Shown: in pieces, positions 1 through 64,000 of the stretch
How the letters are laid out: each line of letters begins with the position of its first letter
Numbering within the stretch: position 1 is the stretch's first letter
Source: Chloroflexota bacterium
GTDB taxonomy: Bacteria > Chloroflexota > UBA11872 > VXOZ01
Assembly (NCBI GenBank): GCA_963663275.1
Contig: OY760183.1
Coordinates: 1,472,001-1,536,000 of the forward strand
Reading direction: 5' to 3'
DNA length: 64,000 bases
Notes under the pieces: model-generated
What the model saw: the letters and a program-made list of their open reading frames with translations, nothing else
Database searches by the model: none
What the model was told of the DNA's origin: nothing
Program-made: the position numbers and the translations under genes

Positions 1-4
1 TCCG

Positions 5-1342
5 TTGGTAGAGGGATCGCGCGCCTCGTGGCGCATCGCGCCGGAACCGTTCCTCATCACGCCCGCAAGCCATGAAAAGCTGCGCCAACTGGGTGAGCGG
101 TTGCTGGCGTTCTATAGCGCGGCGAACCGCCTCTACAAGCGCAGCCTGCGCGGCACGATCCCCGCCTTCTTCCACGAATATCTCGACATCGGCAAGAGCG
201 AAACCGTCATCGACTACGGTCGCATGAACCGCTTCCGGCGCGACCTGCCGGGGGTGATCCGGCCCGACCTCCTGCTGACGTCCGACGGCGTGAAGGCCGC
301 CGAACTCGATTCCGTTCCCGGCGGCATCGGCCTGACCGGCAGCATGCAGCAGCACTACGGCAGCCTGGGTTTCAGCATGGTCGGCGGCGCGAACGGCATG
401 GTGGAAGGCTTCGGCGCGATGATCCGCGGCTTTGCCGGCAAGGACGACCCGCAGTTGGCGATTGCCGTTTCCGATGAATCCACCGACTACCGTCCCGAAA
501 TGCAGTGGGTCTCCGAGCAGTTGCGCGCGCTGGGCATGAGCAGCGGGTGCGCCAAGCCGGAAGAGATCGTGCTGCGCGAGGACGGTTTGCTGCTCGACGG
601 CCGGCCCATCGACACGCTCTACCGCTTCTTCGAACTCTTCGACCTGAAGAACATCCCGAATTACGACCTGCTCCTCCACGCCGCGCGCAAGCAACTGGTC
701 GCCATGACCCCGCCGGTGAAGGCGTACCTGGAGGAAAAACTGCTCTTCGCTCTCTTCCATCACCCTGTGCTGGCGGAGCACTGGCGGCAGGAGATGGGCG
801 CAAAGACCGTCGCCGCCTTGCGGAAGGTGATACCGCAGACGTGGATTCTCGATCCGCGCCCCTTGCCGCCGCAGGCGGTGGTGCCGGGACTGGAAATCGC
901 CAAACGGCCGGTAACGGACTGGAGCCAACTCAAGGGTTTGGGCCAGGCGGACCGGCGTCTCGTCATCAAGCCTTCCGGCTACGCGGCCACGGCCTGGGGC
1001 AGCCGGGGCGTTACCATCGGCCACGACCGGCCTGAAACGGAATGGGACGCCGCCGTGGAATCCGCGCTCGAGGCTTTCACCACCACACCCCACGTCCTGC
1101 AAAAATTCCACCACGGTAAACGCTACGCCACGCGCTACTACGACTTTGCGCGGGATTCCGTGCGCAAGATGAACGGCCGCGTGCGCTTCAGCCCATACTA
1201 CTTCGTGGTGAATGACGAGACGAGACTTGCCGGCGTCCTGGTCACAATCGTGCCGGCTGACAAGAAACTCATCCACGGCATGGTGGACGCGGTAATGGTA
1301 CCCGCCGCCATTAGCGACGATGGCGTGGATCTCGACCTATGA
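5..1342 (+). CDS. ATP-grasp-type amide ligase (glutathionylspermidine synthase / circularly permuted ATP-grasp-like); probably 5'-truncated by the window edge
   Basis: Motifs RPDLLL...AELDSVPGG, LYRFFELFD, VIKPSG...WGSRGV and LQKF resemble GSP-synthase/CP-ATP-grasp proteins; strong GC3 bias; the frame is open from the window start. Confidence 0.55.
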   Translation: MVEGSRASWRIAPEPFLITPASHEKLRQLGERLLAFYSAANRLYKRSLRGTIPAFFHEYLDIGKSETVIDYGRMNRFRRDLPGVIRPDLLLTSDGVKAAELDSVPGGIGLTGSMQQHYGSLGFSMVGGANGMVEGFGAMIRGFAGKDDPQLAIAVSDESTDYRPEMQWVSEQLRALGMSSGCAKPEEIVLREDGLLLDGRPIDTLYRFFELFDLKNIPNYDLLLHAARKQLVAMTPPVKAYLEEKLLFALFHHPVLAEHWRQEMGAKTVAALRKVIPQTWILDPRPLPPQAVVPGLEIAKRPVTDWSQLKGLGQADRRLVIKPSGYAATAWGSRGVTIGHDRPETEWDAAVESALEAFTTTPHVLQKFHHGKRYATRYYDFARDSVRKMNGRVRFSPYYFVVNDETRLAGVLVTIVPADKKLIHGMVDAVMVPAAISDDGVDLDL

Positions 1343-1396
1343 GTCACTCGTACCCCTTCGCCCTCATTCAGGCGCGTAATCGAATTCCAATCTTAT

Positions 1397-1538
1397 CCCC
1401 TCTCCCTGAGGGAGAGCGTTAGGATGAGGGCTAGGATACCAGTCCTGTCCCCTCTCCCTGAGGGAGAGGGCTAGGGTGAGGGTGAAACAACAAAACTGGA
1501 CCTGGAGAACGCCGGTAGCGTCGGTTTGCAACCTGCGC
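1397..1538. repeat. REP cluster: two family-A (CCCTCACCC...CCCTCTCCC/GGGAGAGGG) copies and one degenerate family-C copy
   Basis: cccctctccctgagggagag(c/g)g(t/c)tagg(a/g)tgaggg twice; gtagcgtcggtttgcaacctgcg. Confidence 0.8.
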
Positions 1539-1575
1539 GTAACCTGCGGGGGATTCGTAAGAAAAAGGAACGGGA

Positions 1576-2754
1576 ATGGCATTACCACAACCGCAAGTAA
1601 AGCGACAGAAGGAAGAGTGGCAGGAACTCCTGGCGGCGGGCATCAACCGGCCGGAGAAGCTCATCGACGATCTGGGCGAACGCCTGGGCCTGGACGCTGA
1701 GACGGCGGCCAGCCTGCACAAGAACTTCCCGGTGCGCATCAACCCCTACTACCTCGGCTTGATCGAGGAGGTCAACGATCCCATCTGGCGGCAGGCCATT
1801 CCCGACGAGATGGAACTGGACCACAGCGACTCCCTGACCACCATGGATCCCCTGGCCGAGGACATGGACGCGCCGGTGCCCTATCTGACGCACCGCTATC
1901 CGGACCGGGTGTTGATGGTGGTGCAGTTGCAGTGCGCCATGTACTGCCGCTTCTGCACGCGCCGCCGCGAGGTGGGCAGCCGCAACGCCGTGCGCCAGGC
2001 AGACTGGGACCGCCAGATCGAGTACATCGCCACCCACCCGGAAGTCCGCGACGTGATCATCTCCGGCGGCGACCCGTTCATGCTGCTCGACCACCAGATC
2101 GAATACATTCTGAAGGGCTTGCGCGCCATTCCGCACATGGAGATCATCCGCCTGGATTCCCGCATGCCGGTCACCTTGCCCCACCGCATTACGGACAACC
2201 TCTGCGAAATCATGCAACGCTACCATCCGGTCTATCTGAACACGCACTTCAACCACCCGCGCGAGATTACGCCGGAATCCACCCGCGCCTGCGAACGCAT
2301 GGCCGACTACGGCATTCCCCTGGGCAACCAGAGCGTGCTTCTGCGCGGCGTGAACGACGACCCGGAGGTGATGAAGGAACTGGTGCAGAAACTGCTGACG
2401 ATTCGGGTCAAGCCCTACTACCTCTACCAGGCGGACCTGGTCACCGGCACCAGCCACTTCCGCACCGCCGTGGAGAAGGGCCTGGAGATCATCAAGGCGA
2501 TCCAGGGCCACACCAGCGGCATGGCCGTGCCCCACTTCGTCATCGACGCCCCCCAGGGCGGCGGCAAGATCCCGGTGACGCCGGACTTCATCCAGGAGAT
2601 CACCGACGACGAGATCGTGCTGAGGAACTACGAGGGCAAGGTCTACCGCTACCCGATCGACGCCGAAGTGGCGAACGCCCGGGAAGCAGAACTGTCGGAG
2701 GCGCAGACGAACGGCAGGAGCAACGGCGCGGCCGGCGCTGCAAGTGACGTGTAG
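1576..2754 (+). CDS. kamA: KamA-family radical SAM enzyme, lysine 2,3-aminomutase-like
   Basis: HRYPDRVL, CAMYCRFC (CxxxCxxC), SGGDP, THFNHP, NQSVLL, PLP lysine in GGGKIP; both Asp residues typical of lysine (not glutamate) aminomutases are present (YQAD, VIDAP). Confidence 0.85.
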   Translation: MALPQPQVKRQKEEWQELLAAGINRPEKLIDDLGERLGLDAETAASLHKNFPVRINPYYLGLIEEVNDPIWRQAIPDEMELDHSDSLTTMDPLAEDMDAPVPYLTHRYPDRVLMVVQLQCAMYCRFCTRRREVGSRNAVRQADWDRQIEYIATHPEVRDVIISGGDPFMLLDHQIEYILKGLRAIPHMEIIRLDSRMPVTLPHRITDNLCEIMQRYHPVYLNTHFNHPREITPESTRACERMADYGIPLGNQSVLLRGVNDDPEVMKELVQKLLTIRVKPYYLYQADLVTGTSHFRTAVEKGLEIIKAIQGHTSGMAVPHFVIDAPQGGGKIPVTPDFIQEITDDEIVLRNYEGKVYRYPIDAEVANAREAELSEAQTNGRSNGAAGAASDV

Positions 2755-2859
2755 CGGTGGTAGCACAGCGCAGCGGTGCTTGCAGTAGCGCGGCGGCAGT
2801 TTAGATAGTGTAGCGGCGGTTGCATTTGCGAAAGTGCGGGGCGCGCGTGGCAAAGTCTT

Positions 2860-2961
2860 GTCATTCCGAACGGAGCGTAGCGAAGTGAGTAATCCAGGGC
2901 GCTGAGCTCAATGGGCTGCGTAGGGCACTCACCCTAGATTCCTCGCTGCGCTCGGAATGAC
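2860..2961. repeat. Family-E REP pair (GTCATTCCG...CGGAATGAC), free-standing
   Basis: gtcattccgaacggagcgtagcg...gattcctcgctgcgctcggaatgac; the same family is carried inside the MITEs at 5359, 33504 and 49183. Confidence 0.8.
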
Positions 2962-3145
2962 AGTTTGAAAACAAGCCGGATCGTGAAGACCGCGATTGAG
3001 AAGTGCCCCTCGGAGACCTGTCCGCAACGCTGGCAAGAGCGCGTGATTAGGTCGGGACGTTGAAGATTTCCCCTCACCCCGGGCCTCTCCCCAGGGAGAG
3101 GGAGGTTTTTCGCCTGCCGGCGCGGGTTGCGCCAGGGGTTCACTC

Positions 3146-4207
3146 GTGAACGCTGTCTTAAAAGAGGCCGCTCCGCTGCGCATTGCCGCCGTCGGTTTGG
3201 AACACGACGAAATCTACCGTGTGCTCGACCGGCTGCGGGGCCATGATGCCGCCACGCTCGCGGCAATTGCCGAACGGAGCGGGCGGCTGCGCATGGCGGC
3301 GGCGGGGCGCTACCGCGTGCCGGTCTTTCCGCGCCTGGCACGGCTGCTGGCGGAAACGGCCGTGGACGCCGTGCTGGTGGCGACGCCCAACGGCGAGAAG
3401 GCGGCGATCATTGCAGAAGCCCTGCGCGCCGGCAAGCACGTAATCGCCCACGCGCCGCTGGCGATTACTCCGGCGCAGCTTGACGAGGTGGCGGAAGCGC
3501 AGGCGGCGTCGGGCGGCGGTGTGGTCTTGCTGCTGCCGTTGCGCTTTACGTCGGCCTACGCGGACCTGCGGGCGGCGCTGGCGCGGGGGGCGCTGGGCGA
3601 GATTACGCAGGCGGTAATCATCAACTCGCAGCAGGTCGTGGCTACGCCCCGCACCCAGGCCTTCTTTGCGACGAAGACTCACGGCGGCATTCTCACGAAC
3701 CTCGCCGTGCACGACCTGGACGCGCTGCGGTGGCTGGGCGGAGACCTGACCGTGACGTACGCCGCCACGCGCCGCATGGGCAAGACCGATTACGCGGACT
3801 TCGAGGACGCGGGAATGGCGCGCGCCCGGCTGGCCGGCGGCGGCGAGGGTGTGGTGGTGTGCAACTGGCTCGCGCCGGCGGCGGCTGTGCCTTTTCACGA
3901 ACTCAACATAATTGGCACGGAGGGCACGGCCTGGATCAGCGGCGGCAAACTCCAGCTTTGGGGCGAAGCGCCGCCGGAAATCCCGCCCGACGGCGCGGGC
4001 CGCGCGGGGTACACCGCGCTGGGGCGTCCTCTGGCACCGACCGTTGCCGGACACGCTGATAACGAGGCTACCGCCGCCATGCTCGACGCCGCGCTCACGA
4101 CCCTTGGCGACGACGGTTTGCGGGCGGCGGCCACCGCCGATGCCCTGGAGACCACACGCGCGGCGGTGGACGCCCAAGCCATGGCGTGGCAGGAATGTTC
4201 TCCCTGA
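3146..4207 (+). CDS. Gfo/Idh/MocA family oxidoreductase
   Basis: VDAVLVATPN, ALRAGKHV, GGILTNLAVHDLD; the EKP motif has diverged to HAP. Confidence 0.8.
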   Translation: MNAVLKEAAPLRIAAVGLEHDEIYRVLDRLRGHDAATLAAIAERSGRLRMAAAGRYRVPVFPRLARLLAETAVDAVLVATPNGEKAAIIAEALRAGKHVIAHAPLAITPAQLDEVAEAQAASGGGVVLLLPLRFTSAYADLRAALARGALGEITQAVIINSQQVVATPRTQAFFATKTHGGILTNLAVHDLDALRWLGGDLTVTYAATRRMGKTDYADFEDAGMARARLAGGGEGVVVCNWLAPAAAVPFHELNIIGTEGTAWISGGKLQLWGEAPPEIPPDGAGRAGYTALGRPLAPTVAGHADNEATAAMLDAALTTLGDDGLRAAATADALETTRAAVDAQAMAWQECSP

Positions 4208-4262
4208 CGCGCGGTTCCGTATGCGCCGCGGCCGCCAACGGACATGGGGCACATTCATCCCC

Positions 4263-4302
4263 GCCGTGGTAGGGGCACGACATGTCGTGCCCCTACCACG
4301 GC
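4263..4302. repeat. Family-D GTAG REP forming a 40-bp perfect palindrome
   Basis: Core gtaggggcacgacatgtcgtgcccctac with palindromic flanks. Confidence 0.85.
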
Positions 4303-4331
4303 TACGGCGGCGGGGCGCATGGTAAACCCGG

Positions 4332-5240
4332 ATGGCGGCGCGAGAGGCGCGTGACGTGGACGATTCCGATTCCATAACGCCGGTGTTTCTTGCCGTCGGC
4401 CACGCCGTGCGGGACATTGCCCCCGGCGGCTGGCGCTGGGGCGGCACGGTCACTTACGCCGCGCTGCTGGCCCGCGCCTGGGGCCTGCCGGTTGCCGTGG
4501 TCACCTCCCTGGCGGCGGAAGACGTGCCCGCCTATCGTGCGCTGCTTGGCGACGGCGTGCTGCTGCACGCGGTCCCGGCGCCGGCCACGACGACGATGGA
4601 AAACACCTATACGGAGACGGGACGCGATCAGCGCCTGCACGCCAAAGCCACGCAGATCCTGCCGCGCCACGTGCCGACCGCCTGGCGGGGCGCCCGCGTC
4701 GCGCTCGTGGGGCCGGTCCTGCATGACGTCTCAACAAAATTCGCCGGGTTCTTTCCGGAAGAGTCGCTGGTCGGCTTGACGATTCAGGGCCGCCTGCGCG
4801 GTCACAACCGTGGACGCATCTACCGGCGGCTCTGGCCGCGCGCCGATCACGAGTTTCCGGCCTACGACGCGCTCTTCTTTTCGGATGAAGACGTGGGGTT
4901 CAGCGTGCCGCTGGCCGAGGCGTACGCGGAGTTGGCTCCTCTGGCGCTGGAAACCCTGGGAGACGAGGGCGCGCGGCTCTACGACACCGTCAAACGCAAG
5001 GTCTACGAACTCGACGCCGCTCCCGCGCGAGACGTGGATCCGACCGGCGCGGGCGACGTCTTCGCCGCGGCGTTTCTGATCACCTACGCCGCGAGCGGCG
5101 ACCCGATCGCCGCCGCCTACCATGCCAACGCCGCCGCCGCGTGCAGCATCGAGCGCGAGGGCGTGAACGGCATCCCCATCTGGGAGCAGGTAGTGGAGCG
5201 GCTGCGCTCCGCGCTTGAGCTAGACGGCCGGAGAGCGTAG
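4332..5240 (+). CDS. PfkB/ribokinase-family carbohydrate kinase
   Basis: N-terminal GGTVTYA; C-terminal DPTGAGDVF signature. Confidence 0.85.
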   Translation: MAAREARDVDDSDSITPVFLAVGHAVRDIAPGGWRWGGTVTYAALLARAWGLPVAVVTSLAAEDVPAYRALLGDGVLLHAVPAPATTTMENTYTETGRDQRLHAKATQILPRHVPTAWRGARVALVGPVLHDVSTKFAGFFPEESLVGLTIQGRLRGHNRGRIYRRLWPRADHEFPAYDALFFSDEDVGFSVPLAEAYAELAPLALETLGDEGARLYDTVKRKVYELDAAPARDVDPTGAGDVFAAAFLITYAASGDPIAAAYHANAAAACSIEREGVNGIPIWEQVVERLRSALELDGRRA

Positions 5241-5358
5241 CCGTACGCGCGGCGAGAGGCTGGTATAGAGTACGGGGGCAGGCTTGGCGGGTTACGCCTG
5301 ACTGGCTGGGCCTTGCTGTCTCCTTAACGGTTTCCCCTCACCCCGGCCCTCTCCCCAG

Positions 5359-5504
5359 CTGACAGAGGTAGGCATTCTACATCCGACTTCACGTGTCATT
5401 CCGAGCGGAGCGCAGCGGAGAGAGGAATCTAAGGCTTTCGCTGCAAAAACGTCGGTTCTAGATTCCTCGCTCCGCTCGGAATGACACGTGCCTACCCCTG
5501 TCAG
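5359..5504. mobile_element. MITE family 1 (CTGACAGGGGTA ends) inserted in a family-A REP, carrying a family-E REP pair
   Basis: TIRs ctgacagaggtaggca / tgcctacccctgtcag; 11-bp direct repeat cctctccccag at 5348-5358 and 5505-5515. Confidence 0.8.
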
Positions 5505-5608
5505 CCTCTCCCCAGGGAGAGGGAGCTTTGGGGCATGTCCCCGGGGTAAGAGTGCTGGGAGAGATCACTACAGGAGAGCGTTAGCGCCGGTGGTTGTCCT
5601 GCCGGGCG

Positions 5609-7018
5609 CTACCAGCGGCGTATGGGCTTTTCGCTATCCAGGAGATGCTGGAGCAGCATGTTCTCGTGCTGGAGCACCAGGTCGCGGGAGCCGGGGTCGC
5701 GGGCCAGGTTGCGCGTCTCCAGCGGGTCTTCCTCCATGTCGTAGAGTTCCTGGCCGTCCGGGGTGTTCCAAACGGCGTACTTGTAGCGGTTGGTGGTGAT
5801 CGACTTGCCGCGCACGACCTGGTTGTTGTCCTCGAACGCGCAGAGCGCGACGCCCGGCGCGTCGGCGGCGCCTTCCACCACCGGCTTCAGGCTGGCGGCC
5901 TGCATTTCTCCAGGGATCTCCACGCCCGCGTAGTCGAGGATGGTCGGCGCCACCTGGAAGGTCTCGATCACGCCGTCCACGTGCGGGACGCGGGGCATGT
6001 TAGCCGGCGGCGCGACGATGAAGGGCACGCGGGCGGAGCCTTCCCAGAAGGTGCCTTTGCCGCCGCGCGACCAGTCGCCCATGTGGTCGCCGTGGTCGCT
6101 GGTGAAGATGATGAGGGTGTTGTCCGCCTTGCCGCACTCGGCCAGCGTCTGGAAGAGGCGCTCCATCATGTCGTCGATGTAGGTGCAGAGGCCCCAGTAG
6201 AAGGCCGTGACCCGGCGGATGAGGCTGTCGTCCGGCAGTTTGGCGAAGCGGCCGCCGCCGTTCTGCAGGTGCTTGGGCTTGTCGCTGTCGTCCGCCAGGT
6301 AGGTGGGCGAAACGTCCACGTAATCCAGCGGGTACATGGTGTCATAAGGCTTGGGCGGGTCGAACGGCCCGTGAGGCCCGCAGATGCCGCACCAGGCGAA
6401 GAACGGCCGGTCGTGGTCGCGGGCCACGAACTCGCGGGTATTCTCGGTGATCCAGGTGTCGATGTACTCTTCCAGCGGCAGCACGTTGGAAATTGCGGTC
6501 ATGAATTGGCGGTAGTCGGGTTCGCGGCGCTGTTCGTAGATCAGTTCGTAGCCGCCGGGATGGACGGAATCCAGCCAGCGGGCGTAGACCGGGCCCAAGG
6601 GGCCGGGACCGAGCGGCGAGCCGTAGGACTGCGTCCAGCGCGCGCCTTTGCCGCCGGTGAGTTGGGTCTCGTTGAAGCCTTTGGGCGGCATCATGTGAAT
6701 CTTGCCGAACGCGGCGGTGACGTAGCCGGCGTCCTGCAACGCTTCCATGAAGGTGCGCTCCCAGGGCGGCAGGCCGGGCGTGCTGTCCACGGCCGCTTCC
6801 ATGTAGGTGACGCCGTGCTGGTGGGTGTAGCGGCCGGTCTGCAAACAGGCGCGCGCCGGGATGCACACCGGATTCTGGTTGTAGGCCTTGGCGAACAGCG
6901 TGCCTTTGGCCGCCAGCGCGTCCAACGTGGGCGTTTTGACCTTTTGGTTGCCGTAGCAGCCGAGGGTGTCCCAGCGCTGTTCGTCGGTGGTGATCAGGAT
7001 GATGTTCGGACGTTCCAT
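5609..7018 (-). CDS. Cys-type (formylglycine) sulfatase, cytoplasmic
   Basis: RPNIILITTDE, CIPAR (CxPxR), GKIH, PHGP, FTSDHG, KG; no signal peptide. Confidence 0.9.
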   Translation of the reverse strand: MERPNIILITTDEQRWDTLGCYGNQKVKTPTLDALAAKGTLFAKAYNQNPVCIPARACLQTGRYTHQHGVTYMEAAVDSTPGLPPWERTFMEALQDAGYVTAAFGKIHMMPPKGFNETQLTGGKGARWTQSYGSPLGPGPLGPVYARWLDSVHPGGYELIYEQRREPDYRQFMTAISNVLPLEEYIDTWITENTREFVARDHDRPFFAWCGICGPHGPFDPPKPYDTMYPLDYVDVSPTYLADDSDKPKHLQNGGGRFAKLPDDSLIRRVTAFYWGLCTYIDDMMERLFQTLAECGKADNTLIIFTSDHGDHMGDWSRGGKGTFWEGSARVPFIVAPPANMPRVPHVDGVIETFQVAPTILDYAGVEIPGEMQAASLKPVVEGAADAPGVALCAFEDNNQVVRGKSITTNRYKYAVWNTPDGQELYDMEEDPLETRNLARDPGSRDLVLQHENMLLQHLLDSEKPIRRW

Positions 7019-7183
7019 TGGCTCTTGCTCCCTTGTTTCTCTCTCATTGCGGGCACTGCCGTGTGCGCATTAGCGCGCTTGCCGGATGTGGCTTTGAGGA
7101 CTTGCGCGTTGTGTGACCATTGTAGCACTGCAAAGGGAGATGGAAGCGCGCCCCTGCGGTTGCGGGGCCGGTGGCGGAACGGA

Positions 7184-7245
7184 GCGGGGGACAAGCCCCC
7201 GCGCTACGGTGGTGGGACGGAGGCGGGGGACAAGCCCCCGCGCTA
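7184..7245. repeat. Two family-B GTAG REPs (GTAGCGCGGGGGCTTGTCCCCCGC)
   Basis: gcgggggacaagcccccgcgctac twice; further copies near 17199, 21263, 23776, 32682, 35062, 35329, 43721, 43924, 45665-45912 and 63906. Confidence 0.85.
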
Positions 7246-7262
7246 CGGTAGAGAGGATGGAA

Positions 7263-8111
7263 CTAGAGACCCACCTCGTTCGCGAGTTGCTTGGTGTATT
7301 GGAGGTCTCGCTTGACCTGGGCGAGCAGTTCCGTCTGGTTCATGTCTTTGAAGCTGTTCGCGCCCCGGTATTCGGCCTGGAACGAGGCGTAGCCGGTGTA
7401 GCCGATGCTCTTGAGGCAGCGGAAGGCGTCGGGGAAGGGCACGAATCCCTGGTCGAAAGGCACGACTTTGGTCCGCCAGCGCGCCGCGCCGGTGTCCGGG
7501 TCCTCTTCGCGAAACTGGGCGACGTTTTCCAGAGCGAGCATGTCGATGCGGTCCGCCAGCAGGTCGAGACCGTGCATCCAGCCGCCGAAACTGCCCTCGA
7601 TGCCCATGTGTCCCAAATCGGGATAGTAGCAGACGGCGGCGGGATCGAAGCCTTCCAGCAGCAGGGAGACGACGTGCGTCGTGGCGGAGAGCGTGGGGCC
7701 GTAGTGAGCGTGGATGCCGGCCTGAACGTTGTGCTTCAGGCAGAGCCGCTCGATGCCGCGCAACTGCGCGCGCACCGCGTCGATCTGGCGGCGCATTTCC
7801 CCAAAACCGGCGTAGCGGTAGTAGCCCAGCTTGAACTGCATGATGCCCAAGTCGGCGGCCGTGGCGAGGATTGCTTCGGCGTGGGGTGAACCGGCGCTTT
7901 CGATAGCCGTGGTCAGCCAGCCGATTGCCAGGCCCCGGCTGCGCATGGCGCGGGCCGCCTTGGGCAGATCGGTCTTCACCCGCTCCGGCAGGACGTGTCC
8001 GGGCGCGCGCACCGTCAGGTCAACGCCGTCCATGCCAAGTTCCGCCGCGGTGTCGGCAAGCTCTTCGTAGGAGAGGTTTTCCAGTGGCTTAGAGAGCAGC
8101 AGGCACTTCAT
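7263..8111 (-). CDS. Sugar phosphate isomerase/epimerase (xylose-isomerase-like TIM barrel)
   Basis: GMDGVDLTVR, YPDLGHM, GxGFVP, GYTGYASFQAEY. Confidence 0.75.
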   Translation of the reverse strand: MKCLLLSKPLENLSYEELADTAAELGMDGVDLTVRAPGHVLPERVKTDLPKAARAMRSRGLAIGWLTTAIESAGSPHAEAILATAADLGIMQFKLGYYRYAGFGEMRRQIDAVRAQLRGIERLCLKHNVQAGIHAHYGPTLSATTHVVSLLLEGFDPAAVCYYPDLGHMGIEGSFGGWMHGLDLLADRIDMLALENVAQFREEDPDTGAARWRTKVVPFDQGFVPFPDAFRCLKSIGYTGYASFQAEYRGANSFKDMNQTELLAQVKRDLQYTKQLANEVGL

Positions 8112-8280
8112 AATCTCTGGTCCTTCCCGTTCCGCTTCACGCCGCCCTTAAATGGTACTATCAGTGTGTCTCATTCCCATGGCAACACCGTAGCAGAGTG
8201 GCGCGTCGCGTGCATGAGTTCAGGTTTCGCGTTGAAGGCGGGCCGCTCGCGCGGCAGAGGATAGTCTCCGGAGTCAACCC

Positions 8281-8802
8281 GTGGTAGACCCCGCATTCGA
8301 GAAGTCCATCACGCTGCCTGCGCTCGGCGCGGTGCGCTTCCACTGCCTGCGCGCCGGGGACGCCGGCGTTCTCTACGCCTTCTTCCGCAGCCTGGGGCCC
8401 CAGACCCGCGCCTGGTTCCGGCCGCACACGCCGTGGACGCATGACGTGGCGCGCGACCTGGCGGCCGCCGCTGAAGGCCCGGACGTCATCCGCTTTCTCG
8501 CCCTTGTAGACGCCGGCGGCAAGGAAGTTCCGGCGGGCTATGGCTTCTTCGAGAACCTCCAGTCCGCCCGGCCGGTGCTCGGCATCGCGGTGGCCGACGC
8601 GTATCAGGAAGTGGGGCTTGGGCAGGCAATCATGCGGCATCTCAAGGCGGTTGCGCGGCAATTGGGCAAAAGGCGTATCATACTCACTGTGGACGGCGAC
8701 AACGCACGGGCGCGGCACGTCTACGAGAAGCAGGGCTTCAGACAGACGCGGCTGATCCCGGGGAGTTCCCACAACGCCCGCGAAATGGAGTGCATCCTGT
8801 AG
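8281..8802 (+). CDS. GNAT family N-acetyltransferase
   Basis: VADAYQEVGLG and NARARHVYEKQGF. Confidence 0.85.
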   Translation: MVDPAFEKSITLPALGAVRFHCLRAGDAGVLYAFFRSLGPQTRAWFRPHTPWTHDVARDLAAAAEGPDVIRFLALVDAGGKEVPAGYGFFENLQSARPVLGIAVADAYQEVGLGQAIMRHLKAVARQLGKRRIILTVDGDNARARHVYEKQGFRQTRLIPGSSHNAREMECIL

Positions 8803-8838
8803 CCGGCTTAGTTGTAACCGGAGGAGAAGAGCAATCCC

Positions 8839-11532
8839 ATGGCAATCAAGACGTGGCCCGCGGAGGTCAACAGCGTTCGCAAGGCAACGGTGGTCCCTTT
8901 CGATGAGGTAACGCTGCCGGAAGAGATCTTCATCGTGCCGGGCGCGCACTTCGATTTTGGCTGGTGCGCGGGCATCTCCGAGTGCCTGGCCTACGCCGAC
9001 GAGCTTATCAAAGGCTCGATTGACGCCATCACCGGCCCGGCGCCGGACTACCGCTTCACGGTTGAGTACGCCGCCTTTCTGCGCCACTTCATCACGCGCT
9101 TCCCGGAGTACCTGCCCACGGTGAAGCAGCTTATCAAGGAGCGCAAGCTCGAAACCACCGCCGCCATGGTGGGCTACATGGAGGACATCCTGGACGGCGA
9201 GATCATGGTGCGCGAAATTGTGCACGCCAAGCGCTTCGCCCGGGACGTGCTGGATTGCGACCTGCCCACGGCGCAGCACTCCGACTTGCCCGGCCACACA
9301 CCGCAGACGCCCCAACTCCTCGCCAAGGCCGGGGTGAAGTATTTCTCCTACACCCGTTTTCGGCCCTATTCGCCGGTGCATTGGTGGGAAGCGCCCGACG
9401 GCTCGCGGGTGCTGGCGGCCAACCACATGAACAACTACGGCTGGGCCTTCCTGCTCACCAACCCGGAATTCGGCTGGCTGCCCGACTACGAGGGCGATGA
9501 ACCGGAAGTGTACTCGATTTCCGAGGCCATGCGTCTCTGGCCGCTGCCGGTGCTGCTGATGATGGGCCAGTCCGACCTGCGTCCGCCGGTACCGGAGGAC
9601 ATGGTGGCTGCTGCAAAGAAACTTACCGCTGAAGGCAAGCTGAACTTCAGCTTCTCTACGATCACGGGTTTCTTCGAGGCGGCTGAGCGCACCGGCAAGG
9701 TGGACGACCTGCCCGTCTACGGCGGCCACTCTCCGTATGCCTTCTATTCCATTCCGGCATTTGCGCCCCGGGTCTATCTGGAAGCGCGCCGCGCGGAGAA
9801 TGCGCTGGCGAGCGCGGAGAAACTTTCGGCTATTCGCGGCTTGCTGGGACTGGGGGCGTACCCGCGCGCCGAGCTTGATCCGGCGTGGGAAGACCTCTAC
9901 AACTGCCACGACCACAACGTCGGCGGCAGGCACGGCGAACTCAACGACGACGTGCGCTACAAGACCGCCGTGCACGCCCACATGGTCGGTATGGAGATCG
10001 CGCGCGAGGCGAACAACCAGTTCGCCACCCACGTGAACTACGCGCCGCCCAGCGACGAGGCGCGCACGCTGCTCGTCAGCAACCCGCTCAACTGGGATCG
10101 CTCGGACGTGGTGGAAGACTACATGGAGTTCAACGGGGATAACGTCACCGGCGTCCGCGTTACCGACGGGCAGGGCAACGAGATGCCGTGCCAGGTGCTC
10201 AACGCCCAGAACGCCGGCGACGACCGGGTGGACTTTGCCGGTTTCGGTTATTCGCGGGTGGACTTCGCGTTCCTGGCGAAGGACGTGCCGTCGCTGGGCA
10301 TCAAGGCGTTCTACCTGGAACCAAGGGTCGGCGCCAGCGACCAGAACACCCGCCGCACGACGATGGAACACGTGGTGGAGAACGACCACTTCCGCCTGGA
10401 CGTTACCGGCGGCATGGTGAAGAGCCTGCAATGGAAGCGGCCGGACGGTTCGTCTGTGGAACTCGCCGCCCAGGCCGACCACTACTTCAACGAGGTGGTG
10501 GTGATCGAAGACCTGCGCTACGATCTGGAAGACTCCCAGGACGAGCAGGCTATGAAGGTGCCGACCACCGACGAGGCGCTGGAAGTGCAGGCCAGAGGCG
10601 AACAGTGGCTGGCGGACACGAACTTCACCGGCCGGGAGTGGCGCGCCAGCGACGGGCCCACCCAGGTGCAGTGGGTGGAGCGCGGCCCCATCTGGACGAC
10701 GGTCTGCCTGCGCAGCCACGTGCGGGAAGCCCCAATCGAGCAGCAGATCCGCCTGCACAATCACGAACCGCGCGTGGATCTGACCACCACCATCGACTGG
10801 AACGGCACGAAGAATACCCAGGTGCGCCTGGCCTTGCCCTGGAACGTGCCGGACGGCGAGGTGACCTATGAAGTGCCTTTCGGCAACGTGGTCTTTGGCC
10901 AGGGCGAGGTGCCGAATACCTATCGCGGCGACGGCACGCGCTGGGTGCAGAAGTGGCTGGACGTTTCCAACGGCGAATACGGCGTCACGCTGGGCACGAG
11001 CAACTGCGGCCACGCCATCAAGGGAACGACCGCCTATGCGAATCTCATTCGCACGGCCTATTCCTGCGGCACGCCCTTCTTCGAGTACCCGAATCTCGGC
11101 GTGCACACCTATCACGCCACGCTCGTGCCCCACGAAGGCGGCTGGCGGGGCGCGAACGCCGAGCGCGTCGGCTGGCAGCACTGGAACCCGCTGCAAGCCA
11201 CCAAGCTGGCTACGGCGGCGCCGATGCAGCCGTTCGCGGGCAACACGTTCCTGAGCGATGCGGAGAGTTTCGTGCGCGTGGACGCGCCGAACGTGGTGAT
11301 TACCACCATCCAGGAGCATCCGGACCGCGCCGGCAACTGGCTGCTGCGACTCTTCGAAGCGCACGGCGAGGACGCGACGGTCACGCTGCAACTGCCGCGC
11401 GCGGTGGAAGCGGCGTGGGTGACGAACCTCATGGGTGACTTGGAAACGGAACTTGCGGTTTCCGGCAACACGGTAACGGTACCGCTGGGCGGCTATGAGA
11501 TCGAGACGGTGGCCGTTGCGTTTGCGACGTAG
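8839..11532 (+). CDS. GH38 (alpha-mannosidase-like) glycoside hydrolase
   Basis: AHFDFGW (HxD Zn ligands), SDLPGH (nucleophile region), CHDH, TYEVPFG, C-terminal LLRLFEAHG; RBS ggagaag. Confidence 0.75.
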   Translation: MAIKTWPAEVNSVRKATVVPFDEVTLPEEIFIVPGAHFDFGWCAGISECLAYADELIKGSIDAITGPAPDYRFTVEYAAFLRHFITRFPEYLPTVKQLIKERKLETTAAMVGYMEDILDGEIMVREIVHAKRFARDVLDCDLPTAQHSDLPGHTPQTPQLLAKAGVKYFSYTRFRPYSPVHWWEAPDGSRVLAANHMNNYGWAFLLTNPEFGWLPDYEGDEPEVYSISEAMRLWPLPVLLMMGQSDLRPPVPEDMVAAAKKLTAEGKLNFSFSTITGFFEAAERTGKVDDLPVYGGHSPYAFYSIPAFAPRVYLEARRAENALASAEKLSAIRGLLGLGAYPRAELDPAWEDLYNCHDHNVGGRHGELNDDVRYKTAVHAHMVGMEIAREANNQFATHVNYAPPSDEARTLLVSNPLNWDRSDVVEDYMEFNGDNVTGVRVTDGQGNEMPCQVLNAQNAGDDRVDFAGFGYSRVDFAFLAKDVPSLGIKAFYLEPRVGASDQNTRRTTMEHVVENDHFRLDVTGGMVKSLQWKRPDGSSVELAAQADHYFNEVVVIEDLRYDLEDSQDEQAMKVPTTDEALEVQARGEQWLADTNFTGREWRASDGPTQVQWVERGPIWTTVCLRSHVREAPIEQQIRLHNHEPRVDLTTTIDWNGTKNTQVRLALPWNVPDGEVTYEVPFGNVVFGQGEVPNTYRGDGTRWVQKWLDVSNGEYGVTLGTSNCGHAIKGTTAYANLIRTAYSCGTPFFEYPNLGVHTYHATLVPHEGGWRGANAERVGWQHWNPLQATKLATAAPMQPFAGNTFLSDAESFVRVDAPNVVITTIQEHPDRAGNWLLRLFEAHGEDATVTLQLPRAVEAAWVTNLMGDLETELAVSGNTVTVPLGGYEIETVAVAFAT

Positions 11533-11598
11533 CGGTTCTGCGCCGTTGTTCAAATCGCACATGCCGCGGCCATGAGAGAGCAAGGATGGAGGAGTGTT

Positions 11599-12795
11599 AT
11601 GTCTGAAGACGTTGGTTTCGTCACCATGGGAGAGACGTCCGGCCGGGAGGACGCGCCGGAGATTGGCGTGGGGATGTTGGGCTACGCCTTCATGGGCAAG
11701 GCCCACAGCAACGCCCTGCGCAAGATTCCCTATATGGTCGATCCGTTGCCGGCCGTGCCGGCGCTGGTATCGATTTGCGGGCGCAATGAGGGCGCGGTGC
11801 GGGACGCCGCCGCCCGCTACGGCTTTCAGAAATACTGCACCGACTGGCGCGATCTGGTCCAGGACGACGCGATTCAGCTTTTCGATAACGGCGGCCCGAA
11901 CGACGTGCACGCCGAGCCGTGCATCGCCGCCGCCGAGGCCGGCAAGCACATCATTTGCGAGAAGCCCCTGGCGCGCACGGCCGCGGAAGCTAAGCCGATG
12001 CTGGAGGCGGTGCAAAAGGCCGGGGTGAAACACGCCTGCGCCTTCAACTACCGCTTCGTGCCGGCGCTGCGGCTGGCGCGCGAAATGATCGAGCGCGGCG
12101 AGTTGGGACAGATATACCACTTCCGGGCGGTCTACCTGCAAGAGTGGATCATGGACCCGCAGTTTCCCATGGTCTGGCGCTTGAAGAAGGACATCGCGGG
12201 CAGCGGCGCGCTAGGCGACCTGGGCGCGCACATCATCGACCTGGCGCGCTTCCTGGTCGGCGAACCCACCGCCGTATCGGGTCTCACGCAGACGTTCATC
12301 AAGGATCGCCCCACCGACGACGGCGGACGGGACACCGTGGACGTGGACGATGCGTTCGTCTCGCTGGTGCAGTTTGCGAATGGCGCGATCGGCACGCTGG
12401 AAGCCAGCCGCTACGCCAACGGGCGCAAGAACCACCAGCGCATCGAGATCAACGGCTCCAAGGGCAGCATCGTCTTCAACATGGAGCGGCTGAACGAGCT
12501 TGAAGTCCATCTCAGCGACAGCGAGCCGGGCGCGCACGCCCAGGGCTTCCGCCAGGTGCTCGTCACCGAGGCCGACCATCCCTTCTGGAAGTATTGGTGG
12601 CCCCACGGCCACATCATCGGCTGGGAGCATACGTTCGTGCACGAACTCACGCACCTGCTGGACGCCATCGTGAACGATACGCCGGTCGCGCCCTACGCCG
12701 CCGATTTCGAGGACGGCTACCGGGCCGCCGTGATCTGCGACGCGGTGCTGGAGTCAGCGGCCAACGGCGGCGCGCTGGTTCCAATACAATACTGA
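11599..12795 (+). CDS. Gfo/Idh/MocA family oxidoreductase
   Basis: GYAFMGKAH, CEKPLA, GALGDLGAHIID; RBS ggagg supports ATG 11599. Confidence 0.9.
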   Translation: MSEDVGFVTMGETSGREDAPEIGVGMLGYAFMGKAHSNALRKIPYMVDPLPAVPALVSICGRNEGAVRDAAARYGFQKYCTDWRDLVQDDAIQLFDNGGPNDVHAEPCIAAAEAGKHIICEKPLARTAAEAKPMLEAVQKAGVKHACAFNYRFVPALRLAREMIERGELGQIYHFRAVYLQEWIMDPQFPMVWRLKKDIAGSGALGDLGAHIIDLARFLVGEPTAVSGLTQTFIKDRPTDDGGRDTVDVDDAFVSLVQFANGAIGTLEASRYANGRKNHQRIEINGSKGSIVFNMERLNELEVHLSDSEPGAHAQGFRQVLVTEADHPFWKYWWPHGHIIGWEHTFVHELTHLLDAIVNDTPVAPYAADFEDGYRAAVICDAVLESAANGGALVPIQY

Positions 12796-12806
12796 GAGAG
12801 GCGATT

Positions 12807-13031
12807 ATGAAGAAGATTGAGGCCGAGGAATTCAAGAAACGGTGTCTGGAGTTGCTGGACGAAATGGAAGCCGGCGGCCTCATCATTACAAGAGACGGCA
12901 AGCCCGTCGCTCACGTCTTGCCGCTTGGCGGCAACAATGGCGACCTGATCGGCAGCCTGCGAGGCAAGATTGAGATAAAGGGTGACGTGTTCACCACCGG
13001 CCTCGACTGGGAAGCGAATGCGCAATCCTGA
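12807..13031 (+). CDS. Phd/YefM family antitoxin (orphan)
   Basis: MKKIEAEEFKKRCLELLDEM...IITRDGKPVAHVLP is a typical Phd N-terminus. Confidence 0.8.
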   Translation: MKKIEAEEFKKRCLELLDEMEAGGLIITRDGKPVAHVLPLGGNNGDLIGSLRGKIEIKGDVFTTGLDWEANAQS

Positions 13032-13186
13032 CGCGCACACGTACGAGTGTGCTTGGCAACAGCGGTCTTCGGTCCAGCCAAGCGTTGAGCGCGAGCGCGG
13101 AGAGCGCCCAGGCGACGGAAGACTGCGGACTCTCTTCGGAGTAAAATCATCGTAGCGAGACGTGAACGCACGAGGAGGCGCGAACC

Positions 13187-14155
13187 ATGAAACTTGGCGT
13201 ATTGACGGTGCTCTTGGGCGATTTGCCCTTCGAGGAGGCGTTGGACTACCTGCGCGACCTGGGCGTGCAGTCCGTGGAGATCGGCTGCGGCAACTATCCC
13301 GGCAACGCCCACTGCGACCCGGACGCGCTGCTGCACGACGACAAGGCGTGCGACGCTTTTCTCAATGCCGTGACCAGCCGCGACATGGAGATTTGCGCGC
13401 TGGCCGCCCACGGCAATCCGCTGCATCCCAACCCGAAAATCGCGCGGGCGCACGCCGAGACCCAGCGCAAGGCCATCCAACTGGCCCACAAGCTGGGCGT
13501 GGAGACTGTGGTGGGCTTCTCCGGCTGCCCGGGCGATTCCGAGGGGTCGCAATACCCGAATTGGGTGACGTGTCCCTGGCCGACGGATTATCTGGAGATT
13601 CTCGAGTGGCAGTGGGAGAAGAAGGTCATCCCCTACTGGAAGGAAGAGGCCGACTTCCTGCGGGAGCACAACGCCCGCATCGCGCTGGAGATGCACCCCG
13701 GTTTCGTGGTCTACAATTCCGAGACCTGCCTGCAACTGCGGGAAGCCTGCGGCCCGGAGGTTGGCGCGAACCTGGATCCCAGCCACCTCTTCTGGCAGGG
13801 CTGCGACATCATCGCCGTTATTCGCGAACTGGGCGAGGCCGGCGCGCTCTACCACTTCCACGCCAAGGATACCAAGGTGCATCCCTTGAACGCGGCCAAG
13901 CACGGCGTGCTGGATACCAAGTCCTACACCGACGAGGCGAACCGCTCGTGGCTCTTCCGCAGTGTCGGTTACGGCCACGACTACGGCTACTGGAAGGACA
14001 TCGTGAGCGAACTGCGCCTGGCGGGCTACGACGGCGTGCTCTCCATCGAGCACGAGGATAGCCTGATGTCGTCCAACGAGGGCCTGGAAAAGGGCGTGAA
14101 GTTTCTCAAGGAAATTCTGATCTTCGAAGAGCCCGGCACGGCGTATTGGGCGTAG
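13187..14155 (+). CDS. Sugar phosphate isomerase/epimerase (TIM barrel)
   Basis: ALEMHP, NLDPSH, HFHAKD, SIEHED metal ligands; RBS gaggagg. Confidence 0.9.
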   Translation: MKLGVLTVLLGDLPFEEALDYLRDLGVQSVEIGCGNYPGNAHCDPDALLHDDKACDAFLNAVTSRDMEICALAAHGNPLHPNPKIARAHAETQRKAIQLAHKLGVETVVGFSGCPGDSEGSQYPNWVTCPWPTDYLEILEWQWEKKVIPYWKEEADFLREHNARIALEMHPGFVVYNSETCLQLREACGPEVGANLDPSHLFWQGCDIIAVIRELGEAGALYHFHAKDTKVHPLNAAKHGVLDTKSYTDEANRSWLFRSVGYGHDYGYWKDIVSELRLAGYDGVLSIEHEDSLMSSNEGLEKGVKFLKEILIFEEPGTAYWA

Positions 14156-14220
14156 GGCCTTTTGCCGCGTTGGCGGCCTGAAGAATTGCGGTAAGAGTGC
14201 GGCGCCGCGCCCGTGCCGCG

Positions 14221-14270
14221 GCGCCTGGGTGGTAGGGGCACGACATGTCGTGCCCCTACCACCCAGGCGC
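14221..14270. repeat. Family-D REP forming a 50-bp perfect palindrome
   Basis: gcgcctgggtggtaggggcacgaca|tgtcgtgcccctaccacccaggcgc. Confidence 0.9.
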
Positions 14271-14400
14271 AAGTCGCGCCCCAACAACCAGGCGCAAGTC
14301 CTGCCCCCGTACCCAAGAACATGCCGCGCCCCTACGCCTGGGAAGAGGCGATGCTCGTTTCCCAATTGGCCCAAAGACGCAGCCACCGAGGACATAGGCT

Positions 14401-15234
14401 ATGAAAGATACAAGCTGTTCTACGTCGCTCTTCCGGGACCGCGAACTTGACGCGGCGCTGGACGCCATCGAGGCGGTCGGCTTTCCCCAGGCCGAACTCA
14501 ACGTACGAGAGCCGCACGTCCACGGGGCGGACGCCGCTGAAGAACGCCGCCTGCGGCGTCTGTTCGCGGCGCGGGCGGTGCGGGCGCGGACGATGCACGC
14601 GCCGTCGGGCCGATACATACTGGGCACGTTGGATGAGGCATGGAACCGCGAGAGCGTCGGTGTCTTGAGCGAATACGCGCGTATGGCCGGCAATCTCGGC
14701 CTGACCGAAATGGTCATTCATCCCATCCCCAGCCTGACCCTTGTGCCGAATTCCGCCGACCCCGCGATTTCCCAGCAAATTCGAGAGGGGATGCGGCGCT
14801 CGCTGGACGCGCTGCTGCCCGTTGTCGAGGAGGCCGGTGTAAGGATCACTGTGGAGAACTTGCCGTATCCGGCAACGCCGTTCAACAACATGGCGGAGTT
14901 GCGAGAGGTCATAGAGCCATATCCCCGCGCCTCGGTGGGGCTCATCCTGGACTTTGGACACGCCGGCCGGGTCGAACGCGCGCCGGAGGACGAACTGCGC
15001 GTTGCCGGAGACCGCCTCTGCGGCACGCACATCCACGATCTCGACGCCCGCGACGGCCTGGTTGACCACCACTCGCCCGCGCTCGACTACTTCGACTGGG
15101 CCGCGATCCGCCGCACCTTCACCGAGATCGGCTACCAGGGCCCGTGGACGCTGGAGGTTTCCAAACCCAGCCGCGGCGAAAGCCTCGAAGAATTGGCCGC
15201 GGAGATCGCCACCTGGGTTGCCGGTTGGCTGTAG
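14401..15234 (+). CDS. Sugar phosphate isomerase/epimerase (TIM barrel)
   Basis: VENLP, LDFGH, THIHD, GPWTLE. Confidence 0.85.
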   Translation: MKDTSCSTSLFRDRELDAALDAIEAVGFPQAELNVREPHVHGADAAEERRLRRLFAARAVRARTMHAPSGRYILGTLDEAWNRESVGVLSEYARMAGNLGLTEMVIHPIPSLTLVPNSADPAISQQIREGMRRSLDALLPVVEEAGVRITVENLPYPATPFNNMAELREVIEPYPRASVGLILDFGHAGRVERAPEDELRVAGDRLCGTHIHDLDARDGLVDHHSPALDYFDWAAIRRTFTEIGYQGPWTLEVSKPSRGESLEELAAEIATWVAGWL

Positions 15235-15327
15235 CGGGTGCATAGAGTCCGCCGGTAGATGTTCTGCGGTTGGCTGGGAATGTCTCCGTTGTGGCATTCG
15301 CATGCGCCGCAGAGCCTACGAACTGTG

Positions 15328-15624
15328 CCCCCTCACCCTAACCCTCTCCCAGAGGGAGAGGGGATAAGAGGCGCGTACGCGCTGGGCTTCATCTGCCCCC
15401 TCTCTCCCAGGAGACCTTTGCGTAACCTTGGGCGGCGCTCCTTCTACTCCCTCTCCCTGGGGAGAGGGCCGGGGTGGAGGGGGGAATCCTCGTCGGTTCC
15501 GCCTCATTTCGCAAGGCTTCAGTATGAGGCGCCGCATAATCTCCCCTCACCCTAACCCTCTCCCCAGGGAGAGGGAACTTTTCGCCTCTCAGCGAGGTTT
15601 CGCAAAGGTCTCCCCAGGGAGAGG
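15328..15624. repeat. Cluster of family-A REPs between convergent genes
   Basis: Several ccctcaccctaaccctctccc...gggagaggg copies in both orientations. Confidence 0.8.
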
Positions 15625-15639
15625 ATGCCTGTTTGCAGG

Positions 15640-16371
15640 CTATTCGCGGCTCTGGGGCCGGCGCCACGTGGCTTCCAGCCGGTCTTGGGGGGTGAAGCCC
15701 AGCAGGCGCTTGGTCTTCTCGTTGGAGAAGCGTTGGTGGGGCAGGTCGGCGTGGATGTTGAAGACCTCGCAGCGGGAGGGGAGCGTCGCCAGGTCTACCG
15801 CCAGGCCCAGGCGGATGGCTTGCGCCGCGTCGCGCCAGGTGATGGCGAACGGGTGGCCGCGCCCCGGGTTGACCTCATCGTGGTCGCGGAAGTTGTAGAA
15901 GAGGAAGCAGAGCACGTACACGTCGTGGTTTTCCGTGAAGACCTTGCAGATCTCCTGTCCCAGCCCCTTGCTGAGGGCGTAGAGACTGGTGCTGGGATGG
16001 GGCGGCACGTCGGGGTTTATCTCGTAGTCGAACGTCGTGTAGGTGTCGCCCTGGATGGTGAAGTGCGGGCCGGTATTGAGCACGCGGGGGATGCCGTGGG
16101 CCACCGCCGCGCGCATCATGTTGTAGCAGCCGCGGGCGTTCACGTCGAACGCCGCTTGCCGGTCGGGGCGCACCACCGAGCAGTTGACGATGGCGTCCAT
16201 GCCTTCCGCCGCGCTTAGGATGTCTTCCGGATCCGCGATGTCCACGCGCCGGTACTCATGCCGCGTATAGACCGGCGCAACGTCGGTAACGCGCAAGGTA
16301 TGGTCGCCTTCCAGGGCGCGGATGACGTGGGGCCCCAGTCGCGCCGCCCCGCCGAGAATGAGCACTCTCAT
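15640..16371 (-). CDS. NAD(P)-dependent epimerase/dehydratase (extended SDR, uronate-dehydrogenase-like)
   Basis: MRVLILGGAARLG, YALSK (YxxxK); ATG overlaps the upstream stop (ATGA). Confidence 0.8.
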   Translation of the reverse strand: MRVLILGGAARLGPHVIRALEGDHTLRVTDVAPVYTRHEYRRVDIADPEDILSAAEGMDAIVNCSVVRPDRQAAFDVNARGCYNMMRAAVAHGIPRVLNTGPHFTIQGDTYTTFDYEINPDVPPHPSTSLYALSKGLGQEICKVFTENHDVYVLCFLFYNFRDHDEVNPGRGHPFAITWRDAAQAIRLGLAVDLATLPSRCEVFNIHADLPHQRFSNEKTKRLLGFTPQDRLEATWRRPQSRE

Positions 16372-17096
16372 CGTTCGCTCCCCGGGTTTCCCTGGCGCGG
16401 TGTGAAGCCCAACCCGTCGCGCGCCTTTACGGTACTGAAACGCGCGCCCGGAAACTCTGATTGAATGTGATAGACGGTCCACGGTTCCGGCGGCGCGGCC
16501 AAGGCGCGGGCGAAAGCCCGCACCGCGTCCGCTTGCGCCAGCCGCGTGGAGCCGGCCGGCGGTGGGGCGCTGGCATCGGCTTCACTGAGGTTTCCCAGGC
16601 GCAGGCACGTGACGGCCATGCGCCCTTCCCGCGCGAATTCGCGGCAGACGAACTCGCCCAGATGGCGCGCCAGCACCGGCGGTTCGGTGGAGGGCCGGGG
16701 CCGCCATTGCTCGTCGATTGCCCAATCCTCGTCGCAGTTCGCGAAGAGGCCCAGGCTGCTGGCGTAGACGCAGCGGGAAACGCCGGCCGCCCTGGCGGCA
16801 AGCAAGAGGTTGTAGGTGCGGCGGGTGTGGTAGTCGAGCAGCCGGTTCGCCGCGGACTCCGCGTCTTCCGACTTGCTTGCGGCGTTCTCAGAATGAAGTG
16901 CGGCCAGGTGGATGAGCGCGTCCACCCCGGCCACCAGGCGGTCGGTCTCCGCATCATGGCCCAGCGCGCAGCGGGTGAACGGCCACGGTCCCGGCGCGTC
17001 CACCACGTCCGTCAGGCGCACGTCGTGTTCCGTAGCGAGCGCCTCCGCCAGGTTTTGGGCCAGGGCGGATGCGCCCGCCGTAATCAGGATGTTCAT
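16368..17096 (-). CDS. NAD(P)-dependent epimerase/dehydratase-like paralogue (catalytic YxxxK not evident)
   Basis: MNILITAG, LIHLA, VYASS, LRLG; translationally coupled to the downstream paralogue. Confidence 0.7.
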   Translation of the reverse strand: MNILITAGASALAQNLAEALATEHDVRLTDVVDAPGPWPFTRCALGHDAETDRLVAGVDALIHLAALHSENAASKSEDAESAANRLLDYHTRRTYNLLLAARAAGVSRCVYASSLGLFANCDEDWAIDEQWRPRPSTEPPVLARHLGEFVCREFAREGRMAVTCLRLGNLSEADASAPPPAGSTRLAQADAVRAFARALAAPPEPWTVYHIQSEFPGARFSTVKARDGLGFTPRQGNPGSER

Positions 17097-17180
17097 CCCA
17101 GCGGCTCCATCTTGTTTCTTCCAGAGTCTTGCAGCCCGCAGTCACGAGCCGCGGGTCGCGGTCGAGCGGGGGACAAGCCC

Positions 17181-17342
17181 CAATACTGTCGCATTAACGT
17201 AGCGCGGGGGCTTGTCCCCCGCCGGAATAAGAGAAATGCTAACGAAATGGATTGACCCTACGGAAGACGCAGGTTACAAACCTGCGCTACCGGAGAAACG
17301 AGCGTTGTTTTCACTCTCATTGTGTTTAATGCGACAGCATTG
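17181..17342. mobile_element. MITE family 2 (CAATRCTGTCGCATTAA ends) inserted in a family-B REP, carrying a B+C REP pair
   Basis: 17-bp TIRs caatactgtcgcattaa / ttaatgcgacagcattg; 11-bp direct repeat gggacaagccc on both sides; removing the element restores an intact family-B REP. Confidence 0.8.
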
Positions 17343-17403
17343 GGGACAAGCCCCCGCGCTACGTGGAGGCGCGCAATCGCGGCCGGGCGTTGGCGCGTAT
17401 TCA

Positions 17404-20115
17404 TCACAGCGGCTCCATCTCGTCCCAGCTTGCGCCGGCTTTGGCGTCCACTTTCACCGGCACGTCCAGCGTCACCGCGTTTTCCATCAGCGGCACGACC
17501 AGATCCGCGCCCGCGTCGATCACCGCCGCATCGCATTCGAACACCAGTTCATCGTGCACCTGCAGCAACATGCGGGCCGGGAGTGCGGTTGCCGCCAGTT
17601 GCGCGGCCACGTGGAGCATGGCCACCTTGATGATGTCGGCGGAGGTGCCTTGCACCGGCATATTGATCGCCATGCGCTCGCCGGCCTGGCGCACGTTGTG
17701 GTTCGAGGCTTGCAGTTCCGGCAGGTAGCGGCGTCGGCCCAGCAGGGTCTCGACGTAGCCGTGCTCGTGGGCAAACTGCTTCGTCTTCTCGGTATAATCG
17801 CGCACGCCGGCGTAGGTGTTCAGGTAGTTCTCGATGAATGCCGCCGCTTCCTGGTAGTTCAGGTCGGTGCGCTGTTCCAGACCGTGGGCCGTCACGCCGT
17901 AGATGATGCCGAAGTTCACCGTCTTGGCGGTGCGCCGCATGGCGGCGGTGACGCCGTCCATCGCCACGTCGAACAATTGGCTGGCGGTGAAGGTATGGAT
18001 GTCTTCCTCGTTGCGAAAAGCCTTGCAAAGCTCTTCATCCTGGCTCAGGTGCGCCAGCACGCGCAGGTCGATCTGCGAATAGTCTGCGGCCAGCAGCGCC
18101 CGGCCGGCGCCGCCCGCCACGAACGCCTTGCGAATCTTCCGTCCCTCCTCGGTGCGGATGGGAATGTTCTGCAAGTTGGGGTCGGTGGACGAAAGCCGGC
18201 CGGTGGCGGCGCCGGTCTGTTCGAACGAGGTGTGGATGCGGCGCGTCTCCGGGTTGACCTTGGTCGGCAGCGCGTCGAGATAGGTGGACTTCAGCTTGGT
18301 AAGCTGGCGGTAGGCCAGCACGCGCTCGATCACCGGATGCGCGCCCCGCAGCGCCTCCATGATCGAAGAATCGGTGGAGTAGCCGGTCTTGGTCTTCTTG
18401 GTGAGCGGCAGGCCGAGTTCGTTGACGAGGATGTTGCCGAGTTGCTGGGTGGACTTGATGTTGAACTCGTGCCCCACGTCGGCGTAGATCGCGCTCTCTA
18501 TCTCGGTAATGCGCGCTGCCATTTCTTGTGTAAGGTTCTCGAGCAAGCCCACGTCCACGGCGACGCCGGCGAACTCCATCTCCGCGATTACGGCGGCCAG
18601 CGGCAACTCCAGGTCGTCGTGCAGCGCGCGCACGTTCCGCTCCTCCAGGTCGGCGGCCAGCGCGGCGCGGAGGGGCAGCAGCGCCCCGGCCTCCTGGGCG
18701 GCCGCCTGGGCCAGCGCGCCGCCGTCGGCTCCGGCCAGTGACTTCTTGCGGTCGCGCAGCGCGTCCACGCCCTCCAGCGTGACGCCGAGGCTATCGAAGA
18801 CGATGTGGTTGAGCGTGCTGGCGCGGCCGCCGGTGGGGTTGGCCAGGTACGCGGCCAGATGGCAATCGAACACCACGCCGGCCACGGCCACGTCCTGGGC
18901 CAGGAGCGCCAGGCTCAAGGTCTTGGCGTCGTAGGCCACTTTGGGAACGCCCGGGTCGCTCAGCGCCGGCGCGATGGCGTGCAGCGCTGGGGCTGCCGCA
19001 ACGTCAACGTAGGCCGTGCCCCGCTCGTTCCAGGCGAACGCCAGCCCCCGCACGGTGGGCCAGGAAGGCGGATCGGGTTCGAGGACGGGCACGACGGCGA
19101 CCTCGCCTACGTCGCGCAAGGTTGCGCACAGTTCCTCGATCGCGCCAATCTCGCTAAGCGCCCGAGCCTGCACGCCGGCGGCGGCCGCGCCGAAGAGCGC
19201 CGCCTGCTCCGCCGCCGTGCCGGCCGGCCGCGGCAGGCGGTCGAGCAGCGAGCGGAAGCTAAGTTCGCGGAACAGGGCCAGCACCGCTTCCCGGTCGTAG
19301 TTGCCCAGTTCGCTGGCCGCCGGTTCGAGCGTGATCTCCACGTCGCGCACGATCGTCACCAACTCCCGGCTGCGGGCAAGCTGTTCCTTATCCTGTTCCA
19401 GCGCCTTCTGCTGGCGGGTGGGCAGTTCGTGGAGGTTATCGAGAATGCCGTCGATGTCGCCGTATTTCCGCAAAAGCGTGCCGGCCGTCTTGGCGCCGAT
19501 GCCGCGCACGCCGGGCACGTTGTCGGAGGTATCGCCCACCAGCGCCTTGTAGTCGATTACTTGCGCCGGGGTGAGACCCTGAAAGCGCTTGGCCACTTCC
19601 GGCGGGCCGACCTCAGCCAACTCGCCGGAGCGGGGCCGGGGCACCAGCAGGCGCACCACGTCGTCCACCAGTTGGTAGGCGTCGGTATCGCCGGTGACGA
19701 TGAAGGTGGGAATCGCTTGCGCCGCCGCCTGGCGGGAAAGCGTGCCAAGCACGTCGTCGGCCTCGTAGCCCGGTTCCTCGAAGATGGGAATGCGAAAGGT
19801 CTCCACCACCTGGCGCACCCGGTCCATCTGCTGGTAGAGCAGCGGATCGCCTTCGGGCCGGGTGGCCTTATACTCGGTGTATTGTTCGTGGCGGAAGGTG
19901 GGGCCGGGCAGGTCGAAGGCCACGGCGGCGTAGCGCGGCTTGAGCTTGTCGATGACGTAGAGCAGTGTGTTGGTGAAGCCGAACACCGCGTTGGTCATCT
20001 CGCCGGAGGCGCTGGTGAATTCCTTGGGCACCGCGTGGAACGCCCGGTGGACGATGGAGTGTCCATCGATGAGGACCAGCGAGTCGGCGGGGGATTGGTC
20101 GCCAGCGGGACTCAT
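17404..20115 (-). CDS. polA: DNA polymerase I
   Basis: 5'-3' exonuclease LIDGHS...EADD...GDTSDN; TGRLSSTDPNLQNIP; motif A DYSQIDLR, motif B RRTAKTVNFGIIYG, motif C VHDE; start uncertain. Confidence 0.97.
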   Translation of the reverse strand: MSPAGDQSPADSLVLIDGHSIVHRAFHAVPKEFTSASGEMTNAVFGFTNTLLYVIDKLKPRYAAVAFDLPGPTFRHEQYTEYKATRPEGDPLLYQQMDRVRQVVETFRIPIFEEPGYEADDVLGTLSRQAAAQAIPTFIVTGDTDAYQLVDDVVRLLVPRPRSGELAEVGPPEVAKRFQGLTPAQVIDYKALVGDTSDNVPGVRGIGAKTAGTLLRKYGDIDGILDNLHELPTRQQKALEQDKEQLARSRELVTIVRDVEITLEPAASELGNYDREAVLALFRELSFRSLLDRLPRPAGTAAEQAALFGAAAAGVQARALSEIGAIEELCATLRDVGEVAVVPVLEPDPPSWPTVRGLAFAWNERGTAYVDVAAAPALHAIAPALSDPGVPKVAYDAKTLSLALLAQDVAVAGVVFDCHLAAYLANPTGGRASTLNHIVFDSLGVTLEGVDALRDRKKSLAGADGGALAQAAAQEAGALLPLRAALAADLEERNVRALHDDLELPLAAVIAEMEFAGVAVDVGLLENLTQEMAARITEIESAIYADVGHEFNIKSTQQLGNILVNELGLPLTKKTKTGYSTDSSIMEALRGAHPVIERVLAYRQLTKLKSTYLDALPTKVNPETRRIHTSFEQTGAATGRLSSTDPNLQNIPIRTEEGRKIRKAFVAGGAGRALLAADYSQIDLRVLAHLSQDEELCKAFRNEEDIHTFTASQLFDVAMDGVTAAMRRTAKTVNFGIIYGVTAHGLEQRTDLNYQEAAAFIENYLNTYAGVRDYTEKTKQFAHEHGYVETLLGRRRYLPELQASNHNVRQAGERMAINMPVQGTSADIIKVAMLHVAAQLAATALPARMLLQVHDELVFECDAAVIDAGADLVVPLMENAVTLDVPVKVDAKAGASWDEMEPL

Positions 20116-20424
20116 GGGGAGAATCTCTATTGCTCGGTCACGTGCCAGGCGCGCGTCGCTTGCTATGTTTAGCATACGCCGCCGCGCGGCAGCGGGCAAG
20201 GCGGCGCCCTCCGCTCAATTGCGCCAGAGGTGAATCTTGGATAACCTGGGGCGGAACGCGGAGTCCCTACTCTCCTGAGGAAACCCTTGCACAACCTCGC
20301 TGAGAGGCGAGAAGTCCCCTCTCCCACGGGGAGAGGGTTAGGGTGAGGGGAATCTTCGTACATCCAGAGCAATGCGCTCACTTCATCGAACTACGGCAGA
20401 ATCGCCAATCAAGGTAGCAACGCC

Positions 20425-21084
20425 ATGCTGCGCGTCCGCCGTTCCAAAGCCCAGGCGCGGGCAAGCTACGACCGGATGAGCCGGTCGTACGACCTCTTTG
20501 CCGGCGCCTTCGAGCAAAGACTGCGCAACCTGGCGCTGGAGCGGCTCGGCATTATGGATGGTGAGGCCGTGCTGGAAATCGGCTTTGGCACGGGGCACGC
20601 CCTGGAGCGGATTGCCGGGGCCGTGGGCGAGCGGGGCCGGGTGTGCGGCATCGACATTTCCACTGGGATGCTCGGGGTGAGCCAACGGCGGCTGGCGCGG
20701 GCGGGACTGCTGGAAAGGGTGGCCTTGCGCTGCGGCGACGCGGCGGCGCTGCCGTATGCGGACGGCGCGTTCGACGCGGTGTTCATGAGCTTCACCTTGG
20801 AACTCTTCGATACGCCCGAAATCCCGCGGGTGCTTGGTGAAGTCAGGCGCGTCTTGCGGCCGGGCGGCCGGCTAGGCGTGGTGAGCCTTTCGCGGGAAGC
20901 GGGCGCGCCCCTGATGCTGCGGCTGTACGAGTGGCTGGGCCAACGCCTGCCCCGGTATATCGACTGCCGGCCCATCTACCTTGAACGGGCGCTGCGCGAA
21001 GCCGGATTTGCTATCGCCCACAGCGAGGAAGTTAGCCTCTGGGGACTGCCGGCGAAGGTTGTGGTCGGTGCGCGCGGCGGCTAA
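20425..21084 (+). CDS. Class I SAM-dependent methyltransferase (UbiE-like)
   Basis: VLEIGFGTG, GIDIS, GDAAALPY, FDAV, LRPGG. Confidence 0.85.
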   Translation: MLRVRRSKAQARASYDRMSRSYDLFAGAFEQRLRNLALERLGIMDGEAVLEIGFGTGHALERIAGAVGERGRVCGIDISTGMLGVSQRRLARAGLLERVALRCGDAAALPYADGAFDAVFMSFTLELFDTPEIPRVLGEVRRVLRPGGRLGVVSLSREAGAPLMLRLYEWLGQRLPRYIDCRPIYLERALREAGFAIAHSEEVSLWGLPAKVVVGARGG

Positions 21085-21442
21085 CGACCTTTCAAGCAGT
21101 CAAGGTAGTCCTGCCCTAAGGTTTCACCCTCACCCTAACCCTCTCCCTCAGGGAGAGGGGACAAGATCGGAGCGCGGCTGTCCGCCGCGAAGGTGTTTAC
21201 ACGGCACTAGGCGCGCCAACTGGAATCTTGCCATGGCCGCGCCTGCTCTACGTTGGCTCGCCGTAGCGCGGGGGCTTGTCCCCCGCCTCTTGGCGACGCC
21301 AGGCGCGCGCCGTCTCTGGCACAATACTTCGCAGTCCAATACTATTATGATGATGGCAACGGCGGCGCTCATGCCGTCGATGCCGGCCTGTTGAGCCGCC
21401 GGGGACACGCAGCAATCGCTTTGCCAGCGGAAAGGGGACGCC

Positions 21443-22951
21443 GTGAGCACGTACGTGTTGGCCTTGGACCAGGGCACCACATCATCGCGCGCCATGCTCT
21501 TCGACGCCGCCGGGCGGGTAGTGGCCGGCGCCGGGCGGGAACTGCCGCAAATCTACCCGCAAGCCGGCTGGGTGGAGCACGACCCCCGCGCCATCTGGCA
21601 AACGCAGCATGAATCCATCCAGGCCGTGCTACACCAGGCGGCGGTCGCGCCGGAGGAGATTGCGGCCATCGGCATTGCCAATCAAAGGGAAACCGCCCTT
21701 GCCTGGCAACGTTCCACCGGCGAGCCGCTGGGCAACGCGATCGTGTGGCAGTGCCGCCGCACGGCGGCGCGCTGCCGTGAACTGGAAGCGCAGGGCCTCG
21801 CGGACGAAGTCAGGCAGAAGACCGGCTTGGTGCTGGACGCCTACTTTTCCGGTCCTAAGTTCGAGTGGCTCTTGCAAAACACCCCGCGCGCCCGTGAACT
21901 CGCCGCCCGCAACGACCTCTGCCTGGGCACGGTGGACTCCTGGCTGATCGCCAATCTCACCGGGCACACCCGGCACGTCACCGACCCCACCAACGCCTCC
22001 CGCACCATGCTCTACGACATCCACGCGCGCGCCTGGGACGAGGAACTGCTGGCGCGCTTCGGTATCCCCGCGGAGGCCTTGCCGCGGGTGGCGCCATCAG
22101 CCGGGGTGATTTGCGAGACGGCGCCGGCGGTGTTTGGCGCCGCCGTGCCGATCGCGGGCGTCGCGGGCGACCAGCAGGCGGCGCTCTTTGGCCAGGCGTG
22201 CTGGCGGCCGGGTCACGCCAAGAACACTTACGGCACCGGCTGCTTCCTGCTGGCGCACACCGGCGGCCGGGCAACGCCGTCGCGCGCGGGCCTGCTGACC
22301 ACGGTGGCGGCCTCGGCCCACGGTCCCGCCTACGCGCTGGAAGGCTCGGTCTTCGTGGCCGGGGCCGCGATCCAGTGGCTGCGCGACAAGCTGGGCGTGA
22401 TCGACACGGCGGCGGAGAGTGAGACGCTGGCGCGCCAGGTACCGGACTCCGGCGGTGTGGTCGTGGTGCCCGCCTTCACGGGCTTGGGCACGCCCTACTG
22501 GGACCCGCAGGCGCGCGGGACGATCCTCGGCCTGACCCTGGGTTCCACCAAAGCCCACGTGGCCCGCGCCACGTTGGAAGCGCTCGCGTTCCAAACGCGC
22601 GACGTGGCGCAGACGATGGAGGAGGAGTCGGGCGCGCCGCTGCAAGAACTGCGGGCGGACGGCGGCGCGGTGGCCAACGCCCTCCTGATGCAGACCCAGG
22701 CGGATCTGCTCGGCATTCCGGTGGTCGTGCCCACGGTGACGGAAACCACCGCGCTCGGCGCGGCGTACCTGGCCGGACTGGGCGTCGGCTTCTGGCCGGA
22801 CGCCGCGACCGTGGCGGCCCAATGGCGCGCTGCGCGGCGCTACGAACCCCAAATCGGCGCGGACGAACGTGAATCCCGTTACGCTACCTGGCAACGCGCC
22901 GTCACCCGCGCCCGCGACTGGGCAACCGCCCGCGACTGGGCAACCACGTGA
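21443..22951 (+). CDS. glpK: Glycerol kinase
   Basis: [44 protein letters not shown]. Confidence 0.95.
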
Positions 22952-22965
22952 ATGCCGCCGCGGCT

Positions 22966-23742
22966 CTAGCCGGATTCAGACTGCAACGCCTTTAGCGCCA
23001 CTTGATAGAGCGTTTCCAGGCCAATGCGCGTGGTGTCTGAGCGGAAATGCGGATCCCAGGTCAGGTCCGCGAGCGAGTCGCTGATGGTCAAGAGTGACCC
23101 CATCTCAACGCCGCGATACGTAGCCACGGCAAAGAGCGCCGCGGCCTCCATCTCGACGGTAAGCACCCCCTCCGCCTGGTAATGCTTCACCTCCGCTATA
23201 GTCTCACGATACGGCGCGTCTATCGTCCAACTCTCGCCGGCGTGATGCGGTGTATCCGCGGCCTGGAGCGCCGCTACCAGCCGGGTGGTCATGGCCGGCG
23301 AGGCGTGGGCGTACTTCTCCGGCGGCAGGTAGTGGTGGGACGTGCCCTCATCGCGTATCGCCCGGTCGCAGACAACGATGTCGCCAATGGCCACGTGCCG
23401 TTGCAGGCTGCCCGCCGTGCCGATGGAGAGAAAGCGTCGGACGCCTTGCACGATCAAGGCTTCAAGTATCAGAACCGCGGCGGGCGCGCCGATGCCGAAA
23501 CCGCCGGCGACGGCCACGCGGTTCTCCGTTTCGTGCAGCCAGTGCAGATGGCGATACGTTCCACGCACGGGACTTGTAACTTCATGCCGCTCCAGGATGT
23601 GCGCCAGTAAGGAAGACTGGTAGCACATGATCACAGCCTCCGGATACGGCAAGGGCGGTGGGTCCGCCAGGTGCGCGACGGCGGCCGCAGGCGTGATGAG
23701 CGCCTCTTTACGGTGCTTGTTGGGAAAGTTTGGGAGGGACAT
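22966..23742 (-). CDS. Nucleoside phosphorylase (PNP/UDP family)
   Basis: GFGIGAP, GTAGSL, RDEGTS, DAPYRET, VEMEAAA. Confidence 0.85.
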   Translation of the reverse strand: MSLPNFPNKHRKEALITPAAAVAHLADPPPLPYPEAVIMCYQSSLLAHILERHEVTSPVRGTYRHLHWLHETENRVAVAGGFGIGAPAAVLILEALIVQGVRRFLSIGTAGSLQRHVAIGDIVVCDRAIRDEGTSHHYLPPEKYAHASPAMTTRLVAALQAADTPHHAGESWTIDAPYRETIAEVKHYQAEGVLTVEMEAAALFAVATYRGVEMGSLLTISDSLADLTWDPHFRSDTTRIGLETLYQVALKALQSESG

Positions 23743-23828
23743 GCGGCTCTGTCGCCAATCTGAACAACCGGCTTCGTAGCGCGGGGGCTTGTCCCCCGCC
23801 TGGATAAGGAGCTTTGACCTTACGGGGC

Positions 23829-24024
23829 GCAGGTTGCAAACCTATTCTACCGGAACGCAGGTTGCAAACCTACGCTACCGGGACGCGGGTTGCAAACCTG
23901 CGCTGCCGGAACGCAGGTTGCAAACCTACGCTACCGGAACGCAGGTTACAAACCTGCGCTACCGGAACGCAGGTTGCAAACCTACGCTACCGGAACGCAG
24001 GTTACAAACCTGCGCTACCGGAGA
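23829..24024. repeat. Tandem array of 7 x 28-bp family-C REP units
   Basis: gcaggtt(g/a)caaacct(a/g)cgctaccggaac head-to-tail without spacers; a family-B REP precedes it at 23776. Confidence 0.9.
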
Positions 24025-24057
24025 CGTGGGGCGCGGGTGCGCGGCCGCCGTGGACTT

Positions 24058-26259
24058 TCACGTCTTCTTTACGAAGACCGGACTGCACCACGCCATTTCG
24101 CCGTCGTATTGGGTCACGCGGACGAAATAGGGCGTCATGTCTTGCCGCAGCGGCTCCGGGTCTTGGAAGGTGAAGGCCGCGTCGTAGGGAGCGCGTTCCT
24201 CGTGGTCGCGGCTGATGCGGACTTCGCTGCCGACGCCGGTGATGCCGGGGCGCACGATTTCGTTGTTTTCTGCGAGTTCGTCCAGGCGCACCGCAAACGT
24301 GGCCGGCGCGGAGGTGAAACTCAGCGTGGTTGCGGCGGCGCCGACGATTTCCAGCGCCACGCCGTCCCAATCGCCGGAGGTCTGCGAGACCCAGCGCACG
24401 CTCTCTTCATTCCATTCCACGATGCCTTCCGTCGGATCGTCGAAGGCCCAGCCCTTGGCCGCAACGATGCGGCCCTGATCCACGCGAAGGCTGCCGTCCC
24501 AGCGCAAACGGCGCGTGCGGTCTTTCACGCGGGAACCCCGCCAGCCGACGCGGATTTTCCGTGGCATTCCGTTTTCCGGCTCGACAAGAGGATGAGAGTA
24601 AACCACCTCAGTTCCCCGCAATACCTCCACTTTCTCCAGGGGCGCGGCGCCAGCCACTTTGACGTCTAACACCGGTGGCTGGGCGTTATAAAATACCTCG
24701 CCCATCAGGTGTCCGTCGGCGGTCACGTGCACGATCATGCGGGCGCCGGTGGAAGCGAACGTGTGGCGCGCGCGGATGGCGTCCCAGATCGAGCGCCGCT
24801 GGAGTGCCGGCGCGTACGCGCCGAGCAGCCCGCCGCGCACGCCGAACATGCCGCCGTTCGTCGGGTAGCTCGTGCCGGGGCGGCCCGTGTGATCGTCGCT
24901 GCCGGCCGCGAAGCCGGTGACGTAGCCCCGGTCCAGCGCCTCCTGCCAGACCCACTCGAACCAGCCGTGCGCCGAGGCGATTTCGATCAGGGGCATGACT
25001 TCGGCGTCGAAGTAGTCGAGATTGGCGCGCCGCCCGCCGATGTGGGGAATCATGAAGACGTCGTCCAGTCCGCGATAGCGGTCAACCAGTTTCGAGACCG
25101 GGCACATGTCCTCCCACGGCCCCGGATCGCCCGGTACCTGCCAGTGGGACGAGCGGTGCAGCGGGCCTTCATCGCCGAGGAAGTGCACGTTGTGGTCGCC
25201 GCCCGCCGGATGGTTGCCGGACCACTCGTAGCCGAGCAGCGTGAGGAAGCGGCCGGGGTCGTTGTAGCGCTTCACGATCTCCTGCAACTCGTACCAGAAC
25301 TCCGCCGTTATCTGAAAGTCGTTGCCCTGGATGCCCAGGAAGTCCACCCCGGCGTGGTCGCGGGCGTAGGTGAAGTATTCGTCCGGGCTGCCCGTGCCCA
25401 CGGTCTCCTCGGTCTGGGCGTGCATGTCCCCCCAGTAGAGGCGCATTGCGGGCGTGTCCGCCTGCGCGTGGATGGGATTGCTGCGGACGGCAAACGCCGG
25501 ATTCGCACCGCGGGCCTCGAGGCGCGTGATGCCGGGTTCATCCAGAGTCAGGCCGGTAAAGCGGTACACGCCGCCGTCTTGTTCGCTAAAGGTGTGGCTC
25601 ACCAGCGGCGCGGCCTGGTGGGGCAGATAGATTCCCATCTCGCCGCGAAAGCCGTCCGCCGTGTTGCCCCAGGCGTCGTCGGCGCGCACCAACACGTCGA
25701 AAGCCTCGTCCACGGTCACGGTGCTCGGCGCTTGCGCCACCAGGCGGGCGGGCGGCCCGGCCGCGATGCGCACCACCGGCGCGTCCGGCAACTCGCGGAA
25801 TTGGAGCGTGCCGAAGTTATCGGCAAAGAACTTAAACTCGAAGGTGCGCTCCACGAACGTCTGCGCCTGGCTGCCGGGACTGCCGCCGGACGTATCGCCC
25901 ATCACGATCCAGATGCGCTCGCCCGCCTCCAGCGTGCCGTCGTGCACGTGCACGTGGATGGTGCGCCGCCAGGGCCGCACGTGGTTTTCGCGGTCGAAGT
26001 GCACCTGCAACTTGGCGTTGCCGTCGGTATGCACGCGGCAGTAGTTTGGCGCGGTGGGATCGTCGAAGTCCGGCGCGCCCCAGTCGCAGACGCCCCGCAT
26101 CACCAAACGCAGGTTGGAGCGGTCGTCCATGCCGTAGGTCCCCACCGTGAAGGTGAACGTCCACGTGCCCCACGACCCGGCTACCACGTCGGCAGTGGGG
26201 TCTAGTGAAACCGTGCCGCAGTACTCCCGCAACGTCGCCGCATCATATTCCGGTGGCAT
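24058..26259 (-). CDS. DUF3604-like PHP/amidohydrolase-fold metalloprotein
   Basis: YWGDMHAQT, GYEWS, PHIGG, GSDDH, ASTGAR, AWCSP. Confidence 0.7.
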   Translation of the reverse strand: MPPEYDAATLREYCGTVSLDPTADVVAGSWGTWTFTFTVGTYGMDDRSNLRLVMRGVCDWGAPDFDDPTAPNYCRVHTDGNAKLQVHFDRENHVRPWRRTIHVHVHDGTLEAGERIWIVMGDTSGGSPGSQAQTFVERTFEFKFFADNFGTLQFRELPDAPVVRIAAGPPARLVAQAPSTVTVDEAFDVLVRADDAWGNTADGFRGEMGIYLPHQAAPLVSHTFSEQDGGVYRFTGLTLDEPGITRLEARGANPAFAVRSNPIHAQADTPAMRLYWGDMHAQTEETVGTGSPDEYFTYARDHAGVDFLGIQGNDFQITAEFWYELQEIVKRYNDPGRFLTLLGYEWSGNHPAGGDHNVHFLGDEGPLHRSSHWQVPGDPGPWEDMCPVSKLVDRYRGLDDVFMIPHIGGRRANLDYFDAEVMPLIEIASAHGWFEWVWQEALDRGYVTGFAAGSDDHTGRPGTSYPTNGGMFGVRGGLLGAYAPALQRRSIWDAIRARHTFASTGARMIVHVTADGHLMGEVFYNAQPPVLDVKVAGAAPLEKVEVLRGTEVVYSHPLVEPENGMPRKIRVGWRGSRVKDRTRRLRWDGSLRVDQGRIVAAKGWAFDDPTEGIVEWNEESVRWVSQTSGDWDGVALEIVGAAATTLSFTSAPATFAVRLDELAENNEIVRPGITGVGSEVRISRDHEERAPYDAAFTFQDPEPLRQDMTPYFVRVTQYDGEMAWCSPVFVKKT

Positions 26260-26654
26260 GGTGGGTCAGACATCTCCTCTCAGGAATCTTCTCCGAAGTA
26301 AGCAGGCATACTCAGAGTTGCAATGGTAGGCTTGTACGTCACCAGTATACGTCTCCACTGCCGGAGAATGAAGTTTGGGGGCGCCGGTCCGCGCCAGGGA
26401 TAGATCATGAGTTTTCGAAGTAAGGGGCACAGGGCGCACGGCGCTCTAAGGTAGCGGCACGGCGTGATTATGGGAAATTGCAAAGTCAATGCAGTTGTGG
26501 CAATATTGCAGGGGCCGATTAGTGCCGGTCCGCGGCTTGAATTGCTGGAAACTGTCGCGCGGCACGAGCCGCGGTATCCTCCACATTCGGTGCAGCGTCA
26601 GAGTCACCTTACGGAATAACTCAATCGCATGGTGTCGAGAAATCGAGGAATCTC

Positions 26655-28979
26655 ATGAGGCAGATTTTAAGGAAGATCGTGTTGAGTTTGGCGGTGCTTG
26701 GCGGCGCGCTGCTGCTCATGGGTTCGTCAATCGCGCCGCCAATTCACTTTGAGCCGACGCTCAGTTGGTCGCGGAGCGGAAAGCACATCGTCTTCTCAGT
26801 GGGCTACGTGGGCGCTTTCGTTGTAGATCCGGCAGGTGTGCATCTATCCACTATTCCCCGGCACGCGCCGCTTGGAGACGGCTTTGGCGCGGGCAACGCT
26901 ACGCCGAGCGTATCTCCGGACGGGTCGAGAATAGCCTACGTCGTGCGTGAAAGTTCAAGCGCAACGGCAATTGAAACGGCAGCGATTGATGGGACCGGCG
27001 CGCGGCGGCTGACCGTGTACACAGATATTGACAACGACGGGTCAATCGACAAGCACATCGACATGAGTCCGGTGTGGTCGCCGGACGGAAACAGAATCGC
27101 ATTCAAGTCCAGCCGGAGCGAATCCAGATGGCGATTTCGCCTCTTCGTCATGGACGCGGATGGGTCGAATGTCCAGGCGCTGGCGCCGTCAGTCAGTCTT
27201 GAGAGCGAGATTCCTGGCAGACCGCCGGCCTGGTCGTCGGACGGCCGCTGGCTCGCATTCTTGGGTGAGGGTGAGGGTAATGAAGAGCGGCGCGGCCAAG
27301 AAGGTGGGTTCTACCTCTACACGGTTAGAGACGACGGGACGAATCTAACCAGAATAGGCGAGGTACGCAGTTCCGTCATGCCGGAGTGGTCGCCGGATGG
27401 CAGTCTTCTGGCATTTGTCAGCGCAGAATCAGGAGAAGGAGCGGAGCGCCAAAGCGTCCTCTACACCGTGCAACCCGACGGCACAGGGCCAACGAGAATA
27501 GGCGATGGGGTTAGCGCCGCGGCTTGGTCGCCGGACGGCGCTTGGCTCGCATATTCAAGAATCGAAGAGGAAGGGCCGGCTACGTACGTTGTGAGGCCTG
27601 ACGGCGCCGACCTGAAGCTGGTGGCGCCTGACCACGGCGGGCTGGTGACGTGGTCTCCGGACGGCTCTGAGGTTTACGTGGAGAACAGGCAATACGCGGT
27701 GCGGCGTGATGGCAGCGGTCTGCGTCGGCACGTAAGTGAGGAGACTCACGACTTACAAGCCGAGTACCTAACGGCCTGGTCGCCGGACGGACTGCGGCTC
27801 GCCGTGCTTGCCCCTGGCGATGGCGCCGTCACGCTCTATACCATAGAGCGTGACGGCGCCAACAGACGTGTCCTGGTGCGCGGCACGGCAAACCGATTCG
27901 TCGCGGAGCACTCCGGTTGGTATGAAGCGCCGCGAAATCTAGCGGCATGCTCGGAGGGGCTAATCGTACCGGAGCCGGAGGCGCACCCAGGCTTGGTGGA
28001 AGACTGCAAGATCCTGCTGGCGCTAAGGGACGCTCTCATTGCGGACGGTTACGTGGACTGGAGCGCCGTTTGGCCAATTGCCGCGTGGCAAGGGGTCGAA
28101 GTGGGCTGCCCGTCGCGTTTCCGCGTTGTCATCATAACCGCATGGAAGGAAGCTGGTCCTGGATGCTCTTCTCCGTATCGGGTAATTGGTTTGCGACTCT
28201 CGAGTCTGCGCGGCGCTATGCCGCCCGAATTAGGCAAGTTCTTGGAACTCGAGTCGCTAACTCTTGGTTTCCCAGAATATCGGAGAAGCAGCGATGTTCT
28301 CGAGACCATTCCGCCTGAGTTGGGAAACCTAGCACACCTGAAAGAGTTGCAGCTCTCTGGTAGCCGGCTGAGCGGCAACATCCCCAAGGAACTTGGCAAG
28401 CTGGGCGAATTGGAGGAATTCCGCTTGTACTTTACAAGGGTCAGCGGGAACATTCCGACGGAACTGGGCAAACTATCCAAGTTGAAGATTCTGCATCTCC
28501 TTGGCAACGAGATGAGAGGCGGCATTCCGCCGGAACTTGGCGATCTTCGACACCTTAGAGAGTTGGAGATAGCCTTCCATCACTCTGCGGGAACCATCCC
28601 GCGGGAGTTTGGGAGTTTAGTCAATCTGGAACGCTTGAGTCTCGCTGAGGTCCACCTGAGCGGCAGCATTCCGCCGGAACTAGGCAACCTTGTGAAGCTC
28701 AAGACTCTCATCATCGGCGCTAAGGACTTGTCGGGCGCAATCCCGCCGGAATTGGGAAACCTCGCCAATCTGGAGGTCTTGAAACTGATTGGTAGCTGGT
28801 TCGATCCTGATTCTCGGCTTAGCAACAAACTCAGCGGATCTATCCCGCCAGAACTGGGGAAGCTCACGAATCTAACGGAACTCTGGTTGCTTTCATCGGA
28901 GTTGACCGGGTGTTTGCCTGCTTCGTTATCGGGCCAGTTGACCTATCTTTGGGCTTATGTGGAGTACTGTGCGGAGTGA
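26655..28979 (+). CDS. Secreted TolB/PD40 beta-propeller plus plant-type leucine-rich repeat protein
   Basis: Signal peptide; about 8 WSPDG-type repeats; LRRNT-like DCKILL...W...WQGV; about 9 LxGxIPxELGxLxxLxxLxL repeats. Confidence 0.85.
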   Translation: MRQILRKIVLSLAVLGGALLLMGSSIAPPIHFEPTLSWSRSGKHIVFSVGYVGAFVVDPAGVHLSTIPRHAPLGDGFGAGNATPSVSPDGSRIAYVVRESSSATAIETAAIDGTGARRLTVYTDIDNDGSIDKHIDMSPVWSPDGNRIAFKSSRSESRWRFRLFVMDADGSNVQALAPSVSLESEIPGRPPAWSSDGRWLAFLGEGEGNEERRGQEGGFYLYTVRDDGTNLTRIGEVRSSVMPEWSPDGSLLAFVSAESGEGAERQSVLYTVQPDGTGPTRIGDGVSAAAWSPDGAWLAYSRIEEEGPATYVVRPDGADLKLVAPDHGGLVTWSPDGSEVYVENRQYAVRRDGSGLRRHVSEETHDLQAEYLTAWSPDGLRLAVLAPGDGAVTLYTIERDGANRRVLVRGTANRFVAEHSGWYEAPRNLAACSEGLIVPEPEAHPGLVEDCKILLALRDALIADGYVDWSAVWPIAAWQGVEVGCPSRFRVVIITAWKEAGPGCSSPYRVIGLRLSSLRGAMPPELGKFLELESLTLGFPEYRRSSDVLETIPPELGNLAHLKELQLSGSRLSGNIPKELGKLGELEEFRLYFTRVSGNIPTELGKLSKLKILHLLGNEMRGGIPPELGDLRHLRELEIAFHHSAGTIPREFGSLVNLERLSLAEVHLSGSIPPELGNLVKLKTLIIGAKDLSGAIPPELGNLANLEVLKLIGSWFDPDSRLSNKLSGSIPPELGKLTNLTELWLLSSELTGCLPASLSGQLTYLWAYVEYCAE

Positions 28980-29097
28980 CGGCGGGCCACAGCACCCTGT
29001 ACCGCAATGTGTGGACGGTGGCAGAATGCAGCCGAATAGAGATTGCTGATCAGGGGCTTCTAGCCCGCCGCGCGATCGACTCTCAACCGGCCAATTG

Positions 29098-29127
29098 TTG
29101 ATTCGTCATGCCGCGCTCCGCTATAGT
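29098..29127 (+). promoter_or_regulatory. Putative sigma70 promoter for pnp
   Basis: TTGATT-N18-TATAGT. Confidence 0.5.
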
Positions 29128-29223
29128 GGTAATTGGAAGTTTGCGTGATCTTCCGCAACACTTTTCTCACATTGCGCGCCGAGTACCGGCCACCGGCTTG
29201 TCCGAGCAGCACGCAGCGGACAG

Positions 29224-29393
29224 GGTTAGTGTTTTGTGACTAGCACATGCCGTTTCGGTAGAGCGGCATCTGCGTGAAACGACAACTGCGTTTCGACGAG
29301 ACGGCATTCGCCTTTCAAAGAAACGGCGACTTCGTAAGACGGCGACTTCGTGAAACCACGACTTCGTGAAACGGCATCTGCTAGTCACTAACC
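29224..29393 (+). promoter_or_regulatory. Long stem-loop in the pnp 5' leader (candidate RNase III site)
   Basis: gtgactagcacatgccgtttc (29236-29256) pairs with gaaacggcatctgctagtcac (29368-29388), one mismatch. Confidence 0.55.
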
Positions 29394-29439
29394 ACACGGC
29401 GGGTTGGGGTAGGGCGCGGGAAGGATTTTTTCCACCGTT

Positions 29440-31755
29440 ATGATTCACAAGGTAGAGGCGAACCACACCGGTCGCGAGTTGACCATCGAGACCGGCCGGT
29501 TTGCCGAGCAGGCCAGCGGCAGCGTCACGATCCGTTGCGGCGACGCGATTCTGCTGGTCACGGTCGTGGGCGACAAACCCCGCGAGGGCATCGACTTCTT
29601 TCCTCTCTCCGTTGACGTTGAGGAGAAGTACTACGCGGTAGGCCGGATTCCCGGCGGCTACCTGCGGCGCGAGGGACGGCCCAGCGACGATTGCGTCCTG
29701 GCGGCGCGGCTCTGCGACCGCCCGTTGCGGCCGCTCTTTCCCAAGGACTATCGCAACGAGGTGCAGGTGATCATCACCATCCTCAGCGCCGACCAGGAGA
29801 ACGCCACGGACGTGATGGGCATCGTCGGCGCGTCGGCGGCGCTCTGCATCTCCGATATACCCTTTGGCGGGCCGGTGGGCGCGGTGCGCGTGGGGCGCAT
29901 CAACGGCGAGTTCGTCATCAATCCGCTCATGTCGCAGTTCGCCGAGAGCGACCTGGACCTGGTCATCGCCGGCACCCGCGACGCCGTGATGATGGTGGAA
30001 GCCGAGGCGGGCCAACTGCCCGAGACCGAGATGCTGGCCGCCCTGGAGCGCGGTCACGAGGCCCTGCAAGAGACCATCGCCATGCAGGAAGAGTTGATCA
30101 GCAAGATCAGCAAGGCCAAGCACGAGTACGTTCCCCACGGCCCGCCGGACGAACTGGTGGCCCAGGTGCAGGCGGAGGTCGGGGAAAAAGTGGCCGCGGC
30201 GTTCGGCCAGGCGGACAAGGCGGCGCGTGAAGAGCAACTTGGCGCAATCAAGGCCGAGACCGTGGCCCAACTGGGCGCGGAGCACGGCGAGGAACACGTG
30301 GCCGACGCGGTGCAATCCGCCGTGAAGAAGCACGTGCGCAGCGAAATCCTGCACGAAGGCAAGCGCCCCGACGGCCGCGCGCCGGCGGATCTCCGCGCGC
30401 TTTCCGCCGAGGTGGGCGTGCTGCCGCGCACCCACGGCACCGGCCTCTTCCAACGCGGCCAGACCCAGGTGCTGAGCATCACCACCCTCGGTTCGATTGG
30501 CGACGCGCAGCCGCTCTACGGGCTGGAACTCGCCGATTCCAAGCCGTTCATCCACCACTACAACTTTCCGCCGTTCAGCACCGGCGAAGCGGGACGGCTG
30601 GGTTCGCCCCGGCGGCGCGAGATCGGACACGGCCGCCTGGCCGAGCGCGCGGTGGCGCAGGTGCTGCCCTCGCAAGAGGAGTTTCCCTACACCATTCGCG
30701 TGGTCTCCGAGGTGCTTTCGTCCAACGGCTCCACCAGCATGGCGTCTACCTGCGGCAGCAGCCTGGCGCTGATGGACGCCGGTGTGCCGCTGCAAGCGCC
30801 GGTGGGCGGCATTGCCATGGGCCTGGTGCTGGGCGATGAAGGCGAGTACGCCATCCTGACCGACATCCAGGGCATCGAGGACGCCTTGGGCGACATGGAC
30901 TTCAAGGTGGCCGGCACCACCCGGGGCGTGACCGCCTTGCAGATGGACATCAAGGTTTCGGGCATCACCTTCGCCATCATGGAGCAGGCGCTGGCGCAGG
31001 CGCGGGACGCCCGCTTGGAGGTGCTGAAGGTAATGACGGACGCGCTTGCCGAGCCGCGCGCGGAACTTTCCGATTACGCGCCGAGCCTGGTTTCGCTCAA
31101 GATCAACCCGGAGAAGATTGGCGAAGTGATCGGCCCGGGCGGCAAGATCATCCGCAAGATCCAGGAAGAGACCGAGTCGAAGATCGACATCGACGATGAC
31201 GGCACTATCGTCATCACCGGCGCCGCCAAGGAAGGCGTGGAGAAGGCGGCGGAGACCATCCGCAACATGACCACCGAACTCGAGGTGGGCGCAATCTTCA
31301 CCGGCACGGTATCGCGCATCATGAACGCCGGCGTGTTCGTGAACCTGCCGGACGGACGGCGCGAAGGTCTGGTGCGCATGAGCGAACTGGCGGAAGATTA
31401 CGTGGAACGCGCCGAGGACGTGGCCGACATCGGCGACGAAATCATGGTGATGGTGATCGAAATCGATTACCAGGGCCGGGTGAACCTCTCGCGCCGCGCG
31501 GTGCTGGAAGGGACGAGTCCCGGCGATCGCGCTGGCGGCGGCCGCGGCGACCGCGGCGGCAACCGGGGACGGGGGCCCGGCTCGGATCGGCGCGGCGGCC
31601 CGCCGCGCGGCGGACGCGGGCCGCGGCGCTACGACCGCGAGCGCGCGCCCGCGGGCGCCGATAGAGACCGCAATCGCGGCGGCGACCGCGATACCCAGCA
31701 GAGCGACGGTGACGGCGACGGCCGGTCGTCCGGCGGTTCCGGCAGAAAGTGGTAG
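29440..31755 (+). CDS. pnp: Polyribonucleotide nucleotidyltransferase (PNPase)
   Basis: DFFPL, GRIPGG, RRREIGHG, SNGSTSMAS, DALGDMDFK, KH (IGPGGK) and S1 domains. Confidence 0.97.
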   Translation: MIHKVEANHTGRELTIETGRFAEQASGSVTIRCGDAILLVTVVGDKPREGIDFFPLSVDVEEKYYAVGRIPGGYLRREGRPSDDCVLAARLCDRPLRPLFPKDYRNEVQVIITILSADQENATDVMGIVGASAALCISDIPFGGPVGAVRVGRINGEFVINPLMSQFAESDLDLVIAGTRDAVMMVEAEAGQLPETEMLAALERGHEALQETIAMQEELISKISKAKHEYVPHGPPDELVAQVQAEVGEKVAAAFGQADKAAREEQLGAIKAETVAQLGAEHGEEHVADAVQSAVKKHVRSEILHEGKRPDGRAPADLRALSAEVGVLPRTHGTGLFQRGQTQVLSITTLGSIGDAQPLYGLELADSKPFIHHYNFPPFSTGEAGRLGSPRRREIGHGRLAERAVAQVLPSQEEFPYTIRVVSEVLSSNGSTSMASTCGSSLALMDAGVPLQAPVGGIAMGLVLGDEGEYAILTDIQGIEDALGDMDFKVAGTTRGVTALQMDIKVSGITFAIMEQALAQARDARLEVLKVMTDALAEPRAELSDYAPSLVSLKINPEKIGEVIGPGGKIIRKIQEETESKIDIDDDGTIVITGAAKEGVEKAAETIRNMTTELEVGAIFTGTVSRIMNAGVFVNLPDGRREGLVRMSELAEDYVERAEDVADIGDEIMVMVIEIDYQGRVNLSRRAVLEGTSPGDRAGGGRGDRGGNRGRGPGSDRRGGPPRGGRGPRRYDRERAPAGADRDRNRGGDRDTQQSDGDGDGRSSGGSGRKW

Positions 31756-31763
31756 AGAGGCTC

Positions 31764-32576
31764 ATGGCAGCAACGAGCGCGGATTCCCTGCGCATCGGCG
31801 TATTCGGCATCTTTGGCCGGGTGGGCACGACCGTTGCCAACGCGGTGGCGCGTGAGGACGATCTCACCCTGGTTGGTGGGGCGGACGTCATCGCCGCCGC
31901 CGACGGCTTCACCACCGCAACGGGTGACATGGTAGCCACGTTTACGGATGTGCCGGCGCTGCTGGCGGACGCCAAGCCCGACGTTATCATCGACTTCACC
32001 CGCGCCGACGCGGCGCGGGTGAACGTGCGCGCGGCGCTGGAACACGGCGCGCACGCCGTGGTCGGCACGACCGGCATGGAGATGGCAGAGATTGAGGAAC
32101 TGGGTGCGTTGGCTGCCTCCAACGGCCTGGGCCTGGTGGTGGCGCCGAACTTCGCGCTGAGCGCGGTGCTCATGATGCACGTGAGCAAGCTCGTCGGCAA
32201 GTACATGGACTACTGCGACATCGTGGAGTATCACCACGAAAACAAGATCGACGCGCCTTCCGGCACCGCGCTGCAGAGCGCCATCGACATCCGCAAAGCC
32301 CGGGGCAGCGACTTCATCTCCTCCGACACGGAGAAGGAAACGCTGGCCGGCACGCGCGGCGGCGTGCACGGGGGCATCAACGTCCACGCGGTGCGCATGC
32401 CGGGCATGGTGGCCCACCAGCAGGTGGTCTTCGGCGGTCTGGGTCAAACCCTGACCATCCGCCAGGACTCCACCAGCGCCGAGTCGTTTGTGCCCGGCGT
32501 GCTCATGTCCGCGCGCGCGGCGCCGAACCTGAAGGGCCTCACCTACGGTCTGGACGCGCTGCTCGGCCTGGCGTAA
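31764..32576 (+). CDS. dapB: 4-hydroxy-tetrahydrodipicolinate reductase
   Basis: VVGTTG, APNF, EYHHENKIDAPSGTA. Confidence 0.93.
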   Translation: MAATSADSLRIGVFGIFGRVGTTVANAVAREDDLTLVGGADVIAAADGFTTATGDMVATFTDVPALLADAKPDVIIDFTRADAARVNVRAALEHGAHAVVGTTGMEMAEIEELGALAASNGLGLVVAPNFALSAVLMMHVSKLVGKYMDYCDIVEYHHENKIDAPSGTALQSAIDIRKARGSDFISSDTEKETLAGTRGGVHGGINVHAVRMPGMVAHQQVVFGGLGQTLTIRQDSTSAESFVPGVLMSARAAPNLKGLTYGLDALLGLA

Positions 32577-32816
32577 TTCACAAGACACCCGAGAATCCAG
32601 TAGCACAGGCTTGCCACCTGTGCTACTGTGCTATTGACAGCGTGTCACGGGGGCTTGCCCCCATACGGATGTCGCACAAGAGTAGCGCGGGGGCTTGTCC
32701 CCCGCCTCTTCCGGCGCACGGCCGGCGGCAGAGCCGATCCGCGGCCCGGGCGTTAAGGTTCCCACACTATGGCAAAGACCCCGGCGCGCACGTGAGCATT
32801 GCAGAGGAGAGCGGAC

Positions 32817-33419
32817 GTGGCCACGCTTGTAGCCCCATTCGACCACCAAATGCCCATCCGGCCTATTAGCCTCGAGGAGTACCACTGGCTCATCGACCAC
32901 GGATTCTTCAATAGTGATGAGCGCGTGGAGCTAATTGAAGGCGTAATGCGTCAGAAGTGTGCGAAGAGTCCGCCCCACGCTGCCTGCCACACCAAATTGA
33001 TGGAACTGCTGTATCCCGCGCTAGGCGATAGAGCGTTGGTACGAGCGGTTGGGGCCATCACTATCCACTCGAGCAACTCGGAACCCGAACCTGATTTCAT
33101 GGTGGTCGCGCACCGTGAGAACGAGTACCTTGATCACCAGCCTTACCCCGCAGAGGTGCACTTGGTGGTGGAAATCGCCGATTTGAGCCTGGACTATGAC
33201 CGGAGCGTCAAGGGGCCGCTCTACGCCGGGGCCGGCATTGCCGAGTATTGGATCGCAAACCTGGTCGAAAGCAAACTAGAGGTCTATAGAGAGCCGGTTA
33301 CTCCGGCTGAAGGCAATCCGTACTATCGCCAACTCGTGCGCCTTTCACGGCAGGACACCGTGCGGCTTGCGCATTTCCCCGATAGCGCCTTCGCAGTGGC
33401 GGACCTGATTCCGGGATAG
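32817..33419 (+). CDS. Uma2 (DUF820) family putative endonuclease
   Basis: ERVELIEG, EPEPD, LVVEIAD...DRSVK..YAGAGIAEYW; GTG start with gaggag RBS. Confidence 0.85.
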   Translation: MATLVAPFDHQMPIRPISLEEYHWLIDHGFFNSDERVELIEGVMRQKCAKSPPHAACHTKLMELLYPALGDRALVRAVGAITIHSSNSEPEPDFMVVAHRENEYLDHQPYPAEVHLVVEIADLSLDYDRSVKGPLYAGAGIAEYWIANLVESKLEVYREPVTPAEGNPYYRQLVRLSRQDTVRLAHFPDSAFAVADLIPG

Positions 33420-33503
33420 ATCGTTCCGGTAACGGTGTCGCCCGCGCGAAACGAGCCGGTACAGTGAAGTTATCCCCTCATCGTGGCACTCTCCCCAGGG
33501 AGG

Positions 33504-33664
33504 CTGACAGGGGTATGTAAGTGTCATTCCGAGCGGAGCGTCGAAAAGGGTTCGCGGAATCTAGAGTTGCTGACTTTGCAGTGTGGCGCCTTAGATTCCT
33601 CTCTCCGCTGCGCTCCGTTCGGAATGACACGTGAAGTCGATCATAGAATACATACCCCTGTAAG
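33504..33664. mobile_element. MITE family 1, second copy (inverted), in a degenerate family-A REP
   Basis: TIRs ctgacaggggtatgta / tacatacccctgtaag; 11-bp direct repeat ccccagggagg at 33493-33503 and 33665-33675. Confidence 0.8.
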
Positions 33665-33849
33665 CCCCAGGGAGGGTAAGTCTTTGCGCGCGCTGTGCCA
33701 CCTCGCCTGGAGCGAACTCACTTTCCCGCGTTGGACCGTAATTCTCGCGCTGCACAGTTCGCAGTGCAACCGGCGTTGGTATAATGGAATCTGCGTCTGA
33801 ACGACCGCTTACTGAAACGGAACCAGCAACACGACTAGGGACAAAAGGC

Positions 33850-34917
33850 ATGGCAAACAGCGACGGCTATAACGTAGGTGTTCTCGGCGCCACCGGTGTG
33901 GTGGGGCGTCTGCTGCTCGACATTCTCTTGGAGCGCGCGTTTCCGGTGAAGGAACTGCGCCTCTTTGCCTCCGGGCGCTCGCGGGGCAAGGCGGTGGACT
34001 TTGGCGGGGAGGCGCATTCCGTCGAGGAGACGACCGAGGATTCCTTTGACGGCTTGGACATTCTCTTTGCCTCCGCCGCCACCGGCGCCAACCGCCATTT
34101 TTCGCCAATCGCCGCCCGCGCGGGCGTGGCGGTGGTGGACGACTCCTCGGCGTTTCGCATGGATCCCGACGTGCCGCTGGTCATCGCGGGCGTGAACGAC
34201 GACGACCTGAACCGGCACAACGGCATCATCGCCGGGCCGAATTGCACCACCATGCAACTCGTGATTGCCGTGAACCCCATTCATCGGGTCAATCCCATCC
34301 GGCGCATGGTGATGGATACCTACCAGGCCGTTTCCGGTTGGGGGCGCGACGCCGTGGTGGAGTTGGACGCGCAGATCAAGGCCAGGGCCGCGGGCGCGGA
34401 CGGCGACTTGCCCCGCGAAATCTTCCGCCACGAAATCCTGGGTAACGTGCTGCCGGAGGTCGATTCGTTCATGGACGACGGCTACACCAAGGAAGAGTGG
34501 AAGGTCATCCACGAGACCCGCAAGATCATGCACGCGCCGGAGATGCGGATTACGTGCACGGCGGTGCGGGTGCCGGTGACCGTGGGCCACTCCGAGGCGG
34601 TGCACCTGGAGCTTGCGCGTCCCATGAGCGCTGACGAGGTGCGCGCGGCGCTGGCGGGCGCGCCGGACGTGCGCGTGGTGGACGATCCCGGCCAGGGGCT
34701 CTACCCGGTGGCCACCGACGCGGCGGGCACGGACGACGTGCTGGTGGGCCGCGTCCGCGGCGACGTCTCCCACGAAAACGGTGTGGCAATGTGGGTGGTG
34801 GCCGACAACCTGCGCTGCGGCGCGGCTACCAACGCGGTGCGCATCGCCGAATTGCTCGTGGAGCGCGATCTCCTGCGCGGCGCGGCGGTCCCGGCGGCCG
34901 GCGGGAGCGCCGGTTAG
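33850..34917 (+). CDS. asd: Aspartate-semialdehyde dehydrogenase
   Basis: GATGVVG, SSAFRM, PNCTT, YQAVSG, RVPV..GHSE, DNLRxGAA; extended -10 TGGTATAAT at 33777. Confidence 0.95.
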   Translation: MANSDGYNVGVLGATGVVGRLLLDILLERAFPVKELRLFASGRSRGKAVDFGGEAHSVEETTEDSFDGLDILFASAATGANRHFSPIAARAGVAVVDDSSAFRMDPDVPLVIAGVNDDDLNRHNGIIAGPNCTTMQLVIAVNPIHRVNPIRRMVMDTYQAVSGWGRDAVVELDAQIKARAAGADGDLPREIFRHEILGNVLPEVDSFMDDGYTKEEWKVIHETRKIMHAPEMRITCTAVRVPVTVGHSEAVHLELARPMSADEVRAALAGAPDVRVVDDPGQGLYPVATDAAGTDDVLVGRVRGDVSHENGVAMWVVADNLRCGAATNAVRIAELLVERDLLRGAAVPAAGGSAG

Positions 34918-34973
34918 CGGTATCGCCTCTCTTCATCGGCTGCCCGGCGCGCCGCAACACCGTGAAGACTTTC

Positions 34974-35352
34974 CCCCTCACCCCGGCCCTCTCCCCAGGG
35001 AGAGGGGGTCTTTCCCCCGTAGCGCTGGGGCTAGTTCCCAAGGATAGGGAGTCTGCTCGCCGTAGCGCGGGGGCTAGTCCCCCGCCTGGCGCGGCGCGCA
35101 TCTATGGTGGCATCAACGTAGCGCGGGGGCTTGTCCCTAATGCTGTCGCGTAAAGCTGATGAGCACTGTACTACCCGTTCGTGCTGAGCCTGTCGAAGTA
35201 TGAGCGGGTAGTACAGTGCGCCATAACCAACCCGCCGTTCATACTTCGGCAAGCTCAGCACGGGCCTTTCGACAGGCTCAAGGCGAACGGCTGCGCGCGT
35301 GTTCATCCATTTCTCAAGTGTAGTCAACGTAGCGCGGGGGCTTGTCCCCCGC
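34974..35352. repeat. Mixed REP cluster (families A, B, F) with a lone MITE-2-like left end at 35138
   Basis: taatgctgtcgcgtaaa follows gggcttgtccc; ccgttcgtgctgagcctgtcgaag pair; several family-B copies. Confidence 0.75.
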
Positions 35353-35457
35353 CCGGCACGACGCGCGTCCACATTTGCCTTAATCGTGTGACAACGCGCC
35401 TTGCGTTCGGTACACTGTGGCAAACGACCGCGAATGAACTATGGGAGGAGCGCACAC

Positions 35458-36384
35458 ATGGCACGCGCAGAACTTGGCAGACTGATAACGGCGATGGTCA
35501 CGCCTTTCGATAGCGACGGCGCGGTGAATTACGACCAACTTGGCAACCTGGCGCGGCAGCTTATCCAGGGCGGCTCGGACGCGCTGCTGGTCACCGGCAC
35601 CACCGGCGAATCGCCCACGCTTTCCCACGAAGAGAAGCTGGAGTGCTACCGCACCGTTATGGCGGCGGCGGACGGGCGCGTGCCGGTGGTCGCGGGCACG
35701 GGTAACTACAGTACCGGCGAGAGCGCGGCATTCTCCCGCGAGGCGGAAGACCTGGGCGTGGACGCGCTGCTGCTGGTAGTGCCCTACTACAACAACCCGC
35801 CGCAGGAGGGCCTCTACCAGCACTTCAGGACGATTGCGGAGAGCACCTCGCTGCCGTGCATCGTCTACAACGTGCCCACGCGCACCGTGCGCAACATGGA
35901 GGCCGCCACCACCGCGCGCCTGGCCGAGGTGGACAACATCGTGGGCGTGAAAGAGGCCTCCGGCGACCTAGGCCAGATTTCCGACGTGCTGCGCCTGACG
36001 CCTGACGACTTCCACGTCTGGAGCGGCAACGATTCGGACACCTACCACATCATGTGCATGGGCGGCTACGGCATCATCAGCGTGGCCAGCCACGTCATCG
36101 GCCTGCAGATCAAGCGGATGATCGACGCCACCCTGGCCTCCGATATTCCCACGGCCGGCGCGCTCCACCAGCAACTGATGCCGCTCTTCACCAGCATCTT
36201 CCCGCCCATCTCGCCGGTCGCCAGCCCGGCCGCCATCAAGGCCTGCCTCAACCTCGCCGGCTTCAACGCCGGCGGCCACCGCCTGCCCCTGATCCCGGTG
36301 CCCGAGTCGTTCGAGCACACCCTGCGCGAACTGCTGGGCACGTACGAGCTGGACCCGAATCTGTCAGTGCTGGCAACGGCGTAG
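35458..36384 (+). CDS. dapA: 4-hydroxy-tetrahydrodipicolinate synthase
   Basis: GTTGES, PYYN, YNVP, GVKEAS (Schiff-base Lys); RBS ggagg. Confidence 0.95.
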   Translation: MARAELGRLITAMVTPFDSDGAVNYDQLGNLARQLIQGGSDALLVTGTTGESPTLSHEEKLECYRTVMAAADGRVPVVAGTGNYSTGESAAFSREAEDLGVDALLLVVPYYNNPPQEGLYQHFRTIAESTSLPCIVYNVPTRTVRNMEAATTARLAEVDNIVGVKEASGDLGQISDVLRLTPDDFHVWSGNDSDTYHIMCMGGYGIISVASHVIGLQIKRMIDATLASDIPTAGALHQQLMPLFTSIFPPISPVASPAAIKACLNLAGFNAGGHRLPLIPVPESFEHTLRELLGTYELDPNLSVLATA

Positions 36385-36517
36385 TTGAGTATCAGTACAC
36401 AAGAAAGTCCTGCAATTCTCGTCGGGCAACATTCTGCTACACTAAAGGGTGATGCGCGAAAGTTCAGCATCAAGATAAGATGACTTGGTTGTGTTGAAGG
36501 ACAAGGAGGATAGCAGG

Positions 36518-36856
36518 ATGGCCTCTGCGACAATATCGCTGCCAATGAAACCCAATTGTAGTCATTGTCACAATGAGGCGGGCATAGTAATGCGTTCGTA
36601 TGGGACGGATCAAGTCGTAGTCTGTATATACTGTGAGCAGTGTGGGGCTTGCGTTGCTGACCCACAGACTATCGGTGAGAGAATTGTTAGAGAGTACAAG
36701 AAAGGGCATGCAAGACGTAAACTTGAGAAGGTGCTCAAGTCTGAACACAGGCGGCTAGATGTTGGCGGGGTAACGCAATCAAGCGAGGAAATCCAAGAAC
36801 GCATTGATGCACTAGATGAGAAATATGCGTGGGAATTTTACTTGCCTAGCAGGTAG
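36518..36856 (+). CDS. Hypothetical Cys-rich (Zn-ribbon-like) protein
   Basis: CSHC...CIYCEQCGAC; RBS aggagg. Confidence 0.55.
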   Translation: MASATISLPMKPNCSHCHNEAGIVMRSYGTDQVVVCIYCEQCGACVADPQTIGERIVREYKKGHARRKLEKVLKSEHRRLDVGGVTQSSEEIQERIDALDEKYAWEFYLPSR

Positions 36857-37294
36857 GTTCCCGATAACCTTGGGCGTAAAAGCTAAAGGGCTAACGCCAG
36901 ATTTCAAGTGGGCAACTGGATAGTCATGGCACTTTGATTCCATCCAGATTTGCTCTGTATGCCTACAATCAAAAGAAGCAACACTTACTTTGGTAGATGA
37001 GATAATCTCGATTCTGCATTTTCGTTACATTTGCTTGTAACGCCTTACCGAATGCCCTCGGGATTCTCTGCGTAGAAACCGAACAGTCGGCTGGCAAAGC
37101 AAAGGAATTGCTTGGTTCTCGCTGTATTGTAAGCTGGCGTTTCCCTCTTCGTTCCTGCCCATTCTTGGCGAGGCATACTCAGGTAGCAGGCCGGTAATGG
37201 GTCACACTTCAAGTGTGCCTATTCGGAGAAACTCTGCTTGGTGTACTGAAATATCATCTAAGGCAACCGTAAGACTGGGTGAACGGAGCGTACG

Positions 37295-38074
37295 TTGGCA
37301 ACTAGTGGTGAACGATCGAGAGTTGGTTGTCACTGGTTCTTGATGACAATCATAGCCTTGCTATTTGGGGGAGCCATAGGTGGAATCATTTTACCGTTTC
37401 TATTCCCAATTCCCTCCCAGTTCATATTACCCCTATCTGTGGTTCTGGCGATACTGGCTGCTATTGCGTCGCCATTCATAGGAATCACAATCTGGCACAT
37501 AAAGGAGGCCTTCCAACGAGTTTTCCCCGATACAGTCTTGTATGAGTGGTTAGCATTTGGACGCAAACCAGGCTATAAACTATGGAGACAAGCGATCTTC
37601 ACCAATGCCGACGGGGAAGCAGAAACTCTGGGAACGTTAGAGCGCAGATATGCGAATGGCGATGTCTTGAATGAGGAGGAGATTTCGGCCTTACACTTGG
37701 CATGGAAGTCCTATATTGAAGCTGGCGGTTACTCATATATCCCTATGTCAATCCCTTTGACCCTCTTGAATCGAACTATGAATCTAGCCGTCAAGCGACT
37801 CTACATGGAAGAATCCGAATTAGAGGAAATGAGGCGTCTCTTGGCGCAACTCAACCGAGGAGCATCGCTGAACGTTAGTGAGATAGACGCGTTGGACTTA
37901 GCAACACAAAAGTACAGGATGTTTGTTCTTGAAGAACTTCCCGATGATGAGAGAGAACTGTTAAATTCAGCGCAGCTCTTCGACCCTGGAAACATGAATG
38001 AAAGTGACCGAAAGAAGGCAAGTCAAAGCGACATTGATCTGCTTGACATGCTGTTTTCAGGGAACCGCTGGTAG
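37295..38074 (+). CDS. Hypothetical membrane protein (two N-terminal TM helices, helical C-terminal domain)
   Basis: Long ORF in AT-rich DNA with two hydrophobic segments, followed by a terminator. Confidence 0.65.
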   Translation: MATSGERSRVGCHWFLMTIIALLFGGAIGGIILPFLFPIPSQFILPLSVVLAILAAIASPFIGITIWHIKEAFQRVFPDTVLYEWLAFGRKPGYKLWRQAIFTNADGEAETLGTLERRYANGDVLNEEEISALHLAWKSYIEAGGYSYIPMSIPLTLLNRTMNLAVKRLYMEESELEEMRRLLAQLNRGASLNVSEIDALDLATQKYRMFVLEELPDDERELLNSAQLFDPGNMNESDRKKASQSDIDLLDMLFSGNRW

Positions 38075-38161
38075 ATGTGCCTCAATAGTCCGATTACTGA
38101 GCGAGGAGAATTGGAAGGGAACGATATACCTAGCTAGATAATCTCCCTCCAGTCAGATTCA

Positions 38162-38190
38162 AAAAGCCCCGTGTTCAGCGCGGGGCTTTT
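38162..38190. terminator. Bidirectional intrinsic terminator
   Basis: aaaagccccg-tgttcagcg-cggggctttt with T-runs on both strands. Confidence 0.75.
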
Positions 38191-38239
38191 GCTATTCTTT
38201 CGTTCGCTACCACACCGCTGTTTAACGTACAATTGCCTG

Positions 38240-38350
38240 TGCCTAGAGTCTACTTTGTGTATAACCCCCGGCCATGTTGCCACATGGTTCAGGGAGCACG
38301 GTGTAGCCGTTTGTCCCCTTGTGGGGTTGTGCATAGGTGGACTCTAGGCA
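38240..38350 (+). ncRNA. Candidate structured RNA or cis-regulatory leader (three-way junction)
   Basis: 28-bp closing stem with five G-U pairs and two inner hairpins; TACAAT -10 at 38228-38233. Confidence 0.5.
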
Positions 38351-38385
38351 AGTTACACCACTCATCTCCTACAAGGGGGCATTTC

Positions 38386-38643
38386 ATGTTCAGGATAGTA
38401 GTACTTCTTACCGTATCTTTTGCGATGCAAGTGCTGAGAGTGCTTGTTTTCAGCATCGCAGTCGGTATAGTTGCAGGCTTGATAGCCCTGTTGTTTGGCA
38501 AGCCAGCACTGGAGTGGGCTTCCAACTCAGCAGGGTTTGTCTTTTTCTGGGGGTTCATCTGGTGTCTAGTGCAAGTTACTCGTGCGGCTGTTGCTTGTTT
38601 TAGGGCAATCGCAGCACAAGAGTTGCCAGATGCTAAACCTTGA
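38386..38643 (+). CDS. Small hydrophobic membrane protein (85 aa)
   Basis: ATG preceded by aaggggg; mostly hydrophobic sequence. Confidence 0.55.
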   Translation: MFRIVVLLTVSFAMQVLRVLVFSIAVGIVAGLIALLFGKPALEWASNSAGFVFFWGFIWCLVQVTRAAVACFRAIAAQELPDAKP

Positions 38644-38809
38644 GGATGTCTCCGTAGCCGGCTTCCTGCAAGGACGTTCGCGCCTCTTCGTGTGCGCGTT
38701 CTACTTCCTGCAACTCGTCGATGATCTGCTTCATCTCATCCACGTCCAGGGCGCTGAACGGGATCCGCTGCTTGTGTGCCACGAAGCCTGCTGGCTGCGC
38801 GACGTGCAC
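38633..38809 (-). CDS. Short acidic helical ORF or gene fragment (58 aa, below the ORF-track cutoff)
   Basis: VHVAQPAGFVAHKQRIPFSALDVDEMKQIIDELQEVERAHEEARTSLQEAGYGDILKV with coding-like GC3 bias. Confidence 0.35.
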   Translation of the reverse strand: MHVAQPAGFVAHKQRIPFSALDVDEMKQIIDELQEVERAHEEARTSLQEAGYGDILKV

Positions 38810-38842
38810 AATGGGAGAATGCCCACGGCCGGGATATTCCGT

Positions 38843-39601
38843 ATGATGAAACGCATCGCATTACTGTTACTCATTGTAGCAGCTTGGTTGCTCACCCCCA
38901 CAGTCCACGCATCCGATCATTGCCAGTTCGTGCTTGGCTTCAAGGAAACCAGAGACAGCTACTATCACGAGTATTACGGCGAGTGCCTGGAAAACGAGCG
39001 GCCCACCTCGTACGGTGCCACCCAACGCACCACCAAGGGCGTGTTCCACCGGTACAGGGACCGTGGCTACATCACTTTCATTCCCAATGCCGCGCCCACC
39101 CCTGAACCAACCGTAGTCCCAACACCCACGCCGATTCCTGAGCCATACATCGATCCCAGGCTGGAATCTGCCATCAGAGTGATGCGTACAACGGAGATAG
39201 GTGAGCTCATGTGGCAGTATTTTCTCCATTCCGGCGCGGACGCGACATTTGCGGATCTCCCCGAGCGCAGGCACGGCGAATACTCGTCTACGAACCACGA
39301 GGTCAGAGTGGCGTCACGCGCACGGCATGATCTGCCCTTTGTTGCCGCTATTTTGGTGCACGAGATTGCCCATGCGTGGATCAGTGCACACGCTGAAGAG
39401 AAATATCTCGGCGTTGAGGGATGTTTTGAGGAGGAGGAACTCGCATTCAAATTGGAAATGCGCTGGTGGCTGGAATACTACGGCAGGGGTGGCAAGGACG
39501 GGAGCCACAGCCAAGATCAGCTTCTGACGCATTACCTCAATAGCACACCGGGCGACTGGGTGCACTCTAACGAGGACTACCAAGAACAATGCGCCGCGTG
39601 A
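38843..39601 (+). CDS. Secreted protein: CQFVLGF domain, Pro/Thr linker and HExxH metallopeptidase-like domain
   Basis: Signal peptide MMKRIALLLL...VHA; CQFVLGF...GECLENE; PTPEPTVVPTPTP; LVHEIAH...EEELA. Confidence 0.7.
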   Translation: MMKRIALLLLIVAAWLLTPTVHASDHCQFVLGFKETRDSYYHEYYGECLENERPTSYGATQRTTKGVFHRYRDRGYITFIPNAAPTPEPTVVPTPTPIPEPYIDPRLESAIRVMRTTEIGELMWQYFLHSGADATFADLPERRHGEYSSTNHEVRVASRARHDLPFVAAILVHEIAHAWISAHAEEKYLGVEGCFEEEELAFKLEMRWWLEYYGRGGKDGSHSQDQLLTHYLNSTPGDWVHSNEDYQEQCAA

Positions 39602-39825
39602 GGTAAGACTGCTAGAATAAAACACAAGATCGAGACAGGCATCTCGACCTTGTACAACACCATCAAACACCTTGAGGAGATCTGATATGTCTATTGTAGC
39701 AGGCCGCAAGCCGCGCGGCAAAACCCTTGATATCGATAGACTTGGACAGTCAACAAACGACAAAAAGAACCATAAGGAATGCAAAACCTTTCACATAGAA
39801 ATTCACGGGGACTGGAACATAGAGG

Positions 39826-40557
39826 CTATTGTTGTGGAGCAATCATTCCGCTGAGTAAGGGGACATTGTAGAAGTCTCCTAACCAAACACTTGCATCTTT
39901 ATCGTCCGAGCATCCCCAATATCCATATGCAAATACACCCTCTTGTACAATCCTCATGTTAGTCATTGGATGCTTGTACCGCTCTTCAAAGAATTCTACC
40001 CTATCCGAATCTATGCCGATCTGCGAGATCTCTGCTTGCACGCTATAGTTCTCGGGAACCTTATAGCCTTTCTCGTAAAAGAATAGTCCGCGAATTATTC
40101 TGTCCGCAACACGGTTAATCCTATCCGTCTCCGGGGTGCTAATTAGGAGAGTGCGGTCTGGAATCAGCAAGTTTCCCCTTGTGATTACGGGCACTTCGGT
40201 CAGTTCGCTCAGCAGTTTGCGGGCAAGCCCACCATGCCCACCCCGGAACTTTGTACCAAGTCGGTCAAGCAACTCATCTTGTTTTCGTTCGAGAAGCTGC
40301 TTGCTGCACGTTGATAGCTGCAATAAACCGTTTGTCACCATCCCATTTGCTGCATTAACAACGTCATATGCAAAATATTCATCGTCCTTTGCCAGGCCCT
40401 GACACTTCTCGCAAGAAGGAACAGTTATCATGACTCTGGGAAATGGCCTTAGAAAAACACACTTTGGAGGGATGTGGTCTCTAGTTGCTGGGTCTTCGGC
40501 ACCACAATACGCGCATTGACTCTTCACTGCTACTCTCTCCTCTTCTGTGGCTCCCAT
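39826..40557 (-). CDS. HNH-endonuclease-like Zn-finger protein
   Basis: CAYCG...TRDHIPPK...TVPSCEKC. Confidence 0.7.
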   Translation of the reverse strand: MGATEEERVAVKSQCAYCGAEDPATRDHIPPKCVFLRPFPRVMITVPSCEKCQGLAKDDEYFAYDVVNAANGMVTNGLLQLSTCSKQLLERKQDELLDRLGTKFRGGHGGLARKLLSELTEVPVITRGNLLIPDRTLLISTPETDRINRVADRIIRGLFFYEKGYKVPENYSVQAEISQIGIDSDRVEFFEERYKHPMTNMRIVQEGVFAYGYWGCSDDKDASVWLGDFYNVPLLSGMIAPQQ

Positions 40558-40658
40558 ACTTCCAAGTCAATCAGTTCTTTTGTCTATGACCCCACAACGT
40601 TCGACCTGATGTGACTTGCTCTACGACCAACTAACACTAGAGTGAAGAATGACACGTA

Positions 40659-40910
40659 TCATGAAGAGAGAATAAGGACATCTTCCTCGGCGGTTACGTG
40701 CTCGATCAGGGCTTTCTCAATAGGTATGCCTTCCGCATCGAGCCGGCTGAGCAGCCGATCGAGGTTCGTGTCGCTTCCCACGACGGTCCGGTTGAGGATT
40801 GCGACCCACTGTTCGGGATACTGTTGGAGAAGCTCCTCGTAGCGAGACTCGTAGTAATCGACGTCTTGCTGAAAGCGGGCGAGGCTTTTTTGCTGGTTCT
40901 CTGAGGTCAT
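40659..40910 (-). CDS. DUF5678-like small protein
   Basis: YEELLQQYPEQWVAI...VVGSD; RBS aggagg. Confidence 0.65.
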   Translation of the reverse strand: MTSENQQKSLARFQQDVDYYESRYEELLQQYPEQWVAILNRTVVGSDTNLDRLLSRLDAEGIPIEKALIEHVTAEEDVLILSS

Positions 40911-41054
40911 TGCGGGGCGCCTCCTAAGTTGCTCTCTACCTAAAGTACCACAGTACTTTGTGGTCATTCCATGCTCTTGCCCACATCCGCCGTAATTCTG
41001 TACTGTAGGTGCAGAAAGTCCTATTGAGCGCGTGTGGACTCGTGGAGCGGCCTG

Positions 41055-41726
41055 ATGGCGGCGGATACCCCTGAGCAAATCCTGGAAGCAATCGGCGCGG
41101 AGGTGCGGGCGTGCGCGGCGTGCCGGTTGTGCGAGCAGCGGACCAAGGCGGTGCCGGGCGAGGGGGAGATCAAGAGCGGCATCATGTTCATCGGCGAGGG
41201 GCCGGGGTTTCACGAAGACAGGCAGGGGCGGCCGTTCGTGGGGCAGGCCGGCAAGCTGTTGGAGGAGATGCTGGCCGCGGTGGGCTTGCGGCGGGAGCAG
41301 GTGTTCATCACCAACGTGGTCAAGTGCCGTCCGCCCGGCAACCGGGACCCGCAACCGGACGAAATCGCCGCCTGCGACGCTTACCTGGAACGCCAGCTTG
41401 CCGCTGTCGCGCCGCGCATCGTGGTGACGCTGGGGCGCTTTTCGTTGGCGAAGTTCTTCCCCGGCGCGAAGATTTCCGCCGTGCACGGCGAGCCGAAGTT
41501 CGCCGATGGCCGCGCCTACGTGCCCTTCTACCATCCCGCGGCCGGCCTGCGCACCCCCGCCATCAAGGAGATGCTGTTCGAGGACGTGCAGAAACTGCCC
41601 GCCATCGCGCGGCGTCTCAAGGAGTTGCGGGAGCAGGGGTATTTCGACCGGCGGGAGGCGGAAACTGAGGCCGCGGACGCGCCCACCGCGGACGAACCCG
41701 ACGACGCGCAACTGAGTCTCTTCTAG
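41055..41726 (+). CDS. Family-4 uracil-DNA glycosylase (Fe-S)
   Basis: CAACRLC, GEGPG, GRPFVG, VKCRPPGNR, YHPAA. Confidence 0.92.
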   Translation: MAADTPEQILEAIGAEVRACAACRLCEQRTKAVPGEGEIKSGIMFIGEGPGFHEDRQGRPFVGQAGKLLEEMLAAVGLRREQVFITNVVKCRPPGNRDPQPDEIAACDAYLERQLAAVAPRIVVTLGRFSLAKFFPGAKISAVHGEPKFADGRAYVPFYHPAAGLRTPAIKEMLFEDVQKLPAIARRLKELREQGYFDRREAETEAADAPTADEPDDAQLSLF

Positions 41727-41740
41727 CCGCCGGTCGCGGC

Positions 41741-41961
41741 CCCCTCACCCTAACCCTCTCCCCCCGTGGAGAGGGAACTGGAGGCGCCCTGCCGGAGGGC
41801 GCCCCCTCACCTTGGCCCTCTCCCGCCGTGGAGAGGGAACCGGAGGCGGCCCGGCGGAGGGCGCCCCCTCACCCTAACCCTCTCCCGCCGTGGAGAGGGA
41901 ACCGGAGGCGGCCCGGCGGAGGGCGCCCCCTCACCCTAACCCTCTCCCTCTGGGGAGAGGG
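41741..41961. repeat. Tandem array of 4 x 62-bp family-A REP units
   Basis: cccctcacc starts at 41741, 41803, 41865 and 41927. Confidence 0.85.
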
Positions 41962-42168
41962 AACCGGACTTGCCCCGCCGGGGCGCGCATCACCTTGACA
42001 AGACTGGTTTACGCGCGCTACCATGCATTCCAAGCCGCCCGGGAGTTGCGGCGCGGGCCGTGTTCTCCGTCGGATGACGGCGGGCGCGGCGGCAGCGGCG
42101 TTCCCTCATCGTGGTGGCGGCGGTGCGTATCAGGCATAGCGCCCTTTGGGGCGGGAGGTACATTTCCG

Positions 42169-43563
42169 ATGGAGAATCGTACTGGATTCCACACGACACG
42201 GCGGCGGCTGCTGGCTGGCGGCGGGGCCGCGGCGGGAGCGATCGTTTTGGCCGCGTGCGGCCAGGCCGGCATGGCGGCGCCAGCGGACGCGCCTGCGGCT
42301 GAAGAGAAGGAAGCGGAGGCCATGCCCGAGGCCGAGTCGTTGCCCGTCAACTTCTGGGCCATCGACATGGGCGGCAGCAACTGGGTGGAAGGCATTGGCG
42401 AGCAGATCGTGGCCGAGTACCACGAAGCCAATCCCAACGAAAGCGTCAACGTGATCGTCACCACCTACGGCGACACGATCAACAAACTGCCCACGGTGGT
42501 GGCCGGCGGCATTCCGCCTGACATCTCGTACATCGACGCCTATCTGCCGAAAGACTTCGGCGTGCGCGGCATTGCCGCCGACATCACGAACTACGTCAAG
42601 GCCTCCACGGTGATCGACGTGGACGACTACTATCCGCGCGTGGTCTTCGACTCGACCTACCGCGGCCACTGGTTCGGCCTGCCCTGGGCGCCCACGGTCT
42701 TTACCTACTTCTACAACAAGGACGTCTTCGTGGAAGTGGGCCTGGACCCGGACAGCGGCCCGGCGAACTGGGACGAACTGGACGCGGCCATCCAGCAGAC
42801 GCTGAAGAAAGAGGGCGACAACATCGAGCGTCTCGGCTTCTGGTACGGCAATAGCTCGCTGGTCTGGTGGCTGGTGCCGTTCTGGCAGCAGGGCGGCCGC
42901 CTGCTCAGCGAAGACGAGCTGGAGTCGACGATCGACAACGAGATGATGGAGACCGCCTTCAACCTGACCCTGCGCTTCTTCGACCTGCAGGGCGGGCTGG
43001 ACGCCATGAACGCCTTCAAGGGCGACGAGCGGCATCAACACCTCTTCTCCACCGGCCGTTGCGCCATGTGGACCGACGTGATGAACATCACCCGGTTCGA
43101 GGCGTACGAGGAGGCCTTCGCCAAGATCACCGTTGGCGTGGATACCTACCCGGTGGCTGAGGGCGGTTCGCCGGCGGCCTATCGCGGCGGCGGCGCGCAC
43201 CTGATGCCGGAAGGCTCCAACAACCCGGACGGCGCGTTCAGTTTCCTGGAGTGGCTCTTCCTGGAGCCGAACGACCGCCGCTTCAACGACGTGCGCGACA
43301 GCCTGCCGGCGCGGCGATCGGTGGCCCAGAGCGAGGAATTCACCCAGGGCGACCCGCTGCGCATCCAGGGCGCCCGCGAGATGGACGGCGCCCAGTGGGT
43401 GGTGAGCGCCCCCGGCGGACGCCGCATCATCGGCATCCACGTGCGCATGGCCAGCTCGATCTGGAAGCGCGAGAAGACTGTGCCGGAAGCGTTGGCCGAC
43501 GGCAACGCCGAGGTGCAACTGGCGCTGGATGAGGCGCTGGAGAACTCGGTGGTGGATTTCTAG
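42169..43563 (+). CDS. ABC transporter sugar-binding lipoprotein (Tat-like signal plus lipobox), orphan
   Basis: TRRRLLAGG...LAAC; PPDI, YNKD, PANWDEL; no permease genes adjacent. Confidence 0.85.
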   Translation: MENRTGFHTTRRRLLAGGGAAAGAIVLAACGQAGMAAPADAPAAEEKEAEAMPEAESLPVNFWAIDMGGSNWVEGIGEQIVAEYHEANPNESVNVIVTTYGDTINKLPTVVAGGIPPDISYIDAYLPKDFGVRGIAADITNYVKASTVIDVDDYYPRVVFDSTYRGHWFGLPWAPTVFTYFYNKDVFVEVGLDPDSGPANWDELDAAIQQTLKKEGDNIERLGFWYGNSSLVWWLVPFWQQGGRLLSEDELESTIDNEMMETAFNLTLRFFDLQGGLDAMNAFKGDERHQHLFSTGRCAMWTDVMNITRFEAYEEAFAKITVGVDTYPVAEGGSPAAYRGGGAHLMPEGSNNPDGAFSFLEWLFLEPNDRRFNDVRDSLPARRSVAQSEEFTQGDPLRIQGAREMDGAQWVVSAPGGRRIIGIHVRMASSIWKREKTVPEALADGNAEVQLALDEALENSVVDF

Positions 43564-43592
43564 GCTGCCGGATTCTGAGAGACGACGAGAGG

Positions 43593-43641
43593 ACGCTCTC
43601 CACGACCGGCGTGGCGCCGGTCGTGGAGAGCGTTTCTTTTT
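43593..43641 (+). terminator. Intrinsic terminator after the solute-binding protein gene
   Basis: 19-bp stem acgctctccacgaccggcg/cgccggtcgtggagagcgt followed by ttcttttt. Confidence 0.75.
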
Positions 43642-44030
43642 CCGGTAAGCGCCGTTTTTCTTGTCGGGAAAGCTCATGCGGCGCCATTGGGAACGAGATC
43701 CGCCCTCTGCGCGTCAAGAGGCGGGGGACAAGCCCCCGCGCTACGCTGATGGGATGGTGTTGGCGCACGCCTTGCCCGCTGCCGTTCACGCTTCGACGCG
43801 CTCAGCGCGAACGGAAGTGGGCGCGCCATGAAGGTAGAGCGACTGTCACAATGCCCCACAATTCCGGTAGCGCAGGTTTGTAACCTGCGTCTGCTGACTT
43901 GGACGCCGTTCCAAGTGCACTGGCGGGGGACAAGCCCCCGCGCTACGCTGATGGGATGGTTTGGCGCGCGCCGCCGGCGTGCTATACTGCCCGTAGCATC
44001 CGCCCAACCCCACCAAGCCGGAAGTCCGCT

Positions 44031-45560
44031 ATGGTCGTTGCCGATCCCACTGTGGCCCTGACGGAAGCGTTGCGTGAAGAAGACGTCGCGCAGCTTTGGC
44101 AGGCGTCTCCCTGGGGCGCGCGGCTTCTCACCACCACGGGCGGCGAGCGAATCCAGGTGGTCTATCCGGGGCGGCGCAACCTGGGGCCGGGGCCGGATTT
44201 CCTGGACGCCATCATCGCGCTGGAGGGGCGGCGGCTGCGGCACGGCCACGTGGAAGTCCATACGGCCGCCTCCGCGTGGCGCGCCCACGGCCACGCGGCG
44301 GACCCGGCGTATGACCGCGTGATCCTGCACGTGGTCTGGGAGGACGACGGCCCGGTGGCGGGCGGGCCGCTGCGCACGCTGGCGCTGGCTGAGCACTTCG
44401 GCGGCAGCTTTCCGGAACAGTACGCGGCGCAATCGCTCCCCACGTTCCAGCCGTGCGCGGACCTCCACACCAAGGCCGACGCCATGACCGTCGGCATGCT
44501 CTTCGCCGCGCTGGGCGAACGGCGGTTACGCGCGAAAGCGGAGCGGCTGCGGGCGGCTATCGACCACCAGGGGCCGGAGCAGGCGCTCTACGCCGCGCTG
44601 CTGGACGCGCTGGGCTACAGCCGGAACCGCGAGCCGTTCCGCCAGCTCAGCGAGGGCTTGCCGTGGCCGGTGGCAGCGGCGTTCCTGCACGGCAAGCGCG
44701 GCGCGGCGCAATACGGCGAGGCGCTCTTCCTCGGCGCGGCGGGTCTCTTGCCCTCCCAACGCGGCAACGGCCCGGGTGGGGGCATGACCGCGAATGGGAA
44801 CACGACCGGGCGTGGGGGCGTGACCCGGGGTGGCGGCGTGACCCGGGGTGGCGGTGAGACCAGGGGTGGCGGCACGACCCGGGGTGGCGGCACGACCCGG
44901 GGTGGCGGCACGACATGTCGTGCCCCTACCGCTGGTGAGGACGCCTACGCGGCGGCGCTTGAACGGCGGTGGCGGGAATTGCGCGTGGAACCGGTCGTTT
45001 CCGCGTCGGCTTGGGATCGGCGCGGCGCGCGGCCCGCCAACGCGCCGGCGCGGCGGGTGGCGGCGGCCGGGATTCTCTGCGCCCGGCTCGCCCAGATGGG
45101 TCCGGTGGCAGCCTGCCTGGCGCTCCACCAAGAAGCGGATCCGCCGCAGACGCTCAGGCAAGCGGTCGCGGCGTTTGCGCTGCCGGCGTCCGCCTCGGAT
45201 TATTGGGCGGCCCACTGGGACGTGGGCGTGCCCATGCGCGGCGCGCCGCAGAGTCTCATCGGCGCGGAACGCGCCCGCGAGATGCTCGTGAACGTGGTGC
45301 TGCCGTTCGTGATTGCCTACGGCGAAATATCCGGCGACGGCGGGCTGGCCGACTGGGCAATCACGCTCTTCCGCCGCGCGCCGGGCGCCGGGGCGAACCG
45401 CCTGGTGCGGGCCATGCGCGACGACGTGTTCGGCCTGCCGCCAAAGTTCACGCCCCTGACCGCCGCGCGCCAGCAGGGGCTGCTGCACGTCTACCACGCC
45501 TGGTGCCGGGAGAAGCGCTGCGACACGTGCGCCGTGGGGAAATTCCTCGCGAAGGAGTAG
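44031..45560 (+). CDS. DUF2851 family protein with an in-frame repeat/REP insertion
   Basis: VVYPG..N...GPDF, GHVEVH, W.AHGH..DPAY..VILHVVW, QQGLLH, C...C..C. Confidence 0.8.
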   Translation: MVVADPTVALTEALREEDVAQLWQASPWGARLLTTTGGERIQVVYPGRRNLGPGPDFLDAIIALEGRRLRHGHVEVHTAASAWRAHGHAADPAYDRVILHVVWEDDGPVAGGPLRTLALAEHFGGSFPEQYAAQSLPTFQPCADLHTKADAMTVGMLFAALGERRLRAKAERLRAAIDHQGPEQALYAALLDALGYSRNREPFRQLSEGLPWPVAAAFLHGKRGAAQYGEALFLGAAGLLPSQRGNGPGGGMTANGNTTGRGGVTRGGGVTRGGGETRGGGTTRGGGTTRGGGTTCRAPTAGEDAYAAALERRWRELRVEPVVSASAWDRRGARPANAPARRVAAAGILCARLAQMGPVAACLALHQEADPPQTLRQAVAAFALPASASDYWAAHWDVGVPMRGAPQSLIGAERAREMLVNVVLPFVIAYGEISGDGGLADWAITLFRRAPGAGANRLVRAMRDDVFGLPPKFTPLTAARQQGLLHVYHAWCREKRCDTCAVGKFLAKE

Positions 45561-45602
45561 CGGAGTTGGCGGTGTGAAAACGGCGCTCTCGATGTCCCCC
45601 AC

Positions 45603-45912
45603 CTCCGGTAGCGCAGGTTTGTAACCTGCGTCCGTTGCAAGTTTGCATGAGCGGGAAACCGGAGGCGGGGGACAAGCCCCCGCGCTACGTTACTGCTCAC
45701 ACGATGCGCCGCACTTCCGGTAGCGCAGGTTTGTAACCTGCGCCCGTTGCAAGTTTGCATGAGCGGGAAACCGGAGGCGGGGGACAAGCCCCCGCGCTAC
45801 GCGCCTGCTCGCTCAGTGTGCCTCAACTCCGGTAGCGCAGGTTTGCAACCTGCGCCCGTTGCAAGTTTGCATGAGCGGGAAACTGGAGGCGGGGGACAAG
45901 CCCCCGCGCTAC
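45603..45912. repeat. 3 x 112-bp composite units (family-C REP, linker, inverted family-B REP)
   Basis: GTAG at 45608, 45720 and 45832; CTAC ending at 45688, 45800 and 45912. Confidence 0.9.
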
Positions 45913-45974
45913 GGTTCAACAGGGATGCTCGCAGGCGCGCGGGCAAGAGCGCGCTGGCTATCCGATCCTGGGCG

Positions 45975-46970
45975 TCAGCCGTCGAGGCGCACCCGCTGTC
46001 CGCTCTCAGACGCCGCATAGATGCCCTGCACGATGGCCACCGCCCGTTTGCCGTCCTCGCCGGTGACGGACGGCTCCCGCTGTTCCAGGATGCTGGCCAC
46101 GAACTCGCCGTCCTCGCGTATGAATTGGCTGCGGTTTTGGGGGAACGTATGCGTTTCCCATTCCTCCGCGTCCGCCGTCGCCACTTTGAGATACCGCCAG
46201 GTGGCGATCTCCATGGCGCCGGCCGCGCCGGTCACCACTGCCCGGCAGCGGCTCAACACCGGGGGTGTGATCAAGGAGATTTCCATGGTCGCGGTGGCGC
46301 CGTTGGCGAACTCCAGGTGCGCCACGCCGTGGTCCTCGCCCTCGGTGCGCGCGCCGTAGTGGCCCACGGAGGCGGTGATCGCCGTCACCTCGGAACCGAG
46401 CCACCAGCGCAGGCGGTCGGCGCTGTGCACGCCGTTATCCATGAAGACGCCGCCGCCGGCCAGGGCGCGCACGCCGCGCCACCCCATGTCCTTATGGCGA
46501 TTGGGGGCTTGGACTGAGTCGTGGACGTGCAGCACGTCGCCGATTGCCCCTTCGCGCAGCAGTTCCCGCGCCCGCAGGTGTTCCAGGATGAAGCGGTGGG
46601 TGTGGCCGACCATCAGGTTCACGTTGGCCGCGCGGCAGGCGGCGATGACGGCGTCGCACTCGGCCACGCTAACGCCCAGCGGCTTTTCGCAGAGCACGTG
46701 CTTGCCGGCCCGGGCCGCGCCAATGGCCGCCTCCGCGTGCAGCGCGTGGGGCAGGCAGATGACGACGGCGTCCACCGCCGGGTCGTCCAGCACGGCGCGG
46801 TAGTCGGTGTGGACGTCCGGGACGCCGTGCGCGGCGGCGTACGTGCGGACGGCCGCTTCATTCACGTCCGCCGCCGCCGTAATGCGCGCCGCCGGCGCGG
46901 CGGCCAAGCCCCGCGCGTGGGACTGCGCAATGCCGCCGGTGCCGAGTATGCCGATGTTGACGGTCTTCAT
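45975..46970 (-). CDS. Gfo/Idh/MocA family oxidoreductase
   Basis: GILGTGGIA, KHVLCEKP, GGVFMDNGVH. Confidence 0.9.
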   Translation of the reverse strand: MKTVNIGILGTGGIAQSHARGLAAAPAARITAAADVNEAAVRTYAAAHGVPDVHTDYRAVLDDPAVDAVVICLPHALHAEAAIGAARAGKHVLCEKPLGVSVAECDAVIAACRAANVNLMVGHTHRFILEHLRARELLREGAIGDVLHVHDSVQAPNRHKDMGWRGVRALAGGGVFMDNGVHSADRLRWWLGSEVTAITASVGHYGARTEGEDHGVAHLEFANGATATMEISLITPPVLSRCRAVVTGAAGAMEIATWRYLKVATADAEEWETHTFPQNRSQFIREDGEFVASILEQREPSVTGEDGKRAVAIVQGIYAASESGQRVRLDG

Positions 46971-47078
46971 ACCCGCCGCTCCTTTCGCCTCAAGCCGCGG
47001 CCGCCGTGACGCCCGGTCACCGGCAGGGCAAATGAGGGCGCCCGCGACTTCCCGGTTGTTTTGTGCTAGTATACACGC

Positions 47079-47143
47079 ACAGCCCCTGATCGCTTCGGCG
47101 GCAGGGTAGAGGCCGCCCGCGCGGGCGGCCTCTGTTTTCTTTT
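47079..47143 (+). ncRNA. Candidate small RNA or attenuator (UUCG hairpin plus terminator)
   Basis: TGcTAGTAT extended -10; ccctgatcgc-ttcg-gcggcaggg; 26-bp palindrome followed by gttttctttt. Confidence 0.4.
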
Positions 47144-47299
47144 GCGGGCGCGTCCGGCAGGGCTCGCGGCGGTCCTTGCGCGGAAAACCCGCGCCCGCCG
47201 GCGTGACGCCCCGCGCGGCGTCGCGTATCATGGGAACGGTAGCCGGAGCGCTCCGGCCCACGCGGCAAAATCGACCCCCGGCGAGGCGGCAGCCGACCC

Positions 47300-48073
47300 A
47301 TGCTCACCACACGCATCATTCCCTGTCTGGACGTGCATCGCGGCCGCGTGGTGCGGGGACAGCAGTTTTCGGCCGATAAGGACGCCGGCGACCCCATCGA
47401 GTTGGCCGTGCGCTACAACGAGCAGAGCGCCGACGAGTTGGTCTACTACGACATTACGGCCTCGGCGGAAGAGCGCGGCATCTTCCAGGATCTGGTGGAG
47501 CGCACCGCCGACCAGCTTTTCATTCCGCTCACGGTCGGCGGCGGCATTCGCACGGCGGCTGACATGCGGCGCATGTTGCGGGCGGGCGCGGACAAGGTCT
47601 CCATCAACACGGCGGCGGTGGAAAATCCCGACCTGATCAACGACGGCGCCGAGGGCTTCGGCAGCCAGTGCACGGTGCTCTCCATGGACGTGAAGCGCGT
47701 GCCCCAGGCCGACAGCACAATCAAGTGGCGCGTCTTCACCCATGGCGGCCGCCGCCAGACCGATGGCGAGGCGGTGCCTTGGGCGGTCGAGGGCGTGGAA
47801 CGCGGCGCGGGCGAAATCGTGGTCAACAGCATCGACGCCGACGGCACCTTGGCCGGCTACGACCTGGAACTCCTGGCCGCCGTCTGCGCCGCGGTGGACG
47901 TGCCCGTCATTGCCAGCGGCGGCGGCGGCACGCTGCAACACCTCTTCGACGCCTTGGACAAGGGCAACGCCCACGCCGTGCTGGCCGCTTCCATCTTCCA
48001 CTACGAGCACTTCACCGTGCGCGAGGTGAAAGAATATCTGGCGGCCAGGGGCATCCCGATGCGCTTGAAGTAG
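47300..48073 (+). CDS. hisF: Imidazole glycerol phosphate synthase cyclase subunit
   Basis: [44 protein letters not shown]. Confidence 0.93.
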
Positions 48074-48132
48074 GCCGGCTCCGCCGCGAGAATGACAGGC
48101 CGCATTTGCAAGCCGATTTCGTGGAGAAGCCC

Positions 48133-49116
48133 ATGCCGGCGAACATTCAGATTCGACCGTACAATCCCAATCTCGACATGGCGGCGTTGCTGCCCCTCTG
48201 GCAGACCGCGCTCGGTGACACGTGGCCGATGCGGGACGATCTCTTGCGGCGGCAATTGACCGGGCATCGCTTCTATCGCGGGGACGATCACCTGGTGGCG
48301 GTGGCGGACGGGCGAATTGTGGGCTTCGTGGGGACGCAGGTGGACCGTTGGGAAGGCGTCCCCGCTGATAAGCGCGGCGGCGGCATTTCCGTCGTGCTCG
48401 TGCATCCCGACTGGCGGCGGCGGGGCACTGGCGCGCGGTTGCATGAGGCCGCGCTCGGCCATCTACGAAATGAAGGCGCGCGGGAGTTGCGGCTCGGCGG
48501 CGGCGGCGCGTACCGCTTCTGGCCGGGGATTCCTACAGACCTGCCCGGGGCGTATGCGTTTTTCGAGTCTTGCGGCTGGCCGTTGGAATCGGACAAACGG
48601 TCGCGGGACCTGGTGCGCGACCTCCGCGATTTCGAAGTTCCAGCCGCCATGAGCGCGCGTCTGGAGCGGGAAGGCGTGACCGTGCGCCCGGCCCGCGAGG
48701 ATGAAGCGGCGGACGTGCTCGCGTTTGAATGGGAGCACTTTCCCGGTTGGGCCGCGGGCTTCGTCTACATGGCGGAACTCGGCGATTTTCAGAATATGCT
48801 GCTCGCAATCGACCGGCGGAAGGGCATCGTCGGCACGCTCATGCTGCACACGCCGTCGTCACGCTGGCTCACGGCAAACGTCACGTGGCAGACGCTGCTG
48901 GGCGATGCGCTCGGCGGCATCAGCGCCGTGGGCGTGGTGGAGCGCGAACGGGGGCGCGGCATCGGCATCGGCATGGTGGCTGTTGGCTCAGAAGTCCTCC
49001 GCGAACGCGGCGTGGGCAATTGCCACATCGACTGGACGAACATCGTCGACTTCTACGGCAAGCTGGGCTACCGGGTCTGGCGCGACTACTGGATGAGCAC
49101 GCGGATTCTGGCCTAG
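48133..49116 (+). CDS. Tandem-domain GNAT acetyltransferase
   Basis: VHPDWRRRGTG and RERGRGIG acetyl-CoA motifs; FYGKLGY. Confidence 0.8.
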   Translation: MPANIQIRPYNPNLDMAALLPLWQTALGDTWPMRDDLLRRQLTGHRFYRGDDHLVAVADGRIVGFVGTQVDRWEGVPADKRGGGISVVLVHPDWRRRGTGARLHEAALGHLRNEGARELRLGGGGAYRFWPGIPTDLPGAYAFFESCGWPLESDKRSRDLVRDLRDFEVPAAMSARLEREGVTVRPAREDEAADVLAFEWEHFPGWAAGFVYMAELGDFQNMLLAIDRRKGIVGTLMLHTPSSRWLTANVTWQTLLGDALGGISAVGVVERERGRGIGIGMVAVGSEVLRERGVGNCHIDWTNIVDFYGKLGYRVWRDYWMSTRILA

Positions 49117-49182
49117 GGGGCTTTGTGCACTTTTGGCCGGTAGCGCCGTTTATCCCCTCACCCTAGCCGCTCCCAGGGAGAT

Positions 49183-49328
49183 CTGACAGGGGTATGTATT
49201 GCATAATCGAAATCATGAGTCATTCCGAACGGAGCGCAGCGGAGAGAGGAATCTAAGGCTTTCGCGCCTAGAGCGTCGGTTCTAGATTCCTCGCTCCGCT
49301 CGGAATGACACTTTCCTACCCCTGTCAG
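49183..49328. mobile_element. MITE family 1, third copy, in a family-A REP
   Basis: TIRs ctgacaggggta / tacccctgtcag; imperfect flanking repeat ccagggagat / ccggggagag; family-E pair inside. Confidence 0.7.
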
Positions 49329-49713
49329 CCGGGGAGAGGGGACTTTTCGCCTCTCGGCGGGTTAATGTGAAGGTCGCCTTCAGCCGCTCGATGCGTTCTT
49401 GAGATTAGGCGCTGCCATTTTTGTGGGAGAACGGGAAACGCATTCCCCGCTCTCCCAAAAGGTAGGTAGGCGCTCATAGACATTCCACTCTACGCCGGCA
49501 GCGCAACGTCTTGTGCCAAGAATCGTTGCAATTTGGGTATACTGTTCTGTGTGCAAGAGTGGCGGTTGTCCGCGGGCCGCGGTGGGTGAAGCCTAGTACG
49601 GCAAGCAAATGCGTCCGCGAGCGTAGGTTGCGGTCGACGGGCGGCAGGCGGCGGACAGAGCGATGAGCGCGCGCGGCGCGGTGTGACGCGCCGGCGCAGG
49701 AAGGAAGTGCGGC

Positions 49714-50457
49714 ATGGCGAAAGCAATCGCGCCCGTTCAGAGCGCCCAGCCGTTGCGCAGTCTGAGCGCGGCGGAACTTGAGACCTACGATGAGCGGGGC
49801 TTTGTGATTATCGACGACGCCTTTCCGCCGGAAGACGTGACGGCCATTAACGACGAGATCGAGCGCATGATGCCGGAACACGCAGATACGCAGGAACACC
49901 GGCCGGGGTGGATCTTCCAGTTGGGGCTGCGCTCCGAACTTCTCGGTACTTTTGCCCGTGATGAGCGCATCCTGTCCCTCATCGAGGATATCGTCCAGCC
50001 CGGCATTGCCGTGCACTCGGCGAAATTGGTCTCCAAAGTGCCCCACTCCGACATCGTCTGCCATTGGCACCAGGACGAGGCGTTCTACACCAGGCCCGAC
50101 GACCCCAAATCCTTCAGCCAAACGCGCATGTCCATCTGGATGCCGCTCCAGGACGCGAACGAGGCCAACGGCTGCATGCGGGTGGTGCCGGGCAGCCACC
50201 GCTGGGGCTTGCAGGACTACGAAGTCATGGATTACGGCGCCTGCGTCCGCAAGCTGACGCCGGAGGAATACGCCAACGAGCACGCCATACCCGTGCCGCT
50301 GCCGGCCGGTTCGGTGCTGCTCTTCCACGGCCTGCTCTGGCACCACTCCAAGGGCAACCAAACCGACCGCGTGCGCCGCGCCTTCATCGTCTCGTATCAG
50401 GAAGCCACGTCGCTGGCCGACGTGGGACAGCGGAAACTCATCCGTCCCGCGCCCTAG
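49714..50457 (+). CDS. Phytanoyl-CoA dioxygenase (PhyH) family Fe(II)/2-oxoglutarate oxygenase
   Basis: HWHQD, NGCMRVVPGSH, WHHS..N...RR. Confidence 0.9.
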   Translation: MAKAIAPVQSAQPLRSLSAAELETYDERGFVIIDDAFPPEDVTAINDEIERMMPEHADTQEHRPGWIFQLGLRSELLGTFARDERILSLIEDIVQPGIAVHSAKLVSKVPHSDIVCHWHQDEAFYTRPDDPKSFSQTRMSIWMPLQDANEANGCMRVVPGSHRWGLQDYEVMDYGACVRKLTPEEYANEHAIPVPLPAGSVLLFHGLLWHHSKGNQTDRVRRAFIVSYQEATSLADVGQRKLIRPAP

Positions 50458-50696
50458 TTCTCTCAATGTTGTAGCCGTTCATGCTTCGACAGGCTCAGCA
50501 CGAACGGCTACTTGAGTCAGCTTGCCGAGAAGCCACGGATTGGGACGTTATTGCGCAGTAGAGGCTCATCCCCCGCCCTAGGCGCTCCGCGGCTTGACAT
50601 CCCCACCAGACTGGATGTGATCAAGAGCCGTGCCGGCGCGGTTCCTCATTCGCGCGGGCCGCGTGATACGGGGCGCGAGACCCGCTCGGCAGCGGC

Positions 50697-51481
50697 TTAG
50701 TCCCAACGGAACAATCGTACGCTGGCGGCAACGCAGACCGCCGCCGTCGCTCCCAGGTAAACGAAGGATGCCCAGATGGGCAGGCCGACGGTCGTTTCTT
50801 CCCCCCAGCTTGCGCCCAGCCAGAGGAACGTGTGCAGGTCGTAGGCGTGCGTGAGCGGCAGCCAGTCGCCCACCAATTGAAGCGCGGCGGGGAACGCCTC
50901 CCTGGGACCGAACGCGCCGCTCAACACGAACATGGGGAAGAACAGCGTAAGTCCCAAGAATAGCGCGGTGCGCGTCCGGCCGATGCGGGCGGTGACGGCG
51001 GTCCCCAGAGCGGCAAACGCCAGGTACGAGACGAATATCGCCAACGCCACCATGGCCGCGTTGCCCCCGAAGCGTATGCCGAATACCAGCCAGCCTACGA
51101 CGAGCATGAGAGCCAGGGACGCCAGAATGACCGCCGCGCCCACCGCCAGCGGCGCGGCGATGAGCATGTACGACGGCATGGGCGTAACCCGGTACCGCCG
51201 GAAAATCGCGTATTGGCGAAACTCCACCAGCGACTGCGGCAGCGCGACGATGCCGAACATTGCCGTCACCCAGGCGATGTTGCCGGCGAGCAGAACGTCT
51301 CGCACGTGGAACATCTCCACGTCGCCCGCGCCCCTATCCACCGGGATCTCAACATTGCCGACCGAGAATCCCAGGGCGAGAAAGATCGCCAGCGGCAGAA
51401 TTACCATCATGAACATAGCCCCAGGCTCGCGCAGCGCCAGGAGCAATTCGCTATAGATCAGTCTGCGCAGGACCGTTGCGT

Positions 51482-51485
<4 letters not shown>
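50697..51485 (-). CDS. ABC-2 type exporter permease
   Basis: About six TM segments; FVLSGAF-P, LPLTH, FRWD C-terminus. Confidence 0.85.
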
Positions 51486-52429
<944 letters not shown>

Positions 52430-52447
52430 GTTTTCCCTCGACTTTCA

Positions 52448-52567
52448 TTGTGATTTGTATTACAAAGTACTTTGTGAAACAATCATAACATCCGGCCCTG
52501 GGCAGAGTCAAGCCGGCTGGCGGCGGATAGTTTATTCATGTAAACTAGTTTGCACAACAAATCACAA
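52448..52567. promoter_or_regulatory. AT-rich divergent promoter region with palindromic operator candidates
   Basis: acaaagtactttgt (52462-52475), aaactagttt (52542-52551), ttgtgatttgt/acaaatcacaa inverted pair. Confidence 0.55.
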
Positions 52568-52607
52568 AGGTGCGCGCCACGGCTCCCGGCGCGACAGGAG
52601 GCGCTCG

Positions 52608-53240
52608 ATGCAGAAACCTGAAGGTGGGACTTCAGCGCTCACGCCGCAAGAGAGTTGGCAGACCATCCACGCGACGGTGGACAAGGCCCGCAGCTCCATG
52701 TACGTCGCGGGAACGGCGACGATACTGCTCCTCTGGGGCGTTGTAACCGCGCTGGGATTCACGTCGCAGTACGCCGTCGGGACGTGGGCGCCGGAGTTCG
52801 CGTTGCGCAATCCGTGGCTGCCCGGGCCGCTGTGGGTCGTGCTGGTAGCGGCGGGGATGGCGGGCAGCGCCGTCATCGGACACCGCGCGGGCAGCCAGTA
52901 CGCGGCCGGCGGCGCCATGCGCAGCGCCGGCATCCGGGTGTTTCTCTATTGGCTCGCGGTTGTTCTGGCGGCGTTCTTCGTGCCCGCGGCGGCGGGCATG
53001 TGGACGGCTGAAGCCGCGGCCAACATACCCCGTGTGTCCCTGGGTATTGTGGCGCTGGGATACGTCCTGTTCGGCATACTGCATCGCCCGGTGATAGCGG
53101 TCGTGGGCGGAGGCATCGCGGCGGCGTACTACGTTCCCAGCTACCTGGCGGGTGACGCCGCGCCGTTGGTAACGGCGGTTGCGATACTGCTAGTGGTTGC
53201 GCTCAGCGCGGCGTGGATTCGCAAGAGCGGCGTCCTGTGA
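52608..53240 (+). CDS. Multi-pass membrane protein
   Basis: About six hydrophobic helices; RBS aggagg; overlaps the regulator start (GTGA). Confidence 0.75.
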   Translation: MQKPEGGTSALTPQESWQTIHATVDKARSSMYVAGTATILLLWGVVTALGFTSQYAVGTWAPEFALRNPWLPGPLWVVLVAAGMAGSAVIGHRAGSQYAAGGAMRSAGIRVFLYWLAVVLAAFFVPAAAGMWTAEAAANIPRVSLGIVALGYVLFGILHRPVIAVVGGGIAAAYYVPSYLAGDAAPLVTAVAILLVVALSAAWIRKSGVL

Positions 53241-53560
53241 CCGACGAGATCGTTCTGGACGAGACCATCCACCAGTCCACCCGGCTGCGCATAATGACGA
53301 TGCTGGTTTCTTTGCCCGCAGCGGACCGGCTGACCTACGGGTTCATCCAGGAGACGCTCGCCCTGACCGGCGGCAACCTGACCACCCACCTGCGCAAACT
53401 CGAACGCGCCAACTACCTGGTGGTCACGAAAGAGTTCCACGAGTCCAAGCCGCGCACGTGGCTTCAGGCGACGCCGGCGGGACGCCGCGCCTTTGCCGCC
53501 TATCTTGCCAACCTGGAGAAGGCGCTGAACTGGCGGCCGGATACGGAGACCGCCACATAG
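53237..53560 (+). CDS. Winged-helix transcriptional regulator (HTH_34/ArsR-MarR-like)
   Basis: IHQSTRLRIM, LTGGNLTTHLRKLE, KPRTW...TPAGRRAF. Confidence 0.88.
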   Translation: MTDEIVLDETIHQSTRLRIMTMLVSLPAADRLTYGFIQETLALTGGNLTTHLRKLERANYLVVTKEFHESKPRTWLQATPAGRRAFAAYLANLEKALNWRPDTETAT

Positions 53561-53620
53561 GGCACACGCACAAGCCCGCGCGGCGCGGTTCGCTCGGAAT
53601 ATAAAGAAGTGTAACCGCGC

Positions 53621-54778
53621 CTATCCCCGCAGCCAGCGGTCTAAGAATTGCACCGAGCGCATTCGCGCCGTCTCTTCCTCCGGCTCGACCTCGTGGCCGC
53701 CTTCGTGGACGTGGATGGCGCACTTTTCGCCGATGCCCAGGCGATCGTAGACGGCTTTCGCCTCGGCAAAGGCCTGTTCGGCCAGTTTCCAGTAGACCGC
53801 GCCGTCGTGCTTGCCTTCTTCCACCATGAACGCGCGGGGGCAGATCAGCGAGGCGATGTCGCTGTCGGCGAATTCGTGGAGATGGGCGTAGATCTTGTCC
53901 TCCTCGGCAGTGAGCGCAAAGGGACGGTAATGCTCGGAGGGGATTACCTGCTTCTGGTAGCGCTCGTTGAACCAGGCCGTGCTCACCACCGCCTGCAGGC
54001 GTGTATCCAGCGCGCCGAGCCAGAGCGCCGACTGTCCGCCCTGGGACTTGCCGTAGAAGCCGATGCGGTCGTCCGCCACCCGCGGCAGGCTCGCCAGCAG
54101 GTCTACGCTGCGGGAGAGAGCGAACATCTCCACGCCGAAGAGGTCCATGCCGATGGTGCGGCAGAGGCGGTTGAGGTACATGCGGGCGTGGGGCTGCCCG
54201 CTCTTGAGCGCCTGCAACTTGGGGGCAAAGCGTCCCGCCAGCGTGTCCGGCTCGAAGCCGGTGACCATGCGCGTGGCGAGCACGGTGTAGCCGTGCCTGG
54301 CCAGGCGTCCGCCGATGCGGTGGTAGGTGCTGTCAATGCCGGCGTGTTCGGTTTCGGTGAAGCCGCAGGCGGTTTCCGGCACGCCGTAGATGCCGATCTG
54401 CAGGACAAGCCCCGGAAACGGCCCCGCGCCGTGGGGCGTGAGCAGCAGCGCGTCGGTTTCAATCTGATCGAACACCCGGTAATGCGCCCGCTCGACGCGG
54501 AAATCGCGGGTTTCGGCCAACGGCTCCACGCGCAGATGCAGGTCCTGCCGCTCCCACGGCCAGCCGCCGAGACTCTCCAGGAAATGCCGCCGGTTGTGTT
54601 CCACCGACCGCGCGTAGGCGTCGAGGCCGGAGAAGTCGCGGTTCCAATAGCGCCCCCGCGCCTCGTATCGCTCCTTGACGTAGCGCAGCAGATATTCCTC
54701 GTACTGCTCGAACAACCGCTGCTGCCGGGGATTTACGTCGTCTATGCCGAGAACGGGCCAATCGTCATAGTAGGGCAT
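53621..54778 (-). CDS. Alpha/beta hydrolase (dienelactone hydrolase/acetylxylan esterase-like)
   Basis: GKSQGG nucleophile elbow, ASLICPR, HEGGHE; paralogue of the 60662-62887 gene. Confidence 0.8.
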   Translation of the reverse strand: MPYYDDWPVLGIDDVNPRQQRLFEQYEEYLLRYVKERYEARGRYWNRDFSGLDAYARSVEHNRRHFLESLGGWPWERQDLHLRVEPLAETRDFRVERAHYRVFDQIETDALLLTPHGAGPFPGLVLQIGIYGVPETACGFTETEHAGIDSTYHRIGGRLARHGYTVLATRMVTGFEPDTLAGRFAPKLQALKSGQPHARMYLNRLCRTIGMDLFGVEMFALSRSVDLLASLPRVADDRIGFYGKSQGGQSALWLGALDTRLQAVVSTAWFNERYQKQVIPSEHYRPFALTAEEDKIYAHLHEFADSDIASLICPRAFMVEEGKHDGAVYWKLAEQAFAEAKAVYDRLGIGEKCAIHVHEGGHEVEPEEETARMRSVQFLDRWLRG

Positions 54779-54856
54779 GGTGCAGAGCCTCCTGTTTCAA
54801 TGAGCAACGAGTACATGCAATGTGGGACGGTCCGCGCTCCTCTTTCAACCTGAGAT

Positions 54857-55050
54857 CCGTTCGTGCTGAGCCTGTCGAAGCACACGGAGAGGGGGCAATA
54901 CGACTGTCAGTCCGCTCCGGCGCCGTTCACCCTTCGACGTTGCTCAGGGCGAACGGAGAGGTCAGTAGCCGCTCCACAATTCCCCCTCGCTACTTTCTTT
55001 CTCCGTTCGTGCTGAGCACTTCGACAAGCTCAGTACGGGCATGTCGAAAC
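54857..55050. repeat. Family-F REP cluster (CCGTTCGTGCTGAGCCTGTCGAAGCA-like)
   Basis: Several copies; also at 35177-35291 and 50471-50511. Confidence 0.7.
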
Positions 55051-55114
55051 ATTCGTGCTGAGTTCTATTTGATCAGCATGACCGGACTAGGCGCCCAGCG
55101 CATCCACGCGCGGG

Positions 55115-56530
55115 TCAGCCGCCCGCCGCGATACCGCTCAATCCCGGCTGCACCATCTTTGCCGGATCCAGCGCCTCATCCAGTTGCGCGTCGGTGAGGT
55201 CGGTGAGTTCCTTCGCCACCTCGCGCACAGTCTTGTTTTCGGCATAGGCGGTCTTGGCGATGACGGCGGCTTGGTCGTAGCCCACCAGGGGCGCGAGGGC
55301 CGTGGCGGTCATGAGGCCGCGTTCCACCGTGGCGGGGCCGTGCTCCGTGGCCTGGATGCCGCTCACGCACTGGTCGGCAAAGTTCGCCGCCGCGTTGCTG
55401 AGCAGACCGATTGGGCGCAGCACGTTGTACGCCGCCACCGGCAGCATCGTATTCAGCTCGAAGTATCCCCACTGGCCGGAGAGCGTCACCACGTGGTGGT
55501 TGCCCATGGCTTGGGCGCAGACCTGGATGACCGATTCGGGAATGACGGGATTTACCTTGCCGGGCATGATGCTGCTCCCGGGCTGCACCTCCGGCAGCAG
55601 CAGTTCGCCGAGACCGGCGCGGGGGCCGGAGCCCAGCCAGCGGACGTCGTTGGCGATCTTCAGCAGCGCCACGGCCACGGTATTCAACATGCCACTGGTC
55701 ATCACCAGCGTGTCGATGGCGCTCTGGGCCTGGAAGTGGTTCTCGGTCTCGCGCACGTGGCAGCCGGTGGCGCCGCGCAGCTTGGCGCAGACCAGGCGCG
55801 CGAACCGCGGATGGGCGTTGATGCCGGTGCCCACCGCCGTGCCGCCCAGCGCCAGTTCGCCCAGCCAGTCCTCGGCGTGGCGCAGGTGCTTGAGCGCCCG
55901 CTCGATCTGGCCGGCGTAGCCCTGAAACTCCTGCCCCAGGCGGATGGGCGTGGCGTCCTGCAAGTGGGTGCGCCCGGTCTTGATGATCGGCATGAATTCT
56001 TCGGCTTTGGCCGCCAACGCGCCCTGAAGCTTTGCCAAGGCGGGTATCAGGTCTTCCCGGATGCCCAGGAGCGCCGAAAGATGCATCGCCGCCGGAATCA
56101 CGTCGTTGGACGACTGGCAGATGTTCACGTGGTCGTTGGGATGGACGGTGCGCGAGCCGCGCGCCTCGCCGAGGATTTCCACCGCGCGGTTGGCGATGAC
56201 CTCGTTGGCGTTCATGTTGGTGGAAGTGCCGGAGCCGGTCTGGAAGACGTCGAGCACAAACTCGCTATCCAGCGCGCCGTCCGCCACTTCCCCCGCCGCC
56301 TGGATGATCGCGCCGGCCAGCGCGTCGTCCAGCAAGCCGAGTTCCCGGTTAGCCTCCGCCGCCTTTTGCTTGATAAGGCCGAGCGCCTGGATGAACCGGC
56401 GCGGAAAGCGCAGGTCGCTGATGGGGAAGTTCAAGACCGCCCGCTGGGTGGACGCGCCGTAGTAGGCGTCAGCGGGCACTTCCATCGCGCCCATCGAGTC
56501 GCGCTCGGTGCGGGTTTCCATCGATGCCAT
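55115..56530 (-). CDS. fumC: Class II fumarate hydratase
   Basis: ERDSMG, QTGSGTSTNMN, GRTHLQDATP, GSSIMPGKVNP. Confidence 0.93.
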   Translation of the reverse strand: MASMETRTERDSMGAMEVPADAYYGASTQRAVLNFPISDLRFPRRFIQALGLIKQKAAEANRELGLLDDALAGAIIQAAGEVADGALDSEFVLDVFQTGSGTSTNMNANEVIANRAVEILGEARGSRTVHPNDHVNICQSSNDVIPAAMHLSALLGIREDLIPALAKLQGALAAKAEEFMPIIKTGRTHLQDATPIRLGQEFQGYAGQIERALKHLRHAEDWLGELALGGTAVGTGINAHPRFARLVCAKLRGATGCHVRETENHFQAQSAIDTLVMTSGMLNTVAVALLKIANDVRWLGSGPRAGLGELLLPEVQPGSSIMPGKVNPVIPESVIQVCAQAMGNHHVVTLSGQWGYFELNTMLPVAAYNVLRPIGLLSNAAANFADQCVSGIQATEHGPATVERGLMTATALAPLVGYDQAAVIAKTAYAENKTVREVAKELTDLTDAQLDEALDPAKMVQPGLSGIAAGG

Positions 56531-56541
56531 CGATGCTCCTT

Positions 56542-57258
56542 TCAACTGTGAAAGCGTTGCAGAATGAAGTCCCGGTGCGGCACGTTGCGCTCGGCATAAG
56601 ACCGCAAGAAGCGCGCTTTGTCGTAGGCCGCTTCCCGCCGCTCGACGCTCATGCCGGTTTCGCCAAGTGTGAGCACGGCGTACCGCGCCACCGGACGCGG
56701 GCCGCAGCCCAAGGCCCCCGGATTGAGGTAGAGCCGTGCCGCCGTTTGGAAAAAGTGGCCGTCGTGATGGTGGCCGGTGAGAATGGCTGCGGCTGGATGC
56801 GCCTCGTAATGCCCGTCCAGCTTTGCCGGGCTGGGCTCCGGATCGATCGGCGCCAGTTCTTGCGCCGCGTCAAGGTGATAGTGGGCGATGAAGAGTTCCA
56901 CGCTGCCGTGCCGGGGCGACAAGACGCGGGGCAACGCTTGCAGGCGCGGCACGAAGCCGCGGTCGAGTTCGTCCGCCACCCAGCGGTGATGGTCTTCCAT
57001 ATCTGGAAAACTGCTGGACGGCTCACCCGCGAGCACAGCGGCCAGTATCGAATCCTCATGATTGCCGGCAACGCCGGCAAAGGCGGGCAGGCCGAACAGC
57101 AGTTCCAGTGCCTCGTTCGTATCCGGCCCGATGCCGATCAGGTCGCCGGCCCCGTAGACGTGGGCCAGGTCGTCCTCCCGCGCCAGTTCCGCCAGCACGG
57201 CCCGCAGCGCCGGCGCGTTGCCGTGCACGTCGGTGATGATGCCGATCTTGGTTGCCAT
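56542..57258 (-). CDS. Calcineurin-like metallophosphoesterase
   Basis: DVHGN, GDLIG, GNHE, GHHH, NPG. Confidence 0.88.
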   Translation of the reverse strand: MATKIGIITDVHGNAPALRAVLAELAREDDLAHVYGAGDLIGIGPDTNEALELLFGLPAFAGVAGNHEDSILAAVLAGEPSSSFPDMEDHHRWVADELDRGFVPRLQALPRVLSPRHGSVELFIAHYHLDAAQELAPIDPEPSPAKLDGHYEAHPAAAILTGHHHDGHFFQTAARLYLNPGALGCGPRPVARYAVLTLGETGMSVERREAAYDKARFLRSYAERNVPHRDFILQRFHS

Positions 57259-57523
57259 GGTGTCTCTCTCTGTAGGGGGAGCCGCGTATTGCGCGCAATT
57301 CACCTCTTATCGTAGACCGAGGCGGCTTTGCGCTCAACTCCCATGCCTCGCCGGCGGGCGGTTTCGTACACAGGCGGCGATTAGGCTAAGATAAGGTACC
57401 AAGAGGAAGCGAATAGGGGCATGGAGGCGTCCTGGCCGGCGGCTGGGGCGGCGCCGTTGCCCAATACGCCGGCGAGACGGCGGCCCACGCGCACCGAGCG
57501 TGAGAATGAGGAGCAAACGAGCC

Positions 57524-58759
57524 ATGGAAAAACTCGCGATCCGCGGCGGCACGCCGGTCTGTACCAGGAGGTTCCCGCCGTGGCCGCAGCATGACGAGCG
57601 CGAACTGGATCTGCTGCGCCGGGTGCTGGAGAGCAGCACGTGGGGCGGTACCGGCCACGGGGCGCTGGTGACGGAACTGAGCGAACGCTTCTGCGCCTAC
57701 CACGACGCCGCCTTTGGCATTCCGCTGACGAGTTGCACGGCGGGCTTGGACATCGGCCTGCGCGCCTTCGACATCGGGCCCGGCGACGAGGTAATCGTGC
57801 CGGCCTTCACCTTCATGGCCACGGCCTTTGCGCCCATGTACGTCGGCGCGGACGTGGTCTTCGCGGACGTGGACGCCAACTCGCTCTGCCTCGATCCGGC
57901 GGCGGTGGCCGCAGCCATCACGCCGCGCACCCGGGCGATCGTGCCCGTGCACTTTGGCGGCTATCCGGCGCAGATCGACGAACTCGGCGCGCTGGCCCGG
58001 GCGCACGACCTGGCGGTCATCGTCGACTGCGCCCACGCCCACGGCACCGAGTGGGCCGGCAAGAAGGTGGGCGGCTGGGGCGACCTGAACTCCTACAGCT
58101 TCAACCAGGCCAAGAACATGACCTGCGGCGAGGGCGGCCTGGCGACAACCGACAACGAAGCCATCTGGGAACGCTGCTTCTATACGCTGGCGTGCTTCGG
58201 GCGCAAGCACGGCCGCCCCTGGTACGAGCACCACGAACTCGGCCAGGCCTATCCCATGAACGAATTCCAGGCGGCGGTCTGCCTGCCGCAACTGGAGCGG
58301 CTGGACGAGCATACGAAACGGCGCAACCGCAACGCGGCGTATCTTTCGGGTATGCTGGCTGAAATCCCCGGCATCACCGTGCAGGAACTTGCGCCGGAGG
58401 TGACGCAGCACGGCTACCACATCTATCCCTTGCGCCTCGACGCGGCGGCGTTCGGCACGGACCGCGAGACCCTCCTGGAGGCGGTGCGGGCGGAGGGCGT
58501 GAGCATGTCCAGCGGCTATCCGTGGCCGTTGTACGACAATCCAATGTTCGACAAGAGCGACGGTTCGGTGAAAGGGGCGATCGGCGGCTTCCGCGCCGAG
58601 CCGTGTCCGACGACTGAGCGGCTCTGCCACGGCGAGGCGGTCTGGATCGGCCAAGCCACGCTCCTGGCGGAACAGAGCGCCATGGACGACATAGCGGCCG
58701 CGATTGACAAAGTACAGCGGAACGTGGATCAGTTGCAGGCGGTTGTCGGGGCTACGTAG
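57524..58759 (+). CDS. DegT/DnrJ/EryC1/StrS PLP-dependent aminotransferase
   Basis: GDEVIVPAFTFMAT, DCAHAHG, SFNQAKNMTCGEGG. Confidence 0.9.
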   Translation: MEKLAIRGGTPVCTRRFPPWPQHDERELDLLRRVLESSTWGGTGHGALVTELSERFCAYHDAAFGIPLTSCTAGLDIGLRAFDIGPGDEVIVPAFTFMATAFAPMYVGADVVFADVDANSLCLDPAAVAAAITPRTRAIVPVHFGGYPAQIDELGALARAHDLAVIVDCAHAHGTEWAGKKVGGWGDLNSYSFNQAKNMTCGEGGLATTDNEAIWERCFYTLACFGRKHGRPWYEHHELGQAYPMNEFQAAVCLPQLERLDEHTKRRNRNAAYLSGMLAEIPGITVQELAPEVTQHGYHIYPLRLDAAAFGTDRETLLEAVRAEGVSMSSGYPWPLYDNPMFDKSDGSVKGAIGGFRAEPCPTTERLCHGEAVWIGQATLLAEQSAMDDIAAAIDKVQRNVDQLQAVVGAT

Positions 58760-58819
58760 GGGCGGTTCGCCTGACAACATAAGGACGGTTTGCGGGGGGT
58801 GCGTACGGGCAATTCGCCG

Positions 58820-58859
58820 GCCCCTGTAGGGGCGGTTCGCGAACCGCCCCTACAGGGGC
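58820..58859. repeat. Family-G GTAG REP forming a 40-bp perfect palindrome
   Basis: gcccctgtaggggcggttcg|cgaaccgcccctacaggggc; a partial copy overlaps the aminotransferase stop. Confidence 0.85.
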
Positions 58860-58935
58860 GCGCAGATTGCAAACCTACGCTACCCGAGGGAGCGATGGAG
58901 ACCCTGTGAAAGCATTGAAAGAAAGGAACGGGAGA

Positions 58936-60000
58936 ATGAGCGCCACGATTGCCACGGAGTTGCCCACCGAGAAGAAAGTGCTGCGGGATGCGCGGACCGG
59001 CGCCACCATCTGGCAACTGACGAACGCGCCCTGCGTAAATCACGCGCCGTACTTCTTGAATCCGGCCTGGGCGGGGGCGAACCACGACGCGCTCATCATC
59101 ACGTCCTACCGCAACGGCGCGCCGAATCTCTACGGCATCCAATTGCCGGACGGCGGCTTGCGGCAACTCACCACGAGCGGCGACGTTTCGCCCTGGTCGG
59201 CGTGCGTCGCGCCCGACGGCGGCCGGGTGTACTACGCCGCGACCACCCAGTTGCGCGCGGTGGATACGGCCACGCTGCAGGAGACGGTGCTTACCGATTT
59301 GCCGCCTTCTTCCTGGCTGGGCAACTGCTCGATCAGTCCCGACGGCAGTGAAATCCTGCTGGCGGCGCAGAAGGACGGCCGGAACGTCATCCTGGCGGTG
59401 CGCACCGACGGCGGCGGCGAGCGTGTGCTCTTTGCCACCGACCAGCTTGTGGCCCACGCTCAGTGGAGTCCCGACGGGCGCACGGTGCTCTTCTCCTCGG
59501 ACCTGCCGCGCATGTGGCTGGTGGAAGCCGACGGCTCGAATCCGCGTCCGCTGCGCGCGCAGACCCGCGAAGAGTGGATCACCCACGAGGCCTGGCTCTC
59601 CAACGATGAGATTATCTTCACCTACTGGCCGCACGCGCTGAAAGCCATCCGGCGCGACGGCAGCGGCGAACGCGACGTAGCGGCGTTCAACTGCTGGCAT
59701 CCCGCGCCCCGCCGCGACGGCGCGCAAATCGTCTGCGATACCACCCTGCCCGACGTGGGACTGCAACTCATCGATCCCGCCAGCGGCGCGCGCGAGACGC
59801 TCTGCCACCCGCAGGCGTCGTCACAGGGCTTCCAGTGGTCGCAGCCGGAGCCCTACATGGGCGAAACCGCGCCTGACGACGCCTACGGCCCCCAGTGGTC
59901 GCACCCGCACCCGTCGTATACGCCCGACGGCCGCGCGGTGGTCTACACCTCCGACATTTCGGGGCACGCGCAGGTCTACCTGGCGTTCCTGCCGTCCTGA
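58936..60000 (+). CDS. Oligogalacturonate-lyase/TolB-like beta-propeller protein
   Basis: SPDG repeats; His motifs HAQW, THEAW, CWHP and C-terminal HPHPSYTPDG. Confidence 0.7.
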   Translation: MSATIATELPTEKKVLRDARTGATIWQLTNAPCVNHAPYFLNPAWAGANHDALIITSYRNGAPNLYGIQLPDGGLRQLTTSGDVSPWSACVAPDGGRVYYAATTQLRAVDTATLQETVLTDLPPSSWLGNCSISPDGSEILLAAQKDGRNVILAVRTDGGGERVLFATDQLVAHAQWSPDGRTVLFSSDLPRMWLVEADGSNPRPLRAQTREEWITHEAWLSNDEIIFTYWPHALKAIRRDGSGERDVAAFNCWHPAPRRDGAQIVCDTTLPDVGLQLIDPASGARETLCHPQASSQGFQWSQPEPYMGETAPDDAYGPQWSHPHPSYTPDGRAVVYTSDISGHAQVYLAFLPS

Positions 60001-60167
60001 ATGGGCGCAAGGCGATACGGAGAAACGGGTAGCGCGGCGGCCGCGGCGGACGGCCTGCGGTGTGTCGCGCCTGGAGCGAGGAAAGAGGGGGGCGCGGGGT
60101 GAGGGTGAACACGCTTGGCGAATGCGACTGCGCGTCGTTCTGAAACAGGGAGGGACGGCGCTGCCGC

Positions 60168-60419
60168 TCAGGAAGCGTTGAAGAGCGCGAGCAAGAGGCC
60201 AATCACCACCAATTGCAGGCCGGCTACGGCGAACAGCATTGTGCCCATCCGTATGGTCATACGCTGTTCCAGATCCCGCAAACGCACGTCCAGGTAGTTC
60301 TTTGTAACCAGCGCGTCGCCGCTCTCGCGGTCATGGTCGATCAGGGCCTGCGCCTGGGAGTCCGAGAAGCCGGCCTCTTTGAACGCCGTATAGGCCTTGT
60401 GGGTATCGAACACCGCCAT
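60168..60419 (-). CDS. DUF1640/CCDC90-like small membrane-anchored protein
   Basis: FDTHK....KEAGF...QA.A...LVTK; C-terminal TM helix. Confidence 0.75.
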   Translation of the reverse strand: MAVFDTHKAYTAFKEAGFSDSQAQALIDHDRESGDALVTKNYLDVRLRDLEQRMTIRMGTMLFAVAGLQLVVIGLLLALFNAS

Positions 60420-60661
60420 CGTAATCCATCCTTAGCACTATGGGGCACGCGCCATGCCTACGCCTATTCTAGCACACGCCGCTTAGAGTCCGGCAAGACT
60501 CCTCCGGCATGAGCAGCCATGCTTGCGTCCCGAGAGATCGGCTACGCCATCGAGCGCCGAGGGCGCGCTCGGCGATGCGCGCGCTCATGTGCTACCGTTT
60601 CCTTGTATCGTCGTTGCAAGCGTGTTGAACTACGTTGATTCGCAGGGAAGGAGCCGCCGTC

Positions 60662-62887
60662 GTGACGCGAGAGACCGGGTTGGCATCGTCAAATGCGGTT
60701 GAGTTCGTGCGTTGGGACCAGGCGGCGCAACTGGAGCGGTATCTCGACGCGCTCGCCATGCAGGCGTATGATTGGCGGCGCGCCAAGTGGCAGCGTGACT
60801 TTTCCAGCTTGCGGGCGTACACCCAGTCGGTTGCGCCCAACCGCGCGCATTGGCGCGCAATGCTGGGTGTATGGCCCACAGACGATGAGCGCGTGCCGCT
60901 GGAACCAGAGATGCACGTGGTGGCCGAGCGCGCCGACCACACGGTCTACGCGGTCACGTTCGGCACGCTGCCGGGCGTCCGCTCGTTTGCCCATCTGCTC
61001 GTGCCCAAGCACCTCGCGGCGGCGCGGCCGGCGGTGATTTGCCAGCACGGCATGGGCGGCACGCCGCACTCCATCGCCGGACTGGTGGCGGCGGACGACG
61101 CCTACCACAAGTTCGGCCAACGCCTGGCGGAGCGCGGCTACGTGGTGCTGGCGCCGCACTGCGTCAACTTCGTCGAGTGGCGCACCCGCCTGCACAACAA
61201 GGCGCTGCTGGTCGGGCGTACGCTGATGGGCCTGGAAATCTGGCGGGAGATGCGGGCGGTCGATCTACTGGAGACGCTGCCGGAGGTGGATAGCGAGCGC
61301 ATCGGCTTCTACGGCCTCTCCCAAGGCGGCAAGATGGCGCTCTGGTTCCCGCCGCTGGAACCCCGCATCCGCGCCACGATCATTTCGGCCTTCTACAACG
61401 AGCGCACCAAGAAGCAACTGGTCGCCTCTCCCCACTACCGGCCGTTCATCAACACGCGCGAGCAATCGTATTTCGAGCCTGATTTCTTAACCGAGTTTTC
61501 CGATTACGACCTGGCTTCGCTGATCTGCCCTCGTCCGGTGATGATCGAGCACGGGCAAAAGGACAGTTCCTACTACATCGAAACCGCGCGCGAAGAGTTC
61601 TTCCCCCTCAAAGAGATCTACGAGCGGCTGGGGGTTGGGGAACGCTGCGAGTGGGGAGAGTTCGACGGCCCGCATGAGATTCACGGCGTGGAGTCGTTCG
61701 CCTTTCTCGACCGCTGGCTGAACGACGGCGTTCCGCCGAGTCGAAATGCCCTCCGTCATTCCCGCGAAAGCGGGAACCCAGGACTGGACGAGGAAGGCCC
61801 GCCGCCCCCGCCGGTGTTCGTGGATGATGCCGCCATTCAGTCCATGCGCGACGCTACAAACGGGCAGCACGACCGCCACTTGGACGACCTGGCGGAGCGT
61901 GCCTACGCCGAACGCGCGGCGCGCTGGCGGCGCGACTACTCCGGCGCGGCGGCCTATGAAGAGTCGGTGAAGGAGAACCGCGCGGCGTGGCTCGCCATGA
62001 TGGGCGGGCTGCCGCCGGAGCACGAGCGCGTGCCGCTCGCGCCCGAACGCCGCGTGGTGGCGGAGCGCCCCGACCACACGGTCTACGCCGTTACGCTCGG
62101 CATGTTGCCCGGCGCGCGGCTGTTTGGCTATCTGCTAGTGCCCAAGGGAATTACCGCGCCGCGGGCCGCCGTGGTGACGCAGCACGGTCTCGGCGGGGCC
62201 GTGCAAGCGGTGGCCGGACTGCTGGAGCAAGACGACGCGTACCATGCCTACGGCCGGCGTCTGGCGGAGCGCGGCTACGTGGTCTTTGCGCCGCACTGCA
62301 TCAACGGCACGCCCCGGCGCGTGCGTTTACATAATAAGGCGATTGTGCTCGGCCGGCGGCTGATGGGCCTGGAAATCTGGCGCGAGATGAAGGTGATCGA
62401 CTATCTGCAATCGCTGCCGGAAGTCGATCCGGAGCGGATTGGATTCTACGGGCTTTCGCAAGGCGGCACGATGACACTCTGGCTGACGCCGCTGGAAATG
62501 CGCATCAAAGCAGCCGTGGTCTCGGCGTTCTTCAACGAACGCACGCGCAAGCTGAACACGGAATCAGAGCACTACCGCGCGTATTGCACGACTGATGAGT
62601 ACCATCAATACTATCCGGGGCAATTGCTGGAGTTTTCCGATGCCGACCTGGGCTCGCTGATTTGCCCGCGCCCGCTCTTCATCGAGCAGGGCACGCAAGA
62701 CCGCGCCGTCTACTACAAGGAGGCCGCGGTCGAGTTCGACCGCCTCCACGCCCACTACGCCCGCCTCGGATTGAGCGACCGCTGCGTCTGGGGACTGTTC
62801 GAGGGCAAGCACGAGATTCACGGGAAAGAGTCGTTCCCGTTTCTCGACCGGTGGCTGGAGCACACGCCGGCTACTGTCCAGGGTTAG
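60662..62887 (+). CDS. Tandem two-domain alpha/beta hydrolase
   Basis: Two homologous halves, each with QHGxGG, GLSQGG, SLICPRP, HEIHG and FLDRWL; GTG start after aaggag. Confidence 0.85.
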   Translation: MTRETGLASSNAVEFVRWDQAAQLERYLDALAMQAYDWRRAKWQRDFSSLRAYTQSVAPNRAHWRAMLGVWPTDDERVPLEPEMHVVAERADHTVYAVTFGTLPGVRSFAHLLVPKHLAAARPAVICQHGMGGTPHSIAGLVAADDAYHKFGQRLAERGYVVLAPHCVNFVEWRTRLHNKALLVGRTLMGLEIWREMRAVDLLETLPEVDSERIGFYGLSQGGKMALWFPPLEPRIRATIISAFYNERTKKQLVASPHYRPFINTREQSYFEPDFLTEFSDYDLASLICPRPVMIEHGQKDSSYYIETAREEFFPLKEIYERLGVGERCEWGEFDGPHEIHGVESFAFLDRWLNDGVPPSRNALRHSRESGNPGLDEEGPPPPPVFVDDAAIQSMRDATNGQHDRHLDDLAERAYAERAARWRRDYSGAAAYEESVKENRAAWLAMMGGLPPEHERVPLAPERRVVAERPDHTVYAVTLGMLPGARLFGYLLVPKGITAPRAAVVTQHGLGGAVQAVAGLLEQDDAYHAYGRRLAERGYVVFAPHCINGTPRRVRLHNKAIVLGRRLMGLEIWREMKVIDYLQSLPEVDPERIGFYGLSQGGTMTLWLTPLEMRIKAAVVSAFFNERTRKLNTESEHYRAYCTTDEYHQYYPGQLLEFSDADLGSLICPRPLFIEQGTQDRAVYYKEAAVEFDRLHAHYARLGLSDRCVWGLFEGKHEIHGKESFPFLDRWLEHTPATVQG

Positions 62888-62905
62888 CGTAAAGCTGCCG
62901 GCCCG

Positions 62906-63742
62906 CTAAGCGGATAGGAAGCCCACGGCGCGGAGGTGTTCCACGCTGCGGACGACGCGCTCTTGGCGCTGTTCCAGGGTCGGTTCGGGTTCGCCGCGGA
63001 TGCCTTCGATTTCCAGGCTGTAGGGGCCGAAGAAGCCGGCGTCGTTGGCGATCTTGCCGATGCGGGCGAAATCGACCGCGCCGCCGTCGCCCATGGCCGT
63101 GAAGTACCAATCCCGGTAGCCGCCGCGGCTGTCCTTGAGATGCATGTGCACCACGTAGTCCATGACCTCTTCAAGCTGGGCGTACACGTCCGCGCCCTCG
63201 TTGTAGAAGAGGATGTTGCCCGTGTCGAAATTGATACGGATGGCGTCGTGCTGGAGCGCCCGCATGGTATCCAGGATCGCACCGGCGTTCTGGGTGATGC
63301 CGGGGTGGGTTTCCAGGGCGATAGTGAGGCCGTGGCTGGCGGCCACGTCGCCGATCGCGCTCAGCTTGTCGAGGAAGTCGCGGTAGTCATCCTCCGCCGG
63401 TTCGCCGCCCAGGCCGACGAAGTACTTGGCCCCAATTCCGGCCGCCAGGCGCATGCGCTCCGCGATACGCGCAAAGCCGTCGGGATCCATGAGATTGTCG
63501 GACCCATTGGCGCTGAGTACAGTGAGGCCGTTGGCGTCGAGCTCTTTCTTTAGATTCTGGATCCCCTCGTCGCCGAGCTTTTCGCTGGCGACGACGTCTT
63601 CGGGGATTTCCAGCACGCCGCCGTGCTGCTTCATGGCGAGTTCGAGGTGGGTGATGCCGGCCTGGGGCGCGAGGTCGATGGCGGCGCGCACGCCGTAGCG
63701 TCCGTAGCAATTCGTAAAGACTTCCAGTAAGTTGCTCGGCAT
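62906..63742 (-). CDS. Sugar phosphate isomerase/epimerase (TIM barrel)
   Basis: LETHP, NFDTGN, HMHLKD, SLEIE; RBS aggagg. Confidence 0.85.
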   Translation of the reverse strand: MPSNLLEVFTNCYGRYGVRAAIDLAPQAGITHLELAMKQHGGVLEIPEDVVASEKLGDEGIQNLKKELDANGLTVLSANGSDNLMDPDGFARIAERMRLAAGIGAKYFVGLGGEPAEDDYRDFLDKLSAIGDVAASHGLTIALETHPGITQNAGAILDTMRALQHDAIRINFDTGNILFYNEGADVYAQLEEVMDYVVHMHLKDSRGGYRDWYFTAMGDGGAVDFARIGKIANDAGFFGPYSLEIEGIRGEPEPTLEQRQERVVRSVEHLRAVGFLSA

Positions 63743-63887
63743 GAGGTCCTCCTTTTGCTCTCCGGCAAGGCTGCTATTCTCGTTCACACAGCTATTGTAG
63801 CTAGATGGCGCGATGTGTGCTGGTTTCCATGAGCGCCTTGCCTGGGATGGTGTTTGCCTTTTGCGCCAAGAGGCGGGGGACAAGCCC

Positions 63888-64000
63888 CAATGCTGTCGCA
63901 TTAACGTAGCGCGGGGGCTTGTCCCCCGCCGGTATGGGAAGAATGAGAAAGAAATGGATTGACCATACGGAAGACGCAGGTTACAAACCTGCGCTACCGG
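63888..64000. mobile_element. MITE family 2, second copy (right end beyond the window)
   Basis: caatgctgtcgcattaa after gggacaagccc; internal B+C REP pair closely similar to 17181-17293. Confidence 0.7.

Follow-up and report, generated by a model that had tools for sequence, protein, structure and literature searches.

The IS4 family of insertion sequences (ISs) is defined by the signature Y-(2)-R-(3)-E-(6)-K (YREK) together with direct repeats of about 10 bp, and its studied members move by cut-and-paste, as stated in PMC2266710. The same article lists repeats of 10-12 bp for IS231 and a size range of 1200-1350 bp for IS10 (Table 1), describes IS231 ends that carry foreign or "passenger" DNA (MIC231), and mentions IS4-family-derived MITEs as already known. 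IS231A makes an 11-bp target duplication at GGGNNNNNCCC (PMC2577343, Table 1) and, as far as these sources go, is the closest documented case of a symmetric target combined with an 11-bp duplication. Extragenic palindromes are also sites of insertion: IS1397 and IS621 insert in or beside them (PMC3184786), and ISPpu9 is described as a REP-targeting IS (PMC12288879). REPINs, which consist of two inverted REP units with a spacer, are mobilised by RAYTs (PMC3337134). A literature search of titles and abstracts (ISfinder not covered) retrieved no MITE that has a free-living REP or REPIN doublet as its core and lands in other repeat families, and for the E motif described below it returned unrelated papers only. 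The repeat-cored MITE landing in other repeats is what is new here; the mechanism itself is not.

We analysed a window of 64 kb, which comprises bases 1,472,001-1,536,000 of a single-contig genome of 3,531,182 bp with 64.3% G+C (here G000). A sequence-only reading had described three copies of an IS4-like, non-autonomous element of 146-161 bp in this window, at 5359-5504, 33504-33664 and 49183-49328, each interrupting a family-A REP stem and enclosing a family-E REP pair. All three copies were confirmed. They begin with CTGACAG(G/A)GGTA and end with its reverse complement (3/3). IS10 and IS50 ends begin exactly CTGA. An inverted pair of E units (GTCATTCCGA...TCGGAATGAC) lies inside each copy, and, as the reading had also noted, the E pair occurs free at 2860-2961, as a 102-bp doublet with neither TIRs nor arm remnants. 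With up to two mismatches, the 12-mer CTGACAGGGGTA was found nine times in the window (2.98 expected, sd 1.63), a number reached by 0 of 100 shuffles, and six of these nine occurrences are the three inverted pairs of the MITE copies. The window gave no Rfam match at gathering scores.

Copy 1 (5359-5504, + strand, 146 bp) differs from the commonest 146-bp forms by one mismatch, which lies in its left TIR, and the identity of other MITE copies to it was 97-99%. The left TIR, CTGACAGAGGTAGGCA (5359-5374, +), accordingly has one mismatch to the consensus, and the same 16-mer bounds full-length IS copies; the right TIR occupies 5489-5504 (-). Between them lies the E doublet core (5395-5485, +), made of a 29-nt-type arm, a loop and a 19-nt-type arm. 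This core folds as a long hairpin, with -47 kcal/mol and a z of -10 for the whole element. The target duplication cctctccccag is found at 5348-5358 and again at 5505-5515, with 0 mismatches at 11 bp, and the interrupted family-A palindromic repeat spans 5330-5526 (restored site ...ccctcaccccggccctctccccagggagaggg...). Copy 2 (33504-33664, 161 bp) lies in the opposite orientation (-), has TATGT-type ends and an extra 14-bp module in one E arm, and is bordered by ccccagggagg at 33493-33503 and 33665-33675 (exact at 11 bp). The exact 11-bp duplications reported for two copies, differing between them, were thus borne out. Copy 3 (49183-49328, +, 146 bp) is older and diverged; its flanks differ by 7 mismatches at 11 bp, and only a decayed 8/10 match could be seen by eye. 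Copies 1 and 2 each interrupt an A-type hairpin, ccctctcc-ccag-ggagaggg, as had been claimed for all three copies; copy 3 has A-type sequence on both sides and no clean duplication.

To define elements genome-wide, forward and reverse TIR matches with up to two mismatches were paired at a distance of 120-260 bp. This yielded 121 two-ended elements in 3.53 Mb, so the pattern is far above chance. Together they make up 18,692 bp, or 0.53% of the genome. Their length ranges from 144 to 237 bp, with 71/121 at 146/147 bp and 28/121 at 157-161 bp, and the consensus of their ends is CTGACAGGGGTA(G/T)G(C/T)A. An identical layout of 36-nt arm, E doublet and 19-nt arm was found in 103/121 elements. The length classes arise from optional small hairpin modules (12-14 bp) in the E arms: 72 copies have the basic form, 14 (window copy 2 among them) carry 14 additional nt in one arm, 8 carry 12 additional nt in the opposite arm, and 5 carry both additions. 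Five copies have an E core turned round with respect to the arms, and two copies are of a long form (217 and 237 bp). As is characteristic of a bacterial MITE, the element is small, non-coding and multicopy, carries TIRs (15-16 nt, in 121 elements) and copy-specific target-site duplications (73/121), and shares its ends with an autonomous element, the latter in other genomes only.

Beyond the paired elements, 33 further TIR matches with up to one mismatch remained unpaired, and about 25 one-ended remnants were counted. Most of the 27 unpaired matches that we inspected were copies in which the other end was mutated or had lost its outer few bases. At three one-ended copies (genome positions 417978, 1648529 and 3152445) the outer 5-7 TIR bases are gone and the element abuts a family-A hairpin; such copies may record imprecise or abortive events. 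Five elements have, according to a loose flank classifier, mixed flanks of families A and B ((B,A) four times, (A,B) once). Elements with A on one flank, B on the other and no duplication lie at genome positions 46846-47011, 441859-442004, 938160-938331 and 1342728-1342873, as expected if recombination between copies rearranged the chromosome.

Direct duplications of 9-12 bp with up to one mismatch flank 73/121 elements (11 bp in 51, 10 bp in 14, 12 bp in 7 and 9 bp in 1), and 48 of the 73 are exact at 10-12 bp; the remaining 48/121 elements have no recognisable duplication. When left flanks were instead combined at random with the right flanks of other copies, 134/2000 such pairings reached the same score, which reflects the similar type of target of many copies. 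Among the 51 duplications of 11 bp, C occupies positions 1, 2 and 3 in 49, 41 and 37 cases, and G occupies positions 9, 10 and 11 in 38, 40 and 51 cases, giving the consensus CCC-N5-GGG. Since the element begins with C and its last base is G, an 11-bp duplication could not be told by appearance from one of 9 bp with an additional TIR base at either end. This interpretation was rejected, as the relatives' duplications agaggtcttcc, ggtggaccctg and cgtgtcatcca are not edged by C/G.

Once restored, the target sites prove to be the tops of hairpins. For 56/73 sites with a duplication, the midpoint of a palindrome whose stem has at least 7 bp is no more than 3.5 nt away. For unoccupied CCC-N5-GGG sites the corresponding values are 122/393 in non-coding DNA and 214/1149 overall, where the non-coding set comes from a rough gene mask of our own that covers 74% of the genome and the palindrome scores are rough as well. 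Relative to non-coding motif sites this is an excess of about 2.5-fold, which may be due to a degree of structural preference or simply to better survival of insertions in repeats. We used this palindrome-centre test in place of the loose flank classifier (8-mers, one mismatch), which puts 118/121 elements in repeats but also fires at 573/2000 random positions, so that the 118/121 figure is not evidence.

At least three repeat families provide the hairpins in or next to which the elements are located. In family A (ccctcaccc..ccctctcc-loop-ggagaggg) the duplication is 2-3.5 nt off the centre, on either side; in family B (ccttcccc-atcga-ggggaagg) it is centred; further insertion sites adjoin family C (gtagcgcgggggcttgtcccccgcc), a RAYT-type REP. 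The element follows a short symmetric motif that several repeat families happen to present. Insertion into REP hairpins, as proposed by the sequence-only reading, therefore stands, and its restriction to family A does not, the common denominator being an 11-mer resembling CCC-N5-GGG.

Empty and filled sites were compared in several ways. Within the genome, an uninterrupted family-B paralogue reads ...CCTTCCCCCTCGATGGGGAAGG..., and the filled counterpart reads ...ccttccccctcgatggg|MITE|ccctcgatggggaagg.... For window copy 1, the orthologous spacer in the nearest relative, G011, next to a flanking gene that is about 90% identical, gave no alignment. That spacer (L175:1300-1420) has no MITE and contains a short tandem repeat along with a free E doublet; given the abundance of E, the presence of the doublet there may be coincidence. 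In the public run that held the locus best (X6), which may be the source sample, both junctions were bridged with the MITE present. Another run (X7) contained a 122-letter contig (depth 3.9) leading from the left flank into an intact hairpin without the MITE, with only 22 letters past the joint and differing downstream letters, and is given no weight here. Regular arrays of family-A hairpins (periods of 62 and 107 bp) and of family C (period of 112 bp) are also present in the window, at 41755-41960, 15343-15574 and 45666-45906, and resemble BIME clusters.

Next, we scanned one genome per species (596 Gb) for the end sequence CTGACAGGGGTAKGYA and obtained at least 133 stretches with a match. 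By our estimate, many hundreds of matches to a 16-mer of this kind are expected by chance in 596 Gb, and single matches in unrelated phyla are presumably chance. Among the matches listed, most were in MAGs labelled Dehalococcoidia or Chloroflexota, many of them as inverted pairs, and at least 18 TIR pairs in other MAGs were 1315-1400 bp apart. All of these 18 listed IS-length pairs enclose one long ORF (314-426 aa), 12 have duplications of 10-12 bp, and none contains the E unit (0/18). Seventeen ORFs were aligned, the one of L068 (314 aa) being left out; 15 of the 16 compared with the L058 ORF were 59-90% identical to it, and the exception (L055, 26%) is probably a longest ORF in the wrong frame. 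The full-length IS that had been suggested as a check was thus found in other MAGs, though not in this genome.

The L058 IS (L058 2501-3832) is 1332 bp long, with the TIR CTGACAGGGGTAGGTAACGG and a 12-bp duplication. In ISs of this type the transposase is a single ORF of about 400 aa (400-425 aa). In L058 this ORF contains, without frameshift, the DDE_Tnp_1 domain (PF01609, 42.6 bits, cut-off 23), and YALRFWIELGFKAIK in it fits Y-2-R-3-E-6-K, as judged by eye in this one copy. The best NCBIfam model was NF033591, "IS4 family", at 105.1 bits, which is below the cut-off of 152. Repeats of 10-12 bp flank 12/18 of the IS copies among the matches listed and 72/121 MITEs, in agreement with the repeats of about 10 bp of the IS4 family and not with the roughly 5 bp of IS701, ISH3 and IS1634. 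CT ends and a length of 1.33 kb fit the IS10 subgroup, and the 10-12-bp repeats fit IS231 or IS4, as these are characterised in PMC2266710. Judged by these features, the cognate IS is a divergent IS4-family element that fits no single subgroup. The designation of the MITE as IS4-like and non-autonomous is upheld, since the same 16-nt ends bound ISs of about 1.33 kb with DDE_Tnp_1 and YREK elsewhere and none in this genome.

We consider it very probable that the MITE consists of IS4-family ends placed round a REPIN-like E doublet and is moved in trans by a DDE transposase into the tops of hairpins with CCC-N5-GGG. Its 16-nt ends are predicted to be the transposase-binding ends of an IS4-family IS, and its interior is a REPIN-like inverted doublet of an older E hairpin, not an IS remnant. 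A DDE transposase supplied in trans would bind both ends and excise the element, make target cuts spaced by 11 bp (10-12) and insert the element between them, and gap repair would then produce the 11-bp duplication. The preferred target would be a symmetric 11-mer, C-rich in one half and G-rich in the other, at the tops of G+C-rich palindromic repeats, so that copies pile up inside other repeats. Such a symmetric target would fit a transposase multimer that reads both halves. The nested system proposed from the sequence, in which a DDE transposase moves one REP family into another, is supported in its arrangement; the mobilisation itself, by cut-and-paste with the cognate transposase, is what we infer.

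In its 11-bp (10-12 bp) duplication, its symmetric target of G/C triplets with a 5-nt spacer and the foreign DNA between its IS ends, the MITE resembles IS231A and MIC231 of the Bacillus cereus group. Unlike IS231, it targets CCC-N5-GGG, the mirror of the GGG-N5-CCC of the IS231 subgroup, and its ends start with CTG (CTGACAGG) and not with 5'-CAT. The cognate transposase lies outside the IS231 cluster by name, the hosts are Chloroflexota, and the cargo is a non-coding hairpin doublet, in contrast to the genes of MIC231. With IS1397/ISKpn1, IS621 and ISPpu9 the MITE shares insertion in or adjoining extragenic palindromes; these are autonomous elements of the IS3 or IS110 family that differ in chemistry and in their duplications, whereas the MITE is non-autonomous, of IS4 type, and follows a short motif present in several repeat families. 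IS621 and ISPpu9 are not known to make a target duplication. The 5'-CT ends, the single ORF with YREK and the length of about 1.33 kb, within the range given for IS10, are shared by the cognate IS with the IS10 and IS50 subgroups (PMC2266710), but its duplication of 11 bp (10-12) differs from the 9 bp (8-9) of IS10/IS50. The MITE set amounts to countable natural data on IS4-family target choice, with more than 70 dated insertions in CCC-N5-GGG, the mirror of the IS231A site.

A search of this genome for the cognate transposase gave no homologue (best E value 0.06), and a complete IS bounded by the MITE ends was likewise not found. Of the TIR pairs, four are long (702-5312 bp); these lack a duplication and represent separate or one-ended MITEs. 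Exact TIR matches in the relatives G008-G011 and G014 also gave no pair at IS distance. Across 98 genomes of the class, the cognate transposase was present in 8/9 genomes of one other family and in four scattered genomes (g8, g3, g20 and G014, one each). Within the genus it was represented only by the decayed fragment in G014, which lies at a contig end and has no recognisable TIRs. Seven MITE copies are nevertheless identical, and thus have no visible driver in this genome, and 16 copies are at least 98% identical to the commonest sequence. The duplication is intact in 14 of these 16, compared with 16/41 copies below 80% identity. From identity and duplications together we infer that a recent burst was added to older copies; its driver would since have been lost or would lie on DNA outside this assembly. 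Either the copies are stranded by now, or their mobilisation came from a source that was lost or not assembled. A high-copy MITE in a closed genome without a matching transposase bears on how MITE bursts start and stop.

Near-identity could instead reflect old insertions homogenised by gene conversion, with no recent burst. The missing cognate transposase would fit this explanation, and the shuffling of E-arm modules among copies and the inverted E core in five of them indicate that sequence exchange or rearrangement within copies happens. We nevertheless regard it as unlikely, since the integrity of the duplications tracks identity (14/16 vs 16/41) and conversion of the element alone would not yield that.

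The genome holds five PF01609 transposase genes, one of an IS5-type element (322 aa) and four identical copies of an IS4-subgroup element (367 aa), and the TIRs of the MITE are absent from both of these resident IS types. The IS4-subgroup transposase matches NF033592 at 156.9 bits, and the ends of the IS are (C)AATGYTGTCGCATTAA. Each of its four copies (genome positions 381,6xx-382,85x and three other loci; L002-L005, L019-L025) splits the loop of a family-C REP and duplicates GGGG-N5-CCCC (12-13 bp). In the 98 class genomes, this IS was found outside G000 only as broken pieces in G011.

That this resident IS, and not a distant IS with matching ends, drives the MITE is very improbable. It too enters the tops of REP hairpins, with its duplication of 12-13 bp centred on the family-C loop (GGGG-CTTGT-CCCC), and the class search found it in no genomes other than G000 and, as fragments, G011, the two genomes with the most full-length MITE matches among those listed. 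However, (C)AATGYTGTCGCATTAA shares nothing with CTGACAGGGGTA, and the ends of another IS match the MITE perfectly over 16 nt. The resident and cognate transposases are only 28% identical over 161 residues, and the MITE is present without the resident IS4-subgroup IS in G008, G009, G010 and G014.

We then asked whether E is cargo or an integral part of the MITE, using an 18-mer of the E core with up to three mismatches as the genome-wide query. Among the 439 cores found, 272 are accompanied by an outer TIR at a set spacing (7 nt for 133 of them, 24 nt for 120), and 167 have none nearby. The TIR-less cores include 48 pairings, by our count at some 37 loci; these free doublets have unrelated flanks and a modal length of 102 bp. 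By eye, at least four of the loci show decayed MITE arms. When 40 relatives were searched with the E part alone (element positions 32/36-128), it was present in 16/16 other genomes of the genus and in 7/24 genomes of other families. Full-length MITE matches were found, among the best-ranking matches listed, in G008, G009, G010, G011 and G014. MITEs with the same TIRs and no E also occur elsewhere, with lengths of 182-184 bp and 204-214 bp. Because E occurs without TIRs throughout the genus and the IS carries the TIRs without E, the two are independent: E is an older, REPIN-like doublet, and the MITE a combination of IS ends with E. The possibility, raised beforehand, that the TIRs are a fixed part of the E repeat is thereby excluded.

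Like REPINs, the E core and the free E doublet consist of two inverted hairpin units with a spacer, about 100 bp in all. Unlike REPINs, E has no GTAG or CGTC tag, and family C, not E, lies on either side of the only Y1/RAYT gene in this genome (163 aa, NF047646 at 95.9 bits), so that E has no visible mobiliser of its own. At the RAYT locus (L002:2396-2887) the flanks at 2300-2370 and 2918-3062 carry GTAG-tagged family-C REPs, which are in direct orientation in one flank and inverted in the other. The REP nearest to the RAYT gene has been hit by one of the IS4-subgroup copies.

HUH transposition leaves no target duplication. The explanation that TIR and E are one indivisible repeat, spread by an HUH/RAYT tyrosine transposase or by recombination or gene conversion, with the duplications as a by-product of landing in palindromes, is largely refuted: the fixed TIR distance at 272/439 cores, the one RAYT in the genome and the five elements with mixed A/B flanks (e.g., at 46846 and 938160), by which inter-copy recombination does occur, are in its favour, but the flank duplications are direct, not inverted, and vary from copy to copy, the RAYT is flanked by family C, TIRs without E bound transposase-bearing ISs, and E without TIRs is found in every genome of the genus.

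Within the preferred reading, of E as cargo between IS4-family ends, doublets resembling E form the centres of MITEs that have these IS ends, with at least four architectures in several genera that differ in arm lengths (36/19, about 54/63, 37/80 and 47/95) and in loops. One such long form is represented in this genome by the copies of 217 and 237 bp. It is conceivable, though we hold it only tentatively, that the doublet is not an accidental passenger and that a REPIN-like repeat repeatedly or durably took over the ends of DDE transposons. In that case, the long hairpin might help by holding both ends together. There would be two layers of parasitism, with a non-autonomous repeat riding on the transposase of another element into a third repeat family, and the MITE could also burst in a genome without a transposase of its own.

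Repeat families build on each other in this small uncultured Chloroflexota genome. The IS4-type IS enters a RAYT-type REP, the MITE described here enters an IS5-type MITE and a REP family, and it carries a fourth repeat itself. For annotation, this explains several hundred "hairpin" repeats; nested repeats of this kind break short-read assemblies. The family-B hairpin is the inner part of a MITE of about 165 bp (L001:1263-1292 and 2500-2529, i.e., genome positions ~1,441,980-1,443,250; also ~170,750-171,060), and many copies of the present family are therefore MITE-in-MITE insertions. The ends of the ~165-bp MITE (GGAGACCTTTGCRTAAC) are those of the resident IS5-family IS, whose 322-aa transposase matches NF033581 at 297.6 bits, and the IS5 element, like its MITE, is itself located in family-A hairpins. 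Finally, a tandem array of about eight 22-bp units that correspond to the outer half of the E unit (...GGCTGCGCTCGGARTGACACRT...) lies at genome positions ~1,018,930-1,019,100, adjoining a free E doublet.

Follow-up and report, generated by a model that had tools for sequence, protein, structure and literature searches.

A REP interrupted by an element that carries a REP

At positions 17170-17353 of the 64,000-nt window analyzed here (G000:C1:1472001-1536000, from a genome that consists of a single 3,531,182-bp contig with 64.3% G+C), a REP of the family termed REP-B is interrupted by 162 bp of DNA that itself contains an intact REP-B. This locus raises the question of what the inserted DNA is, which enzyme placed it there, and what follows from an insertion that brings along a copy of its own target.

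The element extends from 17181 to 17342 and has a 128-bp body between two 17-bp TIRs. The left TIR (CAATACTGTCGCATTAA; 17181-17197, plus strand) and the right TIR (17326-17342, minus strand; TTAATGCGACAGCATTG on the plus strand and CAATGCTGTCGCATTAA on the minus strand) are complementary at 16 of 17 positions. They are flanked by two exact copies of the 11-bp sequence gggacaagccc (GGGACAAGCCC), at 17170-17180 and 17343-17353, and this layout bears out the initial annotation, which had described a 162-bp element with 17-bp TIRs and an 11-bp duplication. Both 11-mers are parts of the interrupted target REP-B on the minus strand: its 3' half (17166-17180, GCGGGGGACAAGCCC on the plus strand) has the left duplication as its last 11 nt, and its 5' part (17343-17362, GGGACAAGCCCCCGCGCTAC on the plus strand) has the right duplication as its first 11 nt. 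When the element and one 11-mer are taken out, the flanks join as GCGGGGGACAAGCCCCCGCGCTAC, the reverse complement of GTAGCGCGGGGGCTTGTCCCCCGC, thus restoring on the minus strand a perfect 24-nt REP-B with its GTAG head, 7-bp stem and 5-nt loop. That excision would restore the consensus REP had been proposed before; the joined flanks are indeed a 24-mer with 362 exact copies in the genome, or 520 at up to two mismatches.

The body carries a pair of REPs, as had also been claimed. An intact GTAG-headed REP-B with a 7-bp stem and a CTTGT loop lies on the plus strand at 17199-17222, 1 nt inside the left TIR, and positions 17268-17290 hold a copy of a second family, REP-C, which reads GTAGCGCAGGTTTGTAACCTGCG on the minus strand and is inverted with respect to the cargo REP-B. 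The element has no coding capacity, and its neighbors are a family-A DNA polymerase (polA-like) gene and an NAD-dependent epimerase gene, both on the minus strand. No Rfam match was found within 16900-17600. Folded as single-stranded DNA together with its duplications, the element reaches −46.8 kcal/mol (z = −7.6), and none of 200 shuffled sequences did as well.

The TIR motif, searched at up to three mismatches, occurs four times in the window versus 0.16 times expected, a 25-fold excess, and none of 100 shuffled windows reached four. A second copy of the family begins on the plus strand at 63877 with the duplication gggacaagccc (63877-63887), followed by the left TIR (63888-63904) and the cargo REP-B (63906-63929), and runs past position 64000 to genome position 1536049, 49 nt beyond the window. 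Because the window is part of one single contig, this copy can be traced beyond the window end, where its right TIR (genome 1536033-1536049, 33-49 nt beyond the window) is followed by gggacaagccc; the end that the initial annotation had noted at 63888 therefore has its matching counterpart. The further end that it had noted at 35138 is a mixed case. A TIR-like end (TAATGCTGTCGCGTAAA, 14 of 17 positions matching) does follow the 11-mer in the opposite orientation, gggcttgtccc (35127-35154, plus strand), but it is part of another element, about 180 bp long (window about 35138-35319), for which a right TIR could not be recognized. The family of this longer element yielded 35 BLAST pieces of at least 60 nt including its own locus, the others having 68-94% identity.

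Copies and target duplications across the genome

A genome-wide search for TIR-like ends at up to three mismatches found 193, of which 130 adjoin a REP-B half at the hairpin apex, with the REP cut 3 bp into each stem arm, which supports the fixed insertion position claimed from the window. Seventy-five ends abut the 5' part of REP-B, ending ...CTTGTCCC, and 55 abut the 3' part, ...GCGGGGGACAAGCCC; 11 abut GGGTGAGGGGG or its complement, six abut another SSS-N5-SSS palindrome, and 46, many of which are next to degenerate REP-Bs, fall in none of these classes. Insertions are found in both orientations relative to the REP.

BLAST of the genome with the window element returned 817 pieces, 46 of them full length. 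Both TIRs were recognized at up to four mismatches in 38 of these 46 copies, the other eight having no recognizable TIR on one side, and among the 38 there are 27 with an exact 11-bp duplication, one with a 12-bp duplication and ten with none that is exact. Independent pairing of TIRs gave 70 candidate pairs, and 43 were kept at up to two mismatches between the 11-bp flanks: 30 of 162 bp, six of 177 bp, one each of 174, 175 and 184 bp, and four of 1194 bp. The duplication is exact in 35 of the 43 paired elements and imperfect in eight.

Several rare target variants (gggctcatccc, gggacgagccc, ggggacggccc, cccacaagggg and ccccctcaccc) are present on both sides of the same element, and gggctcgtccc is present on both sides of one 1194-bp copy. 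Only a true duplication would make such variants co-vary on the two sides. Moreover, a REP has a single loop, yet both flanks carry the loop, and the 11-mers are therefore a real duplication and not simply two REP halves. MITEs are short (about 70-300 bp), non-coding, multicopy elements with TIRs and a target duplication of fixed length, and they have an autonomous relative with the same ends. With its size of 162 bp (variants of 174-184 bp), its TIRs and duplication, 46 full-length copies and a 1194-bp insertion sequence (IS) with the same ends, the window element is a real gene-less transposon of this kind.

The family has not been shaped by transposition alone. Left ends are in excess over right ends (75 versus 55), and many left ends are solo units of TIR plus REP-B, some of them in 38-bp tandem arrays such as that at genome 1042715-1042807. 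The excess fits frequent loss of the body, leaving scars of a solo left TIR with REP-B, and the solo units and arrays imply that deletion, slippage or REP recombination also contribute. These same features, together with TIR plus REP-B units in all 16 congeneric genomes, might be taken to mean that the TIR is merely the linker of a mosaic, BIME-like REP cluster and that the 11-mers arose by recombination or slippage of neighboring REPs. We regard this as very improbable. Four times, a transposase gene is enclosed by the 17-mer as an inverted pair; exact 11-bp direct repeats flank 35 elements, and where these are rare variants the two sides co-vary; targets that are not REP-B (cccacaagggg and ccccctcaccc) still give 11-bp duplications; and elements lie in either orientation relative to the REP.

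An IS4-family insertion sequence with the same ends

The four 1194-bp elements are copies of one IS, located at genome 381634-382827 (copy 1), 1063162-1064355, 1098012-1099205 and 3018017-3019210. The other three differ from copy 1 by 4-8 nt. All four lie in a REP-B and are bordered by 11-bp duplications of it; in one case the REP-B is a variant with a CTCGT loop. A single open reading frame of 367 codons is open in all of them, with 0-1 residue differences and no frameshift, and tblastn found no further transposase paralogue in the genome.

The 367-aa protein matches Pfam DDE_Tnp_1 (PF01609) at 7e-23 and scores 156.9 bits against the NCBIfam IS4 equivalog model NF033592, for which the cut-off is 115. 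A stretch of the protein, YRKRWQIELFFRWLK, fits the Y-2-R-3-E-6-K signature, which defines the IS4 family (De Palmenaer et al. 2008, PMC2266710). The closest annotated plasmid-borne relatives, at 27-33% identity, are labeled IS4 family, ISRel1 family and ISRm16 family, and a sequence search of solved structures with the transposase gave no significant relative (best E 0.56). The initial annotation had pointed to IS4 on the basis of ends and duplication length; four IS copies that share the TIRs and the 11-bp duplication and encode a transposase matching NF033592 now give this link a concrete basis.

The left TIR of the window MITE is identical at 16 of 17 positions to both ends of the IS, and the right TIR matches one IS end at every position; MITE and IS also agree in duplication length and target. 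The 17-bp TIRs are all that the MITE and the IS have in common, their subterminal sequences being different. We therefore rejected an origin of the MITE by simple deletion from the present IS.

Taken together, these data make it highly probable that the MITE was moved by the transposase of the 1194-bp IS4-family IS through 11-bp staggered cuts into the tip of REP-B and that its body is a captured doublet of REP-B and inverted REP-C. We infer mobilization in trans by this transposase because ends, duplication length and target are shared and because young copies co-occur with the intact IS; the cut-and-paste chemistry is likewise inferred, from family membership, as is the mode of target recognition. 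In the proposed mechanism, the 367-aa transposase would bind the 17-bp ends of either the IS or the MITE and excise the element. Integration would then proceed by staggered cuts 11 bp apart, centered on the dyad of REP-B. Cuts 3 bp into each stem arm, with the 5-nt loop between them, would leave GGG-CTTGT-CCC on both sides. Every new MITE copy would add one intact REP-B, which later insertions could use. Duplications in the IS4 family usually span 7-13 bp, roughly a turn of the helix. Cut-and-paste chemistry is stated for its member IS231A (PMC2266710).

Target choice at the hairpin tip

The 11 duplicated bases comprise the loop and 3 bp from both stem arms, which places the two cuts symmetrically around the dyad. 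Of the 43 duplications, 39 are REP-B-like, most with the full GGGN5CCC and a few degraded. The remaining four (cccacaagggg, ccccctcaccc, gggtgagggtt and gacagaggtag) depart from GGGN5CCC. The genome contains 1,698 GGGN5CCC sites, 572 REP-B-like and 1,126 others, and 263 of these 1,126 lie outside a crude coding mask, some of them being split REP halves. Among the 43 paired elements, every GGGN5CCC duplication is REP-B-like. This suggests, within the limits set by selection against genic insertions and by the crude mask, that the target is recognized by more than the bare GGGN5CCC.

REP-B itself appears to belong to another mobile system. With its many copies, it fits the usual description of REPs as short, imperfect palindromes rich in G+C. 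The genome has one Y1_Tnp gene of RAYT type (43.7 bits versus a cut-off of 23, with HAH and RYVLNNP motifs), with three REP-Bs upstream and three inverted REP-Bs downstream, and IS copy 1 is inserted within one of the upstream REP-Bs. The REP-Bs that flank the RAYT gene identify REP-B as a RAYT-associated REP of the classical type. For Chloroflexi, GTAG repeats are on record (PMC3733652).

Cargo, nesting and the possible renewal of targets

REP-C is present in 132 exact copies, or 374 at up to three mismatches, and the doublet of REP-B and inverted REP-C occurs 123 times in the genome, 41 times behind a left TIR and 82 times without a TIR. As the doublet is common and mostly free of a left TIR, the cargo looks like a captured free-standing doublet. 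The 82 copies without a TIR, together with the presence of a RAYT gene (Y1_Tnp, 43.7 bits versus 23) flanked by REP-B arrays, would also be expected if the cargo were a REPIN moved by the RAYT, with the TIRs as passengers. This explanation is hardly credible, since what is repeated identically is the whole unit with both TIRs, between 11-bp duplications, and since there are no full 162-bp units without duplications among the 43 pairs. Elements moved by Y1 (HUH) transposases are not known to make target duplications or to have TIRs.

The proposal that the element seeds new landing sites as it spreads is borne out as anatomy. Seventy-nine of the 520 intact REP-Bs (15%) lie directly behind a left TIR and are thus MITE-borne, and of the 55 REP-Bs with a TIR next to their 5' part, six (11%) are cargo copies. 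Comparison of these shares indicates that cargo REP-Bs are used about in proportion to their number and not preferentially. Four of the six interrupted cargo cases are 38-bp tandem units consisting of the left TIR, 1 nt and the first 20 nt of REP-B, which could also have been made by slippage between 20-bp direct repeats 18 bp apart.

Nested copies, which had been suggested as a point to examine, are found beyond these tandem units in three cases. At genome 1319818-1320112, a 100% identical twin of the window MITE interrupts the cargo REP-B carried by an old copy of 78% identity; the copy at window position 63888 is inserted the opposite way round into the REP-B next to a solo left TIR; and the IS copy at genome 3018017-3019210 lies in the cargo REP-B of a MITE-like unit. 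These three cases cannot be explained by slippage. A literature search on MITEs with REP cargo or nesting gave nothing specific among the best 15 of 185 matches.

Recent activity and distribution among relatives

Comparison of 31 copies of 162 bp (disregarding the mis-oriented row 2729029) revealed groups of eight, six and three identical sequences, the group of eight including the window copy. Judged by their sequences, such identical groups point to recent bursts. Intact transposase copies were found in one of the 17 genomes of the genus, the source genome; the closest congener (G011) has fragments only, one of them with an in-frame TGA. MITE copies of at least 93% identity are all in the source genome.

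MITE DNA matches are present in 16 of 16 congeners versus 0 of 24 genomes from other genera of the class. Outside the source genome these matches are 70-100% identical, pieces of more than about 100 nt having 71-84% identity, and those close to identity are confined to the TIR plus REP-B, where they reach 98%, or to the REP-C part, where they reach 100%. Units of TIR plus REP-B also occur in congeners in which the transposase was not found.

Old MITE relics of 75-83% identity in congeners without the transposase, and the fact that the similarity of MITE and IS ends at the 17-bp TIRs, are what one would expect if a different transposase of the clade, since lost, had amplified the MITE and the four IS copies merely kept the ancestral ends. 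We consider this improbable, because the youngest MITEs (the groups of eight, six and three) are confined to the genome with four intact, near-identical IS copies, because the right TIR of the MITE equals one IS end and duplication length and target are the same, and because the genome holds no other paralogue. Amplification by the resident IS4-family transposase thus remains the preferred reading.

A search for the empty site in the 16 congeners found 15 in which the matches of the flanking genes abut or overlap (by 19-24 nt in 14 and 11 nt in one), with no DNA between the genes; in the closest congener, the two genes are at different places. There is consequently no orthologous intact REP for comparison. 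The contigs of four public short-read runs all break in the repeat; none spans the window site and none skips the MITE, which is uninformative either way.

The transposase clade in other genomes and metagenomes

Relatives of the transposase with 35-80% amino-acid identity were found at 12 loci on genome contigs and 41 on metagenome contigs. The genome contigs are labeled Chloroflexota, Chloroflexia, Thermomicrobiales, Thermomicrobiaceae and, in one case, Rubrobacteraceae. In 400 further genomes of the phylum, the transposase was not detected beyond the source genome at E ≤ 1e-40, and the clade-level evidence therefore comes from these 12 genome and 41 metagenome loci, which include mutual duplicates (L013/L071/L052-54 and L076/L077).

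The TIRs are conserved in the clade, and both ends could be paired at 28 loci. Exact direct repeats of 9-11 bp are present at nine of these, repeats of 10 bp with a single mismatch at three, and no repeats at the other 16. The flanks were surveyed at 66 ends in 41 loci with at least 26 nt of flanking sequence, some of these loci being duplicates. At 22 of the 66 ends, from 19 loci, a GTAG starts 17-23 nt outside the junction, in 19 of the 22 at 19 or 20 nt; as each REP has a single head, no element can show the GTAG at more than one of its ends. Among the control tetramers counted at the same distance, TGAG scored 6 and the other four scored 0.

From host to host the duplicated sequences vary widely, examples being CGGGCTTGCCC, GGGTTCAGCCC, GTTCGCGAAC, GGTCTTGTGC and AGGCATGCCT. 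As the GTAG distance is kept while the loops differ, insertion into the tip of a GTAG hairpin appears to be a property of the clade, whatever the loop. It is tempting to go further, although we put this forward only tentatively and think it rather less than probable: the clade may read the architecture of RAYT-type GTAG REP hairpins instead of a fixed sequence, and its REP-doublet MITE may be a RAYT-independent multiplier of REPs that renews its own targets.

Relation to known elements

Insertion into REPs is a published phenomenon. Insertion sequences of five families, including the IS4 family with ISRm22, target REPs (Tobes and Pareja 2006, PMC1525189). ISRm22 of Sinorhizobium meliloti, assigned to the IS4Sa subgroup of the IS4 family (De Palmenaer et al. 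2008, PMC2266710), is a close parallel: it is an IS4-family DDE element with all copies in REPs at the axis of the palindrome (PMC1525189, PMC2266710). It differs in its phylum and in its direct repeats, reported as 6 bp versus 11 bp here, and the passages on ISRm22 in these two papers mention no MITE derivative with REP cargo. IS1397 and ISKpn1 of the IS3 family and ISPpu9, ISPpu10 and ISPa11 of the IS110 family resemble the present elements in that all copies lie at one fixed point of the REP (PMC1525189), but they have transposases of other families with other chemistry and duplications of 0-3 bp.

IS231A of the Bacillus cereus group (IS231 subgroup) makes an 11-bp duplication at the target motif GGGNNNNNCCC (PMC2577343, Table 1), which GGG-CTTGT-CCC fits exactly, and transposase-less IS231 derivatives with the same inverted repeats, MIC231, are moved in trans (PMC6199540). 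However, the ends of IS231 elements start with CAT and their size is at least 1450 bp (PMC2266710, Table 1), versus CAAT and 1194 bp here. As to the target, four of our 43 duplications are off GGGN5CCC, and none is a GGGN5CCC unlike REP-B despite 263 such sites in crudely defined non-coding DNA.

Within the IS4 family, the ends fit the consensus of both the IS4 subgroup and IS4Sa. For the IS4 subgroup, whose type is E. coli IS4, the fit includes the end pattern -AATR--------WTW and a duplication within 10-13 bp, but its typical size is 1400-1650 bp versus 1194 bp (PMC2266710). For IS4Sa, both ends (CA------T) and size (1150-1750 bp) fit, whereas its duplications are 8-10 bp versus 11 bp here (PMC2266710); the size fits IS4Sa only. 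A 'spectacular apparent insertion specificity' is described for some IS4-subgroup members, and a striking target specificity for ISRm22 also (PMC2266710).

Implications

The window MITE is an ordinary kind of selfish DNA with one unusual trait: the site at which it lands is also part of its cargo. It is a well-documented case, from a Chloroflexota lineage not in culture, of a phenomenon known from the literature, and goes somewhat further in quantifying the share of REPs that are MITE-borne and reused and in the GTAG-distance rule across the clade. The finding accounts for a large part of this genome's repeat landscape and links three selfish systems in one chromosome, namely REPs with their RAYT, an IS4-family IS, and MITEs. 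With 43 pairs, rare target variants and both orientations, it also provides a clean natural data set on a DDE transposase that chooses the tip of a hairpin. If the clade-wide reading is true, the 15% of REP-B copies that are MITE-borne would represent one selfish element farming another, the REP copy number in some bacteria would be driven partly by DDE transposons and not by RAYTs alone, and the transposases of this clade could serve as a model for structure-guided target choice.

Genomic setting of the MITE in the window

The 162-bp MITE at window 17181-17342, which has 17-bp terminal inverted repeats (TIRs) and an 11-bp duplication inside a copy of the 24-nt hairpin repeat REP-B, lies in the 287-bp spacer between a polA-like gene and an epimerase gene. 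This spacer is composed of the REP-B, the MITE and approximately 90 nt of unique DNA, and its whole length is bracketed by two direct copies of a ~21-nt sequence (tTCATCcCAGCGGCTCCATCT / tTCATCaCAGCGGCTCCATCT; window 17093-17114 and 17399-17420). In the congeners examined, there is no spacer, and the two genes overlap by the same ~21-nt stretch. It follows that the overlap of the genes became duplicated as the spacer arose.

Parts of window 16700-17800 are present in contigs of the public sequencing runs X1, X2, X6 and X7, several of which carry the label sponge metagenome. A 1627-nt contig from X6 matches 17336-17800 with zero differences, and all of these contigs end within the MITE/REP block.

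REP-associated loci elsewhere in the genome

The only RAYT-type (Y1_Tnp) gene of the genome lies outside the window, at contig positions 382840-383740; three REP-B copies in direct orientation precede it upstream, and another three, inverted, follow it downstream. The outermost upstream REP-B is the insertion site of copy 1 of the 1194-bp IS4-family element that is the partner of the MITE.

Two kinds of tandem array were observed outside the window. At 1042700-1042810, 796625-796679 and 1348048-1348084, a 38-bp unit recurs in which 1 nt separates the left TIR from the initial 20 nt of REP-B; either repeated nested insertions whose bodies were lost or slippage between the 20-bp repeats could have produced these arrays. 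At 3017780-3017980, REP-C, a second REP found inverted in the MITE cargo, is arrayed with a period of ~52-55 bp next to a MITE-like unit bearing IS copy 4.

A secondary landing site, GGGTGAGGGGG / CCCCCTCACCC, occurs genome-wide (examples at 1928525-1928701, 362660-362836 and 3019232-3019248) and is located terminally in a different dispersed repeat (GGGAGAGGG..GGGGTGAGGG). It is abutted by 11 of the 193 genomic TIR ends (at most three mismatches), and two other genomes (loci L016 and L019) have related IS copies inserted in repeats of this type.

Further non-autonomous families

A third family, of ~180 bp, is represented at window 35138-35319, where its left end matches the TIR at 14 of 17 positions and a right TIR is not recognisable. 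This copy is flanked by a degenerate solo TIR with REP-B and by another, intact REP-B. Used as a BLAST query, it returned 35 pieces of at least 60 nt, including its own locus, the others showing 68-94% identity.

The second MITE family, 174-175 bp long, was found outside the window (1297267-1297441 and 2092928-2093101). Its TIRs are those of the 162-bp MITE and it makes exact 11-bp duplications in REP-B; its body is unrelated to that of the 162-bp MITE, and it accounts for 21 of the 193 TIR ends. A single transposase probably serves three or more such non-autonomous families.
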